From positions 62 to 64,061 of the IMG/VR virus record IMGVR_UViG_3300018495_000013: 64,000 nucleotides of DNA; one strand, 5' to 3'. How positions within the stretch are numbered: position 1 is the first letter of the stretch; each line of letters starts with the position of its first letter. The notes beneath the pieces are model-generated. The model had not been told where the DNA came from. It did no database searches and worked only from the letters and a program-made list of their open reading frames with translations. Below are positions 1 to 64,000 of the stretch, one piece after another. Origin of the DNA: a virus. Lineage: Duplodnaviria; Caudoviricetes. The translations under genes and the position numbers were made by a program.

Positions 1-62
1 CCCCACAAGAGTACCCTTGCGGCTTTTGAGATAGGCATCCCCCCGTACCCTTGCACGCGTGC
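1..62. repeat. Terminal direct repeat, left copy (or circular overlap)
   Basis: Bases 1-62 are identical to 63939-64000. Confidence 0.95.
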
Positions 63-556
63 GTTCCTTATATCGTTATCAATAAATTGTATAACAAAAT
101 TGCTATTTTGTAACACAAAAAACAATATTTTTTTGCAATTACTTTATACAAAAAATTGCATAAAATACGCAAAAAATGTATATTTTATGCATAAAATAGT
201 GTATTAAGAAACGCGTTTTGTCGTTTAATTCCACTAAACTTTAGTTTAAAAATACTAAACTTTTAGCCTATCGTAAAGGTAAAAAAATAGTAAAAAATCA
301 AGCAAGTATACCGCGCTGAAAGTATGTAAAATAATGTAAAAAAGTGTAAAGAATTGTAAACGAACAAACGACATAAAAATACATATATGGTACGAGCGAG
401 CGCACGAGATTTCGCCTTTGGTAAAAAAAAAGTAAACCAAAAAAAGTTAACAAAACAGCACTCTGCAAACAAGAAATTTTAAAGTTTTTATTATTTATGT
501 ATATAAATAATAACTTTGGCAAAAAATAAAATTATCAAAAAATTCCAAAAAAAGTA

Positions 557-585
557 TTGACAAAAAAATTGCGTTGCTATAGAAT
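557..585 (+). promoter_or_regulatory. Sigma70/SigA-type promoter
   Basis: TTGACA(557-562)-N17-TAGAAT(580-585). Confidence 0.8.
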
Positions 586-591
586 AATATT

Positions 592-914
592 GTCGAAAGC
601 AACAGCACGAAGGAACGCCTAAGGGTTATCAAGTTTTTAGAGTTTAGGATTTTTTCCTTCTGAGTGCAATAGCCGTACGATAAAAATATTATATGCTAAT
701 TCGCGTTAGAATAATCCTGTTACTGAACTCTAAGGCAGGTGCGCGTATATAAAAGCGAGTAGTGGTTGTTAGCAAAAGCGTATATATACCCGTGTGTGAG
801 TAGGTTGGCAAGTTGTTTAAACTAAACCTTGAATTTTATTCAAAATAGGCAATAACAGGGGTATGCGCTCATATATCGAATGTACCTTAAAACGCAAGAT
901 TTAAGGGCTTTTTT
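592..914 (+). ncRNA. Candidate structured ncRNA or long leader
   Basis: ORF-free stretch between a promoter and a terminator, with several long-range complementary segments. Confidence 0.45.
885..914 (+). terminator. Intrinsic terminator-like hairpin
   Basis: CCTTAAA-acgcaaga-TTTAAGG followed by a T-run; a second hairpin AACTCA/TGAGTT lies at 915-951. Confidence 0.55.
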
Positions 915-998
915 AACTCACTTTTAGCAAAAAAATGAGTTTTTAGTAGTCAAGCGGACTATAAACGCAAAATAAATACACCTATGGAGGCATTTTTT

Positions 999-1226
999 AT
1001 GAAAAAAGAAATCGACACTAATGTACTAAAGTACATACCCAAAAAACTCGTTGACCGCGTTGTTGCTTGCGATAGAATTGCAAACTCGAGCGGACGGCAA
1101 GGCTATACATACAACATAATCTTTGATTATGTTGAGGAAACAAGCATTTTTGCGGACGGAGTCGAAGGGTTAAAATGGGCATTAAAGCAAGTACAAAACG
1201 GCAGGCGCGGAGTTATATACGCATAA
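999..1226 (+). CDS. Hypothetical early protein
   Basis: GGAGG SD before ATG 999. Confidence 0.75.
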   Translation: MKKEIDTNVLKYIPKKLVDRVVACDRIANSSGRQGYTYNIIFDYVEETSIFADGVEGLKWALKQVQNGRRGVIYA

Positions 1227-1244
1227 TAAAGGGAGGCAAGAGCA

Positions 1245-1436
1245 ATGAAAAAAGTGATTTTTAAGAACGGCAAAAACTATGCAATTACAAGTAGTGTAAA
1301 CTACTTGTATGGTTGCAAAAATAGGGCGGAAGTGATTACCCTAAACGGCAATTTTGAAAGTGCGGAAGAAGTCATGCGCTACTTGATTACCTATGTAGGC
1401 GGTAGTAAATGCGATTTTATAATTATAAACAAGTAA
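1245..1436 (+). CDS. Hypothetical early protein
   Basis: SD-led ORF in operon. Confidence 0.7.
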   Translation: MKKVIFKNGKNYAITSSVNYLYGCKNRAEVITLNGNFESAEEVMRYLITYVGGSKCDFIIINK

Positions 1437-1449
1437 GGGAGGGCGAAAA

Positions 1450-1665
1450 ATGTATCACGCAATCATGAGAAAAGGCGGAAGTTTGGTAGTAAGCACTTTG
1501 GAGTTTTCTAGTGACACACTAGAAAATCTAAAGCAAGATATTGCAAGGCAAGAGCAAAGAGGCTATATATTACTTGTAATATATAGCGGAAAAAAACTTT
1601 GGTTAGAAGATTATAGCGAAAGTTATGTAGGCAACGAGCCTATATATAAAATAACTCTTATATAA
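1450..1665 (+). CDS. Hypothetical early protein
   Basis: SD-led ORF in operon. Confidence 0.7.
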   Translation: MYHAIMRKGGSLVVSTLEFSSDTLENLKQDIARQEQRGYILLVIYSGKKLWLEDYSESYVGNEPIYKITLI

Positions 1666-1682
1666 TAAAGGAGGCAAGCGGT

Positions 1683-2075
1683 ATGGCAAAATGGTTTCTC
1701 ATAAAGGTAGTAGACGGAAGTACGGAGTATATCGAACTAGACGAGGCGCAAAAACAAGAAATTGAGCGCAAAAACAACGAATATATGAACTCTAACGACC
1801 TAAACGATTGGAGCAAAACGGAGTTTATTTACAACCAAAATCTAGCGGTTGAAATTTTGAAAAAAAGCCGAGATTTTTATCTTGCAAAAGTGCAAAAATT
1901 GACCCATACGGCAGACCCTTTCAATCTCTTTCCTTGCGTGAATCAAAACGCAGTCGTATGGTATAGGAAAAAGGTGAACAAATGTTTGCTTTTACTTGCA
2001 AAAGTAAAAGGCATCGAGCCGTTAGACCTTTTAACCGCGGAAGAAATCGAGCAATGCAAGAACGAAGAAATATAG
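1683..2075 (+). CDS. Hypothetical early protein
   Basis: SD-led ORF in operon. Confidence 0.75.
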   Translation: MAKWFLIKVVDGSTEYIELDEAQKQEIERKNNEYMNSNDLNDWSKTEFIYNQNLAVEILKKSRDFYLAKVQKLTHTADPFNLFPCVNQNAVVWYRKKVNKCLLLLAKVKGIEPLDLLTAEEIEQCKNEEI

Positions 2076-2146
2076 GCAAGACGGCAAAAATTAACACTAT
2101 GTAAATAGTGTTACGGAAGTCCTTAAAAATTTGTCAAGATTTTTTT

Positions 2147-2175
2147 AAGGACTTTCCAAAGCCGTTGCGTAAGAT
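2147..2175 (+). promoter_or_regulatory. Phage activator-type promoter, copy 1
   Basis: AAGGACTTT-N11-GCG-TAAGAT; the box is also one arm of the inverted repeat 2117-2128/2143-2154. Confidence 0.55.
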
Positions 2176-2257
2176 TAACGGCAAGACCCAAACGAAGTCC
2201 ACGACTTTCACAAGTCAAGGCATATTAAAAAACTATAAAACACAAAGGAGCAGACTT

Positions 2258-3166
2258 ATGGCAAATGTAAATGTTTACGAACTTGTTACTAACAGAATTA
2301 TCGAGCAACTTAATCAAGGTATTATACCTTGGCAAAAGCCTTGGAAATGTAGCGTTTCCATAAACGGCAAAATCAATCTTGGCGGAGTAGCATTTAACCG
2401 CGTTTCTAAGCAAGTGTATTCACCCTTGAATCAAATGCTCTTATCAAGAGTAGGCGAGTACGCGAGTTTCAAGCAATGGAAAGACCTTGGTGGAAGTATC
2501 AAGAAGGGAGCGAAAGCGGAAGTCGTTGTTTTTTGGAAGTGGCTGGAAGTACCAAAGGCAGAAAATGAACTAGCGGAGGACGAAGAACTAGGCGCATTGA
2601 AAAAAATACCCTATTTGCGTTATAATCAAGTCTTTCATATAGACGATATTGACGGAGTAAAGCCCCTTGACTTAAAGAAAATTCAAGGCGAAAAACCTAG
2701 CGAGTTTGAAAGTCAAGAAAACGCGGAGAATATTATCAAAGACTATTCTATACGCGAAAAAATAGCAATACGCTATGGCGGTGATAGAGCGTATTATTCC
2801 CCTAATGCAGATATGATTCAACTACCTTTCCGCGAGCAGTTTGGCAAGAATCAAGCAGAATTCTACTCCACCGCTTTCCACGAAATCGTGCATAGTACGG
2901 GCGCAAAACATAGACTTGACCGCTTGAACGGAACTGCATTTTTCGGTAACGAAGAATACTCCAAAGAAGAACTTGTGGCAGAGATAGGAGCAAGCGGTAT
3001 GTTAAATCTACTAGGCATAGAAACTCCAAAGAGTTTTAAGAACTCCGTTGCCTATATTCAAAGTTGGATAAAGGCACTCCAAAACGATATCCGTATGATA
3101 GTTTATGCAAGTGCAAGGGCGGAAAAAGCGATAGCCTATATTTTAGGCGAAAAGCAAGGGGAATAA
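2258..3166 (+). CDS. ardC: ArdC-like antirestriction/ssDNA-binding protein with zincin-like C-terminal domain
   Basis: N-terminal YELVTNRIIEQL..GIIPWQKPW, Y...NQMLL, FKQWKDLGG; C-terminal HEIVH and YSKEELVAE motifs; SD AAGGAG before ATG 2258. Confidence 0.88.
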   Translation: MANVNVYELVTNRIIEQLNQGIIPWQKPWKCSVSINGKINLGGVAFNRVSKQVYSPLNQMLLSRVGEYASFKQWKDLGGSIKKGAKAEVVVFWKWLEVPKAENELAEDEELGALKKIPYLRYNQVFHIDDIDGVKPLDLKKIQGEKPSEFESQENAENIIKDYSIREKIAIRYGGDRAYYSPNADMIQLPFREQFGKNQAEFYSTAFHEIVHSTGAKHRLDRLNGTAFFGNEEYSKEELVAEIGASGMLNLLGIETPKSFKNSVAYIQSWIKALQNDIRMIVYASARAEKAIAYILGEKQGE

Positions 3167-3209
3167 AATTCCCCTTGAAAAAGAAAATAAAAAAAGTCAA
3201 GAAAATTTT

Positions 3210-3238
3210 AAGGAGTTTTTGTGGGCGAGCCGTACTAT
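3210..3238 (+). promoter_or_regulatory. Phage activator-type promoter, copy 2
   Basis: AAGGAGTTT-N11-CCG-TACTAT. Confidence 0.55.
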
Positions 3239-3283
3239 TAAGTGTTGGCAAACCCACAAAGCCAAAATCAAGGAGGCAAGGCA

Positions 3284-3454
3284 ATGAAAAAGATAGCAAT
3301 AACTGTAAAAGAGGCTTATCGTATTGCAAAAGAACTTGGAATTAGCATTACGCAAGATAATAATAGAACTTATTTTGCGACAAACGAAAAACGCACAGAA
3401 CTTTGGGAGTTTGATACAAAAAAAGAGCGAGATGATTTTATTATAAAAAGATAA
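3284..3454 (+). CDS. Hypothetical early protein
   Basis: AGGAGG SD before ATG 3284. Confidence 0.7.
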   Translation: MKKIAITVKEAYRIAKELGISITQDNNRTYFATNEKRTELWEFDTKKERDDFIIKR

Positions 3455-3456
3455 AT

Positions 3457-3510
3457 GCAGAGGACAGCCGAAAGGCTGTAATGCTACGGCTCACACTGTT
3501 CCAAGTACAG
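3457..3510 (+). ncRNA. Candidate circularly permuted twister ribozyme
   Basis: GCA-GA-GGA-CAGCC-GAAA-GGCTG-T^AA-TGC-T-AC...CTGT-TCC-AA-GT-ACAG; P1, P2, P4 and both pseudoknot pairings can be formed. Confidence 0.55.
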
Positions 3511-3530
3511 ATAGGGCAAAGGAGTTACAA

Positions 3531-3686
3531 ATGAAAAAGTATATTCTTATAAACGAAGAAACAGGCAAACGATACGAAAGGGCAACCATAAAAAGAGCAG
3601 AAAGGTTGCAGAACGACAAAGCACTGGAGGGCATAGACTTGTGTATCTATGTACTAGAAGAAAATGGCAATATGTACTTATACTAG
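3531..3686 (+). CDS. Small hypothetical protein (51 aa, not in the ORF track)
   Basis: AAGGAG SD; MKKYILINEETGKRYE... Confidence 0.65.
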   Translation: MKKYILINEETGKRYERATIKRAERLQNDKALEGIDLCIYVLEENGNMYLY

Positions 3687-3697
3687 GAGGCAGAGAA

Positions 3698-3991
3698 ATG
3701 GCAAACTTTTTCAAAGAATATCAAGCAGGAGTTAGAGCAAAGCGCGAACAAGAATCACGCGAAAAGAGAGAGCAAGAACAAAAGCGCAACGAGATTCAGA
3801 ACTATATTGACAGCCTAAAAGTTGGGCAGAAAGTAAAGTATAGTTTTCTAGTTGATAGCAAAGGAAATAAAGTGGTATATGTTGGCTATTTTATCAGCGA
3901 TGGCAGTACGCATATTTGGATTAGTAAGACCAAAGACGGAGCGAAGAAAAGACAAGGCAATACCATAAGTAAAGAAAGTATTATTTTTTAG
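3698..3991 (+). CDS. Hypothetical early protein
   Basis: AGGAGG SD before ATG 3698. Confidence 0.7.
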   Translation: MANFFKEYQAGVRAKREQESREKREQEQKRNEIQNYIDSLKVGQKVKYSFLVDSKGNKVVYVGYFISDGSTHIWISKTKDGAKKRQGNTISKESIIF

Positions 3992-4000
3992 GAGTGGAAT

Positions 4001-4195
4001 ATGGCAAAGACGGCAATGAGAAAAATTACCAAAATAAAGTTTGATATACCGAGCATATTAACAAGTTTAAAAGAGCAGATTACACGCGGAGAAATAACGA
4101 TAGAGCAAGCAACGGAAGAACTATATCACGCTGGTTGGTTGACCTATTCAAACAATATAGATAGAGCGAAAGAACTATTAGAGATTAAAGACTAG
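4001..4195 (+). CDS. Hypothetical early protein
   Basis: SD-led ORF. Confidence 0.7.
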   Translation: MAKTAMRKITKIKFDIPSILTSLKEQITRGEITIEQATEELYHAGWLTYSNNIDRAKELLEIKD

Positions 4196-4204
4196 GAGGC
4201 AAGT

Positions 4205-4387
4205 ATGAAAGAATTACTAGAACTTTTGGAAAAAATTGAGTATTGGTGTTGCAAGCCTTACAATGATACATTGGATGCTTTGGAACTATTTAGACTATGT
4301 TATCAAGATAAAAAATTGTTTGCAGACTTATGCGATAAAGTAATGAAAGCGAAAGACGATATAGAGCATATTAAAAAATTCTTTTAA
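4205..4387 (+). CDS. Hypothetical early protein
   Basis: SD-led ORF. Confidence 0.7.
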   Translation: MKELLELLEKIEYWCCKPYNDTLDALELFRLCYQDKKLFADLCDKVMKAKDDIEHIKKFF

Positions 4388-4405
4388 GGAGTAAAGCAAA
4401 CGGAA

Positions 4406-4984
4406 ATGGAAAAGAAAGAACTATTGAAAAAGTACCTAGAACTTGTAGAAAAAGAAATCTACCCTAACGACAAAAAAATGATTGAGTATCTAGGCAAGAA
4501 CATAGCAAGAGTAGTGCTATTGAGCGATGGCAATATGGTAGCAATTAGCAAGCCCAGTATTAAGACTGAATTCTGCTTTGGGTATAGCGATTTGGGGCAA
4601 GGAAGAACGCAGGAGCAAGCCGAGGCAATGGAAGAATACGCAAGCAGAGAGGCAAGTTATTTTATTGAAGAAAATATCAAAAAATTTGCTTGGTGGTATA
4701 ATACTTTGCTAGATTATCCGCAAGAAATCTATTTGAGAAATAAGTATTGGAAATCCCCTAGCGACAGCAAGTTGAAAGAAATCGAAAAATACGATTGGTG
4801 GCATTACGCAAACGCTAGCGAAAGTACCAAAGCGGAGTTGCAAAAAGTATCAAAAGAAGATTTACAAGAACTTATAAACGCATACGCGGAAGAAATTAAA
4901 ATCTTTGAAAAACGCTTGCGTGCATACTTAAAGAGATACGGCACTAGCAAACTAAAGACTTGGACTTATTGGCAAGACCAATAA
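4406..4984 (+). CDS. Hypothetical protein
   Basis: 192 aa SD-led ORF. Confidence 0.8.
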   Translation: MEKKELLKKYLELVEKEIYPNDKKMIEYLGKNIARVVLLSDGNMVAISKPSIKTEFCFGYSDLGQGRTQEQAEAMEEYASREASYFIEENIKKFAWWYNTLLDYPQEIYLRNKYWKSPSDSKLKEIEKYDWWHYANASESTKAELQKVSKEDLQELINAYAEEIKIFEKRLRAYLKRYGTSKLKTWTYWQDQ

Positions 4985-5016
4985 AACAAGTCGAAAAAAA
5001 TATTTTAAGAAATTTT

Positions 5017-5045
5017 AAGGAGTTTGGCAAACCCTTGCGTACTAT
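5017..5045 (+). promoter_or_regulatory. Phage activator-type promoter, copy 3
   Basis: AAGGAGTTT-N11-GCG-TACTAT. Confidence 0.55.
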
Positions 5046-5095
5046 TAAGCAAAAGGCGTTTGCCAAACAAACCGAAAGACAAAGGAGAAACGGCA

Positions 5096-5332
5096 ATGAC
5101 AACACAACAAGCAAAGGACTTTAATAAGTGGCTAGGCGGAGAACTTGATGCTTATATGGACGATAACAATATAACAAAGTTGACGGATGTACCACTTGAA
5201 AGGGCAGTAGAAGAAGCGAAGCATAGTAAAAAGTCAGCAGAACGCTGGCTAGACGAAATCGATGATGCGGACGAAAAGAAACGACTTAACGGCGCAATTA
5301 AATTTTTAAAAAAATATAATAAAAATAAATAA
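5096..5332 (+). CDS. Hypothetical early protein
   Basis: AAGGAG SD before ATG 5096. Confidence 0.7.
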   Translation: MTTQQAKDFNKWLGGELDAYMDDNNITKLTDVPLERAVEEAKHSKKSAERWLDEIDDADEKKRLNGAIKFLKKYNKNK

Positions 5333-5371
5333 ACGCAGATTGGGAAAAACAAAAAATGTTTAAGAAATTTT

Positions 5372-5400
5372 AAGGAGTTTAAAAAACGACTGCGTATTAC
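5372..5400 (+). promoter_or_regulatory. Phage activator-type promoter, copy 4
   Basis: AAGGAGTTT-N11-GCG-TATTAC. Confidence 0.5.
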
Positions 5401-5433
5401 AAAAATAGAGTTGACACAAAGGAGCAAAAAGCA

Positions 5434-5682
5434 ATGGTTTATAGCGATATTTTAAAAAGCAATTTACACAATATTTTACCAGCACCCAAAGGCAAGAACG
5501 GAAGTTACAAGCGTACCGAAAAACTAAAAAGCAAAGTAGAAAAGGCAATTTTGGAAAACAAAGAATTCTGCCAAATGGCGATGCAAAAAAGCGGAGTGGA
5601 ATATATAAACGAGATTCTTCCAAAATTAGTAAACTTTGTAATAAACTGCAACGAGTGTTATTACTATTATCAAGATAAATAA
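5434..5682 (+). CDS. Hypothetical early protein
   Basis: SD-led ORF. Confidence 0.7.
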   Translation: MVYSDILKSNLHNILPAPKGKNGSYKRTEKLKSKVEKAILENKEFCQMAMQKSGVEYINEILPKLVNFVINCNECYYYYQDK

Positions 5683-5697
5683 AGGAGCACAAAAGAA

Positions 5698-6105
5698 ATG
5701 AGCAAGAAAATTTTGGCAGAAGTAATTGAGTATTTAAACAACGAAGCAAGCAGATTAGCCCCTGAAGTTAAAGCAGAAGAACTTTGCGACAACGGAGCAA
5801 TTTACTATATGAACGGTAACGATGGTACTGATTTTGATTGGGCTTGTAACGATAGGCTATGTGAATTCTACAAGTTTTATAAAAGCACCGAGTATGGTTT
5901 TATAAAAGTATTTGTAGAGAAAAGCGGATATATGCGAGGCTATTTATACAAAGACGAAGGTAAGGGCAATGCCATATTCCTAGAAGAAAAATATTTAGGC
6001 AAAGAAAAGGCAAAGCAATTAAGATACTTTATACAAAAGAGAACAGACGATATTAACAGATGGGATGAGCCTATTTGCGACAGCAATTATAATATTATAA
6101 TATAA
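5698..6105 (+). CDS. Hypothetical early protein
   Basis: SD-led ORF. Confidence 0.75.
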   Translation: MSKKILAEVIEYLNNEASRLAPEVKAEELCDNGAIYYMNGNDGTDFDWACNDRLCEFYKFYKSTEYGFIKVFVEKSGYMRGYLYKDEGKGNAIFLEEKYLGKEKAKQLRYFIQKRTDDINRWDEPICDSNYNIII

Positions 6106-6120
6106 AGGGGGGGGGAGAAA

Positions 6121-6492
6121 ATGGCATACGAAAGCAAAATTTATGTTGTGAAAAGGAAGGCAAATGCAACTGGCATATATGGGGAAATAATAGCAATGTA
6201 TGATTGTTGTGCTATGGGTGGCACAAGGGGTTGGACTGAAATGTTTACCGAAAATGTAAAATATGATGTTTTTATTGACTCCAACGACATCCCTACCAAA
6301 GAAGATATGTATGGTGACGAACTAAAAGAAACCAGTATCGAAAAAGTAATAGAGTGGCTAGAAATGGAAATCAAGTACCTAGAAAGCAAAAACGATTATT
6401 ACCGCAGATTACCGCCCTTGCTGGCAATGTTAAAAGGTTTTAATTTGACCGATTGGCAGAACGGCTTATATATTATACACTACGGCTATTAG
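6121..6492 (+). CDS. Hypothetical early protein
   Basis: Preceded by a G9 tract in the SD position (6107-6115). Confidence 0.75.
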   Translation: MAYESKIYVVKRKANATGIYGEIIAMYDCCAMGGTRGWTEMFTENVKYDVFIDSNDIPTKEDMYGDELKETSIEKVIEWLEMEIKYLESKNDYYRRLPPLLAMLKGFNLTDWQNGLYIIHYGY

Positions 6493-6500
6493 GAGGCATT

Positions 6501-6758
6501 ATGGAGCAAAGAGATAGAATATTCAAGTTGCTACAAAAGTTAAACCGCAAACCGCTAAAAGAAGATTTACATAGTTTTAGAGCAAAGATTAAAAATGGAA
6601 TCGTTTTTGTAGAGTGCAGAGGCTATGAGATTTATATTGAAAGTTTTGAGTACGATAAAAACGGAAAGGAAACGCGCAAGACTTGGGCAGGAGTACCGAT
6701 AGCAAGTGCAAACCGATTATACGAACTTGGACTAGATTTGGAAAGCATTGAAATATAA
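6501..6758 (+). CDS. Hypothetical early protein
   Basis: AGGAGG SD before ATG 6501. Confidence 0.7.
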   Translation: MEQRDRIFKLLQKLNRKPLKEDLHSFRAKIKNGIVFVECRGYEIYIESFEYDKNGKETRKTWAGVPIASANRLYELGLDLESIEI

Positions 6759-6781
6759 TAAAACAAATGAGTAATTAAAAT

Positions 6782-7051
6782 ATGACAGACAGAGAAATTT
6801 TTATAGACTTTATAACGCAAGATTTAAAATATTTAACTTGGCGAGAATGCGATGGACTTGCAAAAGATAAACTTATAAGCAAGGACTTTAAGAGAAACGG
6901 AAAAAGTTATGTAATTATGGGAAGGTTTTACCAAAATAATTACATTAACGCGGTACTTTTAGAAAATGGCAAACTAGCAATATCGGGCGGTGGATTTTCA
7001 CTAAAACATTTTTTATCAATGGCAAAAGGAATACTGGAGGCGAAAGAATAA
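6782..7051 (+). CDS. Hypothetical early protein
   Basis: In operon, TAATG-coupled to the next ORF. Confidence 0.65.
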   Translation: MTDREIFIDFITQDLKYLTWRECDGLAKDKLISKDFKRNGKSYVIMGRFYQNNYINAVLLENGKLAISGGGFSLKHFLSMAKGILEAKE

Positions 7052-7392
7052 TGAAAGCATTACCAATTTATGTATATAAAGATAGTTTAGGCGACTGCAC
7101 AAACAATGGAATATCAAGTAAATATAATCAGTTATTACTTGTGTGCGATGAAGGATTTATAGATATTGACGAGAATAACCCACCTGCAAACCTTGTTAAA
7201 ATAGTAACAAGACACTTGTTTGGGAAAGAGTACAAACATATTGAACCAGTTGCAAGACCGAGTGGTATCGGGTGGATGTCTGGTGGTAATATTGGGTATG
7301 CTATTGATAGCAGATTTAGAGAGTTATCACAATATCCGTTGAGTATCCACGATAGACAAGAAACAGAAGAAGAATATAATTCATACGACTAG
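7051..7392 (+). CDS. Hypothetical phage protein
   Basis: GDCTNNGISS-containing ORF. Confidence 0.75.
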   Translation: MKALPIYVYKDSLGDCTNNGISSKYNQLLLVCDEGFIDIDENNPPANLVKIVTRHLFGKEYKHIEPVARPSGIGWMSGGNIGYAIDSRFRELSQYPLSIHDRQETEEEYNSYD

Positions 7393-7405
7393 GGAGAAAA
7401 TAACA

Positions 7406-7633
7406 ATGCAAGAATTATTAAAAGAAATTAAAAAACAACCAGATGTTAAAGAATATATATCTTGGCAAGGCAAAAAATGTTATATGACTTATGGAGATTT
7501 AGATTGGTACTTTTTGAAGTGCAGTCAATATGATTTAGAGCCAAAAATGGAAGGTGATTTTTCGTACACAGCAAAAGGCAACGGCTTTGAGTTTGAATAT
7601 TGTGAACACGATGTAATATTAAGCATAGATTAA
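7406..7633 (+). CDS. Hypothetical protein
   Basis: SD-led ORF. Confidence 0.7.
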   Translation: MQELLKEIKKQPDVKEYISWQGKKCYMTYGDLDWYFLKCSQYDLEPKMEGDFSYTAKGNGFEFEYCEHDVILSID

Positions 7634-7807
7634 GGAGAAACAAAAGTGAAAGTTTGTGAAAGATGTTTTATGGCAATATGCAGTAGGGAAGGCGACCTTG
7701 AACATAGAGTACTTTATGTAGACGAAGAAAACGAACAAGAAAGCACTTGCGAGTGGTGTGAATGTAGTGGATACCATAAACTATATGAGATTTAAGGAGC
7801 AAATAAA

Positions 7808-8011
7808 ATGAGAGTAAAACATTTAGATTTAGATACACGATATGAACACCTAATTGTTTATAGGGATAAAAGAGATGATAGTATAAATACTATGACTTTA
7901 GGCTCATCCTTTGGATTGAATTATAGACAAATGATAAAAGATAACGATATAGAAATTCTTGGGGTATACAAGCAGTTGACGGATAATCAATTAAAAGAAA
8001 TTACACAATAA
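7808..8011 (+). CDS. Hypothetical protein
   Basis: SD-led ORF. Confidence 0.65.
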   Translation: MRVKHLDLDTRYEHLIVYRDKRDDSINTMTLGSSFGLNYRQMIKDNDIEILGVYKQLTDNQLKEITQ

Positions 8012-8376
8012 AATATAATTTTAAGTGTCGGATTTAAAATATGAAAAAATATATAGAATATTATTATGGTAACACAAACGAACAAGACCACATGGAAACG
8101 GACAATTTTATAAAAGAGCATAAAAATCAAAAAAACTTTTAACGGAGTAAAATAAAATGACAAGAGCAGAAAGAGAAGCAAAGGCACAAGCATTAAATCA
8201 ATACAAAGTATATGAAAGATATTATAGACCGAGTGAAAAAAGGTATGGTTGCAATTTGTATTTTTGCAAGGGATTTGACACGGAAGAAGAGGCATTAAGT
8301 TTTGTGCAGACTAATCCGCAAAAATATGTTTTGTAAAAAGAATATAAAAGTGTGGTTTTAAACGGAGGATTTAGTT

Positions 8377-8679
8377 ATGGATTGCAAAGTAACTTGTTTT
8401 GATAGAGTAATGAACTTGGTAAAAGAACTACCAAAAAATAAACACAGAGAAGCAGTTAAGATTATTCAGGAATATAGTTTTCAGGAATTTTTAGATTTTT
8501 GTGTTGAGAACGGATGTTTTACAGAAATGCAGTCTTATACATTATATGACGGAATTGTAATGTGGGAAGATTTAGACGGAAATTATTGGGAAGAAGATTA
8601 TGATAAATTGCACGAACTGTATGACAAGGTTGGTATTACAGAAGATATTTTAAGTAACCACAGAAAACTACTATTTTAA
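8377..8679 (+). CDS. Hypothetical acidic protein
   Basis: GGAGG SD-led ORF. Confidence 0.7.
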   Translation: MDCKVTCFDRVMNLVKELPKNKHREAVKIIQEYSFQEFLDFCVENGCFTEMQSYTLYDGIVMWEDLDGNYWEEDYDKLHELYDKVGITEDILSNHRKLLF

Positions 8680-9070
8680 GGAGGTTAAAATGAGTTTAGG
8701 CGAGTATATGGAAGAATACGATTTAGATTATGAAGATGTAATTCTTAAAAAAGAGAACGGAGAAATAATCGCTTCTTATGGTTGTTTAATTCAATATTGT
8801 GATGTGTTAGAAGTAAACGGAAAAGAGATAACTATAAGATAAAAATATCATTTTAAGTGGAGGATTTGATAATGAAAATTATTGAAAATTGGCAAGATAA
8901 AAATTTGAAATGTCATTTTTGCGGTGAAACAAGAAGTGTAAAATATGAGGTTTTAACTCTTGTAAAAAATGAGGGATTGAAAACTGTTTGTGCTTGTAAT
9001 TTGTGTGTGTTGAAAAACAGAAGAAGAATATCATAAGCACATAAAACTACTATTTTAATGGAGGTTAAAT

Positions 9071-9298
9071 ATGTTGAAAAGAGATATAGCAGACAGATTA
9101 TACAGTTTAGTATATGGGCGTTTTAAGGAAGAACAACCAAATAGAAAATTGACAAAAAATGAACTAGATGGAATTTGGTATGATATTTATGGGAGGTTAT
9201 GTAGAGGTGCATCTGAAACCGAAGTTAAAGAATGGTGCAAGACAGTACCATTGGCAAAAGAAAAACCAATTCATAAGCCTATTAGAAACAAGTATTAG
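9071..9298 (+). CDS. Hypothetical protein
   Basis: GGAGG SD-led ORF. Confidence 0.7.
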   Translation: MLKRDIADRLYSLVYGRFKEEQPNRKLTKNELDGIWYDIYGRLCRGASETEVKEWCKTVPLAKEKPIHKPIRNKY

Positions 9299-9332
9299 TT
9301 AGAAACAAAAGAGTGATTTAAGGAGTTAAAAA

Positions 9333-9518
9333 ATGTACGAATTGTATGAAGGCAAAACAATAAGCACAAATGATATTGTAGTTGGACTATTAGATAAAGA
9401 TGAGCAAGGAAACTCATATATAATAGAAACATACGATGAGCAGTTAAGTTGGGAAGTGTATCCCGAAAGTATTAGAAAAATCAAAGGAGTAAAAAATGAA
9501 AACACTAGCAGAACTTAA
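9333..9518 (+). CDS. Hypothetical protein (possible YopX-like fragment)
   Basis: VVGLL...YII....WEVYPESIRK resembles the YopX N-terminus. Confidence 0.55.
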   Translation: MYELYEGKTISTNDIVVGLLDKDEQGNSYIIETYDEQLSWEVYPESIRKIKGVKNENTSRT

Positions 9519-9981
9519 AAGAGAAGTAAACAAAGGCAATTTATATTTTGAAATGGTTTATAGGTACGGAGAAGAAATCCCTGAAAGGTTCAAGGGCATA
9601 CGCAGGGGAGTGAGAGCAAATAGTGTTGCTATTTACATTGAAACGCAAGACGGCAAGCAAAGTGAGTTACGAACACCATACGCAAGCCTTATGGAGTATG
9701 ACGGCAACAGGCTTGTTATATATCAAGCAGGGCAAAGAGATTTAACGGAGCAAGAGCAAGCAGTGTTAAACAGCTTTAAAACCGCCGAAAGCGAATACTA
9801 TAAGGCAAACCCCTACGGAGATTACTTTTGGCAAAAACAAGCCTATTTTAAGAGCCACAAAGAGTTTTATCACCTTGCTGGCTGGGAAAGTCATAACGGC
9901 AAGTATTATCGAAACGGCAAAGTAACAGATTCTGCAATCAAGGGTGAAAAGATATTAGAATATAAAATTACAAGACAATAG
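9496..9981 (+). CDS. Hypothetical protein
   Basis: SD-led 161 aa ORF. Confidence 0.75.
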   Translation: MKTLAELKREVNKGNLYFEMVYRYGEEIPERFKGIRRGVRANSVAIYIETQDGKQSELRTPYASLMEYDGNRLVIYQAGQRDLTEQEQAVLNSFKTAESEYYKANPYGDYFWQKQAYFKSHKEFYHLAGWESHNGKYYRNGKVTDSAIKGEKILEYKITRQ

Positions 9982-9989
9982 GAGTTGCG

Positions 9990-10280
9990 ATGATAAACGA
10001 ATACAAAAAGCATTTAAGACAAAAGGCAAAAACAACGGCACAAGAAATTGCAAGTGCGTTTAAAATCCCAGAAGAAGAAAAGATACATCAACTGGAAGAA
10101 AACAACTATAAAGCCAAAATTAAAACATTAAACTTGCTGTTGCAAAATGGTTTAATTGTGGAAAATAATCAAACTATAAAAATCAATGCAATTACTAAAA
10201 TAGACGATAAGTTTTATTTTGTAACAAGCAAAGGTTTTTACGAATGCGATTCTATAATATCAAGAAGAAAGTTTTTTTAA
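9990..10280 (+). CDS. Hypothetical protein
   Basis: SD-led ORF. Confidence 0.65.
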   Translation: MINEYKKHLRQKAKTTAQEIASAFKIPEEEKIHQLEENNYKAKIKTLNLLLQNGLIVENNQTIKINAITKIDDKFYFVTSKGFYECDSIISRRKFF

Positions 10281-10294
10281 GGGGGGAAATTACT

Positions 10295-10975
10295 ATGGAA
10301 ATAAAGGCAATAGAAAGAGCATTGGCACTATGCAGAGATGTCAAAATTGAAGAAGCAATCAAACTACTAGAGTATGAACGCAGACTAGAAATAATGAAGT
10401 CCAAAAACGTAAAGCCCAATTTTTTAAAGTCGGTTAAGAAGTTTATTGAGCAAAAAACATATAACGAAAAGTTAGGATATGTACAGCACGACAAGAACGA
10501 TGATTGTCAATTTATATGCGATGGTTATACCTATATTAAATTCTATTCACATAGGGAAGAATTGGATAGTCTACCCAACCTAGCAAAAGAAGCAAGCATA
10601 GATATGACTTTCCTACAACAAAAGCCTTATGAATTACAAGAAATAAAAATTAGCGATACCGATAAGCAAGTTATCAAGAATATTAAAAAATATATAGATT
10701 TGCACAAAAAAGGAGAAGAAAAAGTCAATGGGCATAAAGTAATAAAACTATTTGATTCTTATTGGGATGCTGATTTCTTAAAGGCACTTTTTGATATTAT
10801 CGGTTACGACCAAGAGTTTGTTTATAAAGAAAAGGGCAGAGCCTATTCTGGAATACACTTTTATGATAGCGAAAGCGAGAGCGTAATATTGCCTATAAGA
10901 CTAGAAAGCATAGATTACCAAGAAAATATAACCAACTACTACAATGAGTTTGTAGAACTACTAAACAATAAATAG
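10295..10975 (+). CDS. Hypothetical protein, possibly with a sliding-clamp (DnaN)-like C-terminal fold
   Basis: ICDGY and YWDADFLKALFD...VILPIR recall beta-clamp motifs. Confidence 0.45.
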   Translation: MEIKAIERALALCRDVKIEEAIKLLEYERRLEIMKSKNVKPNFLKSVKKFIEQKTYNEKLGYVQHDKNDDCQFICDGYTYIKFYSHREELDSLPNLAKEASIDMTFLQQKPYELQEIKISDTDKQVIKNIKKYIDLHKKGEEKVNGHKVIKLFDSYWDADFLKALFDIIGYDQEFVYKEKGRAYSGIHFYDSESESVILPIRLESIDYQENITNYYNEFVELLNNK

Positions 10976-10985
10976 GAGAAGAATT

Positions 10986-11300
10986 ATGGAAAAGAAAGAC
11001 CTTAAAAAAATCGTAGCACTAAAAGACCTTAAAAAAATCGAAGAAGAAGTAGTTAAGGCAGGATATACCCTTGCCAAAAAGATTAAAAAAGCAGGCGAAG
11101 TTGGATTAGTAGAATTATTCCAAGCAGACGAAGTTTGCGTATCGCCAAATGTAAGAACGATAGAAAAGTATTTCCAAATTGCAATATATGACAATGTAAA
11201 AGGCGGAGAAAAATGGGAATGGCTAGTTGTGTTTGAAGAAAAGAAATTTAATCAAAGCAGAATACCTAGTGCAATCAAGATTTATGTAAAAGAGAAATAA
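10986..11300 (+). CDS. Hypothetical protein
   Basis: SD-led ORF. Confidence 0.65.
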   Translation: MEKKDLKKIVALKDLKKIEEEVVKAGYTLAKKIKKAGEVGLVELFQADEVCVSPNVRTIEKYFQIAIYDNVKGGEKWEWLVVFEEKKFNQSRIPSAIKIYVKEK

Positions 11301-11317
11301 AAATTTTAAAAATGGTA

Positions 11318-11347
11318 TTGACAACGGCGTAGCGATTTTGCTATAAT
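11318..11347 (+). promoter_or_regulatory. Sigma70-type promoter with extended -10
   Basis: TTGACA-N15-TGc-TATAAT; inverted copy TTGTCAA at 11349-11355. Confidence 0.8.
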
Positions 11348-11372
11348 GTTGTCAACACCACAAGGAGAGATT

Positions 11373-11906
11373 ATGAACGAATATACCGCAAGATTCAAAG
11401 TATTACAAAGAATAAATGACACCGACTATTCTGTTGCTTGTAAAAGAAGAAGTGGAGTAGAAGATATGCTCATATTAAGAACTAACGCAAATTTAATTGT
11501 AGGCAAAAACTATGAAACTAAAAATGCAGAAATGCTTGCAGAAAATTACTTTGATAAAGAAAAGAGTAAGATAAGAATAAAAACATTTATCAAATCATAC
11601 GACCTACAAGAAACGAGCGAGCCAAACAACATAAATATTGGCACTATTGATTGTTATGTTTGCGATGTTAAGCAATCAAGAAAAACGCCTTTTGGAAAGA
11701 CGATTACCGAATTCAAAGTAGCATACAATGAAAGCAACGGCAAATCATCATACATTCATTGCATTGCATTTACAAGAGTAAAATTTAAAATGGGCGAGAA
11801 AATAAGATTGTTTGGCAAACTACAATCAAGAGATTATATAAATTCACAAGGCGAAAATGGACGAGTAAATGAGTTTGTAGTAATACATATCAGCAATTTA
11901 GATTAA
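11373..11906 (+). CDS. ssb: Single-stranded DNA-binding protein (tandem OB type)
   Basis: YIHCIAF...GEKIRLFGKLQSRDY motif. Confidence 0.7.
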   Translation: MNEYTARFKVLQRINDTDYSVACKRRSGVEDMLILRTNANLIVGKNYETKNAEMLAENYFDKEKSKIRIKTFIKSYDLQETSEPNNINIGTIDCYVCDVKQSRKTPFGKTITEFKVAYNESNGKSSYIHCIAFTRVKFKMGEKIRLFGKLQSRDYINSQGENGRVNEFVVIHISNLD

Positions 11907-12014
11907 GGGGGAAATTACTATGGCACGCAAAAAAAGAAGTAAAAAAAGCAATATTGGAAACGCACTAGGTAGCGCATTTTTGTATTGGCTTATGGGCAAA
12001 TAGGTAGGTGAAAT

Positions 12015-12326
12015 ATGAGAAAGACAAATATAAGACCACCTTGTAAGACAGAAAGAGCAATATTAGAATTATATGAGATGGGAATCACTAACCCATACGA
12101 AATTGCAGAAATTACAAACTATGCTCTTTCAACGATACAATCTTCAATATCAAAATATACAGATAAAAGAAGCAAGCCAAAGCATAATTACAAGCCACCA
12201 AAGAAGCAAACGCAAGAGATTATACAAGAGTTAAAGAAGGGGCGCAGACTTGTAGATATAGCCAAAGAATACGGCATAACAAGACAAAGAGTTTATGGAA
12301 TTAAAAAAAATTGGATAGAAGATTAA
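12015..12326 (+). CDS. Double helix-turn-helix DNA-binding protein
   Basis: EIAEITNYALSTIQSSI and DIAKEYGITRQRVYGI HTH patterns. Confidence 0.75.
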   Translation: MRKTNIRPPCKTERAILELYEMGITNPYEIAEITNYALSTIQSSISKYTDKRSKPKHNYKPPKKQTQEIIQELKKGRRLVDIAKEYGITRQRVYGIKKNWIED

Positions 12327-12337
12327 GGAGAACGAAA

Positions 12338-12748
12338 ATGAGTGATTATAAGCGATTAACCGAAAGAAGTGGTAACGGTATTGCAATAAAAGATACATCT
12401 ACAAATGACAATAAGTCAATATGGAACGCAATAGAACGCCTTGCCGAGTTGGAAGATAAGATTGAAAACAAAACTCTAATTGACCTACCTTGTAAGGTTG
12501 GGGATACCGTGTATATTGCTGGGACGTGGGATATGTATATTAAAAAAGTAGTTAAAGGAGTGGTTAGTGCAATAGAATATATCGTAAACACAAAAGGATA
12601 TTATCATCGCATATATGTAGACCACCCATATATTCGTTCAAGAACAAATCCCAATGTCGTTAAAAACAGATATATATTTACCATAGACGAAGTATCCCTA
12701 ACCAAACCCGAAGCCGAAGCGAAATTGAGAGAGTTAAAGGGGGAATAG
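12338..12748 (+). CDS. Phage protein, paralog A1
   Basis: RLAELEDKIEN..LPCKVGD..LTKPEAEAKLREL shared with 21690-22118. Confidence 0.8.
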   Translation: MSDYKRLTERSGNGIAIKDTSTNDNKSIWNAIERLAELEDKIENKTLIDLPCKVGDTVYIAGTWDMYIKKVVKGVVSAIEYIVNTKGYYHRIYVDHPYIRSRTNPNVVKNRYIFTIDEVSLTKPEAEAKLRELKGE

Positions 12749-12997
12749 ATGGTTATGAAATTTTATATAGAAAGAACAAGTCAATGGGATTATTCAAGAC
12801 CTTGTGATAGTGCTTTTCGTGAGATTGTAGATGACGAAGTAAGGTGGTTTGTTTCAATATCTTGTATTGATGATTTGAAAAAATTGCAAAAAGAAGTTGG
12901 TAGCAAACTGATAATAGACTTCAACGGATATTTTTTTGTAAATGGAAAAGAAGTTAAAAGTCCAACTATTGAAATATACGATTGGTATAGAGAATAA
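12749..12997 (+). CDS. Hypothetical protein
   Basis: In operon; ends IEIYDWYRE. Confidence 0.7.
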   Translation: MVMKFYIERTSQWDYSRPCDSAFREIVDDEVRWFVSISCIDDLKKLQKEVGSKLIIDFNGYFFVNGKEVKSPTIEIYDWYRE

Positions 12998-13008
12998 GGA
13001 GAACAACA

Positions 13009-13428
13009 ATGAACGATAAACCAGACCAAATAGAAAAAATGGCTGCCATTCTATGCGAAAGCAAAGCCCATAACTGCAACGGAGAAGATTGCAAGTGTAT
13101 CAAACAAGCAACGGCACTTTACAACGCAAATTGCCGAATATTAGACAAAGGCTCAAAAATTATTAGCAACAAGAAGTTACTCGAAATAGCCGATGACTAT
13201 ACCGAAATGGCAAAATTCCGCACTAAAATAAACACTAAAATAAACAAAATCAAAAAACAAAAACAAATACTAGAAAAAGCACTTGAATACTTTGCTATAA
13301 CGTACGGATTCACGTTAAGAAGAAATAGATGCGACAACGAAATTGAATATTCTTGTAATGGATACGTTATAGACGAAGATACTGTGAGAATATTAGTTCA
13401 AGCCAAAAAGTTAATCGATGGAGAGTGA
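13009..13428 (+). CDS. Phage protein, paralog family B
   Basis: MND..QIE.MA N-terminus shared with 13433 and 22567 ORFs. Confidence 0.7.
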   Translation: MNDKPDQIEKMAAILCESKAHNCNGEDCKCIKQATALYNANCRILDKGSKIISNKKLLEIADDYTEMAKFRTKINTKINKIKKQKQILEKALEYFAITYGFTLRRNRCDNEIEYSCNGYVIDEDTVRILVQAKKLIDGE

Positions 13429-13432
13429 TATT

Positions 13433-13831
13433 ATGAACGATAAAGAAAAACAAACTGAAATACTATTATTGACAGAAGCCATATATGAATCAGGACACGG
13501 ATTAGATTGGGAAGATTGTAAAGACATAGCCCTGCAATTAAACTTTTTAGATTACCGAAAGACACCCAAAGGCTCGGTGGTATTAGACCGATACGATGCA
13601 CAAAAATATTATGCTTATAAGATAATTGAGCCACAAATTAAAGGCTGTTTGGATAGAGAATTGGCATTAGAAAAACAACTCAAAGAAGCCCACAATCAAG
13701 CAGTTAAAGATTTTGTAAATGATTTGATAGACCTTATTCACAACGAAACATTTAGAAAGGGCTACGAACTTGCAAAGGTAGAAAGTAGAGCAAGAGAAAT
13801 AGCAAAAAATAAGTATGGAGTTAAGTTATAG
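13433..13831 (+). CDS. Phage protein, paralog family B
   Basis: YRK...GSVVL and QAVKDF motifs shared with 22567-22935. Confidence 0.7.
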   Translation: MNDKEKQTEILLLTEAIYESGHGLDWEDCKDIALQLNFLDYRKTPKGSVVLDRYDAQKYYAYKIIEPQIKGCLDRELALEKQLKEAHNQAVKDFVNDLIDLIHNETFRKGYELAKVESRAREIAKNKYGVKL

Positions 13832-13874
13832 ATATGCAAAAATATGCAAAAATATGCAAAAGGAGAAACAAGAA

Positions 13875-14024
13875 ATGAGTAAATGTAAATATTGCAAGTG
13901 GTATAAAGAAAACGGCTATTGGGAAAGCGAATGTACCAATGAAGATTGCGAGTATTGTGGCGAACATTGTGTTGAGAAAGACCGAAAAGAGCCAAGTGAG
14001 TGCGATTACAAGGAGAGCGAGTAA
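13875..14024 (+). CDS. Small Cys-rich protein
   Basis: CxxC and CxxxxCxxC...C; SD before ATG 13875. Confidence 0.65.
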   Translation: MSKCKYCKWYKENGYWESECTNEDCEYCGEHCVEKDRKEPSECDYKESE

Positions 14025-14025
14025 A

Positions 14026-14382
14026 ATGGGAAACACACCTTATACCGAAAAAGAGCAAGAGATACTTCACAAGATAGACGAACTTCAAAAAGAGTTGGCT
14101 ATATTGCGTAAGAGAGAGTTCTTGGACTTTGCTAAATTGAGAGATATATCACAATATGGCTTTGAGTGTGTAGAAAAAGACTTGCGAAAGATAGCACTAT
14201 CTATACACAAAATAGACAATTATAGATATAATATACATAGTCAAAGAATTATAGAAGTGAAGAACTATGGTAGACCTAAAGTGGGCGACCATACGCAAGA
14301 GCAAATTAAAGAAAGCAATGAACTACTGCAAGAGATATTAGATATTTACTGCAAAAAAGTAAAAGAGAAATTAAAACTATAA
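14026..14382 (+). CDS. Hypothetical protein
   Basis: AGGAG SD before ATG 14026. Confidence 0.7.
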   Translation: MGNTPYTEKEQEILHKIDELQKELAILRKREFLDFAKLRDISQYGFECVEKDLRKIALSIHKIDNYRYNIHSQRIIEVKNYGRPKVGDHTQEQIKESNELLQEILDIYCKKVKEKLKL

Positions 14383-14571
14383 GTAGGAGAAAATAACAAT
14401 GGCAATAGCATTATTGAAAGCTCACCTGACAAAGCGAGATGCAAAAGTATTATTAACTGCGCTCAAAAAATACGAAAAGAGCGATAATATATCCGAAACA
14501 AATCGTTATACTGCTCAAGATTTAATAAAGCTTATTACGAACCAAACTAAAGACATATTGGATAGTAAATA

Positions 14572-15012
14572 ATGGGTAATCAAATCAAAAGTAAGAAACG
14601 AGTAAAAGACTTTGCCGAGGTATTTACCAATGAACGAGAAGTCAAAGCAATGTGCGACCTTATTCCACAAGATGTTTGGGAAAACATAGAAAGCACTTTT
14701 TTAGAGCCGACCTGTGGAAATGGTAACTTCCTTGTTGAGATATACGGAAGAAAGTTAAACTATTGTAAGGACGAAAAAGACGGACTAAAAGCACTTGCAA
14801 GCATAGTCGCAATAGATATTCAATTAGACAATATTTTAGAAAGTAGGCAACGATTAAAAGATATGTATAAAACAAAGTATCCTAATGCAAATCAATTTTG
14901 TTTAATGATGTTGGAGCAAATATTGTGTAATAACATATTTCAAGCCGATAGCCTAAAACAAATGCAAGAATGGATAGAAGAAAACGAGCCAAAACAATTA
15001 AGTATATTTTAA
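14572..15012 (+). CDS. Short N6-adenine MTase-like protein (SAM-binding half only)
   Basis: AEVFT and FLEPTCGNGNFL (motif I); ends before any NPPY motif. Confidence 0.75.
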   Translation: MGNQIKSKKRVKDFAEVFTNEREVKAMCDLIPQDVWENIESTFLEPTCGNGNFLVEIYGRKLNYCKDEKDGLKALASIVAIDIQLDNILESRQRLKDMYKTKYPNANQFCLMMLEQILCNNIFQADSLKQMQEWIEENEPKQLSIF

Positions 15013-15025
15013 GGAGAAAACAACT

Positions 15026-15253
15026 ATGGAAAACATTAACAACAAAGCAAACGAATTAAAAGTAAAAGTATTAGAAATCATTGACAAAAAATTGCAAAAC
15101 GAAAACATTGATATAAATGAATTAAGAAATTGCGTGGAATGTATCAATGCAATTCAAAAAGACGAAATGGCATATTGGAAAAATATCGCAAGCACCTTTG
15201 GAGCATTTAATGGCATAGAAACCAAATCACAAGATAAAAAGGAGTTAGTATGA
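15026..15253 (+). CDS. Hypothetical protein
   Basis: SD-led ORF. Confidence 0.65.
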   Translation: MENINNKANELKVKVLEIIDKKLQNENIDINELRNCVECINAIQKDEMAYWKNIASTFGAFNGIETKSQDKKELV

Positions 15254-15371
15254 AAGACAAAATTGACACGCTAAAGAAATGGTTTAAGCCATATTGCACA
15301 AAGACAAACATATTCGTGCTAATCGCAAGTTTGATATTTATCGCACTTGTAGTTCTTATGGGGGTTCTTGT

Positions 15372-15629
15372 ATGGTAAATTATAAACCTTTGGTTATATT
15401 AAGAATAATATTAGAACTACTAGAAATACCAATACTCATTTGTGGCGTTATTATGGCATTGGTGTTTGGAATTACCGAAAGTTACGAGTTGCTTGACGTA
15501 TTGTATAAGGTAGGTTTTATCGTTCTACTATCCCATCTAGGCTTAACCATAATTGTAAGTCGTATTCATAATACACTTATAAATAGAATGATTGAAAATT
15601 TACACGCAAATGAAGATTTTGACGAATAA
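15372..15629 (+). CDS. Small 2-TM membrane protein
   Basis: Two hydrophobic segments; start reassigned to the overlapping ATG 15372. Confidence 0.55.
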   Translation: MVNYKPLVILRIILELLEIPILICGVIMALVFGITESYELLDVLYKVGFIVLLSHLGLTIIVSRIHNTLINRMIENLHANEDFDE

Positions 15630-15632
15630 TGC

Positions 15633-15785
15633 TTGACAATTAAATCACAATATATTATAATAAATATACTTAATGATTTGATTGAGTTGTGTGGCAGACT
15701 TCTCGGTCAATAAACCAACTTAATCAAACGAGCATTAGGCATTTTCTCAAAGGTACTGCCACTACCGATGGGAAAGTGCTTTTTG
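15633..15785 (+). promoter_or_regulatory. Sigma70 promoter plus kissing-loop attenuator leader, copy 1
   Basis: TTGACA-N17-TATAAT (15633-15661); hairpin loop GTGGCAG complementary to CTGCCAC inside a terminator hairpin. Confidence 0.65.
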
Positions 15786-15803
15786 TTTAGAAAGGAGTAA
15801 ATA

Positions 15804-16901
15804 ATGCAAGAATTATCACTATTTGATTTTTTAGACAATGCAGAAGATTATAAGCCAATTAAGGCAACCGATTGGAAATGGACTATGGCTAACGATTATC
15901 CACCTAAAAATGGCTTAAAGGTATTCTCTACTTTCGCTTGTGGGGGTGGCTCTACTATGGGTTACAAACTTGCTGGTTGCGAAGTGTTAGGTTGTGTTGA
16001 AATTGACAAGAGAATGAACGATGTTTACGTCAAAAACCATAATCCAAAGTATAACTACTTAATGGATATTAGAGAGTTTAATAAACTTGAAAATTTACCA
16101 AAAGAATTGTATAATCTTGATATATTTGACACAAGTCCACCTTGCACTACATTTAGCATTGCTGGTGATAGAGAAGAAAGTTGGGGTAAGAAAAAGAAGT
16201 TCGCCGAAGGACAAGCCGAACAAACCCTTGACGATTTAGCATTTGTTGCAATAGACACCGTTGCAAAGTTAAGACCAAAGGTTGTAATTATGGAAAATGT
16301 TGAAGGTCTTATGCTTGGTAATGCTTGGCAATATGTTCAAAAGATATATACTCAATTTCACTCAATAGGTTATCAAGTAAAGCATTGGTTGTTAAAGGGT
16401 GAGAATATGGGTGTGCCACAAAAAAGGCATAGAGTTTTCTTTATAGCAACAAGACTTGATTTTGACCTTGATAAAATTGATATGGGGTTTAATTATGAGC
16501 CTATTTCCTTTAGAGAAATAAAACAAGGCGTTGGGAAAAACCCAACAGATAAAGCACTTATATTGTTAAATGCCGCTACTGAAACAGACTCAAATCTTGA
16601 AAACGCACATCAAAGAGTATATGGGAAAAAGGGGTGGTTTACTCACGTTTTATGCAAAGACAATGATATAATGCCAACCATTGTTGCAGGTCATAATTGT
16701 ATGTGGAGATATACAGAGAAAACGCATTGCTCAAACAATGATTTCATAAACGGTGGTACATTCCCACAAGATTATGATTTTAACAACAAAGATGTGTCCT
16801 ACATTGTTGGAATGTCTGTACCACCAATTATGATGAAGCGAGTAGTAACAAGGCTAATTGAAAGTGGAATATTTGAAAAAACACTTGACAACCAACTATA
16901 A
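15804..16901 (+). CDS. DNA cytosine-5 methyltransferase
   Basis: Motif I FACGGG, catalytic SPPC, ENV, PQKRHRVF, GMSVPP. Confidence 0.92.
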   Translation: MQELSLFDFLDNAEDYKPIKATDWKWTMANDYPPKNGLKVFSTFACGGGSTMGYKLAGCEVLGCVEIDKRMNDVYVKNHNPKYNYLMDIREFNKLENLPKELYNLDIFDTSPPCTTFSIAGDREESWGKKKKFAEGQAEQTLDDLAFVAIDTVAKLRPKVVIMENVEGLMLGNAWQYVQKIYTQFHSIGYQVKHWLLKGENMGVPQKRHRVFFIATRLDFDLDKIDMGFNYEPISFREIKQGVGKNPTDKALILLNAATETDSNLENAHQRVYGKKGWFTHVLCKDNDIMPTIVAGHNCMWRYTEKTHCSNNDFINGGTFPQDYDFNNKDVSYIVGMSVPPIMMKRVVTRLIESGIFEKTLDNQL

Positions 16902-17021
16902 GTAATGTATAATGTACTTGTTAGTTGGTGCCAGACAATTAGCAAATACAATATTATTATAAGTTAATACCCCCTCACTATTGAAAGTTGCTGGCACAAC
17001 GAGTAGATAGTGGGGGTTTTT
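16885..17021 (+). promoter_or_regulatory. Sigma70 promoter plus kissing-loop attenuator leader, copy 2
   Basis: TTGACA-N17-TATAAT (16885-16913); loop GTGCCAG complementary to CTGGCAC inside a terminator hairpin. Confidence 0.65.
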
Positions 17022-17036
17022 ATATAAGGAGAACTT

Positions 17037-18056
17037 ATGAGTGAGAAAGACAAGAAGTTTTATTGGTTAAAACTTAAAAGCGAGTTTATGAATGGCGATG
17101 TAGTAGACTTTCTTATGAGCCAAAAGAATGGTGCTAATTATGTTGTTTTATATCAAATGCTTTGTATGAAAACAATAAATACTCAAGGCGAACTTGCAAC
17201 CAAGATAGGCGATGTTTTAATACCTTTTAACATTGACAAAATACAAAGAGAGTGTAAGTGGTTTGATGTAGATACTATTCGTGTTGCTATGGAAATGTAT
17301 CGTCAACTTGGACTTCTTTATGAACAAGAAAATGGTATTATTAAAATATCCAATTTCCAAGAAATGGTAGGTAGTGAAACTTATTGGGCTAAACAAAAAA
17401 GAATAGAAAGAAATGAACAAAAGGAATTATTAAATAGTGGTTTTGGACAAAAGTTGGAAAATGTCCAAAAACCTCTTATATCTAAATCTAATAATCTTTT
17501 ATCTAATAATAAAGAATATAATAATTTTAGTGATAGAATAAAAGAAGGAATACAAACTTGGATTACTTATAAAAGAGAAAAAGGGCAAACAAAAGCAAAT
17601 GGTAGTATGTTGCCACACTATAACACAATGGAACTTGAAGAAATAAAAAAACTACCGATACAAAACATTTGTGAAGAAAAGTGCATATTGTTTTTGTGGG
17701 TAACATTTCCTACAATAGAGCAAGCCTTTGAAGTAATTAAAGCGTGGGGGTTCACTTATAAAACTTGTGCTTTTTGTTGGGTAAAACAAAACCCTAAAAG
17801 CGATGGTATTTATAGCGGTATGGGGCATTGGACTAATCAAAATGCAGAGTTATGTTTGCTTGCTACAAAAAAGAAATTTCCCAAAAGAATTGCGAGAAAT
17901 GTAAAACAAATAGTATTAGCGCATAGACAAAATCATAGTAAAAAACCCGACTCTATAAGAGATGATATTGAAAGATTGGTTGGCGATTTACCACGCATAG
18001 AACTATTCGCAAGACAACACGCAGATGGTTGGGATTGTTGGGGGAATGAAGTTTAA
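17037..18056 (+). CDS. Chimera: phage replisome-organizer N-terminal domain fused to an MT-A70 methyltransferase lacking DPPW
   Basis: KKFYWLKLK...YVVLYQMLC N-terminus; HYNTM..LFLWVT..WGF.YKT..HSKKP..IELFAR C-terminus. Confidence 0.8.
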   Translation: MSEKDKKFYWLKLKSEFMNGDVVDFLMSQKNGANYVVLYQMLCMKTINTQGELATKIGDVLIPFNIDKIQRECKWFDVDTIRVAMEMYRQLGLLYEQENGIIKISNFQEMVGSETYWAKQKRIERNEQKELLNSGFGQKLENVQKPLISKSNNLLSNNKEYNNFSDRIKEGIQTWITYKREKGQTKANGSMLPHYNTMELEEIKKLPIQNICEEKCILFLWVTFPTIEQAFEVIKAWGFTYKTCAFCWVKQNPKSDGIYSGMGHWTNQNAELCLLATKKKFPKRIARNVKQIVLAHRQNHSKKPDSIRDDIERLVGDLPRIELFARQHADGWDCWGNEV

Positions 18057-18068
18057 GGAGAGTATAAT

Positions 18069-18785
18069 ATGTTAGAAAAATACCTAAACAAAATAACTTG
18101 TGGCGATAGTTATGAGTTGATAAAGGAATTGCCAGATAAGAGTGTTGATTGTGTTTATACCGACATACCCTATTTGTATTGTAATGGTGGAGTAGGACAT
18201 AGCGAAATGTGTGTACGAACTGCGCGAAAAAAAGAAGAATTAAAAGAAATTAGCAATGGCATTGACTACTCAATTCTTGATGAATTTAAGCGTGTATGCA
18301 AGAAAGTAAATATCTTTATTTGGTGTAGCAAAATGCAACTTCTTGATATTATGAAATGGGGGGGGGAGTACAACACAGACTTGTTAGTATGGTGTAAAAC
18401 AAACCCAACACCACAAACAAATAATGTATGGTTGCCTGACCTTGAATATTGTATTCATATAAGAGAGAAAGGCGTACCATTAAACGATGGATATGACCTA
18501 AAAAGCAAGTGGTATATTACACCTGCTAACAAACAAGACAAGGATAGATTTAATCATCCTACAATCAAACCATTGCCACTTGTAAAAAGACACTTATTGC
18601 ACGCAACTCAACCAAATGATATTGTGCTTGATACCTTTGGTGGCGTTGCGACAACGGCTGTTGCCTGTCAAGAAATAGGAAGAAATTTCATATTGTTTGA
18701 AATAGAGCAAAAATGGTGTGATATTGGAAAAGATAGACTAAATAACATTGATGCAAACGGACAAACTTGTTTATTTTTAAATTAA
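18069..18785 (+). CDS. N4/N6 DNA methyltransferase (beta class)
   Basis: TDIPY (DPPY variant), HPTIKP, VLDTFGGVATT; internal G9 tract at 18358-18366. Confidence 0.85.
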   Translation: MLEKYLNKITCGDSYELIKELPDKSVDCVYTDIPYLYCNGGVGHSEMCVRTARKKEELKEISNGIDYSILDEFKRVCKKVNIFIWCSKMQLLDIMKWGGEYNTDLLVWCKTNPTPQTNNVWLPDLEYCIHIREKGVPLNDGYDLKSKWYITPANKQDKDRFNHPTIKPLPLVKRHLLHATQPNDIVLDTFGGVATTAVACQEIGRNFILFEIEQKWCDIGKDRLNNIDANGQTCLFLN

Positions 18786-18800
18786 AGGAGAGAATTAAAA

Positions 18801-19223
18801 ATGGAAAAAAGAAAGAACGAACTTAATTCAAGACAATGGAAACTTTATAACTACCTAAAAGATAGAGGCGATGAATGGACACCACAATGGCTAATCGCCC
18901 TTGAATTACCAGAATATGGATATGATGGCAACGAGCATTATGCAAGTTTCCACGATAGCAAAGCAAGACATAAAATCACGAACGATATTCGTGCGTTAAA
19001 CAAATCTTCGGTTATCCAAAAGATAATTTTGAGTGGCTCAAATGGCGTCAAAATTGCAAACGAGCAAGAGTTTGATAATTATATGGCAAAGAGATTTTCG
19101 CAAGCAATTCGCAGACTAGAGTACCTTAAAAACCTATCAAGAAAAGGTGGTCGTGACGGACAAATGCGTATTACTCTTGGAAAGCACGAAAGAGATACCA
19201 TAGAGGCATTTTTAAATGAATAA
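18801..19223 (+). CDS. Hypothetical protein, possible wHTH N-terminus
   Basis: LNSRQWKLYNYLK...IALEL. Confidence 0.65.
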   Translation: MEKRKNELNSRQWKLYNYLKDRGDEWTPQWLIALELPEYGYDGNEHYASFHDSKARHKITNDIRALNKSSVIQKIILSGSNGVKIANEQEFDNYMAKRFSQAIRRLEYLKNLSRKGGRDGQMRITLGKHERDTIEAFLNE

Positions 19224-19677
19224 GTTTAATGAAACACTAAAACAAAAAATGGAAGAATTAAAGTATCAGCAAAAAGAACTTGCGAAAGAAATAGGTGTGA
19301 ATAGAACTCAATTCCATCGTTGGAACACGCATACATATTCCCCAAACTTTAGTTCTTTAGTCGGGCTTGCTGATTCTTTAATCTGCTCCATAGACGAACT
19401 TGTAGGCAGAGAATACAATGGTGGGTTTTCAGCCGAATACCTAAACCTTGACTTCTCTACAATATTAAAATTAAAGCGCAAAGAATTGGGCATAAGTCAA
19501 AGACAATTAGCAAAAAAACTTAACACAACTCAATGCAATGTTCACTATTGGGAAAATGGTAGGTTTAGACCCAATATAATAGACTTAATTTCTTTGGCAG
19601 ATATATTTGGTTGCTCAATAGACGAATTAGTAGGTAGAAGAAATTATAAAACAACAAAAAGGAGAGCAATATGCTAA
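19216..19677 (+). CDS. XRE-family regulator with two tandem HTH domains
   Basis: Two copies of Q.ELAK..G/N...WE/WN...P...L..LAD...CSIDELVGR. Confidence 0.88.
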   Translation: MNKFNETLKQKMEELKYQQKELAKEIGVNRTQFHRWNTHTYSPNFSSLVGLADSLICSIDELVGREYNGGFSAEYLNLDFSTILKLKRKELGISQRQLAKKLNTTQCNVHYWENGRFRPNIIDLISLADIFGCSIDELVGRRNYKTTKRRAIC

Positions 19678-19901
19678 CAAATACTTATTTAGATAAAACA
19701 AGAGTTAAAATAAAGTATAAGATAGAGCAAGGTGAATACCTATGTGTTTATTATCAAGATTGTTCAGGCGGTTGGAAGATATGGAGATTAACCATATTCA
19801 AAAACGGAAAAAGCATTATAAACGAAACACTAGCGTTCCCATTAACGAAAGAAGAAGTAAAAGAAAAACTAGACTACCATCTTAAATTTATAGGAAAGTA
19901 A
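19671..19901 (+). CDS. Hypothetical protein
   Basis: Overlap-coupled ORF. Confidence 0.6.
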   Translation: MLTNTYLDKTRVKIKYKIEQGEYLCVYYQDCSGGWKIWRLTIFKNGKSIINETLAFPLTKEEVKEKLDYHLKFIGK

Positions 19902-19919
19902 AAATAATGGAGAATAGCA

Positions 19920-20249
19920 ATGGGCGAAGAAAACAATGGCAAAATGTATGTAAAGTTTGAAGGCGAAAAATGGGAAGAGTTTGTAGGTATAAAAGAAGTA
20001 CCTGCCCCCAAAGGTGATAATAACCCAAGATTTGGCTTTTATTTTCCAATGTTTGAAAAGGCTCTTGAGTTTTCTTGTAATAGTTGGAGTGCCTTTGGAA
20101 CTATACTTATTGACGAAATAGTAAAGAACGCTCCAAACAAGAGAGTAGCACACTTGATTAGACACGGCAAATGGCTCACTAAAAAGAAGAATATTAAAAG
20201 AGCAATTTGCGAAGATTGCAAAAAGGAGAAAAGTAATGAAAAAGATTGA
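19920..20249 (+). CDS. Hypothetical protein
   Basis: SD-led ORF. Confidence 0.6.
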   Translation: MGEENNGKMYVKFEGEKWEEFVGIKEVPAPKGDNNPRFGFYFPMFEKALEFSCNSWSAFGTILIDEIVKNAPNKRVAHLIRHGKWLTKKKNIKRAICEDCKKEKSNEKD

Positions 20250-20535
20250 TTTGAAAGAAATATCACCTATCGTAGAACTACTTGGTGAAGAAAGAGTAGA
20301 TAAACTTAAAGACAGAATATGTGCAGCAATTATAACACAAGTAGAGCGGGATTTAGAAAATTGGGGAGAATATCTTGTCTATCCACCTGACTTTGAACAT
20401 ATCTTCGATGAAGCATACGAAAGCATAGAAAAGAAGTTAAAGAAAATCTATACCGACAAGGCATTGGAAGTTGCACAAAAAGCAGTAGAACAAATGAGCA
20501 AAGGAGTAATTAAAAATGAAAGCAGTAATGATTAG
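20236..20535 (+). CDS. Hypothetical protein
   Basis: SD-led ORF. Confidence 0.7.
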   Translation: MKKIDLKEISPIVELLGEERVDKLKDRICAAIITQVERDLENWGEYLVYPPDFEHIFDEAYESIEKKLKKIYTDKALEVAQKAVEQMSKGVIKNESSND

Positions 20536-21052
20536 TGTTTCACCTAAAATGTGTGAAAAAGTAGCAAGTGGCGATTGCACGATTTTAGTAAGAAAGACAA
20601 GACCAAAGATAGATATTCCCTTTAAGTGTTATATCTATTGCCCTTATGGAAATATGAAAGATAATTATTGTTTAAGTAAGCGAGGCAAAGTCATCGGAGA
20701 ATTTGTTTGCGATGGTATATATGGTATTTTTGACTTTCTACCGTATGATGCTGATGATATACACCACTCAATTTTGCCTTATGTTTTAGAGCAAACTTGC
20801 CTTCAAGATTACGAGATTGACGAGTATCTTGGAGCAAAAGATGGCTATGGTTGGCACATAAGCGACCTTGTTATCTATGACAAGCCGAGAGCGGTTGGAG
20901 AGTTTTATAGAGAGTGCAAGGGTATTTGCGTTGATACGGCTAAAAAAATACTTTGCTTAAAAACTAAAACATTAAAGAGTTTTGGGTGTGATAGAAAATT
21001 GCAACTCACAAAACCCCCACAAAGTTGGCAATATGTTGAAGAAAAGGAGTAA
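20516..21052 (+). CDS. ASCH/PUA-like domain protein
   Basis: MISVSPKMCEKVASG..TILVRK, VIGEF, PPQSWQYV. Confidence 0.75.
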   Translation: MKAVMISVSPKMCEKVASGDCTILVRKTRPKIDIPFKCYIYCPYGNMKDNYCLSKRGKVIGEFVCDGIYGIFDFLPYDADDIHHSILPYVLEQTCLQDYEIDEYLGAKDGYGWHISDLVIYDKPRAVGEFYRECKGICVDTAKKILCLKTKTLKSFGCDRKLQLTKPPQSWQYVEEKE

Positions 21053-21056
21053 TAAT

Positions 21057-21266
21057 ATGACCGAAAGAGAGAAAGTAATTGTATCAGCATATACAGGCTT
21101 TTTAATGTGTGATTTCAACGATTTACATAAGTACATTGAAGAAAAAATGCAAAGACCTGTATTCACTCACGAGTTGGCAAGTGAAAAGTTTATGGAAGAA
21201 TTGAGAGAAAAGATAAAATACGACTTTGTTGGTTTATGTAAAGAAAAGGAGAACGAAAATGAGTGA
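21057..21266 (+). CDS. Hypothetical protein
   Basis: SD before MTEREKVIVSAYTG. Confidence 0.65.
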   Translation: MTEREKVIVSAYTGFLMCDFNDLHKYIEEKMQRPVFTHELASEKFMEELREKIKYDFVGLCKEKENENE

Positions 21267-21522
21267 TTATAAGGTAAGCGACTTCACACATTTACTTTAT
21301 ATTAGAAAGTATAGCATTATAGCAAATGATTATATTCTATATGTTTGCGGTGTTAAAACAAACGATATTCTACATACTGTCGGCGAGATATATTTTCGTT
21401 CATTTGAATCAATTAAAAGAGTTGACTTTGTAAAATGCACACAATCAAGTTTAGATTATATAAAAGAAAAAGGATTAATTATTTATCCGTTTATAGATAA
21501 ATATAAGGCAGGTGATTTATGA
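21259..21522 (+). CDS. Hypothetical protein
   Basis: Shares a 28-nt SD/start block with the 12338 ORF. Confidence 0.65.
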   Translation: MSDYKVSDFTHLLYIRKYSIIANDYILYVCGVKTNDILHTVGEIYFRSFESIKRVDFVKCTQSSLDYIKEKGLIIYPFIDKYKAGDL

Positions 21523-22118
21523 TTAAAAAGGACATAAAGAAGAGTCAAATCGAAATCAATGAGGAGTGGTTTTTTAATGGTGGTAGTGATAACATGAATA
21601 GGTTGGAGCGAGTGTGTTATTTAGTTGAAGAGTGTGGTTGGCATGATGAAACCGCTATGGATATGGTATATGGGATAGGAGAAACGAAAATGAGTGATTA
21701 TAGAAGATTGACAATGGAAGGAAGCATTTTTGACAATATTATAAATTGCGTTGTTTGCCCAAATAAAACCGAAAATTATAATTGTAGGAAAGATAAGACA
21801 AATTGTTTGAACGCAGTTATAAACCGCCTTGCCGAGTTGGAAGATAAGATAGAGAACGGTACTTTGGTAGAGTTGCCTTGTAAGGTGGGGGATAAACTTT
21901 TTATTATAGCAAAACTTGTAAATAGTGGTGAATGGGTTTTATCAAATGATTATTCAGTCGGGGACTTCATTGTTACAGATATTTATCTAAACATAAACAG
22001 AGAACCAAAGTTTAAGGTAAATAGTTACACGATAAAATTAAGCGATTTTGGCAAAACCATATTCCTAACCAAAACCGAAGCCGAAAAAAAATTGAGAGAG
22101 TTAAAGGGGGAAGTATGA
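21519..22118 (+). CDS. Phage protein, paralog A2 (internal SD and ATG at 21690)
   Basis: Residues 58 onward are paralogous to 12338-12748. Confidence 0.75.
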   Translation: MIKKDIKKSQIEINEEWFFNGGSDNMNRLERVCYLVEECGWHDETAMDMVYGIGETKMSDYRRLTMEGSIFDNIINCVVCPNKTENYNCRKDKTNCLNAVINRLAELEDKIENGTLVELPCKVGDKLFIIAKLVNSGEWVLSNDYSVGDFIVTDIYLNINREPKFKVNSYTIKLSDFGKTIFLTKTEAEKKLRELKGEV

Positions 22119-22271
22119 GCGAAAACGATATATGTATAATTTTATTGTTAATAATGACTTTGGTTTTAGCGTTCCAAAATACAAATCAAGAGTTAAAAAT
22201 AGATAGGTTGCAAAACAAAGTAGATATATTAGAACATAATGTAATAGACCTAATTAACAAGGAGAACAACA

Positions 22272-22574
22272 ATGAATAACAAATCAACAATTATAGACTT
22301 TAGAGAATTTGGACTTATTAACCCAACAATAATTCAATTTTGCCCAACCAAAGATGAGTTTATAAGATACGAAATTACAGGAGCAAGTATTGAACAAATT
22401 TGCGAAAAAATTAAAAGACTTGAAAATTTGTTTGGTTGCAATAAGGTAAAATATATAACTTCGCCTTACAATTTAAGAAGTATCAAAGAGCGTTCACTTG
22501 CAAATGTTAGCAAAAGCGTTTGGGAATTATTTAACGAAAACGGAATAAATATACAGGAGAACAACAATGGATAA
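22272..22574 (+). CDS. Hypothetical protein
   Basis: SD-led ORF. Confidence 0.65.
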   Translation: MNNKSTIIDFREFGLINPTIIQFCPTKDEFIRYEITGASIEQICEKIKRLENLFGCNKVKYITSPYNLRSIKERSLANVSKSVWELFNENGINIQENNNG

Positions 22575-22935
22575 GCAAATTGAAGCATTAGCAAAAGAAC
22601 TTGACTATTGCGAAACGCACGATTGCATAGGAGAAAGTTGTGCTAAATGTAGAGCAATATGGCTCATAGAAAATGGCTACCGAAAGATAGACGAAAACTC
22701 GGTGGTGTTGACACAAGAAGAGTTTGATGAGTTTAGAGAAGATAGCGCAAAGGTAAAGTTCTTGAAAAAGCAAATTGAAAAGCAAGCAGTTAAAGAAGTG
22801 CTTGAAAAAATCAATGAAAAACTTTGTACTTTCAAACTTGAAAATAAAAGCAAAGAATTTACAGACGGTTATACCGAAGCAATAGCAGAAGTTTGTGGTA
22901 GATTAGACGAAATCGCAAAATATTACAAAAGTTGA
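22567..22935 (+). CDS. Phage protein, paralog family B
   Basis: MDKQIE.LA..L, GYRKIDENSVVL, QAVKEV. Confidence 0.7.
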   Translation: MDKQIEALAKELDYCETHDCIGESCAKCRAIWLIENGYRKIDENSVVLTQEEFDEFREDSAKVKFLKKQIEKQAVKEVLEKINEKLCTFKLENKSKEFTDGYTEAIAEVCGRLDEIAKYYKS

Positions 22936-22986
22936 TGACTATATGCTCTATATTAAGATTGATAGTATAAGGCTAGTAAAAATGAA

Positions 22987-23015
22987 TATCGCGCAGTAAA
23001 CTTTACTACGCGATA
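22987..23015. other. Candidate recombinase core site (11-7-11 inverted repeat)
   Basis: TATCGCGCAGT-AAACTTT-ACTACGCGATA, arms match 10/11, about 230 bp upstream of the tyrosine recombinase. Confidence 0.4.
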
Positions 23016-23183
23016 GACGGAGGGAAATTGGATAAGAGAAAAATCAAAAAATGTTGACCATTCTTACGCTATATATATATTTTATAACAAAAAAACGAAA
23101 TTGTCAATAGGGAAATTAAAATTTTTTTGGAATAAATTTGTTATACAAAACCCGAAAATGAGAAACAATTTTTGAAAAACGGC

Positions 23184-23212
23184 TTGACAGGTGTCGGTTC
23201 TTCGTGTATAAT
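23184..23212 (+). promoter_or_regulatory. Sigma70 promoter of the recombinase operon
   Basis: TTGACA-N17-TATAAT. Confidence 0.85.
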
Positions 23213-23242
23213 GTTATCAAACCCATTAAAAAGGAGAGAGAA

Positions 23243-23992
23243 ATGGCAAGAGTTAAAAGAAAAATCAAACACGCGCTTAAACCAGAACAAGTGTTGGCAC
23301 TATTAAAACCTTTAGAAAATTCTAGTATTGCAACCAATGTTCGTGATTATGCTGCGTTTGTTATTATGTGGCGTTGTGGAGCAAGAGCAAACGAAATATC
23401 AAAGTTAAGAATGAATAATATTGATATTGCCAATAGGACAATTAGAATAGTAGAAAGTAAAAGTGATGATAGAATCATTATACTAGACGATTTTGCTATT
23501 GCAAAACTTGAAGAATGGCTCAAGATTAGACCTAAATATGCAAGCAAGAGAAACCCATTTGTTTTTTGCATCGCTTCTAACCGAAAAGCGAACTTCAATG
23601 AGCATACAAAGAACATAGAAAAAGATTATGCAATGTTGGAGTATGATATTGCTAGAACTTATTGGACTATCAAATTGCATAAATTGTCCGAAAAGACAGG
23701 GGTATTCTTTGATGAAGGAAGTCGCGGACTAAAACCTGCACACGCCCATTGCTTGCGTACTACTTTTTGTACGGACGGACTGCGAGAAGGTTTTAACATT
23801 GTTGAACTACAAAGGCTTGGCGGTTGGAAATCATTGTCTAGCGTTCAATCTTATGCTCACGCATTTACCGATGAATTGGCTTTAAAAGTGTCGCAAAGGA
23901 AAAGCCCTATAACAACTACGGACGAACAGAAACAAAAAGAAATAGCACGCCTGCAAGCCGAGATTGACCGACTTAAAGGGGAAACTAAATAA
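23243..23992 (+). CDS. Tyrosine recombinase (catalytic domain only, Xer/Int-like)
   Basis: RDYAA...CGARANE, K, HCLR, LGGW, catalytic Y in VQSYAH; SD AAGGAG before ATG 23243. Confidence 0.9.
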   Translation: MARVKRKIKHALKPEQVLALLKPLENSSIATNVRDYAAFVIMWRCGARANEISKLRMNNIDIANRTIRIVESKSDDRIIILDDFAIAKLEEWLKIRPKYASKRNPFVFCIASNRKANFNEHTKNIEKDYAMLEYDIARTYWTIKLHKLSEKTGVFFDEGSRGLKPAHAHCLRTTFCTDGLREGFNIVELQRLGGWKSLSSVQSYAHAFTDELALKVSQRKSPITTTDEQKQKEIARLQAEIDRLKGETK

Positions 23993-25881
23993 TGAAACTA
24001 CGAAACATTTATATAAACAATTTTAGGGGAATAGAAGAAGTAAACATATCTTTTAAATTTGGTATGGATGCAAACATATATGGAGCAAATGGCGTTGGTA
24101 AAAGCACCATCGCAAAAGCAATAGAATGTTTATTTATGCCAGTAGATACGGAAGAAACAGAAGTATATAATGTTTATGATATGTTCGGCTCACAAGCGGA
24201 AATATGCGCGACAATAGAGCATTCTAGTAGAATAATAACGCTAAAAAAAGTATTTAATTCAAAGAGTGAAACAACTTGCTTTTTTGATGACGAAACTATT
24301 TCCTTATCGCAAGAAGAATATCAAGCAAAATTGGAACAAGAGATTGGCATAACTCCAGAAAAGTGGAAAGCGTTGACTTATCCCACAATGAAACTAACCG
24401 ATACCCAACTTTATAATATACTCGAACAATATGTTGAAGAAGTAAGCCTTAAAGATGTTATTTCTAGTGATAGGGAATTATTTACTTTAATAGACGAAAT
24501 TGATAGTATAGCAATCGAGCCTATTATATATAGGCTCAACGAAGATATAGAAAAACTAAAAGACGAAATAGGGTTTTGCGATAAACAATCACAAATTATA
24601 CAAACGAACATAAATAAAAGTGCAAACTTGCAAGATATTGAAGAATTGTTTAAGGCTAAAAAGGAACTAGACGATTTAAAAGACCAAAATAGCGACATTG
24701 ACTTTAAGATTACTAAACTAAAAGCACAATATTCTCCCGAAGTATTGACCGAGAAAATAAAACTTCTTAAACTAAACATTGAAACGCAGGAAGAAGTGTT
24801 GATTAAAAACAAAGAGAAAGCAAGAGCAACGCGAGAAAGAATATATAAAGATTCCGAGTTTGAGTGTGAAAAAGCAAAGAGAGTTTTTGAGAATATTGAA
24901 AACCAATTAAAGCAAAAGGAAGAAGAACTACCTGCTTTGGAAGAAAGATACAACAATGCTAAAATACTATATGACAGCATTGAAACAGGGGTAAGAAAGA
25001 ATTGCCATTATTGCGGAAAAAAATACGACCAAGATAGTAGGCATAGTGCTACTAATAAAGCAAAAAAGGAAATGCAATTAGTAGAAAAAGTAATAAAAGA
25101 AAAGCAATCTGAAATTTATAGGCTCAAAGACAAACTAGATAAAATGCAAGCAAGCATAACAAAAGCCGAAACCTTAATGCAGAAAGCATATAGTGATTGG
25201 TTGAACTTCGACTTCGTTGAAACTACCGAAAATGTTGAGTTGCTTAAATTAAGAACCGAATTGCGCAGAACAGAGAAAGAGCTTGAAAGACAATCAAAGA
25301 CAAAAGAAATAGATGATATGATTGCCGTCAAGGAAGCCAACTTAATCTTAATTAAAGAAAAGCAAACTCTTTTGGAAGTAAACAAGAACATACTTTACCA
25401 CCAAAAAGAATTGAAAAAAATATATAACAAGAAGAAAACATTAAATGAAAAACTAACGGAGTATGAGATTAAAAAAGAACTCTGCGAGAAGTTCAAAAAC
25501 AAACTCTATTCAATTCAAACGCAATCAATACAAAAGAAGTTTAAGGATATAAGAATAGAAATGGACTATGCCAATAAAAAAGCATATATCTATTCTCAAG
25601 ATAGTCTAGTCCAGTACAAAGACGAGAACACCGCAAAACAAATTGAAATTGCACTACGCTTTGCAGATAGCATAGCATTACTAGAACAATGGAACGGATT
25701 TGTTATATTAGACAATATTGAAAGCGTTGATTCTTTGTATTCAAACAGACAAATCATAACAATGCACAAACTTTCTAGCCAACCCATATTTAATGGATAC
25801 TGCGAACTAGACTACATAAAAAATTATGCAGACTGCACTATTCAAAATGGAAATAAAGAATTATTTGTAAAATATTATTAA
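23992..25881 (+). CDS. SMC/SbcC(Rad50)-like ATPase
   Basis: Walker A GANGVGKST, long coiled coil with central CHYC hook, Walker B VILDNIE. Confidence 0.85.
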   Translation: MKLRNIYINNFRGIEEVNISFKFGMDANIYGANGVGKSTIAKAIECLFMPVDTEETEVYNVYDMFGSQAEICATIEHSSRIITLKKVFNSKSETTCFFDDETISLSQEEYQAKLEQEIGITPEKWKALTYPTMKLTDTQLYNILEQYVEEVSLKDVISSDRELFTLIDEIDSIAIEPIIYRLNEDIEKLKDEIGFCDKQSQIIQTNINKSANLQDIEELFKAKKELDDLKDQNSDIDFKITKLKAQYSPEVLTEKIKLLKLNIETQEEVLIKNKEKARATRERIYKDSEFECEKAKRVFENIENQLKQKEEELPALEERYNNAKILYDSIETGVRKNCHYCGKKYDQDSRHSATNKAKKEMQLVEKVIKEKQSEIYRLKDKLDKMQASITKAETLMQKAYSDWLNFDFVETTENVELLKLRTELRRTEKELERQSKTKEIDDMIAVKEANLILIKEKQTLLEVNKNILYHQKELKKIYNKKKTLNEKLTEYEIKKELCEKFKNKLYSIQTQSIQKKFKDIRIEMDYANKKAYIYSQDSLVQYKDENTAKQIEIALRFADSIALLEQWNGFVILDNIESVDSLYSNRQIITMHKLSSQPIFNGYCELDYIKNYADCTIQNGNKELFVKYY

Positions 25882-25893
25882 AGGAGAACAAAA

Positions 25894-26142
25894 ATGACTA
25901 ACAAAGAAAGACAACATAGTTTAGACAAGAAAAAATACTACGCAAGCCAAAAGAAAGGCTATGATTTGAGCGGTAAAATGGACTATTGCCAATATTGCTC
26001 TAAAAAGGCTTTTAATGAAAACAGGTGTACAATACTGCCAGAAGAAAGAGTTACTGGATGTTTCTGTGCCAAAGCATATAATCGAAAAGATTATGTAATA
26101 AAACAAAAGTCAAAATATATAAAGAAAAATGAACAAGTATAG
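25894..26142 (+). CDS. Small Cys-containing protein
   Basis: CQYC..C..C; SD-led. Confidence 0.65.
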   Translation: MTNKERQHSLDKKKYYASQKKGYDLSGKMDYCQYCSKKAFNENRCTILPEERVTGCFCAKAYNRKDYVIKQKSKYIKKNEQV

Positions 26143-26464
26143 GAATAAAAGAGTATGGGCTTTTGGTAGGTGGTGGGATAGTCAGTTTGAATATAATTAT
26201 TATTATTACTTGTTAGAAAAAGAAAAACAAGGAATAATAAATGATTTACAAATACAAGTACCATTTACGCTTATCGACAAAAGCAAGTATGGAACAGCAA
26301 TCAAGTATATTGCGGACTTTGTTTACTACAAAGACAATAAAATGGTCGTAGTGGATGCAAAGGGAGTGAAAACGCCTACATACAAACTCAAAGCAAGACT
26401 TTTTGCCGAAAGGTATGGTTTTGAAATAAAAGAAGTAAGAAATGATAGCAAATGGAGTGTTTGA
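26129..26464 (+). CDS. DUF1064-like PD-(D/E)xK endonuclease
   Basis: NKYRNK, DSQFE, YIADFVY, VVDAKG. Confidence 0.85.
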   Translation: MNKYRNKRVWAFGRWWDSQFEYNYYYYLLEKEKQGIINDLQIQVPFTLIDKSKYGTAIKYIADFVYYKDNKMVVVDAKGVKTPTYKLKARLFAERYGFEIKEVRNDSKWSV

Positions 26465-26524
26465 TATTGACAAAAACGCTAACAAATGCTATAATGTTAT
26501 TAACACTATAAAAGGAGATAGAAA

Positions 26525-26752
26525 ATGAGTATTGAAGATGTAACTAATATGAAAGCAACACCTAATGAAACTGCGGCTCAAAAGGTGAAGTATGGCACTT
26601 TGCTAGAAAATGGTAAAGTAAAAAGTAGTCTATACCTTGACAAAGATACCCATAATGCAATCGTAGAATTGTCTGAAAAGAATGAAAGACATTTCTCTGA
26701 CGAAATTGTATTTAGAGTCAAGAAAAGTTTACCAAAAAAGTATAAGAAGTAG
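26525..26752 (+). CDS. Ribbon-helix-helix (Arc-like) regulator
   Basis: SSLYLDKDTHNAIVELSEKNERHFSDEI; promoter TTGACA..TATAAT at ~26467-26496. Confidence 0.65.
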   Translation: MSIEDVTNMKATPNETAAQKVKYGTLLENGKVKSSLYLDKDTHNAIVELSEKNERHFSDEIVFRVKKSLPKKYKK

Positions 26753-26761
26753 GAGAGAAAT

Positions 26762-27199
26762 ATGTATATTTGCAGAGAGTGCGGAAGTTTAGTTCACGAA
26801 ACAACAACCCATAGATACTATGATAGAGTAGATGGGAATTGGGCAATGAGTGGATATGTTGAAGAATCAAACTGTTGCAGTTGCGGTGGAGATTTTGTAG
26901 AAGCCGAAAATTGCAAAATTTGCGATGCGTGGATAAACCCCGAACATGGTAAAATTTGTGAAGAATGTTTGAAAGAAGAAATGACCATTGATAATGCGAT
27001 AGAATATAGCAGAAAGTATGGCTATGGGTACAGCGTTGACCTTCCCGACTTTTTTGAGATATATACCGCAAATGAAATCGAAGAAATCTTAAAGGCTTAT
27101 ATTATTTCAACCGAAGATAAAGGTGAAAAAAATGTAAAAGAATATTGCGAAAACGACATTAGTTGTTTTAGTAATTTTTTAGAAAACAAACATGATTAA
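26762..27199 (+). CDS. Zn-ribbon hypothetical protein
   Basis: Multiple CxxC pairs. Confidence 0.7.
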   Translation: MYICRECGSLVHETTTHRYYDRVDGNWAMSGYVEESNCCSCGGDFVEAENCKICDAWINPEHGKICEECLKEEMTIDNAIEYSRKYGYGYSVDLPDFFEIYTANEIEEILKAYIISTEDKGEKNVKEYCENDISCFSNFLENKHD

Positions 27200-27213
27200 C
27201 AGGAAGAATAAAT

Positions 27214-28047
27214 ATGCGAATAACGAAAAAAAATTATTTTAGTGAAAAAGCGAATATGGAGTATATGGGTTCTTCTCAATTTAGGGACTTTCTAAAATGT
27301 GAAGCAAGAGCGTTAGCAATAGCAAAAGGAGAGTATGTTCCCGAAAAGACTACTGCATTATTGCAAGGTTCTTACCTAGATGCGTTTTTTGAAGGAACGC
27401 TAGACGAGTTTAAGCAAGAACACCCTGAAATGTTTAAGAAAAATGGGGAGTTATTAGCGACATACAAAGATGTAGACAATATTATAGAAGTAATCAAGCA
27501 AGACACAGTTTTCTACAAACATTGTACAGGAAAACAACAAAAGGTTATGACAGGAACTATTAACGGAGTAAAGTTTAAAATTCTCATAGATAGTATGCTT
27601 CCCGACATAACCGTTGACCGAAAGTTGATAAAAGACTTTGAAGATATTTATGACAAGAACGCTCGTATGCGTAAAGCCTTTTGGGAGTATTGGGGTTACG
27701 ATATACAAGGGGCTATATATCAAGAAATAAGAAAGCAAAATGAAAAAGGAAAACAAAAACCATTTGTGCTTGCGTGTGCTACCAAAGAAAAAGTAACTGA
27801 CAAAAAACTAATAATGTTCGACCAATGCTATCTTGATTTTGCATTAACCGAAATAATAGCAGAGAACGCACCTAGATATGATGCGATAAAGAAAGGAATT
27901 ATCGAACCAACTGCCTGCGGTGTTTGTGAGTATTGCAAAAGCAAAAATAAACTAAAAGAAAACGAATATACAATGGCAAGCGAATTCGTATATGATGGCG
28001 AATTCAATGATTTAGAACTCATACAAGATGAAGAAGAAAACAATTAA
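27214..28047 (+). CDS. PD-(D/E)xK exonuclease (DUF3799/RecE-like)
   Basis: YMGSSQFRDF.CE, K..ID, D.K, YDIQGAIYQ, CGVCEYC. Confidence 0.82.
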   Translation: MRITKKNYFSEKANMEYMGSSQFRDFLKCEARALAIAKGEYVPEKTTALLQGSYLDAFFEGTLDEFKQEHPEMFKKNGELLATYKDVDNIIEVIKQDTVFYKHCTGKQQKVMTGTINGVKFKILIDSMLPDITVDRKLIKDFEDIYDKNARMRKAFWEYWGYDIQGAIYQEIRKQNEKGKQKPFVLACATKEKVTDKKLIMFDQCYLDFALTEIIAENAPRYDAIKKGIIEPTACGVCEYCKSKNKLKENEYTMASEFVYDGEFNDLELIQDEEENN

Positions 28048-28062
28048 AAGGAGTAGAGAAAA

Positions 28063-28599
28063 ATGCCTGATTTAACCAAGTTTTATGACCCTAACTATTG
28101 CTGTTCCGCTATGTTTACTCAAGGCGAAACGAAAACACTAACCATTAGAGCCGTCAAGTCAAAAGTTTTGTACTTGCAAGGCAAGGGAGAGTGCAGACAA
28201 CCTGTTCTTTTCTTTAAGGAAACAGGTGTTTGGAAAGACGAAAATGCTCAACCCATTCTTGATAAATATAATAAACCTATCATTAAGGAAGAAGTACCGC
28301 TCGTATTGTCTGCAAAAGCCAATAAGGACAAAATGATTGAGTTATATGGCAAAGACACAGACCAATGGATAGGAAAACAAATAACCGTATTTAGCGACCC
28401 AAATGTTAAAGTTGGTGGCAGAAAAGTAGGTGGAATAAGAATCAAAGCACCTATTCGTGCAGAAAAGAGCAATGTTGTTTGCCCTATTTGCGGTAAGGTT
28501 ATCAACGCAAGCAATGGTATGACACCCACTCAAATACTTGATTATAGCGAATTAAAGAAAGGTGTTAGAGCGTGTTTAGATTGCGCTTCTAAAATGTAG
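28063..28599 (+). CDS. Putative recombination/annealing partner protein
   Basis: Lies between the exonuclease and SSB; WIGKQITVF..GGIRI and a C-terminal Zn finger. Confidence 0.5.
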   Translation: MPDLTKFYDPNYCCSAMFTQGETKTLTIRAVKSKVLYLQGKGECRQPVLFFKETGVWKDENAQPILDKYNKPIIKEEVPLVLSAKANKDKMIELYGKDTDQWIGKQITVFSDPNVKVGGRKVGGIRIKAPIRAEKSNVVCPICGKVINASNGMTPTQILDYSELKKGVRACLDCASKM

Positions 28600-28613
28600 C
28601 AAGGAGTATCATT

Positions 28614-29087
28614 ATGGCAATTACAAATAGTTGCAGATTTATAGGAAGAATTACCAAAAACCTTGAGGCAACCCCTTTGAATAGTGGTAAGACTATGGTA
28701 AAAATGAGTCTTGCCGTTCAAAGAGATTTCAAAAACGCTTTTGGCGAATATGAAACCGATTTCATATCATTCGTTGCGTTTAATTCAAATGCAGATTACC
28801 TACTTAAATATGCGGAAAAAGGCGATGATATTATCATAGAATCTACTTGTAGACCGCGCTCTTACGAGAATAAAGAAGGTAAAACTATTACAGTTATAGA
28901 GTTTCTTGTTGATAGCGTAAAAATATTCAAGAGAAAGACAGGTGTGAATGTGTCTAAAACAACGGAAAGCAATCCTGAAATAACCGCTCTTGATACATAT
29001 AATACAAAAGAGCCTTCCGTTTCCACAATGGAAAAATATCCTAATGGAATTATTTGTGCCGAATCAGAAGCAGAACTACCTTTCTAG
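28614..29087 (+). CDS. ssb: Single-stranded DNA-binding protein
   Basis: IGRITKN, LAVQR, TDFISFVAF, acidic ELPF tail. Confidence 0.92.
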   Translation: MAITNSCRFIGRITKNLEATPLNSGKTMVKMSLAVQRDFKNAFGEYETDFISFVAFNSNADYLLKYAEKGDDIIIESTCRPRSYENKEGKTITVIEFLVDSVKIFKRKTGVNVSKTTESNPEITALDTYNTKEPSVSTMEKYPNGIICAESEAELPF

Positions 29088-29088
29088 T

Positions 29089-29544
29089 ATGCGTATTTAT
29101 TGTGATAGTAATCAAAAGAAAGATAAGCATATAGCAAAGGAAAACTATTTTAACGAGCAAGGCTATACCATAATAAGACAACGCCTAAAAGTTGGAGATT
29201 ATATGCTAGACCTTAACGATAAAATATCTGTTGATACAAAACAAAATATGGAAGAACTTTGCTCTAACCTTTTTGACAAAGAAGATAGCAAAAGATTTAT
29301 TAGAGAGTGTATTAGAGCAAAAAAGAACCATATTAAACTTGTATTTCTAATCGAAGAACCTATTACGGAAGAAACGATACCCAATATAACGCTAGGAAAC
29401 GCTGAACACAAAATGATAATTAAAAGCTCTCAAATAAAGGAAAGAATAAAATACTTTAAGAAAATATATGGAGTGCGGTTTTTGTTTTGTGCCAAAGACC
29501 GCGTAGGAGCGAAAATAATAGATGTTTTGCGTAATGGTGAGTAA
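29089..29544 (+). CDS. ERCC4-like nuclease
   Basis: IYCDSNQK, LKVGDY, VDTKQN.EEL; start reassigned to ATG 29089. Confidence 0.75.
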   Translation: MRIYCDSNQKKDKHIAKENYFNEQGYTIIRQRLKVGDYMLDLNDKISVDTKQNMEELCSNLFDKEDSKRFIRECIRAKKNHIKLVFLIEEPITEETIPNITLGNAEHKMIIKSSQIKERIKYFKKIYGVRFLFCAKDRVGAKIIDVLRNGE

Positions 29545-29604
29545 GACAACGAGAAAACAAAAACATTTCAATTTTGCCCCTAAAATCAAGCCTAGAGCAA
29601 AGAC

Positions 29605-29630
29605 AAGGCTAGCAGTTCGCTAGCCTTTTT
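29605..29630. terminator. Terminator at the convergence of the two genome arms
   Basis: AAGGCTAGC-agttc-GCTAGCCTT followed by T-run. Confidence 0.8.
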
Positions 29631-29654
29631 AAATAAAATATTAAATTGTATGTT

Positions 29655-30029
29655 TTAGTTCGCTATCCAATAACAATCTACGGCACTATTAGTGCAATCA
29701 AATATGTCATATATTATGCCATCTATCGAGCAAGTTAAATGACCTTCAATGCGAATAATAATTGTATTATTCGGATAAGAACTAGAGATTTCCCCAACAG
29801 TTTCACTTTGATTACAATATCTTATGGGTAGGTTGAAAACATCTGTTAATAGTTTTTCATAACACCACAAACACAATTTAGGACAACCGTGATGCTTCGC
29901 AACTAATGACAAAAGGTTTGCCGTTGCTGGATACGGAATCTTCAACGCAAGGGAGATTGCTCGTGTAACGCAATCTTCTTCTTCCGTTTGATTGGGGTTT
30001 CTATTGTAATAAGAAAAATTGTCAGTCAT
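29655..30029 (-). CDS. Putative papain-fold (Cys-His-Asp) peptidase
   Basis: DC20VTRAI...GH97LTC..YDIFD. Confidence 0.5.
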   Translation of the reverse strand: MTDNFSYYNRNPNQTEEEDCVTRAISLALKIPYPATANLLSLVAKHHGCPKLCLWCYEKLLTDVFNLPIRYCNQSETVGEISSSYPNNTIIIRIEGHLTCSIDGIIYDIFDCTNSAVDCYWIAN

Positions 30030-30038
30030 AGTTTTAGA

Positions 30039-30788
30039 TTATTCTTTAATGATACATTGATAGTATGCCCAAAGTTTTTGTTCTCCATCGCCCTTGTAAT
30101 CTTTATCCATTAGGAAGTCTTTTGCAAGGTCTAGGTAAAATTCAGGTCTATCTACGCCATACTTTTTAGCAGTAGTGCAATGGTCGGAATACTTCATATT
30201 CATAGCCATACACAAGACTTTATCGCCACCCATTTTATTGGCATCTACGCCCATTTGTTTAGCGATTTGAGAACATTGTTCTTTCGTATAATGTTTGCCC
30301 ATTGTGCCATCATTATTTTCTAGTTTGTGTTCCCAATCTTGTATATCGTGGTCGGTTAATTTGCCAAATTGCATTTCACCGTAATCTCTGCGCATATCAT
30401 AGCCATAATCCCTACGCATATCGTAACCGCTGTCGTAGCCATAATCATAGCCATAGTCATAGTTTTGCATATTATAGTCGCCGTAATCATAATTTTGCAT
30501 ATTATAGTCGCCACCACGCATATCGTATTCATATCTACGCATATCTTGTTGGTTTCTATTCATATCGCCATAATCTCTGCCACCACGACCACCTCGAGAA
30601 CCACGACCACCACCGCGTGCCATATCGCCCATACGCATTTCGTTTGGCATCATTCGGTTCATATCGCCTCTGTCGCCACGCGGTCTGCGAGTAGTAATAT
30701 ATCCACCACGAGAGCCATAAGGATTTCTACCATCGCCTTCTTGCATACCATATTTTGCCATAAGCATATCTTTTACAAATTGGTTCAT
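30039..30788 (-). CDS. RGG/YD-rich low-complexity protein with helical C-terminal domain
   Basis: RGG boxes; GDYNMQNYDY repeated with a 30-nt period (30457-30512). Confidence 0.8.
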   Translation of the reverse strand: MNQFVKDMLMAKYGMQEGDGRNPYGSRGGYITTRRPRGDRGDMNRMMPNEMRMGDMARGGGRGSRGGRGGRDYGDMNRNQQDMRRYEYDMRGGDYNMQNYDYGDYNMQNYDYGYDYGYDSGYDMRRDYGYDMRRDYGEMQFGKLTDHDIQDWEHKLENNDGTMGKHYTKEQCSQIAKQMGVDANKMGGDKVLCMAMNMKYSDHCTTAKKYGVDRPEFYLDLAKDFLMDKDYKGDGEQKLWAYYQCIIKE

Positions 30789-30790
30789 AG

Positions 30791-31234
30791 TTAAAACTCC
30801 TTACTTACATTAAATACCACGCTAGTAAAGGTTGCTCCTACTCCTACATTTTGCAAAGAGATGGTTTGTGCGATAGTAGAAGGATTGTTGAGAACACAAT
30901 CTTTATCCACAAGAATATAATAATCAATAACAAAGGTTCTAAATTCAGTAGTAGCGGTAGTTATGGTTTCAGTTGAAATTGCTCCGTCTACTACTTCGCC
31001 ATTCGCAAGAAGTTGTACGCTAACATCACCTGCAACAGTACCTGTGCCAACAAGAGTAGCAGTAATATGATAAATACCACTATGGTTTAGGGTAACATCT
31101 TGTGTGGTTCTTGAAAAAGCAGTAACCCCACAATTATTTTTCTTGCAATATCTACGATAAGTAGAGCCAAGATTGATAATGCCATCGGTAAGCACAGTTT
31201 GAGTGCCTACATTTTTAGTTCCTAAAAGTAACAT
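30791..31234 (-). CDS. BclA-C/C1q-like beta-sandwich protein
   Basis: TLNHSGIYHITATL..G.V.VQLLANG pattern. Confidence 0.5.
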   Translation of the reverse strand: MLLLGTKNVGTQTVLTDGIINLGSTYRRYCKKNNCGVTAFSRTTQDVTLNHSGIYHITATLVGTGTVAGDVSVQLLANGEVVDGAISTETITTATTEFRTFVIDYYILVDKDCVLNNPSTIAQTISLQNVGVGATFTSVVFNVSKEF

Positions 31235-31259
31235 ATTTTTTTCTCCTTTTAATAAAAGA

Positions 31260-31283
31260 AAGGGTAGGTTTTACCCTACCCTT
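31260..31283 (-). terminator. Hairpin within the cassette
   Basis: AAGGGTAGG/CCTACCCTT with a T-run on the minus strand. Confidence 0.6.
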
Positions 31284-31328
31284 GTAGGATAACTAATCCT
31301 TTTCGCAATAATAGTTATAATATGCTAA

Positions 31329-32006
31329 CTATTGAACATTTACTCCGCAAGCATTGTAGCAACAATTAGGGTTCGGTACTACATAAGCAGGGATGGGGCA
31401 AGTCTTGAGTTCGCTTAACAAGTAAGCACTTTGCTTATCGTTGCTAATTTGAGCCTTTAGACCAGCGTTTTCCGCTTGTAGACCAGCAATCTTTTCGGTA
31501 GTCAAGAAGTCAAGTATTGCACGAGTGTTGTCTTGTCCTGCACGAATAATGTCGCAAGTGTTTCTTTCGTTTGCATACTTCACATCTGCGATTGCAGCCC
31601 TAGTATCACAGCAGCATTGAGCGAGTTGGGTAGATAGAGCGTTGAAGCCTGCTTGGTTTTGGTAGCCAAGAGTACAGATAGCATTGTTTATACCTGCGAA
31701 GCCATTGGTTACGGTTTGGTTGATGCCACCGAAGCCTTGGTTGATAAAGTTTTGCATAGTTGCTTGACCGAGTAGAATGTCGTTGAGGTCGCTCATAATT
31801 TCGCTGTTTGCAAAACCTGCGGAAAGGTCGGCTTGGGTAGCGCAGTTGCCACGGTTGTTTCCACCACCAAAGCCAAAGCCATTACCACCGAACAAAGCAC
31901 CGATTAGTGCCAAACCAATAATCCAGGAAAAATCTCCCCAGCCATTGTAGCCGTTGTTTCCGTTAGTATTAGTTACAACTTGAGGTAATTCACCTTCAAT
32001 ATACAT
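31329..32006 (-). CDS. G/N/F-rich protein with CCC motif and coiled coil
   Basis: SD AAGGAG before ATG 32006; one hydrophobic segment, QLAQCCCDTR. Confidence 0.8.
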   Translation of the reverse strand: MYIEGELPQVVTNTNGNNGYNGWGDFSWIIGLALIGALFGGNGFGFGGGNNRGNCATQADLSAGFANSEIMSDLNDILLGQATMQNFINQGFGGINQTVTNGFAGINNAICTLGYQNQAGFNALSTQLAQCCCDTRAAIADVKYANERNTCDIIRAGQDNTRAILDFLTTEKIAGLQAENAGLKAQISNDKQSAYLLSELKTCPIPAYVVPNPNCCYNACGVNVQ

Positions 32007-32079
32007 AAGTTTAATCTCCTTTAATAATTTATTTATATATACAAGCAAATTCGCGCGCACTTTTGCTTGGAATATATTT

Positions 32080-32322
32080 TTAGTTGTTAAGTATTTGATT
32101 TATAATTTCAATCGTGCTTGCTTCCACACCATTTTGCATAGCCATTTGCATAATAAACTCTTTAGGGTTGCGACCATTAGCCATATTCTTTAATTGGGTA
32201 AGTTGTTGTTGCATTTGAGGGTTTTGTTGCAACATTGCGTTCATAATCATTTGAGGGTTTTTGCCTTGTTTTTTTGCCATAGCAATATATTGTAAAGTTT
32301 GATTTAATTGTGGGTTATTCAT
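32080..32322 (-). CDS. Q/N/M-rich small protein
   Basis: SD-led; GKNPQMIMNAMLQQNPQ. Confidence 0.8.
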   Translation of the reverse strand: MNNPQLNQTLQYIAMAKKQGKNPQMIMNAMLQQNPQMQQQLTQLKNMANGRNPKEFIMQMAMQNGVEASTIEIINQILNN

Positions 32323-32329
32323 AATTCAC

Positions 32330-32452
32330 CTACCTACTAACAATTACTTTTTTAAGAACTTCTATTTCTTTTTGCATTTCCTTGATTTGTTTTTCAAGTT
32401 CCTTTAGTTTCTTGGTACATTTACAAGTGCTATTATTAGTTGTGTTTTCCAT
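32330..32452 (-). CDS. Small coiled-coil protein (40 aa, not in the ORF track)
   Basis: MENTTNNSTCKCTKKLKELEKQIKEMQKEIEVLKKVIVSR, overlap-coupled. Confidence 0.6.
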   Translation of the reverse strand: MENTTNNSTCKCTKKLKELEKQIKEMQKEIEVLKKVIVSR

Positions 32453-32927
32453 TGTTTTGTTTACCCCCTATTTGTTTTTGTAGTGCTTCTATTTTGGAAA
32501 CAAGGTCATTGTATTGTTTGACGCTCACAAAACCGCCTAAATCTTCCTTTTTGGCAAAAATTGAATAATCCATCGTTTCTTTAGGCTCTTGCTTTTCTTC
32601 ATTAGGTTTTACTTCTTTGAAGTATTTAATGTATGATAGCCCATCATTATTGCAAATTTTTTCGTAGTACATATTATTAGACCTATCTATAAAAATGCCT
32701 TTTGCATTAGGGTTCAAGATATATGCCTCAGCTTCCTTCAAAGAGCCGTAGCCTACAAATTGGATAGGCATTTCAAATTGCATAGGTGTTTGTTGCGGTT
32801 GTGCCATTGGTTGTTGTTGTATAGGTTGTTGCCTATTATATTGTTGTCCTTGTCCGTACATATTGCCATAATAAGGTGATTGGTACGAGAAAGGAACATT
32901 GCCGTAGTTTCCATAATTGCCGTTCAT
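32436..32927 (-). CDS. Y/G/N/Q-rich N-terminus protein, first gene of the cassette
   Basis: SD AAGGAG; prion-like N-terminal 50 aa. Confidence 0.8.
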   Translation of the reverse strand: MNGNYGNYGNVPFSYQSPYYGNMYGQGQQYNRQQPIQQQPMAQPQQTPMQFEMPIQFVGYGSLKEAEAYILNPNAKGIFIDRSNNMYYEKICNNDGLSYIKYFKEVKPNEEKQEPKETMDYSIFAKKEDLGGFVSVKQYNDLVSKIEALQKQIGGKQNNGKHN

Positions 32928-32976
32928 AATTCAATCTCCTTTTTGTCGGGTTCTATGATAAAAAATTAGCAAAAAA

Positions 32977-33040
32977 GTCCACGATGTACAATGGACAAAT
33001 CGTGGACATTATTAAAAAAATCGTGGACAAATCGTGGACA
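32977..33040. promoter_or_regulatory. Operator array upstream of the cassette
   Basis: ATCGTGGAC at 32999, 33020 and 33031, inverted at 32977; the 17-mer TGGACAAATCGTGGACA occurs twice. Confidence 0.7.
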
Positions 33041-33051
33041 ATACAAAAAAA

Positions 33052-33075
33052 TAGCGTAGATTTTACTCTACGCTA
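33052..33075 (-). terminator. Terminator after the AgrB-HTH gene
   Basis: TAGCGTAGA-ttttac-TCTACGCTA with a T-run on the minus strand. Confidence 0.75.
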
Positions 33076-33090
33076 CTCTCGTAAGTATGA

Positions 33091-33648
33091 TTATGGGAAT
33101 AATTCCTTTTTCATACGATATTTAATTTTCTTTACGCTCTCCCTATCAACAGGATTGTCTTGTGTTTCACATAACCACAACCAAACATCTTTGGGCTTTT
33201 CTTTATCATAAAAGAATTTAATAGCCATTTCGGTTTTAAGTTCATTGTAGTTATGCAATTTACACAATGATATAAGTTTATCTTTCTCGCTAACAACTGG
33301 GTCAAATAACAAACTCTCCGCATACATTAATAAGGGTATTACTGCTCCTACTAAAACGCTCCATATAACACTTATGTTCTTTGGGATACAACCTACTGCT
33401 AGGAATAACACAAAGGTCATGCTAGAAACCAATATGCACTTTTGTGGTGTTGCAAAATGCTTTATCTTTGGTACAAGAAATCGTGTAGTAAAGAAACCAC
33501 CCAATATAAAGGTGGCTTCTAATAGTTTGCCTATCAATAAGCCAAAAGCAAGTATAATACCTATAATGCTAACATAACCTATTGTGGCAATAATATAGCC
33601 TTGTAGTTTAAGCCTTTGCTTCGGACTTAATTTCTTCAAGTCTTTCAT
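33091..33648 (-). CDS. AgrB-like membrane peptidase fused to a C-terminal HTH
   Basis: About 4 TM helices; E..F....F.T.R56......H64-x6-C71-xxx-S matches AgrB R/H/C spacing; LLMYA at the YAP position; sigma-region-4/LuxR-like tail. Confidence 0.65.
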   Translation of the reverse strand: MKDLKKLSPKQRLKLQGYIIATIGYVSIIGIILAFGLLIGKLLEATFILGGFFTTRFLVPKIKHFATPQKCILVSSMTFVLFLAVGCIPKNISVIWSVLVGAVIPLLMYAESLLFDPVVSEKDKLISLCKLHNYNELKTEMAIKFFYDKEKPKDVWLWLCETQDNPVDRESVKKIKYRMKKELFP

Positions 33649-33802
33649 CGATAGCCTTTAGTTCTTCGTCTATTTCGACATATCTCTTGTCAAGAGCAGT
33701 TATTTGTTCACGATTTTCACGCTTTTCTTTTAATAGTTCAGCCTTTCTCTTTTCAAGTCTTTGTTCTTCACTATGTTGAAACCAAGCGAAATATTTACTC
33801 AT
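33608..33802 (-). CDS. Candidate AgrD-like propeptide (leaderless)
   Basis: SD AAGGGGGT; MSKYFAWF then QHSEEQ and a charged coiled coil. Confidence 0.5.
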   Translation of the reverse strand: MSKYFAWFQHSEEQRLEKRKAELLKEKRENREQITALDKRYVEIDEELKAIDERLEEIKSEAKA

Positions 33803-34394
33803 TGTCTTTAACCCCCTTTTTAGATTTTATTAAGTTTGCGTAGCCGTAGTATAGCAAAGTCATAATAAGCACATCAAATGAATATATCATGCCGATAATG
33901 GAATTATTGTATATCTCTTGTGGAGTAGTTCCTTTTGTAAACATAGATATTACTTGGAACAAAATCAACAATACATTAGCCAATATTATTTTCCAATAGG
34001 ATTTCCAATCTTTCCCAATCAATATTGCAGGTAGTAGAATAACTTGCCATATATCGAATATAATTCCATACTCAAAGCACCATATTTTAATAGCAGTTCC
34101 ACCTAGTACGGTTATTATAACAAGTATCAATTCCCATATTTTATATCTATTTCTTTGTAGAATAGCAAGAGTAAAGAAATATACGGATACAAAACAATAT
34201 AAACCACTCATTATGTAGTCTAACCACAAGTGAGTATCTTTGTATTCGCATACCTTTATAAATGCCTCATTGTTACATATAATTTCAAAAAGGTTACCAC
34301 CGAACATCTTGATAACAAAGCATACTGCTAATGCTACCCAAGAAGCGATGATAACCCTTTTCAAGTATTTTATTTTGTCTATGTTGCAGTTCAT
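33795..34394 (-). CDS. Six-TM membrane protein, candidate peptide receptor or transporter
   Basis: Six hydrophobic segments in 199 aa; overlaps the propeptide start. Confidence 0.6.
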   Translation of the reverse strand: MNCNIDKIKYLKRVIIASWVALAVCFVIKMFGGNLFEIICNNEAFIKVCEYKDTHLWLDYIMSGLYCFVSVYFFTLAILQRNRYKIWELILVIITVLGGTAIKIWCFEYGIIFDIWQVILLPAILIGKDWKSYWKIILANVLLILFQVISMFTKGTTPQEIYNNSIIGMIYSFDVLIMTLLYYGYANLIKSKKGVKDNE

Positions 34395-34425
34395 AATTTC
34401 TATATATATCCTTACAAGAGTTTTA

Positions 34426-34917
34426 CTAATCCTTATTTACCAATTTGTAGAATAAGTCCGCTTTTGTTTCTTCTTTTTCCGTTGTGTCAAGCAATTTTTC
34501 GGTTTCTTCAGCAACTTTTTTAGCGGTAAGTTTTCCTTGTTTGTATGCAGTATATAGGTTCTTTGCCCAATTTACAAACTTTTCCACAATCTTTCTAGGA
34601 GATTGGCAAAGGAATAGGTATACTCCTTGAGTCATAAATGCCGTAGATACTGCCTTAAATACAATAGTTCCAATAGACATATCTACATTATGTACATACA
34701 TAAATCCAAATGTTATACCTAGTGTTGCAATAAAAGCAGGAACAGCGTATTCGTATTCAAACTTCTTTTCATACTTTTGCTTACGAATGCGTATTATAAT
34801 ATACTTAATTGCACTTACAATAAGTACAACAACAAAACAGAGTATGAACAATGCTATATATAACGCCAAGTCGTTAGCAAAAATAAAACTTACGAATGAT
34901 TGTGCGCTTTCTAACAT
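34426..34917 (-). CDS. Holin-like 3-TM membrane protein
   Basis: Three hydrophobic segments, charged C-terminus, downstream of the tail fibres. Confidence 0.5.
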   Translation of the reverse strand: MLESAQSFVSFIFANDLALYIALFILCFVVVLIVSAIKYIIIRIRKQKYEKKFEYEYAVPAFIATLGITFGFMYVHNVDMSIGTIVFKAVSTAFMTQGVYLFLCQSPRKIVEKFVNWAKNLYTAYKQGKLTAKKVAEETEKLLDTTEKEETKADLFYKLVNKD

Positions 34918-34921
34918 AATT

Positions 34922-35269
34922 CTATTCCCCCTTTAGGTTTTGTATGAAAGTTTTTACTGAGCTAATTTCTGCATCAAACTTTATTCTTTCGTCTTTTTCT
35001 ACAAAGTCCATTGCTTTTTGCTTTAGCGATTCACATTTCGTATTGTAGTCCGTGTTGTAGCCGTTCACTTTTCTTGTGTATTCTTCGTGGGCTTCCTTGA
35101 TTGCCGCATCTCGAGCCTTTTGAAGTTCTAGGATTTCAGGCTCTACTGTGCTTGATAGATAGTCGGATTTTGCTTTCTCTAGTAGTTTCTCGTACTTCTT
35201 TTCAAGTTCGATAACAACAGATTCAGCATACTCGACAATGTTGCTCTTTGCTTGTTTGATTTGCTCCAT
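34922..35269 (-). CDS. Coiled-coil hypothetical protein
   Basis: SD-led; helical and charged. Confidence 0.7.
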   Translation of the reverse strand: MEQIKQAKSNIVEYAESVVIELEKKYEKLLEKAKSDYLSSTVEPEILELQKARDAAIKEAHEEYTRKVNGYNTDYNTKCESLKQKAMDFVEKDERIKFDAEISSVKTFIQNLKGE

Positions 35270-35326
35270 AGTTGTTTTGCTCCTTTATAATATATTATAG
35301 TGGGTTTGCGTAATTATTGTACTACT

Positions 35327-35599
35327 TTATAACAGTTTTGTCAACTCTCGTGTAATAATATCTACAAGCACTTCTCTTATGCGTGGTTCAGAAAAACCAA
35401 TAACAATGCCTGTAAACAACAATGCAAGAAACACCCAATATGAAGTAGTGCATATATTATAAAACATCTTGGCTGGGGCTTTAATACAATCTACCCCTAT
35501 TTGCTTTAATTGCGATTTATAATCGTTACTTAAAGCACTTCCAAATGTTCCTTCAAAATGTGTATTTTCTTTAGGCTTTCTTTTGAATATGTTTTTCAT
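35327..35599 (-). CDS. Single-TM hypothetical protein
   Basis: YWVFLALLFTGIVIGF segment. Confidence 0.6.
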   Translation of the reverse strand: MKNIFKRKPKENTHFEGTFGSALSNDYKSQLKQIGVDCIKAPAKMFYNICTTSYWVFLALLFTGIVIGFSEPRIREVLVDIITRELTKLL

Positions 35600-35601
35600 A
35601 T

Positions 35602-36207
35602 TTACTCAATCTCCGATATTGGTTTTATTGCACCATATATGCTTGGCGTGTCAGAATAGTGTATTTTGTACAATTCAAGCAAACTATCATTGACATAAAC
35701 ATAACCGTTGCCGCTTGTTATGGGGCTATTATGCAAGAAACCATATAGCCCAGCAATAAGATACTCGCTACGGATAATTAGCGTTTCTAGTGCCTTTAAA
35801 TCCGCTCCTACAATTCCATTACCATAACTGCTAGATAGACTGTTTACATCAATGTGTTTAATCTTGTCGTAGCCTAATTTCTCATTGTACGAATCTACAT
35901 ACAAATCAACGCAAGGAGCAACAAGTTTTTCTAAATTTGGCAATGGCATATTGCTAGTTTTAAGGCTTGGTTTAATTGAACCATTGCATACTATTTTCAA
36001 TTTCTTAATATCTAACTCGCTGTTCATCTTATCAAGATTTATATTGCTATCACTACAATATATGATTGCATCATACTCTAATATGCCTAAATCTTTCTCT
36101 TGCAAGCGTTTGGCTTCGAGTTCGATGTTTTCTTTGGTAATAGGAAGTCCTTGTAGTGCAAGGTTTGCAGGAGCTATAAATTGATAATATTTTAATGTTT
36201 TTTGCAT
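35602..36207 (-). CDS. LRR-cap-like tail-associated protein
   Basis: C-terminal YVYVNDSLLELYK...IKPISE resembles a BspA LRR cap. Confidence 0.5.
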   Translation of the reverse strand: MQKTLKYYQFIAPANLALQGLPITKENIELEAKRLQEKDLGILEYDAIIYCSDSNINLDKMNSELDIKKLKIVCNGSIKPSLKTSNMPLPNLEKLVAPCVDLYVDSYNEKLGYDKIKHIDVNSLSSSYGNGIVGADLKALETLIIRSEYLIAGLYGFLHNSPITSGNGYVYVNDSLLELYKIHYSDTPSIYGAIKPISEIE

Positions 36208-36217
36208 AGTATCCCCC

Positions 36218-37909
36218 CTATTGTGCTACATATTCACTCAATGGTTTTATAAGTCCAACAACTGAAGCAAATTTGGTTTCGGACTTGTAGTCATCCACCA
36301 AACTATCAGGAACATATATGTTTTCTATACTAGATGTTGTTTCATCGTTGTTTGATGATGTTACAAACGCTCCAGATTGAATAGAGTGACCACTTGGATA
36401 ATAAGGCGACCTAATAATTATGTTTTTAAGGTTAGTACAAGCCCTAAAACAACCATTATATAGGTCTAAAGCTCCATTGCCCATAAACTCTATTGTGTCA
36501 ACATTTAAATTAGATATAGCCCTTTCTCTTAGTATTGTTGCACTATCTGTTGTATTACTAAAATTACTAGAACCAATTTTTATATGAGTTGTGAGATTGT
36601 TGTTCGATAGGTTATCTCTAACAACATTACCAAATGAAAATACTTGTTCCCAATAAAGAGTGGTATCAGTTATTCCACTACCAGAACCATACCTTAGCAT
36701 ATATACACTATTATTAGAGTAATATCTAGTTGTTTCGCCAATATATCTAACAAAGTAATAATTGGGTCTAGAGCTAAGATTGAATATGGCTTCCATTTCT
36801 TCTGGGGTAGACAACTCTTGTATTCCCATCATTCTACCATATATAATATTTCCGCCATTAACAATTGCTTGTTTGTCAAAAATAATGTCTTTTTCGGTAG
36901 CTGGGTTTTGCAAGCCAGAAGCTTTCACTAATTTTTCAAGCCCTTTATCAGTATATTGGTAAATGGCATAATCGTAGCCTTCCACACCATTAATACGATA
37001 TACACCCATATCCCAATTTTGGCTTAAAAGCTCTTGTACTTCTTCAAGCGTAGTTAGCGTAATTGGGTTTTCTCTACTTCCCGCAAGCAACACACCTTTG
37101 CTATTATAAGCATACTTGTTAATTGCTATATCTTTTTCGGTTGCTTCCGCATCAATGGGAATTGGTGAAAGCTCAATAATAGGATTTGAGTATTTAAACG
37201 TGATTGGGTTGATTACTTCTGTGGTCGCATTACTAAACGAAAGAATCTCTACAAGGTCGCTTGATAGAGAACCATCTGCAATATACATAGGCATACATAT
37301 ATATGATTGACCTTCACTTTCGGTCATCATATTCATATTGCAATAGCCCATAAATATAATCATAATGTTGCCATCTTGATATATAGTTTGTGGACCACCA
37401 TTGTTAGCGTCTACTCCTATCATTGTCATGCCGTTCATATCCAACCAAGTTGAAGCAACACTTTTTACTTCGCCACCATTGATTGTGAATTTAATGTTTA
37501 CTGCTTCGTTTGCTGAAAAAGGCGTGTCTAAAGGAGTGTCGTAAATTTTTAAAAACGCACCCATAGAACTATCAAGTGTGCTTTGGTCGAATAGTGCAAT
37601 ATTTCCACCGTCTTTTTTCACAAGGTAAATTGCACCGCTAGTATATGTGTCGGTACTCTCGCCAACATACTTTGCGTACTTGCCTACATTGGCTTCTACC
37701 TTAAACGCTTCCATTTCTTCAGCGGTAGATATTTCGGTTATTCCACCACCACCGCCACCACTACCAACATTGTCGATAGCAAGCACAAGGTTGTCAAGGT
37801 TCTTGTTTCCGTCTATTTGCACGCCTTTACTTTCTAATTTATCATATATAGAAGTAAGGTTGGCTTTAAGTTTGTCTAATAATTCTTGAGTAGTTGCCAT
37901 ATTACACAC
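36218..37909 (-). CDS. Tail fibre/receptor-binding protein with internal repeats and BspA-type LRR end
   Basis: Three (I.E.ST.EEM) and two (ATEKDI) repeats; CFRACTNLKNIII, IYVPDSLVDDYK. Confidence 0.65.
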   Translation of the reverse strand: MCNMATTQELLDKLKANLTSIYDKLESKGVQIDGNKNLDNLVLAIDNVGSGGGGGGITEISTAEEMEAFKVEANVGKYAKYVGESTDTYTSGAIYLVKKDGGNIALFDQSTLDSSMGAFLKIYDTPLDTPFSANEAVNIKFTINGGEVKSVASTWLDMNGMTMIGVDANNGGPQTIYQDGNIMIIFMGYCNMNMMTESEGQSYICMPMYIADGSLSSDLVEILSFSNATTEVINPITFKYSNPIIELSPIPIDAEATEKDIAINKYAYNSKGVLLAGSRENPITLTTLEEVQELLSQNWDMGVYRINGVEGYDYAIYQYTDKGLEKLVKASGLQNPATEKDIIFDKQAIVNGGNIIYGRMMGIQELSTPEEMEAIFNLSSRPNYYFVRYIGETTRYYSNNSVYMLRYGSGSGITDTTLYWEQVFSFGNVVRDNLSNNNLTTHIKIGSSNFSNTTDSATILRERAISNLNVDTIEFMGNGALDLYNGCFRACTNLKNIIIRSPYYPSGHSIQSGAFVTSSNNDETTSSIENIYVPDSLVDDYKSETKFASVVGLIKPLSEYVAQ

Positions 37910-39092
37910 CTTCTCCTTCTATGATATTAGTTAGTTCGGTATTGATATTGTCTATGTCACTTGCCATTGCGTAAGCGTCTATTTGACTTGCGTAGGTAGA
38001 CCAATCGGTTGCCGTTTTATATGTTTCAAAATATTCAAATGGAACTATAATTTTACCGCTCGTAAAATGACGGCTCCCACTTTCCAATGTTGGCTTTTTA
38101 CCTAAAAACTCAAACACTTTTATCTGCCCACAATCACTAAAGCAAGAACTCCCTATTGATGTTACACTCTTAGGAATTATAACCCTTGATGATATGTAAC
38201 AATTAAAAAATGCACTTGAGCCTAACGTCTTTACAGTATTAGGTATATCTACACCCGATAATTTGCCCGCAAGTCCACCAAACGCAGCAGAGCCTATCTC
38301 CGTTATATTACCATAAAATTTAATTATAAATGGGTTCGATGCGTTTGTTGCCGATGTATATTCGTGACTATAAGTGGTTAAGTTTGTAATATCTTCTAAT
38401 TCGCTACCATCGCCCCAATCAACAAGAATTGCATCTTTTATATTTCTAATAGTAATAGTTTTGTCGGTATTTCTAATAGAAACATAAGCAATTAGGGGTT
38501 CTCCGCTTGGCTCGGTACTGCTTCCACCGTTTTCTCCATTCTTCGCTCTAACATTTACGCTTTCTTCACTTCCGTCAGTTTTCTTGAAAGTAATAGGAGT
38601 AATGGTATAGCCTTCTTCTTCATAACTTTCGCCACTTATGATTTCGCTTATGCCTACGCCGTCAGTGCCATTTTCTCCATCGATACCATCATTGCCTTGT
38701 GCTTTTATTCCAGTATCTACTTCGCCTATAAACCAATTACCATTACCGCCAATATGGGGAGTAATACCATTTTCGCCCTTATCGCCTTTCGCAATAAAGT
38801 CTAGTGATTCCCAATTAAGTCCGTTGTTATACGATACTTCCCACTCAAATGTAGACTTGTTTATTCTTACTTGGGGAGTGATACCATCAGTACCAGCATA
38901 ACCCATTTCGCCTTGTCTACCCCTAGGAGCAATAAAGGTTGAAGTAGTGCCATCGTCATAAGTTTGTAGATAAATATATCCACCGTTTTCGTCTTGACCT
39001 TGCAATACTTGGCTTACAAGTTTAGCACCTGTCGCTCCTTTTTCGCCTTGCTTGCCTTTAATATTACCTATAAATGTTTTATTTACAGCCAT
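37902..39092 (-). CDS. Collagen-like tail protein with BspA-type LRRs
   Basis: G-X-Y runs, ITPHIG.NGNWFIG, IPNTVKTLGSSAF, IPKSVTSIGSSCF. Confidence 0.8.
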   Translation of the reverse strand: MAVNKTFIGNIKGKQGEKGATGAKLVSQVLQGQDENGGYIYLQTYDDGTTSTFIAPRGRQGEMGYAGTDGITPQVRINKSTFEWEVSYNNGLNWESLDFIAKGDKGENGITPHIGGNGNWFIGEVDTGIKAQGNDGIDGENGTDGVGISEIISGESYEEEGYTITPITFKKTDGSEESVNVRAKNGENGGSSTEPSGEPLIAYVSIRNTDKTITIRNIKDAILVDWGDGSELEDITNLTTYSHEYTSATNASNPFIIKFYGNITEIGSAAFGGLAGKLSGVDIPNTVKTLGSSAFFNCYISSRVIIPKSVTSIGSSCFSDCGQIKVFEFLGKKPTLESGSRHFTSGKIIVPFEYFETYKTATDWSTYASQIDAYAMASDIDNINTELTNIIEGEGV

Positions 39093-39105
39093 ATTGTAAT
39101 CTCCG

Positions 39106-39705
39106 TTAATCAGTTTCGGTTAGTATATAAAAATCACCAGTTTCTTCGTCATATTCAAATTTCGCTTGTGTATCTTCTGCATTTGAATAAGCATATAAGT
39201 TTCCTTCTCCGTCTACTTGTAAAGTAAAGAAACCGCCTAGTGGTGTTGTTATGCCGTTCGCTCCGTCCTTGCCATCTATGCCATCTCTGCCGTCAACTCC
39301 GTCTTTTCCCTTTAATGCTCCACTATCTATCTTTTGAATGATTTGTGTGTATACATCGGGAAGTGGGTCTTGCGGTAGTCCTGTACTGCTTAATGCCGAT
39401 TTCTTACAAGGTACGGTTGCATTTGTAGAAGTTCTTAAATCGCCTGCATATACACCTATTTCTACCTTTGTTGCGTTTAGAATAGGTGGTATGCCACAAA
39501 TATTGCCTGCAAATACAACTTCAACGCTCGTGTTTTGGCTTGCGTTTTTGTATGTAAATATAGCCGTCTTTGTGTGGTTATCTTCCCACTCATCGTCAAA
39601 ATCAAAATCAACTACATAGTCTTTGTTTTCGCAGACTATGTAATCGTCATAATTTATGCGCTTGGCTATTTTGTCTTTTACTTCTATTTTTATTGTCTTT
39701 GCCAT
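39106..39705 (-). CDS. BppU-like baseplate upper/tail protein with collagen segment
   Basis: FDFDDEW....KTAIF N-terminus; GKDGVDGRDG. Confidence 0.65.
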   Translation of the reverse strand: MAKTIKIEVKDKIAKRINYDDYIVCENKDYVVDFDFDDEWEDNHTKTAIFTYKNASQNTSVEVVFAGNICGIPPILNATKVEIGVYAGDLRTSTNATVPCKKSALSSTGLPQDPLPDVYTQIIQKIDSGALKGKDGVDGRDGIDGKDGANGITTPLGGFFTLQVDGEGNLYAYSNAEDTQAKFEYDEETGDFYILTETD

Positions 39706-39722
39706 TGCTTCTCCAATCTATG

Positions 39723-41066
39723 TTAATTCTTCAAAGATTGTACTTGTTGCTTTAATTGCTCTATTTGTTCTTGCTGTTCCTTTATCGCTCCAATTAGGAA
39801 TGGTACTAGGTTTGAATACGCAAGTGTTAGTTTATTTTCTACATCGGAAGGCTTTTTAGCAAGGTCGTAAAAGTTGTCATTGACGATATTTGCGTAATTA
39901 TCCGTGCCGTATATATCTACCATTGCTTGTTGGGTTTCTTGTGCAAGTAAACCTATTCTACGGCGTGAGCCTTTCAATGTTCCGTTTGCGTGTGCCTCTT
40001 TGTCATAATTACACATTCCATATTTACGGAAAGTGTCGCTCTTTTTATCTTCCTCTCTTATGTATTCTTCGCGTGGATTTGATACAAAAGTTACAGGCTT
40101 TAATTTTTTGATAAAATCAAGAGATTTATATACCTCTTTTATATCTGCTTTGTCGCGTTCATCGGAAGTAACAGTTAATGCAACATCTGCTCGTAATACA
40201 GATATACCGTATCCTAATTGCATAGTTTGCGTATCAGTTATGCTTGTTCTTGCACCGCGCCCAATCGCCGTAGAACGCAATCCGTCCGCGATTGCTCCAT
40301 CTCCTAATGCAGTTGCTTCGGGGAATTTTTCACTTAACCCCACTCCACCTGCGGTTGCGCCTGCCCCGACTGCCGTACAATCATTGCTCCACGCAAACGC
40401 GCCAGCGCCTACCGCAACAGTACCTGTGCCATAAGCACCGCCACCACCTCCAACAACCGTACAGTTAGTAGCACTACTATGTATCGTGGTGTCATTACCT
40501 AATACAGTTTTAACAGTTGTTGGTGATTTATAATAACCTGTGAGCGCGCCTGTTTCGCCATTGACACTTGATACACCGCTTCCTACTGGCACTACAAATT
40601 GCGTTGTTGTTCCATCATCAAAGGTTTGAAGATACCTATAACTTCCATCGGAATCTTCGCCCACAAATTCTGTTTTAAGTATTTTTGAACCTGTTAGTCC
40701 TCTCTCTCCTTGAAGGTTAGCGGATTTAGTTCCATCTGGAGTTGTTACAGATAAAACAGTTCCTTCCCAAGTAAAAACAGGTGTCGCCCCATTAAATTCG
40801 CCGTTATTAGCCCTTTGCTCAACGCTAGTTGATTTAGTAAGTGCGGTTTGAGCATCTGCTTTTGCTGCGTTTGCCGTTTGCATAGCGGTTTGAGCGTTTG
40901 CCAACGCTGTTTCACTTCTTGATTGTGCAGAACTTGCCTTTTCAGATGCTTGGTTTGAGGTTGACAAAGCGACAGGAGCATCCATAAGTCCTTGTTGGAT
41001 TTGCGCTGCGGATAGTTGTAGCACAACAACTTTTCGCGTTTCATCTCTTATTGGATTATTTGCCAT
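39723..41066 (-). CDS. Tail spike with YadA-head repeats and S74 intramolecular chaperone
   Basis: AVGAGA repeats; TSDERDK autocleavage motif; GLLAQE; C-terminal coiled coil. Confidence 0.85.
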   Translation of the reverse strand: MANNPIRDETRKVVVLQLSAAQIQQGLMDAPVALSTSNQASEKASSAQSRSETALANAQTAMQTANAAKADAQTALTKSTSVEQRANNGEFNGATPVFTWEGTVLSVTTPDGTKSANLQGERGLTGSKILKTEFVGEDSDGSYRYLQTFDDGTTTQFVVPVGSGVSSVNGETGALTGYYKSPTTVKTVLGNDTTIHSSATNCTVVGGGGGAYGTGTVAVGAGAFAWSNDCTAVGAGATAGGVGLSEKFPEATALGDGAIADGLRSTAIGRGARTSITDTQTMQLGYGISVLRADVALTVTSDERDKADIKEVYKSLDFIKKLKPVTFVSNPREEYIREEDKKSDTFRKYGMCNYDKEAHANGTLKGSRRRIGLLAQETQQAMVDIYGTDNYANIVNDNFYDLAKKPSDVENKLTLAYSNLVPFLIGAIKEQQEQIEQLKQQVQSLKN

Positions 41067-41094
41067 TGCCTATCTCCTTGCCTTACTAATATAT

Positions 41095-41123
41095 ATAATA
41101 TACTATGTTTATTTATTTGTCAA
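41095..41123 (-). promoter_or_regulatory. Internal sigma70 promoter before the tail spike
   Basis: TTGACA-N17-TATTAT on the minus strand. Confidence 0.6.
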
Positions 41124-41125
41124 GA

Positions 41126-42646
41126 CTAATTTATTTTATTTGTCAGGTCGCCTGTTGAAGCAAATCTGTTGTTAATAAATCTAACAGTTTTAATTACATT
41201 TGAAAGTTTATACTTTAATTCGTCTTTCAAATAGCCTATTTCTATTGAGCCTTCGTATGGCTTAAAAACTTCATACTCGTGTCTTACAATTCTTAACAAT
41301 GTATTGCTTCCTACTAGATTGTCTATAACCATAGCCATATCTCCAAGACCAAATTCTTCGTGGCTATATTCGGGTAATTGCCTTAAATCTACTGCTTTAC
41401 ATTGGTATGTATATCTTGGCTTGCAAGTTTCAGCCATTTGTTCTAACCCCCAATACAAAAGCATTCTGTGGGATTTATTTATGCTTTCTGCATTTGTTGG
41501 GTCTAAATGTATGTCTGTATTAGTTCTTATTTCGGTACTTTGTATGCGGTATTTAGATTTTTCTTCTTCCGTTTCATAGTACCAATCACTTGCATCTATA
41601 TATTTTACTCCATTTGATTCACCATTTGTTGCTAAACCTAGGTCTAAATCAAAGCCGTTTCCTTTTAAGTAAAGTCTATTAACAATTTTGTTGTTAGTAG
41701 TTCTCTTTACGCTTTCAAGGTTCTTGCCGTATCTTATTTGATAGCCTTTGTATTCTTGCCAAGTTTTTGGGTTTCTAACGCCTATGGTATGGTTTACACT
41801 ATCAAACACAATTATTGCCTTATACATTTTTTCTAGTTGGCGCAATAATGATAATACGCTACACTTTTCCCCATCGGCTTCTAAACTGTATATCAGAGTT
41901 TCAGGTTCTTCGTTTTCCATATAGTCAGCAAAGAAATCGTCAACCTTTACCCTTGCTTCTTCTTGGCTATATTCTTTGTCTGTAATTCTATATCCGTCTA
42001 TATCTGAAAGAATATAACCAGTTGAATCTTGATAAAATCTGCTGATACTACCAGCATCTAAATACCATTTATCATTGTTGCCCCAATCCGCATAAGCAAG
42101 TATTGCATATATAGCGTGTCCTATTGTTCCGACTTCAAATGGGTTTTCTTTTGGAATACGAACATTTGTTCTTGTTGTTTCATTCTCACCAGAATATGGT
42201 AGTATTCTAACAATATGAGTATATGCAGTTACATCTTCTTCCGTATATGTTCCGTTTTGAAACCTGTTGTTTCTTTCCGTTGCTTCAGCCCCTACAAATT
42301 CGTCATAGTTTATCATACTGCAAAAGATATTATTTAGTTTAACAAAACTTTCGTATGCGTTTATTTCATAATAACTTTTTCCGTCTTTGTCGCGTGAAAT
42401 ATCAATGGCATTTTCATTCGTATTTATAATGAACTCTTTGCCATCTACAATAAACTTTGAATCTGGTTCAAGATAATCAATTTTTTCATTAGGTGTAGGA
42501 AGTTTAATGGTTAAAGTGCTTTCTGCTTCAAGCGTAGAATTTATTTTAGCACTAACAACATTGTCGCTTTGGGGAGATAAATAAAAAAGCGGAGTTACAC
42601 CATCGAACTTCGTTACTTTGATATATTCCGCTTTCTTGTATGCCAT
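41126..42646 (-). CDS. Baseplate hub/Tal (prophage tail endopeptidase-like)
   Basis: YGKNLESVKRT..IVNRLY..G; LGDMAMVID; position after Dit. Confidence 0.8.
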   Translation of the reverse strand: MAYKKAEYIKVTKFDGVTPLFYLSPQSDNVVSAKINSTLEAESTLTIKLPTPNEKIDYLEPDSKFIVDGKEFIINTNENAIDISRDKDGKSYYEINAYESFVKLNNIFCSMINYDEFVGAEATERNNRFQNGTYTEEDVTAYTHIVRILPYSGENETTRTNVRIPKENPFEVGTIGHAIYAILAYADWGNNDKWYLDAGSISRFYQDSTGYILSDIDGYRITDKEYSQEEARVKVDDFFADYMENEEPETLIYSLEADGEKCSVLSLLRQLEKMYKAIIVFDSVNHTIGVRNPKTWQEYKGYQIRYGKNLESVKRTTNNKIVNRLYLKGNGFDLDLGLATNGESNGVKYIDASDWYYETEEEKSKYRIQSTEIRTNTDIHLDPTNAESINKSHRMLLYWGLEQMAETCKPRYTYQCKAVDLRQLPEYSHEEFGLGDMAMVIDNLVGSNTLLRIVRHEYEVFKPYEGSIEIGYLKDELKYKLSNVIKTVRFINNRFASTGDLTNKIN

Positions 42647-42658
42647 AATTTATTCTCC

Positions 42659-43624
42659 TTATATGCCATAACCTGTATAAAATACGCCGACACTACCATT
42701 ATTTGTGCCTTCGCTTGAAAATGTTATCTCTATATCTCTTGCGCTATTTGCTTTTATTTTAGTAAATATCTCATTGTTTGTACTAAATAGCGGTAATGCG
42801 TTTACCCTTGTTGCAGGAGTTGTAGTAATCTTTACCGCCGTCATTTTTGTCATATCAATGATTATGCCTTCTCCGTCTGCAAGTTGTTTATTTTCTCCAA
42901 GTTCTATAATAATTGGTTGAACTCCTGTTGTCGCAGATTCTGGGTCTGTAATTCTAATGATAGGATTATACAATGCGCCAGTTATTGATACCATAAAACC
43001 GTTATCTACATTTTGTTGGTTTATTATTGTTATTTTCCTTGTTAGGTCGATTGAAGAATATTCTTCTTCTCTTGATACACTATTCATTTCGTAGCCATAA
43101 GCATCAACGGCTATAAGCGTTATTATAGTTTGAAACCAACCTGCGTATTCCACAAACTCAATATTCTTATAGAGTTTTACATTATAGTAGATTTGGCTAT
43201 CATTTCTTTCGCTAGTAAATCTCTTGGTATCTCCCATTACAAAGAAATCTCGCAAGAACTTTTTTTGCTGTACTATTTCGTTTAGTGTTAAGTTTTTATT
43301 ACTCCACAAATCAATAGTAATAACCCTATTTCCGTATTCTGTTCCAAAATCATATCCACCATTTTTACCACTTATTTCTATAATGTTTTGTTTTAGTTCT
43401 GGTAATAGCGGTATTTTGGTCGTTCTTGGATTATATCTAAAATTATATGTGTTTTCGCCGTTAAAAAATAGTTTATTACCGTCTGATTGTAATCTTATAT
43501 CGACAGGTGGAAGTATTATTTCTTCCAAAAAGTCAGCCTCATCAAAAAGCGAAACAAACTTTATTTCGTTTGAATTCGCTTTTTCATTACTATTATATTT
43601 TGTTGATATATTATATACTGCCAT
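42659..43624 (-). CDS. Distal tail protein (Dit)
   Basis: ISGKNGGYDFGTEYGNRVITI, ERNDSQIYY, F.AVDAYGY. Confidence 0.75.
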   Translation of the reverse strand: MAVYNISTKYNSNEKANSNEIKFVSLFDEADFLEEIILPPVDIRLQSDGNKLFFNGENTYNFRYNPRTTKIPLLPELKQNIIEISGKNGGYDFGTEYGNRVITIDLWSNKNLTLNEIVQQKKFLRDFFVMGDTKRFTSERNDSQIYYNVKLYKNIEFVEYAGWFQTIITLIAVDAYGYEMNSVSREEEYSSIDLTRKITIINQQNVDNGFMVSITGALYNPIIRITDPESATTGVQPIIIELGENKQLADGEGIIIDMTKMTAVKITTTPATRVNALPLFSTNNEIFTKIKANSARDIEITFSSEGTNNGSVGVFYTGYGI

Positions 43625-43625
43625 T

Positions 43626-44633
43626 TTAACTAATACGCTTAAACATATAACAAGTTATGTACGGTTGTAACAAACTAAATGCTTGACCGCCACCTGCATT
43701 TTGGTTAGTAGCAGTTGTTGCGTTTATTTTAGGCTGTGAATAAGTTGTTTGTTGATTATAATGCGTTGTTTCCGAATTATATGTTGTCCAATTATATGAT
43801 TCTGATTGGTTTGTCTTAAATGAATCTGCCACACTTCTATCTGAATATAAATGGTTGTGGCTTTCTTGTGTATGTGTGTGAGGATTTTGTATGTGCGTAT
43901 GTGACGGCATTTGGTCTATAGTTAATGTTACACTCTTGTTGCCACCTTCTTTTCCAGCGGTAGCAAAATCGCTATCGGAAGTATTGACACCGACAGGAAC
44001 TTTGCCTTCTCCCCAAGAAGTCCATTCCCCACCTAAAAATGTTGATGGATTTGTACTATTAGCACTCATATAAATACTACCAACAGGGTAGACCATTTCT
44101 AGTAGTGCCGAAGCAAGTTCTTTATATGCTCCGCCTTTTGCCCTTATCTTTTGCGCATTTTCGGTATTTTTTACTGTGGTTGTACCGTTTTTAATATTGC
44201 GAATTTCAAGGTCTTGAACATTGTCTTTTTGTTCTATATCTTCTATTCTCTTGCTTTTAGTGGTTGCAAAATAACCTGAAACTGTAACTACCGCACTCAC
44301 AGTTTGTTGGCTATTAAATAATATAGCATTATTTTGTACAACTTGATATGTAGTTGAATCTTGCACTTGCCCATCTATGCTTACTGCCAAGTTTGCAACA
44401 TTAAAGAATAGGTTTTCTAATGGTAATTCATAATATCTATTATTATATGTTACTTCATTAGCATAATATGGTTTTGCGACTAGATTTACAGTTTTTTCTT
44501 CTAGTTGCATATTCAATGTTTCTTGCAATGATTGTATAGCACCATACGCAGCGTTCATATCTGCGCTATAAAGAGCCGTATCAGTATCTCTCGGCGATGA
44601 AAATCCTATTTGCCTAAAATCAGTCTTTGCCAT
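43626..44633 (-). CDS. Baseplate/tail protein
   Basis: YPVGSIYMS...P.TFLGGEW..WGEGKVPVG and LQPYITCYMFKR. Confidence 0.75.
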   Translation of the reverse strand: MAKTDFRQIGFSSPRDTDTALYSADMNAAYGAIQSLQETLNMQLEEKTVNLVAKPYYANEVTYNNRYYELPLENLFFNVANLAVSIDGQVQDSTTYQVVQNNAILFNSQQTVSAVVTVSGYFATTKSKRIEDIEQKDNVQDLEIRNIKNGTTTVKNTENAQKIRAKGGAYKELASALLEMVYPVGSIYMSANSTNPSTFLGGEWTSWGEGKVPVGVNTSDSDFATAGKEGGNKSVTLTIDQMPSHTHIQNPHTHTQESHNHLYSDRSVADSFKTNQSESYNWTTYNSETTHYNQQTTYSQPKINATTATNQNAGGGQAFSLLQPYITCYMFKRIS

Positions 44634-44645
44634 ATATATCTCCTA

Positions 44646-45173
44646 CTATTGTATACTTATAGCAATGGTTATGTTTACAATACTGCCTACATTCTTGGTA
44701 AATATCTTATCGCCCAAGTTCCTACAATTTAGCAATGTGTTTTGAGTATTAACATTTCTGACTATGCCAAAACTATTCCATACGCCGTTTGCTTTGTCGC
44801 TATAAAATGTTGTAGAAAACAATAATGCAACATCAAAGGTATCTCCGTTTGAGTTGTATATATAGTTTTCTTTAATTTGCGGATAGGCAGATAAAATAGG
44901 CTGTCTACCTATTTCATTTTCTAGCATTGTTTGAGTTCTAGGTGTGGAAGAAATTGTAGATGAACTTATTGCTATAAAGGTTGTATTTTTATTAAAAGGC
45001 TGGTCGCTTAAACCACCAAGTAGTTCTAGTATCGCTCTTGAGCCATTTTTTGTTAATGCGTTGTTTTCAACCACGAAAGAATTGCTAACGATGTTTTTCT
45101 TATAATCTTGTTCGTTAGCATATTCTTTAATTGTGGTTGCAATTCGCCATTTTGCTTGTTCGTGTCTTGACAT
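44646..45173 (-). CDS. Tail-collar/baseplate-like protein
   Basis: N.LT..G...I, LENEIGR.PI, ANGVWNSFGI. Confidence 0.55.
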   Translation of the reverse strand: MSRHEQAKWRIATTIKEYANEQDYKKNIVSNSFVVENNALTKNGSRAILELLGGLSDQPFNKNTTFIAISSSTISSTPRTQTMLENEIGRQPILSAYPQIKENYIYNSNGDTFDVALLFSTTFYSDKANGVWNSFGIVRNVNTQNTLLNCRNLGDKIFTKNVGSIVNITIAISIQ

Positions 45174-45235
45174 ATTTTTCTCCTATGCTTATTATTATAT
45201 TACAATGTTTTTTGTTTGTCAATATAATAATTATT

Positions 45236-48200
45236 TTAATTGCCGCTTGCAGCACCTATCCCTTCGATTACTCCATTGGCAAAGGTCGCTCCGACATCAG
45301 CATCGGTATCATTGTAATTGTTTTGAGTTTCTATGGTAAAGTTTACTATCTTTAGCCCATATTCAGTCTTTAGACCATCTAGCATTGTTTTCAAATCAAG
45401 CCCAAACGCCGTGGCTATTTTGCTATTTGCTTCTTTCATATAACTTTCGTATGTTTCTGCAAAGTTTTCAACTTGTTCTTCTTTTAATATAGAATAATCG
45501 CCTGTTGCTAAAGCATATTCTAGTTTTTCTTTTTCCGCTTGTATTGCTTGGTCGTATTTTGCAAGTTCAGCCTCTCTTTGTTCATCTCTTGCAATCTCTG
45601 CAAGTTTTTGCATACTCTCATAGTCGCCACGAGCGCGTAATTCGGCTTTCTCTCGCTCTTTATCTTCCGCCTCGTAACTTTCTTCAAGAGCGTTCTTTTG
45701 CTTGTTTAATTCGTCAATTTTAAGGTCTGTTATCTTCTCTGCATAATACTTCTCTTTTTCATAGTTTTCTGCTATGAGTTTTAATAAAGCATTGTAATAT
45801 GCAATTTCATTTTGCAAGTTTTCTTTTGTGGTTTCGCGCAAACCTTCTTTTATTGTTGCGTTTCCGTTTTCGTCATAGTTATATAACTTGTTTTGTATCT
45901 CTTGTAGTTTTTCTTGTATTTCTTTTGTTTGCTCCCCTTGTAGCCTATCATAAAGTTCGTCAAGAGCCGTTTTCATATCTCCGTTAGAATCTACAAACGC
46001 TTTTGCTACTTCGGGATACTCGTCAAATATAGTAAGCCATTCATCAAATGAAGGCATACCGCCATCTGCAAGTTTTTTCATTGCGTTAAACACATTATTG
46101 ATTCCCTTTTGTGTTTCGTCCAAACCCTTGTTAAATTCTTCAAGGCTGTTGAGTGTTCCTATGGCTTCGTTTTCAAAATCATTAGTAATTCCAGTTGCAT
46201 CATTAAGACCGTTTTGATAGTCTACTAAACTATCTACTACTTTTTGTATTTGCTCACTTGTAAGACCTAGTGTTGTTCCATATTTGTTTACTAATTCTGT
46301 AATATCTTCAACGCTTGTGTATACATTACTATCTAATACTGTTTTTAGCGTTTCCGTTGTATCGCCAATTATATCATAAGACTGATATTCCGCTAGGTCT
46401 TTTTGTAATTGTTGTAGCATTTCCATTGCCGCTTTTTTATTTTTGTTTGATGCGGCAGAGTCGTATGCTATAAACTTATAAAGTTCTATTGCTGCATTAA
46501 GTTGTTCTTCAAATGTTCCTTTAGTATCATCTAGTTCAAACTTTGCTTTTCCACCAATCGCTCGTGAAGTATCACTTTTAATTCCTATTTTATATTTTGC
46601 ATATAAAGACTCTTGAACGGCTTTTGCTTTTGCATTTGCTTCACCCTGTTCTGATACCAATGCAGAAACCATCTTTGTTCTTTGCTCGTCATATTTGCCG
46701 TTAACCAAGTCTACATAATCTGCTTCATCTTGAATGCTTTTGTTTATCTTTTCTTGCAAGTTGAGCAATTCTTTTGCTATTTGTGCTGTGTTTTCTTGAG
46801 TTCCATTTCCGCTTTCAAGTGCTTCTTGTGCTTCTTTATGTTTTTTTGAAAGTTCGTCATAACTTTCTAAAGCATCTTGAAACGCTTGTGCTTGTTCCCT
46901 TGCGGCATTAGCAGTATCTTTGGCATTTTCAACGGCTTGTAGTGCATTTTCTCTTGCGGTTTTTTCAGTATCTTTTATATAATCCCACAGTTGAATAACG
47001 CCATTCATTATTTCGCCTACAACAAGACCAATACCCATCGTAAACACAGTATTAACAACCGCGCCTGTTGCTTTTGCAACACCGTTTAAAACTTTCATTG
47101 CAGCAGATGAAGATAGTATGTTTTGTCTTAAAGTGTTAAATGCGGCGGCAGAAGTTGCTCCCATTTTACTAACTTGCATACTATTTTGTAACCATAGTGT
47201 GCGTTCTTCTTTGAATTGTACAGACATTGCTTTCGCAGATTTTATTACATTACTTATTCCTTGTTTCCATTTAGTGTTTATTTGCAATGAAATTCCACTT
47301 GCACTTACTTCTACAAGTTTAAGATTTTTCCCGAACAAAGACAAACCCAGAGCGGCGGCGGTTGTTGCCGTGGGTATTAGACCAAATGTACCTACTATTT
47401 CCTTTATGCTTCCTACTGCTCCTGTTCCAAACTTTATAAAACTTTCTAGCAAATCGTACAACCCTGCATCTGCTATCGCCATTTGCAGTTCTAGTATAGT
47501 AGAGTTTAGTTGCTCTTGCTTTGCTGCAATAGTATCCATATACTTTTCTTGCAATGTTTGTGAATACCCTGTTGCACTAGCAATATCTTCTAGTTTATCT
47601 TCGTACTCGTCCATTCCGTCAAGCAACGCAAGGAATATGTTTTGGTTACGAGTTCCAACCAAATTTCTTAAAGATTCGGCTTCTTCAGCTGTCAATTCTT
47701 CTGCGGTTTGCAGGTCGGTAATCATACTTTCAAAGAAACTTTCAGATGCTTCTTTGTTGTTTTTCCATACCACAGACAAGTCTTTGATTATTTCAATCAA
47801 TGGGCGCATTTGGTTTCTTGTTTCGTCAGTATAAAAGTCAACGCCAAGTGCCGCTAGTTTTTCTGCATTTGCCGTTCTTGACAAGTATACCATCATTGAA
47901 TTTGCCGCAGTACCAACAACATTAGCAGTTCTACCACTTTCTACTTTCATTGTAGTAAGTAGTGCAACCAGTTCGTCAAAACTCAATCCTGCCGTCTTTG
48001 CCGCGCTTGAAGAACGAACTAGCATTTCTACTAGGTCGCTTGCATCAAGTGCCGTTACATCAGCCATTTTCGCAACTTTATCTAGGACATCAGCCATATC
48101 ATTTGCTTCCATATTCCATTGCGCCATAATACCTATCATTTTGGTAGTTACTTCTTCGCTCTTTAGTTGTTGCGTGTTCATACCAAGAATAGATACTCTT

Positions 48201-48874
48201 GTTGCTTCTAGCGCATCTTCTGCGGTGTAACCTGCTCTTGCCCATTCAAGATAAACATCACTAACCTGCGTAAAACTTGTGCCTAAATCTTTTGCTAATT
48301 GAATTAGTTTTTGGCGATATTCGTCAACAGAAAAAGCCGTGTCACTCATAACACGGTCTATTGCAACCATACGCATTTCTACATCTTTGGTCGCTTCTAT
48401 CGTTTCATTAAAAAAGTCGCCTATTTCTCTATAAATAGCACTTGCTGCAATCCAACCAAGGCGATTAGCCATCATTGACTTAAAATCGCCGTTTGATTGT
48501 TCTAATGATTGCTTTTCAAGCATTCTTTCATAAGCAAGTTGCTTTTCTTTTTGTTTTGTTCTCCATGCATCAAGTGATATTTGATTTTTGCGTGCAAATT
48601 CAGAAACTCTTTGTTCGCCTTTGATTCGGTTGGTTTCAATTTGAACTTGAGCCTTCGCATCTTGCTTTGCTCTAAATGTAGCAATTTGAGTTATTTGCTT
48701 TTCGGTTAATGTTACATCCCCTTCGGGAAGTTTAATATGTAACTTTGATTGTATTTCCGCGCTTGCTTCGTCAACAGCATCGCGTAGGGTTTGTAGTTGA
48801 TTAAGACCTGTTGCTAAATCAAAACCTATGCTTGCTATATTTTTAGTCTTAACTGCACCTACACCTTCGCCCAT
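45236..48874 (-). CDS. Tape measure protein (TP901-like core)
   Basis: 1212 aa, helical, Ala-rich; follows the tail chaperones. Confidence 0.92.
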   Translation of the reverse strand: MGEGVGAVKTKNIASIGFDLATGLNQLQTLRDAVDEASAEIQSKLHIKLPEGDVTLTEKQITQIATFRAKQDAKAQVQIETNRIKGEQRVSEFARKNQISLDAWRTKQKEKQLAYERMLEKQSLEQSNGDFKSMMANRLGWIAASAIYREIGDFFNETIEATKDVEMRMVAIDRVMSDTAFSVDEYRQKLIQLAKDLGTSFTQVSDVYLEWARAGYTAEDALEATRVSILGMNTQQLKSEEVTTKMIGIMAQWNMEANDMADVLDKVAKMADVTALDASDLVEMLVRSSSAAKTAGLSFDELVALLTTMKVESGRTANVVGTAANSMMVYLSRTANAEKLAALGVDFYTDETRNQMRPLIEIIKDLSVVWKNNKEASESFFESMITDLQTAEELTAEEAESLRNLVGTRNQNIFLALLDGMDEYEDKLEDIASATGYSQTLQEKYMDTIAAKQEQLNSTILELQMAIADAGLYDLLESFIKFGTGAVGSIKEIVGTFGLIPTATTAAALGLSLFGKNLKLVEVSASGISLQINTKWKQGISNVIKSAKAMSVQFKEERTLWLQNSMQVSKMGATSAAAFNTLRQNILSSSAAMKVLNGVAKATGAVVNTVFTMGIGLVVGEIMNGVIQLWDYIKDTEKTARENALQAVENAKDTANAAREQAQAFQDALESYDELSKKHKEAQEALESGNGTQENTAQIAKELLNLQEKINKSIQDEADYVDLVNGKYDEQRTKMVSALVSEQGEANAKAKAVQESLYAKYKIGIKSDTSRAIGGKAKFELDDTKGTFEEQLNAAIELYKFIAYDSAASNKNKKAAMEMLQQLQKDLAEYQSYDIIGDTTETLKTVLDSNVYTSVEDITELVNKYGTTLGLTSEQIQKVVDSLVDYQNGLNDATGITNDFENEAIGTLNSLEEFNKGLDETQKGINNVFNAMKKLADGGMPSFDEWLTIFDEYPEVAKAFVDSNGDMKTALDELYDRLQGEQTKEIQEKLQEIQNKLYNYDENGNATIKEGLRETTKENLQNEIAYYNALLKLIAENYEKEKYYAEKITDLKIDELNKQKNALEESYEAEDKEREKAELRARGDYESMQKLAEIARDEQREAELAKYDQAIQAEKEKLEYALATGDYSILKEEQVENFAETYESYMKEANSKIATAFGLDLKTMLDGLKTEYGLKIVNFTIETQNNYNDTDADVGATFANGVIEGIGAASGN

Positions 48875-48888
48875 TATATACTCCTATT

Positions 48889-49170
48889 CTAACTTTTTTT
48901 CATTTTGGAAATCGTTGCCGCTTGCATTGTCGCCATTGCCTGCATTTCCATTTGTATTGATAATTGCTCTTTTCTTTCTTTTCTATCAAGATAACGCCAG
49001 TTGGAATTGAAAGCCTTAATTTGCGGAAAAGTAAGTTCTTCCATATCTTCTATCTTGTATGCCCCTTTGCTGTTTCTAATGAAATCAGCAAAGAGAGATA
49101 CATAGTCTGGTTTTACTTTTACCTTTTTTTCGGCACTACCACCGCTTTCATTGTGGCGTGCCACAATCAT
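48889..49170 (-). CDS. Tail assembly chaperone (gpT-like)
   Basis: Just before TMP; ATGA overlap with the upstream ORF. Confidence 0.6.
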   Translation of the reverse strand: MIVARHNESGGSAEKKVKVKPDYVSLFADFIRNSKGAYKIEDMEELTFPQIKAFNSNWRYLDRKERKEQLSIQMEMQAMATMQAATISKMKKS

Positions 49171-49628
49171 CCCGATATTCTTAAAATTGACTTGAGCATT
49201 TTCTCAATATCGTCTATATTCCATTCTTCTTCGTCTACCATTTTATCAAACAAATTATTTTTGCCATCTAGGTAAACATACTTATCAATTATTTCTTTAA
49301 TAAGTTTTAGATTTTCTTTTGCCTTTTCCCCAGAATATGCTAAATACGAACTCTTGATGAACATATTGTCGTACTTGCCTGTCATTGCTTCCTTTACGCT
49401 TATGCCTTTAATAATGTATATCTTTCCATTGATATACTCTTTATCTTTGCCAAATACTTCTGCAATACTGCTTTCGGGGTTAGGACATACATCGAAAGTT
49501 CCTTCATCGTCAATTATTTCTATCCACTCAAATCCGTCTTTGCCGTGAACATTTACCTTGTCGCCTTTGGAAAAATCGAAATCACTTATTTTCTTTGGTG
49601 TGTTATTGTGTTGCTCGCCATTGTTCAT
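49167..49628 (-). CDS. Tail assembly chaperone (gpG-like)
   Basis: Position after the major tail protein. Confidence 0.6.
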   Translation of the reverse strand: MNNGEQHNNTPKKISDFDFSKGDKVNVHGKDGFEWIEIIDDEGTFDVCPNPESSIAEVFGKDKEYINGKIYIIKGISVKEAMTGKYDNMFIKSSYLAYSGEKAKENLKLIKEIIDKYVYLDGKNNLFDKMVDEEEWNIDDIEKMLKSILRISG

Positions 49629-49657
49629 TTCTATTTCTCCTTGTTAATTACTTATTG

Positions 49658-50464
49658 TTAGTTTTGTGCAGATGCGGTATCTACGGTATCAGCCCACATA
49701 ATCTTGAGAGCCTTTTTGCCTGCTCTAGGAGCAAGAGCCTTCAAGGAATAAGTTACGCCACCACTAGGGTCTTTTTGCCAACTTCTGCTTTGGTCGCCAG
49801 CAGGAACAACTTGGTCGATAACGATATTGGTTGCAAATCTTGCACTTCTACCAATATTAACAACAGTATTGGTTGCGGTTAAAACTGCGGAAATGTAGTT
49901 AGCCATTGCTTCTCTTTCAATCTTTGAGCCAGAAGTAGCGGTATAGTCGTATGTAACAAGTACAACTTCGCCTGCTTGTGCATCAGTAACAGTAATTTGA
50001 GTGCCTTCAATAGTAGCAGTTTTTTTAGAACCATCTGCACCTATAACGTGAATAAGACCTGTAGTACCACCTTCTGTACCTGAAGCATAAGTATGAGCAA
50101 GTGTTCCTTGTTTGTTTTCGTCAAGAGTAACCCCTTCTGAAATCGCTCTAAACCAGTCAGTGGCAGTAGTTGCCTTAAGTTCGGAACCACGCATCCAAGC
50201 ATCCATATAAGGGTCAGTAGAAGAAACAACTATATCAATGTTAGTACCTTCGGTGTCGATATATGTATCTGCCGCATACGGACTATTACCGTCAGGTAGT
50301 TCGCCTTCACTTCTTGTTTCGTTGATTGTAATTGATTGTATTACGCACCTAGGAACGATAGTTTTTCCTGCAGCTACTGTGCCATTGGTATCGGTAGGCT
50401 CTAGCATAAATTGACCTGCTCTATCTACATAAGTGCCTTTCGTTTGATTTGAAAATTTTGCCAT
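49658..50464 (-). CDS. Major tail protein
   Basis: 268 aa T/A/G-rich, synteny. Confidence 0.75.
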   Translation of the reverse strand: MAKFSNQTKGTYVDRAGQFMLEPTDTNGTVAAGKTIVPRCVIQSITINETRSEGELPDGNSPYAADTYIDTEGTNIDIVVSSTDPYMDAWMRGSELKATTATDWFRAISEGVTLDENKQGTLAHTYASGTEGGTTGLIHVIGADGSKKTATIEGTQITVTDAQAGEVVLVTYDYTATSGSKIEREAMANYISAVLTATNTVVNIGRSARFATNIVIDQVVPAGDQSRSWQKDPSGGVTYSLKALAPRAGKKALKIMWADTVDTASAQN

Positions 50465-50485
50465 TATTATATCTCCTTAATTTTT

Positions 50486-50953
50486 TTAATATATTTCATC
50501 CCCTTCGGTTGAAAATCGAATAGAGATTTTTTCTTGATTGTTTTTGATAGCGGTTTGTGGAGAAGTACCTTGGCACTCGTAATCATAACCATCTATCGTT
50601 CTTCTATGAATGAGTCTTTTTATAATATCAGCAAGTTTCATTGCGTTTGCACTATTTCCTTTTTGATATATAATTGTAAACTCATATTGTGGCATTCCAA
50701 AGTCTGTACTTGCCGTTGCTAGTGGCGCAACGCTATTCAATGTAATCATTAACGGATATGTTTTCGCACTTGCAGAGAATTCGGCATCCAATGTAAACCT
50801 TTCATTTTGTTTTGAAAACTTTTCCTTTTTGATTGCACTAGAATCTTCTTCTTGTACTATTTGTTCAGAAAGCCCTAATGCAGACATAAATTCAAAGTCT
50901 TTCATAACTCTTGCTTTTAAACTTGTCATTTGTTCGTATACACTTATTGCCAT
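50486..50953 (-). CDS. Tail terminator-like protein
   Basis: Synteny and size. Confidence 0.55.
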   Translation of the reverse strand: MAISVYEQMTSLKARVMKDFEFMSALGLSEQIVQEEDSSAIKKEKFSKQNERFTLDAEFSASAKTYPLMITLNSVAPLATASTDFGMPQYEFTIIYQKGNSANAMKLADIIKRLIHRRTIDGYDYECQGTSPQTAIKNNQEKISIRFSTEGDEIY

Positions 50954-50954
50954 T

Positions 50955-51572
50955 TTAATATTCTTCCAAACACTCCATTATTACATTTTGCATTTTTTCG
51001 CCTATACTTTTTAACGCATTAGGCAATCGGCTTTGTTCATACCAATACATAGCAGTTGTTATGGCTTCGCTTGGCTTGATAGGTTTTATTACATAATACC
51101 TTTTTTGAGAATTCCATTTAAGTTTGTTTATCTTATATGCGACTCTCTTATTCTCCAAGTTTTGACCTGCAAATGCGCCTGTGCTATATCTCGCTCTACC
51201 AAAAAAATCAATATATTTGCCACGAGGTCTACCTACTATCGGCGTGCCTTTTCTCGCAGGGTTTGATTGCCATTCATCACTACCTTTATTTGACATATAA
51301 TCTTGCCATTTAGGGTTACTTGTTAAGGCTTCTGAACCTGTACCAAATGAATCTGCTATTACATAAGCATTTGCGCCTATATCTGCCATTATTATTGATT
51401 CGGTTTTAGAAATGATACTATCAAACTTTTTTTGAGAAATAGCATCTCGCCAACGCATTTCTCTTTTTATATCTGATATTACCGCTTTCGATAAAGACTT
51501 AACTGCTTCTTGCGATAAACTAATCAACTCGTCTATTGCTTTTTCCGCATTAAATCGTAGCATTATTCTCAA
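50955..51572 (-). CDS. Neck/tail completion protein
   Basis: Synteny; FGTGS motif. Confidence 0.5.
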   Translation of the reverse strand: MRIMLRFNAEKAIDELISLSQEAVKSLSKAVISDIKREMRWRDAISQKKFDSIISKTESIIMADIGANAYVIADSFGTGSEALTSNPKWQDYMSNKGSDEWQSNPARKGTPIVGRPRGKYIDFFGRARYSTGAFAGQNLENKRVAYKINKLKWNSQKRYYVIKPIKPSEAITTAMYWYEQSRLPNALKSIGEKMQNVIMECLEEY

Positions 51573-52218
51573 AGTCCTCTTTGTTATTAAAGATTTTGCA
51601 TTGTAGTTCCCATATACCTTCTAGTCCAAAACCGCCTACGCTCACTACTTCCAAGTAATTAACATAGCCGTTTTTGTTTTTCGCTACAATCTTATCTTTT
51701 ACTGCTACTTTATATTTTTGTGGTATTTGCAATTTAACGATTGTATATTGGTCTGTGCCACCTTCTAGTTGCCTGCCTTCTTTGTTTTGGTCGGTATAGA
51801 AACAAGGTACTTGTTCATATCTAGGTTCAAATTTTGCATCACCTATCGGAGTGCCAACATCGTCAAATTCTGAAACAATGCTACCTATATCTATCTTTGT
51901 ATTAACATTAACGATATTTCCTGTCAAACCGTCTGTGCTTTGTTCGGGTCTAACGCTTTGTAGCAAAATTTCATATTCGCTACCTTGATAATACATTTTT
52001 CCAACCATACCACCCTTAATATTCAAAAAGTCGTCATCTCGCGTAGGGAAAAAGTAAATATCAATGGAAACTTCTCTAACCGTTAAATCGTAGAATGCAC
52101 GAGTGCTAGGTTCATCTTCAAGCCTACACTCTACATTCCTATTTAGTTTATCACTAAATAGCGATAGCGGTATTCCGTTTCTTCTCATATTCGACTTGCT
52201 ATATCTTTTTGCTTTCAT
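51550..52218 (-). CDS. Head closure-like protein
   Basis: Synteny. Confidence 0.5.
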   Translation of the reverse strand: MKAKRYSKSNMRRNGIPLSLFSDKLNRNVECRLEDEPSTRAFYDLTVREVSIDIYFFPTRDDDFLNIKGGMVGKMYYQGSEYEILLQSVRPEQSTDGLTGNIVNVNTKIDIGSIVSEFDDVGTPIGDAKFEPRYEQVPCFYTDQNKEGRQLEGGTDQYTIVKLQIPQKYKVAVKDKIVAKNKNGYVNYLEVVSVGGFGLEGIWELQCKIFNNKEDFENNATI

Positions 52219-52306
52219 ACTACTCTTTGATAAGGATGCGGTAGGGGAATAGTTGCCTACCCCCTACCTATATATAGAAATGTGCCGCAACACAATGACA
52301 CCTATG

Positions 52307-52711
52307 TTATGATGGGTTGCTTGTTCTAAAGAACCCACCAAAAGACAACACTTCATCTCCACTAACTACATCGTCAATTATCTCATACGCACGATTGTAT
52401 AGTTCGTTTTGTAATGCACTATAATCTATCGTTTGTAAAGAATAACTTGACTGTTTGCTTTTTTCGGTTTGTGGTTGAATTATTGCCATAGTAGAACAAA
52501 AGTACGAGCCACAAAGATAAACGATAGCACTATCTATGTCATTCAAAAGATTTTCGTCCTCTATCTTTACGCCAACTCTTTTTTCTACTTCTTTGATAGC
52601 CTTACCCATATATTCATAGGATTCTATTTGTGCATCAGGCAGTTGATTTTCATCAAGACCGCCCAATACACTTCTTATTCTATCGCTTAAATTTTCTTGT
52701 GGACTATACAT
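52307..52711 (-). CDS. Head-tail connector/adaptor
   Basis: Follows the capsid gene; IRSVLG.L....LPD..I. Confidence 0.6.
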   Translation of the reverse strand: MYSPQENLSDRIRSVLGGLDENQLPDAQIESYEYMGKAIKEVEKRVGVKIEDENLLNDIDSAIVYLCGSYFCSTMAIIQPQTEKSKQSSYSLQTIDYSALQNELYNRAYEIIDDVVSGDEVLSFGGFFRTSNPS

Positions 52712-52725
52712 ATTGCTTTACTTAA

Positions 52726-53877
52726 TTACGAAGGGTTTTTAAGGGTACGAAGTTGAACACCACCGTGAATACCAATGCTCATAAAGTTTGCAATTTCAGA
52801 GAATGTCATCATCTTGATTTGGTTTTCAATCTTGTTGTCGGTTTCTCTGATAGTGCCACCAATTTGCATAATTCTGTTTACACCATTTGCTACATTATAA
52901 ACTGCAATCTTTGCTACATTGCCGCCCTTTGCAAGTTTAGCATTTTCAGAAATGATAACTTGGATATCTTCAAACTTGATTTGAGGATAACGAAGAGTAA
53001 TGCTTTGAGGAGCAACTACACCATTCTTTACACCTAGGTCACTCAACACATTGGAAAGAGCCATTGCGCCATTAACATCGGTAATAAATCTATTGGGTGC
53101 TACGCCATAAGTATTATAATATTCAAATACAAGACCAAGAATATCGCTTGCACCAATTTTATTTGCAGTAGCAATAGTATAATCGCTTGCAACGGCGGCG
53201 GTGCCGCTATTGCCGTCACCAGAAAGGAGAACTTCAGTTGCTCTAACTGCTTGGCTCTTTGCAAGTTTCTTTGCAACGGTTTCAACCCAAAGTAGGAATA
53301 CATCAATGGTGGTTTCAAGTAGTGCTTCATAAGGAATCTTCATCATTCTTGCATACTTATAAAGTCTGATAGAATTGTCACCAAGTACGATTTCTGCTTC
53401 GGGAATTGCTGCGCCAGCAGTAGTTCTCTCTAGTTCAGTGTTCTTGCCGTTCTTTGTGCCGTCTGCAAAATCAAAATACATAGCGGTATAGTTGCTACCA
53501 GCACTCATAATTGTAGAATTAATTAGAGCCATTAAGCCAGAATCTGCAATAACAGTTTTTCTAATAACTCTATCAACAACTACTTTAAATAGGTGTTCAC
53601 TACCACCAATAGACATTTTGTTCGTGGGTAGTTGGTTTGCGCCGAGAACTTCAGCAACAGTAGATGCGCGTACACCTTTTTCAAGGTTACTCTTTAGACA
53701 AAGACCACGAGAGTAAAGAACTGCATCAAAACCAGTAAGACCCATAAAGTTTTCGTCTTGCAATTCGTTTGAATATTTTTCATTGATAAAAGCATCAATA
53801 GAAACATTATTTGCGTTACAGGTAATAAAATCTTCTTGTGTGAAATTAAGTCTTTCTACTTTCTTAAAAATCGTCAT
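52726..53877 (-). CDS. Major capsid protein
   Basis: 383 aa; AGAAIPEAEI...LYKYAR...E.L pattern of HK97-fold capsids. Confidence 0.85.
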   Translation of the reverse strand: MTIFKKVERLNFTQEDFITCNANNVSIDAFINEKYSNELQDENFMGLTGFDAVLYSRGLCLKSNLEKGVRASTVAEVLGANQLPTNKMSIGGSEHLFKVVVDRVIRKTVIADSGLMALINSTIMSAGSNYTAMYFDFADGTKNGKNTELERTTAGAAIPEAEIVLGDNSIRLYKYARMMKIPYEALLETTIDVFLLWVETVAKKLAKSQAVRATEVLLSGDGNSGTAAVASDYTIATANKIGASDILGLVFEYYNTYGVAPNRFITDVNGAMALSNVLSDLGVKNGVVAPQSITLRYPQIKFEDIQVIISENAKLAKGGNVAKIAVYNVANGVNRIMQIGGTIRETDNKIENQIKMMTFSEIANFMSIGIHGGVQLRTLKNPS

Positions 53878-53895
53878 TTTTTCATCCTCCTACTT

Positions 53896-54315
53896 TTAGC
53901 CTACAATGTCAACAAATAGGTCGCCACTAGAAGAAGCCTTTTGAACTACCCATTTGCCACCAGTGCCTGTTGCATCGCTAGTTACTTCGCCGTTGTTTGT
54001 AACTACTAGAGTGTTAGTGCCTACTGCTACTGCGGTTGATGCAGGAATACCAACAACCTTGCCTGCGGTGAGCAATGTTCCCATATACTTGGTTTCTGCT
54101 CCACTTTTGCCTTCGATTTCCATAAGGAAGCCTGCAAGGGGAAGGGGTGAGTTGCTACTAGCAGCATAACCATACTTGTTGTCGCCTGTTAGTGCGACAG
54201 GAATACACAATCCATAGATTGCTTTTCGTGATGCCAAAAGAGCAAGATTTTCTGCTGAAATACAATTAGCATCAACTTCAACTGTTATAGTATTAAAACT
54301 ATTCTTTACTGCCAT
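53896..54315 (-). CDS. Capsid decoration protein
   Basis: Small A/G/T/V-rich protein between protease and MCP. Confidence 0.6.
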   Translation of the reverse strand: MAVKNSFNTITVEVDANCISAENLALLASRKAIYGLCIPVALTGDNKYGYAASSNSPLPLAGFLMEIEGKSGAETKYMGTLLTAGKVVGIPASTAVAVGTNTLVVTNNGEVTSDATGTGGKWVVQKASSSGDLFVDIVG

Positions 54316-54341
54316 TGTTAAATCTCCTTGTTAAATATTTT

Positions 54342-55736
54342 TTAGTATAAGTCTTTTGCTGTCGGCTGCGCCAATTTTTCAGCAATTTGTTCAGATGATA
54401 GGGTTTCTTCTGTTTTAGTCTTTTCTATTGCATTAGGTATTGTTCGCCTATTTGCATTTAGTACGATTTCTGCGGTTTGTTCCCATTCTTGCTTTTGGTC
54501 TTTTATATCTTCAATAGACATTTTAGATAATTTAGACATCTTTGCTTCTTTATTGAAGCTGTTACCAAAAGCCTTAATGCCACAAGTTACTGCTTCTTCA
54601 ATCAATTCGTTTTTATATTGAATACCGATTGCTGCATATTTAGCAATTTCTTCTATTTCCATATCTTTGCAATCCGAGCCAAAAAGGGTTTCAAATTGTT
54701 CGTCTGTTAATTGAAGTCTGTATTCAATTTGTGTTTCGTTGATTATGCTGTTTTCAACATTTGAACAAGTTTCCGTATCATTGCTTGCTAAAGCTTCAAT
54801 ATCTAAATCAGCAACATTGTCATTACCATTGATATTTGCATCTTCTACTACTGACATTTCTTCGCTACCTCCTTTTATAGATTTTTCTATATCGCTCGGA
54901 TTACACAAAACCAAAGTTTTGCCTCCAGTTGATAATTGAACATATATTTTAGAGTTTCTATTCAAATAAATACGCTCGCTTGTATCACTTAAATTTATTT
55001 TATCACATACACTTTCATTTTTCAAGTGGTTTTTTGAATTGTTTGAGAATTGTTGTGCAGAAAGTGTTGCATTGGGATATGCACCGTCATAAACTAGGCT
55101 ATCTTCGTGCAAGCAAGTATTTGTTTGATTTTCAATTTCGGGGGCTTCATATTCAATATAGCAAGATTTAAATTCAACAGGATTTCCTTCTTCATCCCAT
55201 TTTGTTGCATATTCATTTCCTGCTAAATGCTTACAACCGTCTTTTGAATATATATAATATGGTTTCCCACAAATGCTACATTTAATACTTTTTACATCGT
55301 TTGAAAACCCTACGCTAGTATCTGCCAAAGTGCCATCTTCTATTTTTTCTATTATAGCATTATTGGTAATACCTTCGTTGTTTTCGTTGCTTCTACGAAT
55401 ATATCTTTTTAGCCAAAGAGAGTTTTCTTCTCCACTTTGTTGTCCTTTTATGACATATCCGTCAAAAACCTTTCCAATAGGCATTGCAGAACTTAAAGGA
55501 TTTCCTTCATTATGATTTAGCATAAAAGAAACGCCCTTTTTAGCATCTCGTGCCATTACTTCTAAAAACTCTTTTTTGGCTTTAACATATCTATTGGGAA
55601 CAAGTTTATCGCCAAATGCTTGGCTTTCCAAAACGATAAAGTCATCTTTGGTTAGCCTTTCACTTTGTAAAAAGTTTTTCATTAAGCCCCAATCTTCATC
55701 AGTAGGCGTTCTAAAACTTTTTATTCCTGCCATCAT
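54342..55736 (-). CDS. Prohead protease/scaffold
   Basis: FMLNHN, DTSVGF, CSICG, E.SLVYDGAYP; acidic scaffold C-terminus. Confidence 0.8.
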   Translation of the reverse strand: MMAGIKSFRTPTDEDWGLMKNFLQSERLTKDDFIVLESQAFGDKLVPNRYVKAKKEFLEVMARDAKKGVSFMLNHNEGNPLSSAMPIGKVFDGYVIKGQQSGEENSLWLKRYIRRSNENNEGITNNAIIEKIEDGTLADTSVGFSNDVKSIKCSICGKPYYIYSKDGCKHLAGNEYATKWDEEGNPVEFKSCYIEYEAPEIENQTNTCLHEDSLVYDGAYPNATLSAQQFSNNSKNHLKNESVCDKINLSDTSERIYLNRNSKIYVQLSTGGKTLVLCNPSDIEKSIKGGSEEMSVVEDANINGNDNVADLDIEALASNDTETCSNVENSIINETQIEYRLQLTDEQFETLFGSDCKDMEIEEIAKYAAIGIQYKNELIEEAVTCGIKAFGNSFNKEAKMSKLSKMSIEDIKDQKQEWEQTAEIVLNANRRTIPNAIEKTKTEETLSSEQIAEKLAQPTAKDLY

Positions 55737-57109
55737 TTATCTCCTTTTTGATTATTTTTTTGTCCTGTGGCGGCTAAACCTGCTTGTTCGGGAGATAGCC
55801 ATCCATTGGTTTGTGCTGTTGTATAGTGGGTATCTTTTGCATTTTGAGCATTCCATTTTTGCAATTCGTTTTCAAAGTCAGTAGGTTTAAAGTCTAATTT
55901 TAAATAGCCTTGCTTGCCTATGCTTTGTAGCCAAAGATTTCCAACATTTTCTATCAAGCGTTTAATATCTCTTTGAATAGCATTTATTTGTTCAATAACT
56001 ACTTTGTATTGTACGCTACCCCAAGTTTCAGTTGTGCCACGAACACGATTAAGTAAAATTGCCATCATTTTAAGACCATTCATTACTTGTGTGTCTGTCA
56101 TATCGGTATATGCTCTAATATCTATACTTCTTGCCGCGTTGCTTGCTCCTGCCGTTTGATTTACAATAATACTATTATCGTGAATAAAATCTTGCATTGC
56201 AGTAAGCGAGTTTAATTGCGTGGTAATATCATTTATAGCATTTTCAATCGCTTCTTTAATTGCTTTTGGGTCGTTCTTTTTATTGTTGGGTAAACTTTCC
56301 CTAATTGCTTTTGTATCAATACTTATATCGTTTCTAGGATAGCCTTGTCTTGCAATAATAGCATCCATAGTAATATAAGAATTTATTTTAAAATCTATTG
56401 CAGAAATCGCAGCTTCTAGCATATATGTTCCGCGTGGGTCATCGGGTTTAGGGTTGGAAGGAACATAAAAAAGATTTGCTTTATCTAATGAAACTTGGTT
56501 TCCGTTTTCATCTTCTTGATAAATTTTCCAAACTACTTCGCCATTATTGTTTTCTGCCTTAAAAATAAAAGTGCTTGTATCCACTATGTATAAACGAGAA
56601 GGACGATTGTTTTTGCCTACAACAAATTCTACCGCCATACCATTTAGTACAATAGCACACCAAGCAAGTTGTTTTATGATTCCATCAAGACCTGTTTCAG
56701 ATATATAGTTACAATTCCTTACAAAATTATTCCATTGTTCTAAAACATCTTTATCTATATTTTTTCCTTGTAAATCTACAAAATGAGTTTCAACGCCTTG
56801 ATTGACAAGATTAACGAAAGACCAAACAGCCATAGAAAAGTCGCTGTCTTTATCTGCTAATAGTTTGCATTTAGCGGCTACTGTTGATTCGCCTCTTAAT
56901 GCACCTAGTATATCTTCTTCATAAGAAGTATTGCTTGTTAGTTCGTCATTACTGTTTTGTATTATAGTTATTCTATTACCAATAGATAGCAATCTTTCGT
57001 TTGCTGAATCTACTATTTTAAGCCACTCGTTCCTTTTTTTAGGCGACAATAAAACCCTTCTCCAAAAAGAAGGTACTAAATTTTTCAATTCTAGTTTTTG
57101 AACTTGCAT
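55733..57109 (-). CDS. Portal protein
   Basis: 458 aa directly after TerL; DDPRG..MLEAA. Confidence 0.82.
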   Translation of the reverse strand: MQVQKLELKNLVPSFWRRVLLSPKKRNEWLKIVDSANERLLSIGNRITIIQNSNDELTSNTSYEEDILGALRGESTVAAKCKLLADKDSDFSMAVWSFVNLVNQGVETHFVDLQGKNIDKDVLEQWNNFVRNCNYISETGLDGIIKQLAWCAIVLNGMAVEFVVGKNNRPSRLYIVDTSTFIFKAENNNGEVVWKIYQEDENGNQVSLDKANLFYVPSNPKPDDPRGTYMLEAAISAIDFKINSYITMDAIIARQGYPRNDISIDTKAIRESLPNNKKNDPKAIKEAIENAINDITTQLNSLTAMQDFIHDNSIIVNQTAGASNAARSIDIRAYTDMTDTQVMNGLKMMAILLNRVRGTTETWGSVQYKVVIEQINAIQRDIKRLIENVGNLWLQSIGKQGYLKLDFKPTDFENELQKWNAQNAKDTHYTTAQTNGWLSPEQAGLAATGQKNNQKGDK

Positions 57110-57118
57110 ATTACCTAC

Positions 57119-59068
57119 CTAATATCTTTTACCATAGGCGCATCTATTTGCACTAAAAGATGCGAACCTTGTGGATTTTTGTTGTTGCGTTATAGCACTT
57201 GAGTTTGAGCTACTCATTTTACCGCTATAAAAGTTATTATCTTCGCCATTATCTATTTTATCTTTGAGATAGTCATAATAAGCAAAGTAGCCTGCGGAAA
57301 CTGTATCATCGTGTTCTCCGCTTGTCATATTTCCGTAAATTACTCTACCATTGCTACTTGTCTTAAATCCGTAATCTTCGTGTTCTCTAATCATCCTTTC
57401 GATATTATCATCAGTTTCATAGACTTTCATAAGACCTTGATTTATAGCATCGGTATAATTTTCTACAAGTTTGGCTTTTTCATTGCCTTGTTCGTTGTGT
57501 CCTTCGTTATACAAGCCACTTGCTTCTATTATATCATCCAAGCCACCTGCGCCTGTTCTTCCCCAATGAACACAAGCATCATTGTAATATTTAGATAACT
57601 TTTTTAATTCTTCTACTTGTCTAAAGTAGTCTATTTTTTCAAATATTACAAGTTTTTTTAATATGTTAGTGCCTTTTTCTCTAACCCATACAACACCGCC
57701 GTCAACATATTTAGCAGGGTCGTATCCAATAGAATACTCTGCATTTGGGTTTGGTCGCTCTATTTCAACTACCCATTTCATTTTATCTGCCTGTGTCGCA
57801 AAGTATGGGGTAGGTTGAACTACTTTTTCACGGAAGTTTTTGAACTGATTGCCGTTTTCGTCAGCAAATTCACCCAATATTTCTTCTTGATATTTGTTAG
57901 AAGAATATCTTATCTTTAAACTTTCTTCGTATGTTCTACTTTGCTTTACTACAAATATAGTATCGTCATAGCATATTTCTTCTCCATTGTAAAGTATGCT
58001 AGATATATCGTAGTATTCAGTCTTTACAAGAACATCCGCAAAGTCTTGTTTTTCTAGGTCGTAATGAACTTTAATTCTTTTAACTGCGGTTTTAGAATTA
58101 TCTATACCGCCAATTAGGTTGAAAAATAGTTCAAATACTCCCCTTTCTTCTACAATATCATATTTTTTAAGAAATGTCAACAGGTTAATTCTAATGGTGT
58201 ATGAGTTGCGTTTATGGCGTTTCCATTCTTCTTCTGGGTTATCCCACGCTGTTGCTCTTATGGTTTCAAAATCGCTATCATACGCACCACTATCTTTTAT
58301 ACCATACTGGCAAAGTTTATAAAAATATCCCCTGCCACGAGGAGAACTATTTATTAAGGCTATACCGCCTGTACCATTTATACCTTTCCCTTTACTTGAC
58401 AATCTACGCTCGACATTCGTCCAAACGGTTTCTAGGTCAGGTATTCTTGCTGCTTCTGTTATCCAAGCAATATCAATAGCAACACCAACGAGTGCTTCTT
58501 CATTGAACGCAGACTTAAACTCAATTCTGCCGTTGTTTACTGTTTCTATCCATCTATCTCTTTTGTCAAAAGAAACATTTGTTATAATATCGGCAGGTAA
58601 AACTTTTTTTAGGTAACGCCAGTTTTGTTCTGTTTGAGTTTGCGTAGGAGCAATTACCCAACCAAAAACATTTATGCCGTCATCGTTTTGCCTATCTTCT
58701 TGTAACATTTGCAAAAACTTTAGCGTAAATTCGTGCAAACAAGCGTAGTCCTTACCACTACGCGAAGATGCTTGTGCTATTTTATATCTTGCTTGGCTAT
58801 TGTGAAATTTTTGTTGCCACGGATATGGTTGATATTTACTTAAATCGGCGGTAACACTTTTATCTGCGCTTTTCTTTGCTTGTCTACCTTTCTTCATCCT
58901 ACAAGCGTTACAAGTAGTAAAAGAAGTCCACCTATTTTGATTTTTAATATATGTTTGCCTAAATTGCTTGCCGCATTCTGTACAAATAGCAACAGGCTGT
59001 TTGTATTTTTCGCCTGTTACAATTCGCATTGTTGCATTATGGGAAGTTTCTAGGTCTGTTAATTTCAT
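57119..59068 (-). CDS. terL: Terminase large subunit with N-terminal Zn finger and ~100 aa insertion
   Basis: Walker A SRSGKD, Walker B WITEAA, SSPRG, IGYDPA, HDDTV. Confidence 0.9.
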   Translation of the reverse strand: MKLTDLETSHNATMRIVTGEKYKQPVAICTECGKQFRQTYIKNQNRWTSFTTCNACRMKKGRQAKKSADKSVTADLSKYQPYPWQQKFHNSQARYKIAQASSRSGKDYACLHEFTLKFLQMLQEDRQNDDGINVFGWVIAPTQTQTEQNWRYLKKVLPADIITNVSFDKRDRWIETVNNGRIEFKSAFNEEALVGVAIDIAWITEAARIPDLETVWTNVERRLSSKGKGINGTGGIALINSSPRGRGYFYKLCQYGIKDSGAYDSDFETIRATAWDNPEEEWKRHKRNSYTIRINLLTFLKKYDIVEERGVFELFFNLIGGIDNSKTAVKRIKVHYDLEKQDFADVLVKTEYYDISSILYNGEEICYDDTIFVVKQSRTYEESLKIRYSSNKYQEEILGEFADENGNQFKNFREKVVQPTPYFATQADKMKWVVEIERPNPNAEYSIGYDPAKYVDGGVVWVREKGTNILKKLVIFEKIDYFRQVEELKKLSKYYNDACVHWGRTGAGGLDDIIEASGLYNEGHNEQGNEKAKLVENYTDAINQGLMKVYETDDNIERMIREHEDYGFKTSSNGRVIYGNMTSGEHDDTVSAGYFAYYDYLKDKIDNGEDNNFYSGKMSSSNSSAITQQQKSTRFASFSANRCAYGKRY

Positions 59069-59070
59069 AA

Positions 59071-59625
59071 TTAGTTATAGGTTATAGTTCCAAAGTTTGC
59101 TAGTATCTTAATATCTCTCTTTGAGTTTTTACCGCCAGTTTGAATTTGCTCTTGAAGAACAGCACGCTTATCCATAATAACACCAGCATATACTGCAAAG
59201 TTCTTCATAACCATAGAAAACTCTAAATAGTTTCCTGTTTCAAGTGCCTTTGCCATAGCCGCTTGTAAAACTTTTGTGGTATCTACTTCATTTATACCAG
59301 TTAAAAGGTTATCCATTGCCGTTGTCAATTTTTCAAGAAGTTTAATATTCTTAATGCTTTGGTCGGCTTTAGTAACCCTGCTTATTTGTGCTATTTGTTT
59401 TTCTATTTCTGCTATTTCAGCATATTTTTTAGAGTATTGGCTAAACTCAATATTGTTTTCTTTTAGTATGGTAGTGCTTGCTATTTCCGCAGTACCGTCA
59501 TCACTTAAAATAATATCTTCGGGCTTTACTTCTATCTCAACATTAGACATAGCCGCTTCTCCTAAAGCGGTAAAACCTTCTGCTATTGGGCTTTCAATTC
59601 TTTCTTCTTTTCTTCTTCTACCCAT
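59071..59625 (-). CDS. Probable terminase small subunit
   Basis: Immediately upstream of TerL; helical. Confidence 0.45.
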   Translation of the reverse strand: MGRRRKEERIESPIAEGFTALGEAAMSNVEIEVKPEDIILSDDGTAEIASTTILKENNIEFSQYSKKYAEIAEIEKQIAQISRVTKADQSIKNIKLLEKLTTAMDNLLTGINEVDTTKVLQAAMAKALETGNYLEFSMVMKNFAVYAGVIMDKRAVLQEQIQTGGKNSKRDIKILANFGTITYN

Positions 59626-60194
59626 TATAAGTGTTTCCTGTTTCCAATCTTGATTTCGTGCAATTCTGTTTTTGCAAACAATTTGTCGCTAAACAGGTAT
59701 CTTCTTACATCATCTTTGTTCGTGAACTCGTCAATACACATATTTATAAAATCTTGTATTGTAAGTTCTTGCTCTGTAAAGTAATGCCATCTTGCTAACC
59801 CACTTAATACATTACTTGGAATTACTATGTCTTTATTTATATCAATATAGTCGCAAGCATTTAATATTTCAGGTATAAATTCTTTTGCAACATTTATTTG
59901 TTTTTGTTCTTGTAAAGGTTCTCCTTTTAGCCAAGCCTTAACTACATTTGCAGGAACATAATACTTATTATTACCTAATGCAGATTTCCCTTCATATATA
60001 TATGGTAACAACGGCTTTATTTCTTGCGGTAATTTATTGAACCCATCTTGTGTAATACTATCGCTGTGGTCTAATATTCCTTCCCAATATTCTTTTTCTT
60101 CTTCAGAAATATCACAAGAAAATATTAAGTTTTTTATATTATATGCTCCGTTCTCAAACAATTCACTTGAGTGCGTTACATTGTCTTTTCTCAT
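59625..60194 (-). CDS. Hypothetical protein
   Basis: Overlap-coupled ORF. Confidence 0.7.
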   Translation of the reverse strand: MRKDNVTHSSELFENGAYNIKNLIFSCDISEEEKEYWEGILDHSDSITQDGFNKLPQEIKPLLPYIYEGKSALGNNKYYVPANVVKAWLKGEPLQEQKQINVAKEFIPEILNACDYIDINKDIVIPSNVLSGLARWHYFTEQELTIQDFINMCIDEFTNKDDVRRYLFSDKLFAKTELHEIKIGNRKHL

Positions 60195-60427
60195 TTATTT
60201 GTTTTAACGGTCTTAATATTGCTAGACTTATTACCATATTGAGCATACGCAACTACTTCTTGTACAAATTCTTCCATATTTTTTTCAACATCGTCTGCGC
60301 CCATTCTAACAATGCTGTTGCCAACATCAATTTGTAAAGTACCACGTTGTTTATCCCATAATATTTTGTGTATGTTGCCTTCCTTATAAATCTCAATAAA
60401 AGTATTATCATTGTTTATTAAAACCAT
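60191..60427 (-). CDS. Hypothetical protein
   Basis: AAGGAG SD-led. Confidence 0.65.
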   Translation of the reverse strand: MVLINNDNTFIEIYKEGNIHKILWDKQRGTLQIDVGNSIVRMGADDVEKNMEEFVQEVVAYAQYGNKSSNIKTVKTNK

Positions 60428-60551
60428 ATTATATGAATACTCCTTAATAAAGTGCTAGCGGCTAATTTTACGATAAACCGCCGCCAAGTTTTATCAACCT
60501 AACAATTAAGAATGCACCGAGATTATTGTTTAGGAACGATTATGTGGATTG

Positions 60552-60626
60552 TGGAGGCAATAGTAAGAATCGAACTTACAACCAGTTGGTTACAAATCAA
60601 CTGCTCTACCTTTGAGCCATATTGCC
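60552..60626 (-). tRNA. tRNA-Thr(UGU)
   Basis: GGCAATA/TATTGCC acceptor stem, GCTC/GAGC D-stem, TTTGTAA anticodon loop, GTAAG-TTCGATT-CTTAC T arm, encoded CCA. Confidence 0.9.
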
Positions 60627-60770
60627 ACAGATATAGATTTCAGCCTACACGATTTCATTTTAACAATATATTTTTCAAGAAACTAAAACCTATACCGCTT
60701 CGTTAGTGAAGAAACTGCAACAAATTCATCAAGAAGTCTTGTTGCTAACCCTTTTGTCTTGACAATTTTA

Positions 60771-60799
60771 ATTATAAAGGCACTTTAACGCTTTGTCAA
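60771..60799 (-). promoter_or_regulatory. Sigma70 promoter for the tRNA/packaging operon
   Basis: TTGACA-N17-TATAAT on the minus strand. Confidence 0.85.
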
Positions 60800-60817
60800 T
60801 ACAAAAAAGTAAAATTT

Positions 60818-61477
60818 TTATATTTTTATTTCTCCGTCATAGATTTTCTTTAATATTTCCAGTTTATCTACGCCGTATTTATATGAATATTCGCAATCTT
60901 CGGAAGGGCTTGTTTCCATAATTACATCATAAAACCACTCCAATTTAGCGAGTCTAAACTTTGCCTTGACTGCTTGTGAAACCTTTTTATCGAAGTCGCT
61001 ACCATAATCTCTATAAATAACTTCGGTTTCTTCTATAAGTTTGTCAAACTCAAATATTTTTTTTCTGCACTCTTGCATTTCTTCTAATATTTGTCTTAAA
61101 CATTTATCAGAAAATTCTTGTATTTTTTGCCTTTCTTTTTTTTCTTCTTCTTTTATGAACATTTGTTCTCTTATTTTTACAATTTCTTCCATACTCTCAA
61201 ATTCATTAACTCCGCAATTAAAAATCTTGTCTAATCTATCTATTGCTTCTATTATAGATATGCTAAAATATTGTGCCGTGAAGTCTATAATATCCATAGT
61301 CCTTCCGCAACTAAAACAATGAACTCTGTTTTCGTGTACTATCATAGAAGGTGTTTTATCTTCGTGAAAAGGACACTTAATATACTTGCTATTGTTAGGT
61401 ACTTTAAACCCTAAAAAGTTTAGCAAATCTGACATTGATACTTTGTCTTTTATTTTTTTGATTTTATTATATCCCAT
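60818..61477 (-). CDS. CHC2 zinc-finger (primase ZBD-like) protein without TOPRIM
   Basis: CPFHEDKTPS...HCFSCG. Confidence 0.85.
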   Translation of the reverse strand: MGYNKIKKIKDKVSMSDLLNFLGFKVPNNSKYIKCPFHEDKTPSMIVHENRVHCFSCGRTMDIIDFTAQYFSISIIEAIDRLDKIFNCGVNEFESMEEIVKIREQMFIKEEEKKERQKIQEFSDKCLRQILEEMQECRKKIFEFDKLIEETEVIYRDYGSDFDKKVSQAVKAKFRLAKLEWFYDVIMETSPSEDCEYSYKYGVDKLEILKKIYDGEIKI

Positions 61478-61479
61478 TT

Positions 61480-62502
61480 CTAAAAAGGTAATTTATTACC
61501 ATCTCCTTTCTCTATTTCCAATATTTCGTTTATATTATTCTTTCCATTTTCTTTCAATATCTTTTCGGTTTGAGCCTTTGTTATTTTAGGGGCTTGCCTA
61601 TAAGTTTGAGTTTCTGCATCATATACTATACCAATTATGCCATTTCCATTTCCTTTTGACTTAACGGTGTCTATAAACCCATCGCATTGGTCGAAGTCAT
61701 ATCCATTTATTGCAAGGTCTTTCTTAATATAGTCTAACTCTTTCGCTTGGTCTTTAGTAGGATACAATATATCTTTCCTATATATTATCCATACTCTATA
61801 TGCTTTATTAGTTATATTAGAAGAACCAAAAGCATCTTGAATATTTATGCGCAGATTTTTTGTTTTATGCGTGTGCATTACAAGAACACCAAATATGTCT
61901 TGTTGTACAAAAATATTACGAAGTTTATTTCCTATGTTTGTTTGCTCTTGCCATTGGTTTGCGGAATTGTTGTCGATTTCCATTAGGTTATCTATAACCC
62001 AAAAGCGAATACCAAACTTCTTCCTAGCCATTTGTATTACTTCAATCATTGTATCAATATCTCTTTCTGGCTTTCTTACATCGAATAAAAAAACCTTGCC
62101 GTTGTACATACGATTTATTCTCTTTTCTGCTTTCTCGCTTACAAACCAGTCTACAATGTTTGTGTCGTTGCCTTTCTTGTCCTTATAGGTAATGCCTTCA
62201 AGTTCGTCTTTCTTACTACTCTGTTGCATTAGTAATTGCTTATAAGATTCCAATGAGTGTTCGCCTGCAAACACGCCGACCTTATAATTTTGAGAAACCG
62301 CGCTACGAATAAGTGAACTCGTAAACAAACTCTTACCTACATTCGTTGAGCCAAAGACTTCGGTTAGTCCTGTTTCTATTCCCTTGTTGAAGTAGTCCAA
62401 GTCGGGAAACCCTGTTAATACCCTTTCCTTGCTCTGCCTTATGTATGGTATATCTTCAAATTTGACTAAATAATTATCTAAACTTATCTCGCTCATATCC
62501 AA
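61480..62502 (-). CDS. SF4 replicative helicase (DnaB/T7 gp4-like)
   Basis: TGFPDLD, Walker A GSTNVGKS, Walker B VIDNL, LVMH, GSSNI. Confidence 0.88.
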   Translation of the reverse strand: MDMSEISLDNYLVKFEDIPYIRQSKERVLTGFPDLDYFNKGIETGLTEVFGSTNVGKSLFTSSLIRSAVSQNYKVGVFAGEHSLESYKQLLMQQSSKKDELEGITYKDKKGNDTNIVDWFVSEKAEKRINRMYNGKVFLFDVRKPERDIDTMIEVIQMARKKFGIRFWVIDNLMEIDNNSANQWQEQTNIGNKLRNIFVQQDIFGVLVMHTHKTKNLRINIQDAFGSSNITNKAYRVWIIYRKDILYPTKDQAKELDYIKKDLAINGYDFDQCDGFIDTVKSKGNGNGIIGIVYDAETQTYRQAPKITKAQTEKILKENGKNNINEILEIEKGDGNKLPF

Positions 62503-62515
62503 TCACGCTCCGTTC

Positions 62516-63265
62516 CTACTTCTTCTTTTGGTTATATGCAATGCTGTTTGGTATTTCGTCATCTAGCCACTTACTAAAATATGGTATATATTTAATATCA
62601 ATATCTCTTTCTTTCCAATTCTTAATACTTGCTACAAGTTTAACCCAAATCTCGTTGCCTGTGTCGCGTATTTCTTCTTCTTTCAAGCCATACACCTTAT
62701 GCTCAAAAGTACGAAGTGCCTTTTCCCTTGCTTCTTTTATTGGGTAATTCTTCCATAGCGTTTCAAACACTTCCAAAGCACAAGCATCATTGCGTGTCTT
62801 TTCTACTTTCTTTGCGGAATTAGATTTTGGTGCTTTTTGCCTTGAGGGTGAAGGACTGCCCATTGCTATCGGTTGCATATTGCTCTCGTCTTTCAGAACT
62901 TCCGCAGTAGGTATTACTTCTTCGGGAAGCATATATATTCCTTCCGAGTCTGTTGTAAGCAATGCTTTCTCATCTTTATATATCGTTGACAAGTACCTAT
63001 CTACGCGCAAATAGTTATTCAACTTCCAATGCCTTATTGCAACTATTCCGCTCTTGAACCCGATAACATATCCATTAGAAACAAGCCACTCTAGGTCGTT
63101 CTTTTCTGTTGCTGTTATGCGTGCTATTGTGTTTGGGTTTCCGACAAATCCATCATCGTCTGCGTTCATACATAAATGAAAGTACAAACATTGTGCGCTG
63201 TGCGGTAAACACATAAACCTATCACTTTCCGTGATTGCTTTGTTAAACATTCTTCTCTGTGCCAT
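62516..63265 (-). CDS. Phage replication initiator (replisome organizer)
   Basis: MAQRRMF..SDRF..LP.SAQCLYFHL.MNADDDGFV; C-terminal FETLWKNYP. Confidence 0.88.
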   Translation of the reverse strand: MAQRRMFNKAITESDRFMCLPHSAQCLYFHLCMNADDDGFVGNPNTIARITATEKNDLEWLVSNGYVIGFKSGIVAIRHWKLNNYLRVDRYLSTIYKDEKALLTTDSEGIYMLPEEVIPTAEVLKDESNMQPIAMGSPSPSRQKAPKSNSAKKVEKTRNDACALEVFETLWKNYPIKEAREKALRTFEHKVYGLKEEEIRDTGNEIWVKLVASIKNWKERDIDIKYIPYFSKWLDDEIPNSIAYNQKKK

Positions 63266-63399
63266 TTCCTTTCTCCATTCGCTCTGCTATTCCCATTAGC
63301 ATAGTGGTTATTTTTTTCTGCCTTGAGAACGAGAGAACTTGTATTTTTTTCGTTCTTCTATCAAGGTGCTAACCACCACACCTACGATAGCGTGTTTCC

Positions 63400-63429
63400 A
63401 TAGTAACCCACCATAACCAATTCTGTCAA
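63400..63429 (-). promoter_or_regulatory. Sigma70-type promoter of the replication operon
   Basis: TTGACA-N18-TACTAT on the minus strand. Confidence 0.55.
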
Positions 63430-63938
63430 CCACTTGATACCTATGTTTTACCTTAATTTTACACCAAAAGTGCCTTTGGTATACCCAGTATAGTTTAGTT
63501 TATAGTTAGTATAAAGTTAGTATAGAATATCGAGAGTATATTTTATTTATATAAATATAAAAAAACATACTCTCTGTTTTGCGCGTACGCGCTAGAAAAT
63601 ATATTTTTTGTCTATTTTTGCTCACTCAAATTTGAGTTCGCTCTTTGGCAAATACGAACAAAAGTTCATATTTGCTATATCGTATATACTTTCAGTTCCT
63701 ACCCAAACATAGAGATTTACTACACTTTTTTATTTTTCTTTGCCTTGAGAAGGAATAACTGTGTACCTATTATCTACTCCTCAAGGCACTCATATACAAA
63801 GCAATTACTCATACTTTGCCCATTTCGAGTTCCTTAACCAATTTTACCGACCTACTTATAGCTATCCCATCTCCCTTACTTTTATCCTTTTCATCCCTTT
63901 TAGCACGCACATACGCACGCGCATTTTAGGGCGTTTTT

Positions 63939-64000
63939 CCCCACAAGAGTACCCTTGCGGCTTTTGAGATAGGCATCCCCCCGTACCCTTGCACGCGTGC
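63939..64000. repeat. Terminal direct repeat, right copy (or circular overlap)
   Basis: Identical to 1-62. Confidence 0.95.

Follow-up and report, generated by a model that had tools for sequence, protein, structure and literature searches.

The Agr peptide systems are built around AgrB, a membrane protein with six TM helices and about 185-190 aa in its full form, which has so far been viewed as an enzyme devoted to maturation, working in every case with a kinase/response-regulator pair. AgrD, the small protein of these systems, is characterized by an amphipathic leader, a Cys (or Ser) located five residues ahead of the cut and a conserved acidic tail. Coupling of a DNA-binding output to membrane or peptide sensing without a phosphorelay is known from ToxR/CadC, from CylR1/CylR2 of Enterococcus and from the RRNPP/arbitrium systems, and the RRNPP receptors are soluble TPR proteins. 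In S. aureus AgrB, the catalytic residues are His77 and Cys84 (PMC10482373). Agr-type genes are also carried by a phage, since C. difficile phage phiCDHM1 (HG531805) carries agrD, agrB and agrC immediately behind the genes for holin and endolysin (PMC3901668).

Here we analyzed a complete 64-kb gut phage (record of 64,061 bp), of which the window, i.e., the whole stretch of DNA under study, covers 64,000 nucleotides. On its minus strand, positions 33091-34394 contain a trio of genes for a six-helix membrane protein (6TM), a small protein and an AgrB-type protein ending in an HTH domain (AgrB-HTH), behind which lie a strong terminator, a cluster of repeats and a cassette in the same orientation (Table 1). 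The trio resembles the Agr peptide system, to which it seems related, but it is wired differently and has no kinase. Our main reading, to which we give a probability of roughly 0.45, is that it encodes a transcription factor tethered to the membrane, with its activity coupled to processing of the small protein in the AgrB manner.

Table 1. Features of the locus, with positions in the window
Feature	Position	Strand	Description
Promoter-like site	35316..35344	minus	TTGACA, 17 nt, TACAAT (11/12); consensus scan only; upstream of the 115-aa gene
115-aa protein	34922..35269	minus	coiled coil, without family; first gene past the candidate promoter
163-aa protein	34426..34917	minus	three TM helices, charged tail, holin-like
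6TM gene	33795-34394	minus	199 aa (ORF list)
Small gene	33608-33802	minus	64 aa (ORF list), N-terminus MSKYFAWFQHSEEQ
AgrB-HTH gene	33091-33648	minus	185 aa (ORF list)
AgrB-type peptidase core	33298..33648	minus	residues 1-117; four TM helices; PF04647 match
Sigma-70 region-4-like HTH	33091..33297	minus	residues 118-185 and stop codon; fold match
Intrinsic terminator	33047-33080	minus	14-bp stem, directly past the AgrB-HTH stop; -19.6 kcal/mol, z -5.7
Phased TGTCCA repeats	32992..33041	minus	four copies (three TTGTCCA, the fourth ATGTCCA); spacing 11, 21, 11 bp
Second hairpin and U-run	32977..33008	minus	TTGTCCA copy in the loop
Extended -10-like elements	32955..32971	minus	TGcTAATTT, or TATCAT; for the downstream cassette
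Seven-gene cassette	29655..32927	minus	downstream of the trio; order conserved in relatives
Cassette gene		minus	Q/Y-rich, 163 aa (phrog_21718)
Cassette genes		minus	40 aa; 80 aa
Cassette gene		minus	TM protein, 243 aa (phrog_16490)
Cassette gene		minus	147 aa, weakly BclA_C-like
Cassette gene		minus	DUF7841, 249 aa
Cassette gene		minus	124 aa (phrog_3754)

Gene arrangement and relatives of the trio

A preliminary description of this DNA had reported three overlapping minus-strand genes with neither kinase nor response regulator, followed by a terminator and a seven-gene cassette, and all of this was borne out. The stop of the 6TM gene and the start of the small gene share an 8 nt overlap (ATGAGTAA), and the AgrB-HTH gene starts 41 nt within the small gene. 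A profile search of the complete 64,061-bp phage record gave no match to HATPase_c, HATPase_c_5, LytTR or AgrD, and host-encoded partners are possible. The promoter-like site upstream of the 115-aa gene, in a region that the consensus scan found not to be enriched in such sites overall, may mark the start of a five-gene unit that would end at the terminator after the AgrB-HTH gene. The window copy of the 163-aa holin-like protein had no significant family match; in the relatives a holin-like gene lies at or near its position, and in locus L005 a Phage_holin_6_1 (PF09682) gene is found two genes upstream of the 6TM gene. No lysin was recognized in the cassette, and these phages are without a recognizable endolysin. 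A PDB sequence search with the 124-aa and DUF7841 proteins returned no informative match.

The synteny of the trio, which the preliminary description had named as a check to be made, proved to be conserved: the same order recurs in 15 other loci that were fetched (L001, L003, L005, L007-L014 and L016-L019), among which the identity of 6TM falls to as low as 21-31%. When the DNA of the window was compared with that of L019, the trio was the only long aligned stretch (76% over 1290 nt), apart from two short weak matches downstream. The possibility of a hypervariable island of the Agr type was rejected, because divergence in the flanking genes equals that in the trio, and the unusual feature is the strong conservation of the HTH. 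The whole trio measures 1.3 kb.

Neither blastn nor tblastn gave a match among the INPHARED phages, IMG/VR contained one relative apart from the window's own record, and the GTDB genomes contained three phage-sized MAG contigs labeled Clostridia, Bacteroidaceae and Acutalibacteraceae, labels so discordant that they provide no reliable host. The sequencing runs with this stretch were animal faeces or gut metagenomes only, and there was no RNA run among those listed. NCBIfam and PADLOC searches gave nothing, and a literature search found no description of an AgrB-HTH fusion.

The AgrB-HTH protein and its two partners

Sequence comparison supports the presence of a truncated AgrB catalytic core in the 185-aa protein, and endopeptidase/cyclase activity is predicted for it. 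The window copy scored 23.0 bits against PF04647, which is borderline at the curated cut-off of 23, and 23.3 bits in a six-frame search. The match is partial, covering profile positions 28-133 of 185; positions 134-185, the last third of AgrB, are absent from the protein, and the structure model shows four TM helices followed by the HTH instead of a full six-TM AgrB body. All of the 20 relatives tested matched PF04647 at E<=0.01 (best 3e-9), and the AgrB-like partners of distant 6TM members scored 16.8, 31.1 (L013) and 22.9 bits. His64 and Cys71 are invariant in 104/104 homologues, with the 7-residue spacing of AgrB, and the pattern R-x(6-9)-H-x6-C is found in 96/104. These residues and Arg56 lie in a positively charged loop joining TM helices 2 and 3, which we read as cytoplasmic, and the R/H/C residues align with those of phiCDHM1 AgrB (hhalign E 2e-4). 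The cut-off reached, the invariant dyad and this alignment together uphold the original designation of the protein as AgrB-like. A sequence search of the PDB found no AgrB structure.

At E<=0.01, 161 AgrB-HTH proteins were collected. A search for shorter forms returned only pieces of 52-92 aa, most of them about the size expected of an internal start, and a search for longer forms, which is weak evidence, found none. Matches of 110-137 aa were rejected as stand-alone forms, being N-terminally truncated gene calls.

The C-terminal HTH, part of the preliminary description as well, is backed by fold matches to sigma region 4. Its model consists of four helices with the recognition helix last (pLDDT 87-95 for residues 121-185), and VIA-align matched it to SigF, BldN, SigH, SigR r4, SigW, SigE r4-DNA, KorA and DosR with Z 5.5-6.6 and rmsd 1.7-3.4 A over 50-62 residues. 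More than 15 chains of sigma region 4 were among the matches (Z 5.5-6.5, rmsd 2.0-3.4 A), where a Z of about 6 for a 65-residue helical domain is a value that common helical arrangements also reach. When four C-terminal domains were searched, no match to Sigma70_r4, r4_2, GerE or another Pfam HTH/sigma family was obtained at E<=10; one distant relative had a weak HTH_30 match (E 0.0066). A short linker with a conserved LLFDP motif joins the HTH to the last TM helix. Across the core group its identity is 64-79% versus 24-61% for the AgrB core, and it is the best-conserved segment of the entire neighborhood, which points to regulatory output as the main constraint. The window copy has Arg169 at a position occupied by Trp in at least 90% of the relatives, including a 99%-identical copy, and for this reason the window copy of AgrB-HTH may be impaired.

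For the 199-aa protein, the structure model (pLDDT 92, pTM 0.84) shows six long membrane helices, as had been proposed, and the charge distribution predicts an N-in/C-in topology. The first external loop in this prediction is conserved (GGN.FEI ... CEY.D), and conservation among four close relatives is highest in a predicted external loop. The family is large, with 431 clusters (50% identity) at E<=1e-3, and 6TM belongs to no family in Pfam, PHROG, NCBIfam or PADLOC; no consistent Pfam match emerged from 68 family members, and an atlas search returned unnamed clusters only. The further proposal that 6TM is an AgrC-like sensor found no support. Its profile aligned with phiCDHM1 AgrC with a probability of 0.2% in hhalign, Foldseek against the PDB gave nothing at E<=0.001, and a wide VIA search matched generic bundles of the rhodopsin/GPCR type with a top Z of 7.0, the noise level for helical bundles.

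The small protein is encoded upstream of the AgrB-HTH gene, and homologous small ORFs occupy the identical position in all the loci. It begins with Met-Ser/Gly, after which come an aromatic/hydrophobic head (about 8 residues) and a charged coiled coil; the head varies in sequence and keeps its outline. Residue 2 is Gly or Ser in 11/11 aligned copies and in nearly all fused copies, and a Gly or Ser at this position favors removal of the Met, leaving a free small N-terminus. Right behind the head, an acidic, E-L-containing stretch recalls the context of AgrB cleavage. This hydrophobic-then-acidic outline is all that is shared with AgrD: the protein did not match the AgrD profile (PF05931), the aligned copies have no conserved Cys nor a Cys/Ser at a fixed ring position, and neither an N-terminal amphipathic leader nor a signal peptide was found in it. 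Matches to haemolysin, bacteriocin and spanin families in PHROG (E ~0.005-0.02) were not significant and were driven by the coiled coil. In 30/150 of the 6TM clusters listed (about 20%), the small protein forms an in-frame extension of the 6TM C-terminus, as would be expected of a partner or substrate in the cytoplasm rather than of a propeptide that is freely secreted. We consider it a possible substrate of the AgrB core, or a partner to it.

Terminators, repeats and candidate promoter before the cassette

The preliminary description had placed an operator array between the trio and the cassette, and only part of this stands. Positions 32976-33040 contain three exact copies of TGTCCACGAT and one inverted copy, and in the window 8 matches to TGTCCACGAT with at most one mismatch were found versus 1.7 expected, a number that 0/100 shuffles reached. 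Base pairing between the inverted copy and the direct copy closest to it forms the second hairpin, with a U-run behind it; in the relatives, its homologue is the sole terminator-like hairpin past the AgrB-HTH gene. In the alignment of this hairpin among relatives, 86% of cells are paired, 5/9 pairs have changed on both sides and G-U pairs are common. An RNA hairpin with a U-run and covariation indicates a terminator, and since the inverted repeat behaves in this way, its conservation needs no DNA-binding protein.

The phased TTGTCCA repeats, on the other hand, are kept as candidate binding sites of the fused HTH, as judged from their clustering and recurrence. Three of the five TTGTCCA copies in the 64-kb window lie within this one 50-bp spacer, and TTGTCC pairs spaced by 11 bp are also present downstream of the AgrB-HTH gene in L001, L005, L010 and L019. 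The putative promoter of the cassette has an extended -10 and a poor -35, i.e., it is of the activator type, and a T-run with TGnTAtAAT was aligned by eye at a fixed distance in eight other loci.

Possible roles and relation to known systems

According to our main reading, the trio would work as a single module, with a membrane-tethered transcription factor at its center. AgrB-HTH would hold its AgrB core in the membrane and the sigma-70 region-4-like HTH at its end in the cytoplasm, with the small protein as substrate or ligand of the core. The aromatic head of the small protein would lie at the inner membrane face, beside the 6TM partner or covalently joined to it, and the AgrB core would cut near residue 10, at the junction of the hydrophobic head and the acidic, E-L-containing stretch. 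The state of the membrane complex would then decide the action of the HTH on the phased TTGTCCA sites before the extended -10 promoter of the cassette. We infer the cleavage of the small protein and its cut site, the binding of the HTH to the repeats, the direction of regulation and any export or sensing of a peptide; a role in cell-density or phage-to-phage communication would be purely conjectural.

Such communication would take the following form. The AgrB core would free an N-terminal peptide of about 9-10 residues, perhaps cyclised head-to-tail, which after export would be sensed by the external loop of 6TM and switch the tethered HTH, and thereby the terminal cassette, so that maker, receptor and output of a kinase-free quorum or arbitrium-like circuit would be encoded in three overlapping genes. 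All that speaks for the AgrB core and for the conserved module agrees with it, as do the variable head of kept outline, which is expected of a specificity element, the free small N-terminus suggested by residue 2, and the conservation peak of 6TM in the predicted external loop among four close relatives; in addition, the trio follows a holin-like gene as phiCDHM1 agrDBC follows holin and endolysin. We nevertheless find it rather unlikely. Signal peptide, exporter and likeness to AgrD or AgrC are absent, no lysogeny switch was identified beside the trio, and the 6TM loop is conserved whereas AgrC sensors are hypervariable. Moreover, the fusions to the cytoplasmic C-terminus of 6TM (about 20%) would require a second cut or internal initiation to release a peptide. 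These fusions rather suggest a stable complex at the cytoplasmic face, consistent with a switch that stays within the cell: the AgrB core would cut its own linker (LLFDP) or be gated by the 6TM/small-protein complex, and the sigma-4-like domain, freed late in infection, would turn on the terminal cassette, which may be lysis-related, with no peptide leaving the cell. Regulated proteolysis of membrane-anchored anti-sigma/sigma pairs would be the analogue, and the position of the HTH behind the last TM helix and a short conserved linker, its sigma-4-like fold, and the location of the trio between a holin-like gene and a cassette with an activator-type promoter are in line with it. However, we know of no self-cleavage by AgrB, the cassette has no recognized lysin, and the acidic/E-L stretch of the small protein, which resembles the C-terminal part of AgrD, would be left unexplained, making this switch doubtful as well.

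It is improbable, in our estimate, that the product is itself the effector, i.e., that maturation of the small protein by the AgrB core yields a membrane-active or antibacterial peptide (RiPP/bacteriocin-like, a lysis or exclusion factor), with 6TM as exporter or immunity protein and the HTH serving autoregulation only. Although the aromatic head is membrane-seeking and polytopic immunity or export proteins often accompany peptide-maturation enzymes, pore formers would be expected to have more than the 8-10 residues of this head, and the weak PHROG matches that would favor such a peptide are not significant and originate from the coiled coil. The higher conservation of the HTH than of the enzyme core also argues for a regulatory output. 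Finally, the adjacency of the trio could reflect nothing but descent from one phage lineage, the AgrB likeness being that of a degenerate, non-catalytic membrane anchor. All the loci are phage-like and share their flanking gene order, and for this reason the synteny is not independent evidence as convergent contexts would be. However, His and Cys are invariant in 104/104 homologues while the surrounding TM sequence falls to 24% identity, the genes of 6TM and the small protein become fused, and the trio is kept while its flanks diverge past DNA alignment, so that this explanation is already disfavored and very improbable.

In these phages, an AgrB catalytic core has been joined to a DNA-binding domain and, in hundreds of contigs of gut phages, is passed on together with two as yet unnamed partners. 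If the state of the AgrB enzyme controls the HTH, this would be a new and very compact coupling of peptide processing to transcription, and release of a peptide, if it occurs, would add a third type of phage communication to arbitrium and the hijacking of host quorum sensing. The trio also provides a first functional handle on the large orphan 6TM family and on the control of the last cassette in these phages.

Among known systems, ToxR/CadC, CylR1/CylR2 and RRNPP/arbitrium serve as a working analogy to the trio without homology, and none of them has an AgrB-type peptidase as its membrane part. Sigma-70 region 4 or ECF domain 4 and the LuxR-GerE HTHs (8jzt SigF, 5fgm SigR r4, 2h27 SigE r4-DNA, 3c3w DosR) are four-helix domains with the recognition helix last, like the model of the HTH described here, which differs in having no profile match and no sigma region 2 and in being tethered to a membrane enzyme. 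The likeness to AgrB and AgrD of agr (PF04647; PMC10482373) consists of the membrane cysteine-peptidase core, with its invariant His...Cys dyad at 7-residue spacing, and of a small co-transcribed protein in which a hydrophobic segment precedes an acidic, E-L-containing tail. In contrast to the six helices of AgrB, there are four here (profile positions 28-133 of 185) and the C-terminal third has given way to an HTH; unlike AgrD, the small protein is encoded upstream and has no leader helix, AgrD match or conserved Cys; and the AgrC histidine kinase and AgrA LytTR regulator of the AgrBDCA system have no counterpart in the phage. With phiCDHM1 the locus shares phage-borne Agr-type genes that follow the lysis region, represented here by the holin-like gene. 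However, where the AgrB of phiCDHM1 is full-length (122.8 bits) and is accompanied by a recognizable AgrD and the kinase AgrC, the present phage has a truncated AgrB joined to an HTH in a kinase-free arrangement.

The trio and its genomic setting

The window is nearly all of a 64,061-bp IMG/VR virus record that has direct terminal repeats and is rated complete. GC is about 34%. The leftward half holds the genes of a virion with a long tail: terminase, the major head protein, tail fibres and a tape measure of 1212 aa. Because the genes carry Shine-Dalgarno sequences of the AAAGGAGA type, we infer a Firmicutes-type host; the host labels of MAGs contradict one another. Three overlapping minus-strand genes encode a six-TM protein (6TM), a small protein and an AgrB-like protein with a C-terminal HTH (AgrB-HTH). 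The stop codon of 6TM and the start codon of the small gene overlap in ATGAGTAA, and the AgrB-like gene starts 41 nt inside the small gene. Given a promoter-like site and a terminator after the third gene, the trio may close a unit of five genes, as judged from consensus matches.

Features of the window discussed in the text
Feature	Position	Strand	Remark
352-aa protein	2108-3166		strong match to anti-restriction PHROG family phrog_7245 (E 4.8e-70)
339-aa ORF	17037-18056		residues ~3-237 (N-terminal part) match replisome-organiser/DnaD-like families; 188-339 (C-terminal part) a DNA methyltransferase family
Second methyltransferase	18069-18785		after the 339-aa ORF
Short (262 aa) tyrosine-recombinase-like protein	23204-23992		phrog_1/216, E ~5e-27
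SbcC-like ATPase	23992-25881		directly after the 262-aa gene
Cassette, seven genes	29655-32927	minus	downstream of the trio
124-aa cassette protein	29655-30029		phrog_3754, Cys/His-containing; no PDB or Pfam match
249-aa protein	30039-30788		RGG/DYGYD low-complexity half, C-terminal DUF7841 domain (E 4.6e-15)
147-aa protein	30791-31234		adjoins the DUF7841 gene; weak BclA C-terminal-domain match (E 0.0016)
Inverted repeat	32977-33008
Terminator, 14-bp stem			directly after AgrB-HTH, the third trio gene
AgrB-HTH gene, 185 aa	33091-33648	minus
Codon 169 of AgrB-HTH	33142-33144		AGG (Arg) in the window allele
Small-protein gene, 64 aa	33608-33802	minus
6TM gene, 199 aa	33795-34394	minus
163-aa three-TM holin-like gene		minus	between the 115-aa coiled-coil gene and the trio
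115-aa coiled-coil gene		minus	after the tail-fibre genes, upstream of the 163-aa gene
Holin-like genes	34426-34917, 35327-35599		the first is the 163-aa three-TM gene
Promoter-like site, near-consensus (11/12)	35316-35344		consensus match

Order and overlaps recurred in 15 other loci fetched for comparison (L001, L003, L005, L007-L014 and L016-L019; L011 ends at a contig edge), bearing out the synteny expected in the preliminary description, and the order was kept even on contigs found via 6TM proteins just 21-31% identical to that of the window. When the DNA was compared with L019, the trio was the only long aligning stretch (76% over 1290 nt), with two short weak matches elsewhere, in the downstream cassette. 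Identity within the core group was highest for the HTH (64-79%), against 24-61% for the AgrB core, 31-54% for 6TM, 29-53% for the small protein and 19-44% for flanking genes, which indicates that the trio is a module most strongly constrained in its putative output domain. With such values for the flanks and the HTH, it is not a hypervariable island in conserved surroundings of the kind known from agr.

Elsewhere in the window, the two parts of the 339-aa ORF suggest a fusion of replisome-organiser/DnaD-like and methyltransferase sequences, and the tyrosine-recombinase-like protein, in this genome with direct terminal repeats, may act as an integrase, as a dimer resolvase or in another role.

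The three proteins

Pfam AgrB matched the 185-aa protein with 23.0 bits, exactly the curated cut-off (profile positions 28-133 of 185), and all 20 aligned relatives (best E-value 3e-9); the far more divergent partners beside distant 6TM homologues also matched (16.8, 31.1 and 22.9 bits). His64 and Cys71 were conserved in 100% of 104 full-length homologues, and they are spaced by seven residues, as are His77 and Cys84, the catalytic dyad of AgrB (PMC10482373). Profile comparison aligned Arg, His and Cys of the protein with AgrB of phage phiCDHM1 (E 2e-4). In the model, four TM helices precede four short ones (pLDDT 87-95). The dyad sits in the loop joining helices 2 and 3, which is positively charged and which we read as cytoplasmic. 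Some two thirds of an AgrB are present, and an HTH takes the place of the rest; a fusion of the enzyme to an HTH had been proposed from the sequence.

Pfam gave no match for the C-terminal domain (residues 118-185). An all-against-representatives structural search matched it repeatedly with sigma-70 region 4 (SigF, BldN, SigH, SigR, SigW, SigL, sigma-28, SigD, and also SigA domain 4 and SigE region 4 on DNA), and with KorA and the LuxR-type DosR and VpsT. Since the Z scores of 5.4-6.6 (rmsd 1.7-3.4 Å, 50-63 residues) are about the maximum for a 65-residue domain, yet also in the range of common helical arrangements, the modelled HTH is called sigma-4-like by fold, not a family member. At position 169, the start of the putative recognition helix, Trp is found in at least 90% of relatives and in P0001, a protein of other contigs with 99% identity; Arg169 may be a polymorphism weakening the window's copy.

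The 199-aa protein was modelled with very high confidence (pLDDT 92) as six long membrane helices and belongs to a large, nameless family (431 clusters at 50% identity with E<=1e-3). Pfam, PHROGs, NCBIfam and PADLOC gave no match and a fold search with the model no meaningful one; the likeness to an AgrC sensor that had been suggested was not borne out by comparison with phiCDHM1 AgrC. In-frame fusions with the small protein occurred in 30 of the 150 best 6TM clusters, are seen on contigs in L009 and L018, and keep a Met-Gly/Ser-aromatic start at every junction. We read the charge distribution of 6TM as N-in/C-in, and therefore the fused small protein would begin on the cytoplasmic side of the membrane, where the AgrB dyad and the HTH would also lie.

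Small proteins have 42-64 residues and a common outline: Met and then Gly or Ser, a head of about eight hydrophobic or aromatic residues (MSKYFAWFQ, MGRFFGWLQ, MGIWGWLWL, MGGFWVLFA), at position 10 a residue that is small or polar, next a segment like DDVAEL or SEEQRL in which Leu16 is nearly invariant, and a charged coiled coil. An assignment of the 64-aa protein to AgrD was not supported: the profile search gave no match to AgrD, and neither a leader nor a conserved Cys was seen. Glu34 and Leu41 of the AgrD tail are required for AgrB cleavage (PMC10482373), and the passage from hydrophobic head to acidic, E-L-containing tail resembles that context, as a resemblance only. The small protein of one distant trio (L013:5597-5776) begins MGKAGKWWFGG and continues into a hydrophobic TM-like segment where the others have a charged coiled coil; P0189, a fused cluster, resembles it.

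Spacer and downstream cassette

The inverted repeat has a homologous hairpin at the corresponding position of eight other loci. In the alignment 86% of cells pair, versus 21-49% with the partner slid, both partners have changed in 5 of 9 pairs, and G-U pairing is common. As RNA, the hairpins have folding energies of -12.7 to -17 kcal/mol (z -3.5 to -6.2), with a U-run after them. In several relatives no other terminator-like hairpin was noticed there. The repeat is a terminator, so this part of the 'operator array' of the preliminary description falls away; the direct repeats, unexplained by the terminator, remain candidate sites. They comprise four TGTCCA copies spaced 11, 21 and 11 bp; the cluster holds 3 of the 5 TTGTCCA copies of the 64 kb, and TTGTCC pairs 11 bp apart occur at the same place in L001, L005, L010 and L019. 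Downstream are a T-run and an extended -10 (TGnTAtAAT-like) with a poor -35. By our count the last TTGTCN is 24 nt from the -10 hexamer in most loci, which would put the site near -41, and the arrangement looks like that of activator-dependent promoters. The obvious candidate for binding the direct repeats is the HTH encoded next to them, which is highly conserved.

A DUF7841 gene with a gene of ~122 aa after it recurs in the relatives L003, L009, L013 and L019. No endolysin was recognised among the window genes scanned, and the genes around the holin in related loci gave no lysin Pfam family.

Possible function and known systems

We tentatively favour, with a probability of about 0.45, a membrane-tethered regulator coupled to AgrB-type processing: the AgrB core would process the small protein inside a complex that includes 6TM, the processing state would set the activity of the tethered HTH, and the HTH would act on the promoter of the cassette that follows. 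The fusions argue for a complex at the cytoplasmic face. The alternatives differ in the source of the information reaching the HTH. That it is a released peptide, sensed from outside, seems unlikely; the fusions speak somewhat against a freely secreted propeptide, although in our reading the Met kept at the junction and the purine-rich codons before it would permit internal initiation. It is also doubtful that the HTH is freed cell-autonomously, quite improbable that the peptide product has an activity of its own, and hardly to be expected that the genes are merely adjacent by inheritance. In line with the kinase-free system that had been claimed, the complete phage genome contains no kinase or LytTR regulator; the host may encode one.

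Agr is the closest known system, and among phages phiCDHM1 comes nearest: its agrC-agrB-agrD genes lie directly after those for holin and endolysin (PMC3901668). Unlike the trio, phiCDHM1 has a complete AgrB, a kinase and an AgrD that can be recognised. The trio lacks three features of agr membership, namely the full AgrB body, AgrD and AgrC/AgrA, and should not be classed among agr systems. A literature search found no description of the trio, whose domain architecture and set of genes, based on an AgrB core, are new.

Follow-up and report, generated by a model that had tools for sequence, protein, structure and literature searches.

A predicted AgrB-type membrane peptidase domain joined to a helix-turn-helix-like domain in uncultured phages

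Introduction

AgrB is a membrane cysteine endopeptidase that processes AgrD in the staphylococcal and clostridial agr systems, and to our knowledge all AgrBs described to date are stand-alone enzymes making quorum-sensing peptides. Promoters of the AgrA type have a weak -35 with a pair of direct repeats immediately before it, and the DNA-binding fold of AgrA is LytTR. Phages are known to carry agr genes as well: the Clostridioides difficile phage phiCDHM1 has an agrD/agrB/agrC cassette, and gp44-47 of the Brevibacillus phage Davies are likewise phage agr genes (PMC3901668). The AgrBs of these two phages are canonical, stand-alone proteins (Davies gp46 has 172 aa and no HTH), with a canonical AgrD with a PVAPKEL tail encoded downstream of AgrB, in a lysogeny or accessory region. 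Direct coupling of the membrane to transcription is described for ToxR, CadC, TcpP and TfoS, in which a membrane-tethered DNA-binding domain couples membrane or extracellular input directly to a promoter (PMC5430869, PMC3903286).

Here we describe a phage protein in which a truncated AgrB-family domain is joined to a predicted helix-turn-helix (HTH) domain. Its locus resembles the known phage agr cassettes in that an AgrB-family gene lies in a phage genome, beside membrane proteins and a small ORF. In contrast to phiCDHM1 and Davies, however, the AgrB-like part is fused to an HTH, and whereas canonical agr loci have agrD, agrC and agrA nearby, none of these lies near this gene, which is a phage core gene. 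The membrane proteins of Davies show no detectable similarity to the larger membrane protein encoded next to it. Proteins of the ToxR type have an N-terminal winged HTH, one transmembrane (TM) helix and a periplasmic sensor, whereas here a C-terminal HTH resembling sigma region 4 stands behind a four-TM peptidase domain. Full-text literature searches returned no description of an AgrB-HTH fusion, in agreement with an initial reading of the DNA made from sequence alone (hereafter the sequence-only reading), which knew of none either. Homologues are named in public databases only as 'accessory gene regulator B family protein' or 'hypothetical', and the protein matched no family in PHROGs or NCBIfam. 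The families on both sides are known, but their combination is undescribed in the searchable literature.

Results

The window analyzed here, a stretch of 64,000 nucleotides, covers nearly all of a virus record that is 64,061 bp long and has direct terminal repeats; the G+C content is 35%. The plus strand between 1.6 and 29.5 kb carries early or replication genes, and among the plus-strand products are an anti-restriction protein, several DNA methyltransferases, an integrase-like recombinase, an SbcC-like protein, an exonuclease and an ERCC4 nuclease. The minus strand, followed from 63 down to 29.6 kb, encodes replication proteins (a helicase loader, a helicase and a primase) and then the portal, the major head protein, the tape measure and tail fibres, and this run ends in a block of small membrane proteins and unknowns, the region of the AgrB-HTH gene. 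Strong AGGAG ribosome-binding sites and the presence of relatives on MAG contigs of Clostridia, Eubacteriales and Acutalibacteraceae point to a Clostridia host. DNA of the window occurs in animal faecal and gut metagenome runs.

A word-indexed search with the AgrB-HTH protein returned 161 proteins, nearly all of 179-197 aa, encoded on metagenome contigs of up to 40-64 kb, and an exhaustive profile search gave 323 clusters at E<=1e-3, the nearest of which are placed mostly in Uroviricota by the Atlas. IMG/VR contained one locus and the genome collection four, all on MAG contigs, and among 300 sampled Clostridia genomes there was one match, the MAG used as centre. No match was obtained when three family members were compared by tblastn with 50,697 GenBank phage records. 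As judged from its sequence neighbourhood, which is syntenic, the gene belongs to the core of a large group of uncultured phages, predicted to be siphophages of Clostridia.

The gene itself lies on the minus strand (33091-33648) and encodes a protein of 185 aa; the 161 homologues have the same length and architecture, and the start codon is common to most of them. An N-terminal four-TM domain of the AgrB family (aa 1-118; 33295-33648, minus strand) is followed by a C-terminal domain resembling the HTH of sigma-70 region 4 (aa 119-185; 33091-33294, minus strand). An AF2 model of the protein, built on 61 homologues, has hydrophobic helices at residues 9-39, 42-58, 68-85 and 90-115, corresponding to TM1-4, and soluble C-terminal helices at 121-131, 136-147, 152-162 and 169-183, the latter domain with a pLDDT of about 90. 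The loop between TM2 and TM3 (residues 56-71) carries R56 and H64-x6-C71, whose codons lie at 33481-33483 (R56), 33457-33459 (H64) and 33436-33438 (C71) on the minus strand. The sequence-only reading had placed R56, H64-x6-C71 and a serine four residues after the cysteine (S75) between TM helices, and had described the last ~60 aa as soluble and HTH-like. Both the ORF translation and the model agree with the first statement, and the four-helix domain of the model, its fold matches and HTH Pfam matches among the relatives bear out the second. Modelling, which that reading had proposed as a check, thus returned four TM helices and a soluble four-helix C-domain, and the proposed architecture holds: an AgrB-family membrane domain with a retained catalytic dyad and a cytoplasmic HTH. 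The orientation follows from the distribution of Lys and Arg, of which the N-terminal tail has six, the loop 56-71 four and the two remaining loops one each. By the positive-inside rule, the N-terminal tail, the His/Cys loop and the C-terminal domain are cytoplasmic, which puts the predicted active-site loop and the HTH on the same face of the membrane.

We next consider how firmly the membrane domain can be assigned to AgrB. The Pfam AgrB profile PF04647 matched the protein with 23.0 bits (E 5.7e-5), exactly at its gathering cut-off of 23 bits, with residues 21-126 aligned to positions 28-133 of the 185 in the profile; the score in a genome search was 23.3 bits. When 81 diverse relatives were scanned one by one, 55 matched PF04647, the best with an E of 5.9e-10. 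As comparison set we used five canonical AgrBs from Clostridia genomes, which score 115-136 bits to PF04647 and all carry R-x-x-x-G-G-x-H-x6-C-x3-S. Alignment of the phage family with these five by hhalign gave a Prob of 83% and an E of 8.7e-6, and E44, R56, H64, C71 and S75 fell in the columns of the canonical Glu in TM2, the Arg, the His of GG-H, the Cys and the Ser, respectively. The H-x6-C spacing, which had initially been likened to that of AgrB, is therefore also that of the five canonical clostridial proteins. AgrB homology, as read from these profile comparisons, is real but distant, being borderline for the protein of the window and solid at the level of the family.

The two groups share the TM1-TM4 region, the Glu in TM2, the Arg, His-x6-Cys and the Ser, and a cytoplasmic active-site loop. 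However, the phage family has P-K-x-x (P-K-I/T-x) where G-G precedes the His of canonical AgrBs, and its spacing from Arg to His is one residue longer than in the five canonical proteins. The hhalign alignment ends at residue 78, short of the LLMYA after TM4 that the sequence-only reading had set beside the YAP motif of AgrB, so that this correspondence is putative. Furthermore, the canonical protein continues to profile position 185, whereas the phage domain stops at 133 and the last TM segments are replaced by the HTH (aa 119-185). Replacement of G-G, the longer Arg-His interval and the lack of anything past profile position 133 together mark the phage domain as a truncated, divergent member of the AgrB superfamily and not as a canonical AgrB. 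A Foldseek search of the model against the PDB gave no match at E<=0.001, and no solved AgrB-like membrane structure surfaced in it or in a second fold search. A sequence-profile search of the PDB with the protein produced chance-level matches only (best PlcR, E 0.06).

Conservation within the family is centred on the predicted active site. In 106 full-length homologues with identities of 40-99%, H64, C71 and P89 never vary. Among more remote representatives, each standing for one 50%-identity cluster and with overall identities down to about 20%, S/T75 is kept in 131 of 131 and R56 in 125 of 130. The sequence-only reading had staked its case on conservation of His and Cys among homologues, and each of the two was found in 130 of the 131 representatives. 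Constancy of this pair while overall identity drops to about 20% is the pattern expected for a working catalytic dyad, and on this pattern the predicted peptidase centre is under strong purifying selection.

The C-terminal domain is the most conserved part of the protein in the 106 homologues and ends in a basic helix, S-V-K-x-x-K-Y-R-M-K-K. Comparison of its model with known structures by VIA-align gave sigma region 4, KorA and DosR with Z values of 5.7-6.7 and an rmsd of 1.6-2.9 A over 50-63 residues; for the sigma region 4 domains alone, the rmsd was 2.0-2.9 A over 55-63 residues, with Z values of 5.7-6.7. Region 4 of SigF (8jzt_A) superposed with a Z of 6.7 and an rmsd of 2.0 A over 55 residues, KorA (5clv_E) with a Z of 6.5 and an rmsd of 2.2 A, and the C-domain of DosR (3c3w_B) with an rmsd of 1.6 A; SigR, BldN and domain 4 of SigH, SigW and SigA also superposed, and 5fgm and 6dxo were among the matches. 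Z values of 6-6.7 are ordinary for a helical domain of ~60 residues, so that taken alone they show a compatible fold only. The protein of the window did not match the HTH Pfam models Sigma70_r4, Sigma70_r4_2 and GerE, remaining below their thresholds; among the 81 relatives, Sigma70_r4_2 was matched by four (best E 5.4e-6), Sigma70_r4 by one and GerE by one. The predicted fold thus matches the HTHs of the sigma-70 region 4 and LuxR-GerE groups (SigF, SigR and BldN, the DosR C-domain, and KorA), and we read the C-domain as a predicted DNA-binding domain of the sigma-4/LuxR-GerE type. In contrast to the sigma-70 family, the HTH is attached to a polytopic membrane domain and is not accompanied by a region 2: aa 119-185 are the only soluble region, and no Sigma70_r2 match was found in the protein or its relatives. 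Lacking region 2, the protein is not a sigma factor. The juxtamembrane linker between the two domains is conserved as Y-x-E-S-L-L-F-D/E-P, and the exhaustive profile search also retrieved free-standing forms of the C-domain of 77-91 aa. Further 'homologues' of 104-137 aa start at an internal Met on small contigs; these were treated as truncated calls and set aside as evidence for a free HTH.

The window carries an unusual allele of this domain. Codon 169 (33142-33144, minus strand) is AGG (Arg), whereas it is TGG (Trp) in other samples and in 100 of the 106 homologues. Contigs from two other samples have TGG at this codon (33144 T>A), the sole difference across 1 kb. Relatives have a near-invariant Trp at this residue, with which the predicted recognition helix begins, and the allele in the window may consequently bind differently or not at all.

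Upstream of the gene, in the direction of transcription, lie three further genes on the minus strand. The first encodes a 163-aa protein with 2-3 TM segments and a charged tail, holin-like by appearance (34426-34917), which is syntenic in the relatives. The second encodes a 199-aa membrane protein with six TM segments (33795-34394), syntenic in all loci and modelled by AF2 with a pTM of 0.72; this protein matched no Pfam family and carries no Atlas name, and its fold matches, of which the best had a Z of 7.9 on short helical pieces, were not convincing. The third encodes a small protein of 64 aa (33608-33802) with an aromatic N-terminal stub (MSKYFAWFQ) and a charged coiled coil; it belongs to a family conserved in 12 loci, and the last 41 nt of its gene are shared with the beginning of the AgrB-like gene. 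The family signature in the 12 loci is M-G-x-F-F-x-W-F-Q-x-D-x-V-A-E-L, and the general layout is a stub of M-G/S-x-aromatic-F-x-W/F-F/L-Q, then D-x-V-A-E-L-K or G-K-P-V-D-K-L, and then the coiled coil. Each copy has its own strong Shine-Dalgarno sequence (AGGAG), including those of two loci (L007 and L014) in which the small ORF is in frame with the 6-TM gene. The order 2-3 TM protein, ~200-aa 6-TM protein, 43-64 aa protein, AgrB-HTH protein, short intergenic region and cassette is kept in every locus with enough flanking sequence, down to 25% identity.

This small ORF was considered as a canonical AgrD and rejected, as its 12 copies have no leader, no conserved Cys/Ser and mostly no PxxP. 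It is the only conserved small neighbour, and no AgrD-like propeptide with a leader, Cys/Ser and PxxP tail was found near the AgrB-HTH gene.

In eight representatives of 349-428 aa the whole unit is a collinear fusion, in the order 6-TM part, linker and AgrB-HTH part. The first ~190 residues of these fusions aligned with the 6-TM family (hhalign Prob 99.4%, E 5e-22) and the last ~190 with the AgrB-HTH family (Prob 99.7%, E 1.5e-26), and in several of the eight the linker starts with an aromatic stretch similar to the small protein. Such collinear fusions indicate that the three products act together, most likely by forming one membrane complex. Judged by synteny and fusion, the AgrB-HTH protein, which the sequence-only reading had considered by itself, is part of a predicted three-gene membrane module that in other phages is a single fused protein.

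The short intergenic region that follows the gene has an elaborate structure. A first terminator-like hairpin (33047-33080, minus strand) is followed by a conserved element (32949-33017, minus strand) that, in the direction of the gene, consists of the stem arm GTCCACGAT, the conserved loop TTGTCCATTGTAC, the stem arm ATCGTGGAC, a T-run and the -10-like sequence TGCTAATTT. An array of the repeat TGTCCACGAT with 11-bp phasing spans 32976-33040, with no strand assigned: there are three direct copies, a partial copy in the loop and an inverted copy that is the 3' stem, and two of the units lie ahead of the hairpin element with the same 11-bp phasing. Beyond this array, the ATCGTGGACA motif occurs in the window only as single sites with one mismatch. 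We regard 32949-33017 as a candidate terminator combined with a putative promoter/operator element.

An equivalent design follows the homologous gene in 13 other loci. In these loci one repeat unit makes up the 5' arm of the hairpin and a second one (consensus TTGT-NN-ACAAC) lies in the loop, a T-run follows, and the -10-like box (TGCTAWAAW or TATAAT) stands at a fixed distance. Compensatory changes were found in 8 of the 10 stem pairs, and the covariation score was 0.496, compared to 0.199 for shuffled controls, of which 0 of 500 reached the observed value, and to about 0.1 for slid registers. A covariance model of the element, R1, found one copy in the 64-kb genome, at 60.8 bits, and the next match scored 19 bits. 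Furthermore, in three of four loci outside the training set R1 found one significant copy 10-40 nt past the stop codon. The canonical hairpin is absent from L001/L032, L009 and L015; in its place, L001 and L009 carry a pair of TTGTNCC units at 11-bp spacing.

Counted from the -10-like box, the loop unit would fall near -43 and the 5'-arm unit near -54 of a promoter that has no good -35, so that the repeats occupy what would be activator or operator territory. Phased direct repeats at these positions, with only the -10 being good, are shared with promoters of the AgrA type. However, the AgrB-HTH protein has another DNA-binding fold than AgrA, there is no phosphorelay here, and the repeats are embedded in a terminator hairpin.

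The element leads into a seven-gene cassette (29655-32927, minus strand), the candidate regulated output, and in relatives homologous first genes follow the element. The products are a Q/N/Y-rich protein (phrog_21718), a small coiled coil, an 80-aa protein, a Gly-rich TM protein (phrog_16490), a BclA_C-like protein, a DUF7841 protein and a 124-aa protein (phrog_3754).

Three loci, L016-L018, link the HTH to this element. Here the same HTH is fused to a soluble N-terminal domain of ~85 aa with no TM segment, and the same element still follows the gene. The HTH and the element are thus what is kept together, and the N-terminal domain is an input module that can be exchanged. Read from sequence, this pairing is the strongest reason at hand to think that the HTH acts on the candidate element. 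The stretch 32949-33040, conserved beside the gene in relatives, is a plausible DNA target of the HTH. With the loci in hand, comparison of the recognition helix with the repeat sequence showed no covariation, the repeat core varying little while the HTH varies. The protein that binds the repeats could also be another phage factor or a host factor.

Discussion

We propose that the AgrB-HTH protein, anchored in the membrane, regulates the cassette promoter and that an active site of the AgrB type sets the state of this regulator, a reading to which we assign a probability of roughly one half. The sequence-only reading, too, had suggested a membrane-tethered transcription factor, with an activity that may hinge on processing of a peptide or on its own release. 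The regulator would consist of a truncated cysteine-peptidase domain of the AgrB family, 118 aa long, in which the HTH has taken the place of the missing C-terminal third of AgrB, and it would work as one unit with the 6-TM protein and the small aromatic/coiled-coil protein. The HTH most likely has its binding sites in the phased TGT-N-AC repeats of the terminator hairpin and the adjoining sequence, and occupancy of these sites would gate transcription of the seven genes between 32927 and 29655. The regulator is presumably switched through its peptidase centre, which would cut the small protein where its aromatic and acidic parts meet, or else cut within the module. The small protein is the obvious substrate candidate, since an aromatic core is followed by an acidic helix and its gene is translationally coupled to the AgrB-like gene. 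Our data show the architecture, homology, conservation, synteny, gene fusions and cis element; that the HTH binds DNA there, that the peptidase is active, what it cleaves and in which direction the promoter is regulated are what we infer.

A more specific possibility is that the locus is a compact phage signalling unit resembling Agr. The small protein would be a leaderless propeptide, whose charged tail is trimmed by the AgrB-like domain to leave a short aromatic peptide, linear or cyclised head-to-tail; the 6-TM protein would export or sense this peptide, and the HTH would report occupancy of the enzyme to the cassette promoter. The conserved small ORF, with its strong Shine-Dalgarno sequence and its translational coupling to the AgrB-like gene, fits such a scheme, and its aromatic core with the ensuing D-x-V-A-E-L-K or G-K-P-V-D-K-L is reminiscent of AgrD, in which a hydrophobic core precedes a V-P-K-E-L tail (Davies gp47). 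Residue 2 is Gly or Ser in 12 of 12 copies, which is compatible with removal of Met. However, the small protein lacks an amphipathic leader and a Cys/Ser nucleophile at a conserved place, and most copies lack PxxP. In the fusions of 349-428 aa the equivalent segment is an internal linker between membrane domains, which fits a structural element better, and in L007 and L014 the small ORF is in frame with the 6-TM gene. Moreover, occurrence of the family in 1 of 300 sampled Clostridia genomes offers no obvious setting for lysis-lysogeny communication. Altogether we consider this scheme unlikely. Its boldest form is more speculative still: the three-gene unit might be a self-contained signalling device of a new type, in which the peptide-processing enzyme is itself the transcription factor, and turnover or occupancy of the AgrB-type site by a leaderless propeptide is read at one dedicated promoter with neither kinase nor response regulator.

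Alternatively, the membrane domain may withhold the domain resembling sigma region 4 until cleavage, by the protein itself or by a partner, frees it for DNA or for RNA polymerase, redirecting host transcription late in infection. Regulated proteolysis of this kind is known from pro-sigma-K and SpoIVFB and from anti-sigma factors. A predicted protease and a sigma-4-like domain do occur in one chain, joined by the conserved linker, and there are the free-standing C-domains of 77-91 aa, although on small contigs such short forms may arise from truncated gene calls. Moreover, AgrB chemistry acts on a separate substrate, no conserved cleavage site could be linked to the active site, and a tethered HTH can work without release, as in ToxR and CadC. 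We therefore regard release as doubtful.

It is less probable again that the phage listens in on its host, with the AgrB-like domain binding or processing a host AgrD precursor so that the quorum-sensing state of the host is read and cassette expression set by it. Phage-borne agr genes are known (PMC3901668), and canonical AgrBs were present in 5 of 61 sampled genomes from the order of one carrier MAG (G002). In the other 56 of these 61 genomes, however, AgrB gave no match, the module always comes with two partner genes of its own, and the part of AgrB that is absent here may be needed for handling AgrD. Least probable of all, the AgrB-like domain is a mere membrane anchor or scaffold of no catalytic relevance, or the module is lysis machinery and not a transcription factor, as its place after the tail genes and beside 2-3 TM holin-like proteins and the lack of a recognised endolysin among the annotated genes might suggest, but retention of His and Cys in nearly all representatives despite such low identity, the HTH being the best conserved part of the protein, and the phages that keep HTH and DNA element behind a soluble N-domain all speak against this.

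What sets the family apart is that the catalytic core of AgrB is joined directly to a DNA-binding domain, as predicted here, in hundreds of clusters of uncultured gut phages, with partners that are always the same and a DNA element that is mostly the same. For structural and mechanistic studies, the family also provides a minimal AgrB core (TM1-TM4) of natural origin, from a class of enzymes for which our searches found no solved-structure match. If the peptidase truly controls the HTH, as in the membrane-anchored regulator that we favour, this would be a new and very compact way of coupling membrane proteolysis or peptide processing to transcription, and it would add a regulatory checkpoint, likewise new, to a group of Clostridia phages that is large and unstudied.

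Fused relatives link the AgrB-HTH protein to a 6-TM partner

Eight relatives of the AgrB-HTH protein (P0208, P0209, P0231, P0232, P0246, P0252, P0254 and P0266; alignment A6) are single polypeptides of 349-428 aa in which the 6-TM partner is joined through an aromatic/charged linker to the AgrB-like domain, with an HTH in the same chain. Because both products are fused in these polypeptides, the window genes 33795-34394 (6-TM partner, minus strand) and 33091-33648 (AgrB-HTH gene, minus strand) are linked in the Rosetta-stone sense. The 6-TM partner carries the conserved motifs F-G-G-N-x-F-E-I, F-Q-x-I-S and Y-S-I-D-V-x-I-M-x-x-L-Y-Y, as well as a conserved C-x8-C within a predicted non-membrane helix, and neither a family nor a structural relative was detectable for it.

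The same C-terminal HTH also occurs attached to a soluble N-domain of ~85 aa (I-P-I-S-K-Q ... I-K-I-Y-F-Y-E), for which no Pfam family was found, in three relatives' loci (L016:2336-2803, L017:1038-1505 and L018:435-947). These genes occupy the genomic position of the AgrB-HTH gene and are followed by the same hairpin element. In the window, a seven-gene cassette (29655-32927) lies behind this element, encoding low-complexity Q/N/Y-, G- and RGG/YD-rich proteins among its products, together with a BclA_C-like protein and a DUF7841 protein. Genes homologous to those of the cassette come after the element in the distant relatives L008, L009, L016, L018 and L033 as well.

Conserved and variant residues of the HTH domain

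Two strongly conserved cytoplasmic cysteines lie within the HTH domain: C129, present in 104 of 106 close homologues and 87 of 116 remote ones, and C160 (98/106 close homologues). Beside a Cys peptidase, a redox, metal or acyl-transfer role for them is conceivable. Codon 169 (33142-33144) is AGG (Arg) in the window, while the residue is Trp in 100/106 homologues. On contigs from two further faecal samples the codon reads TGG (Trp), the sole difference from the window across 1 kb. Arg169 may be either a functional variant of the predicted recognition helix or a mutation specific to the sample.

Endolysin search and an integrase-like gene

Scanning the ORFs of the whole window with PHROGs and Pfam recognised no endolysin family. 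A 124-aa protein (29655-30029, phrog_3754) has a D-C-V-T-R ... G-H pattern, from which the sequence-only reading suggested a putative Cys peptidase. The window also holds a short tyrosine-recombinase/integrase-like gene (23204-23992, 262 aa), possibly with a dimer-resolution or plasmid-prophage role. Stable integration seems uncommon, since among 300 sampled Clostridia genomes the AgrB-HTH family turned up in just one.
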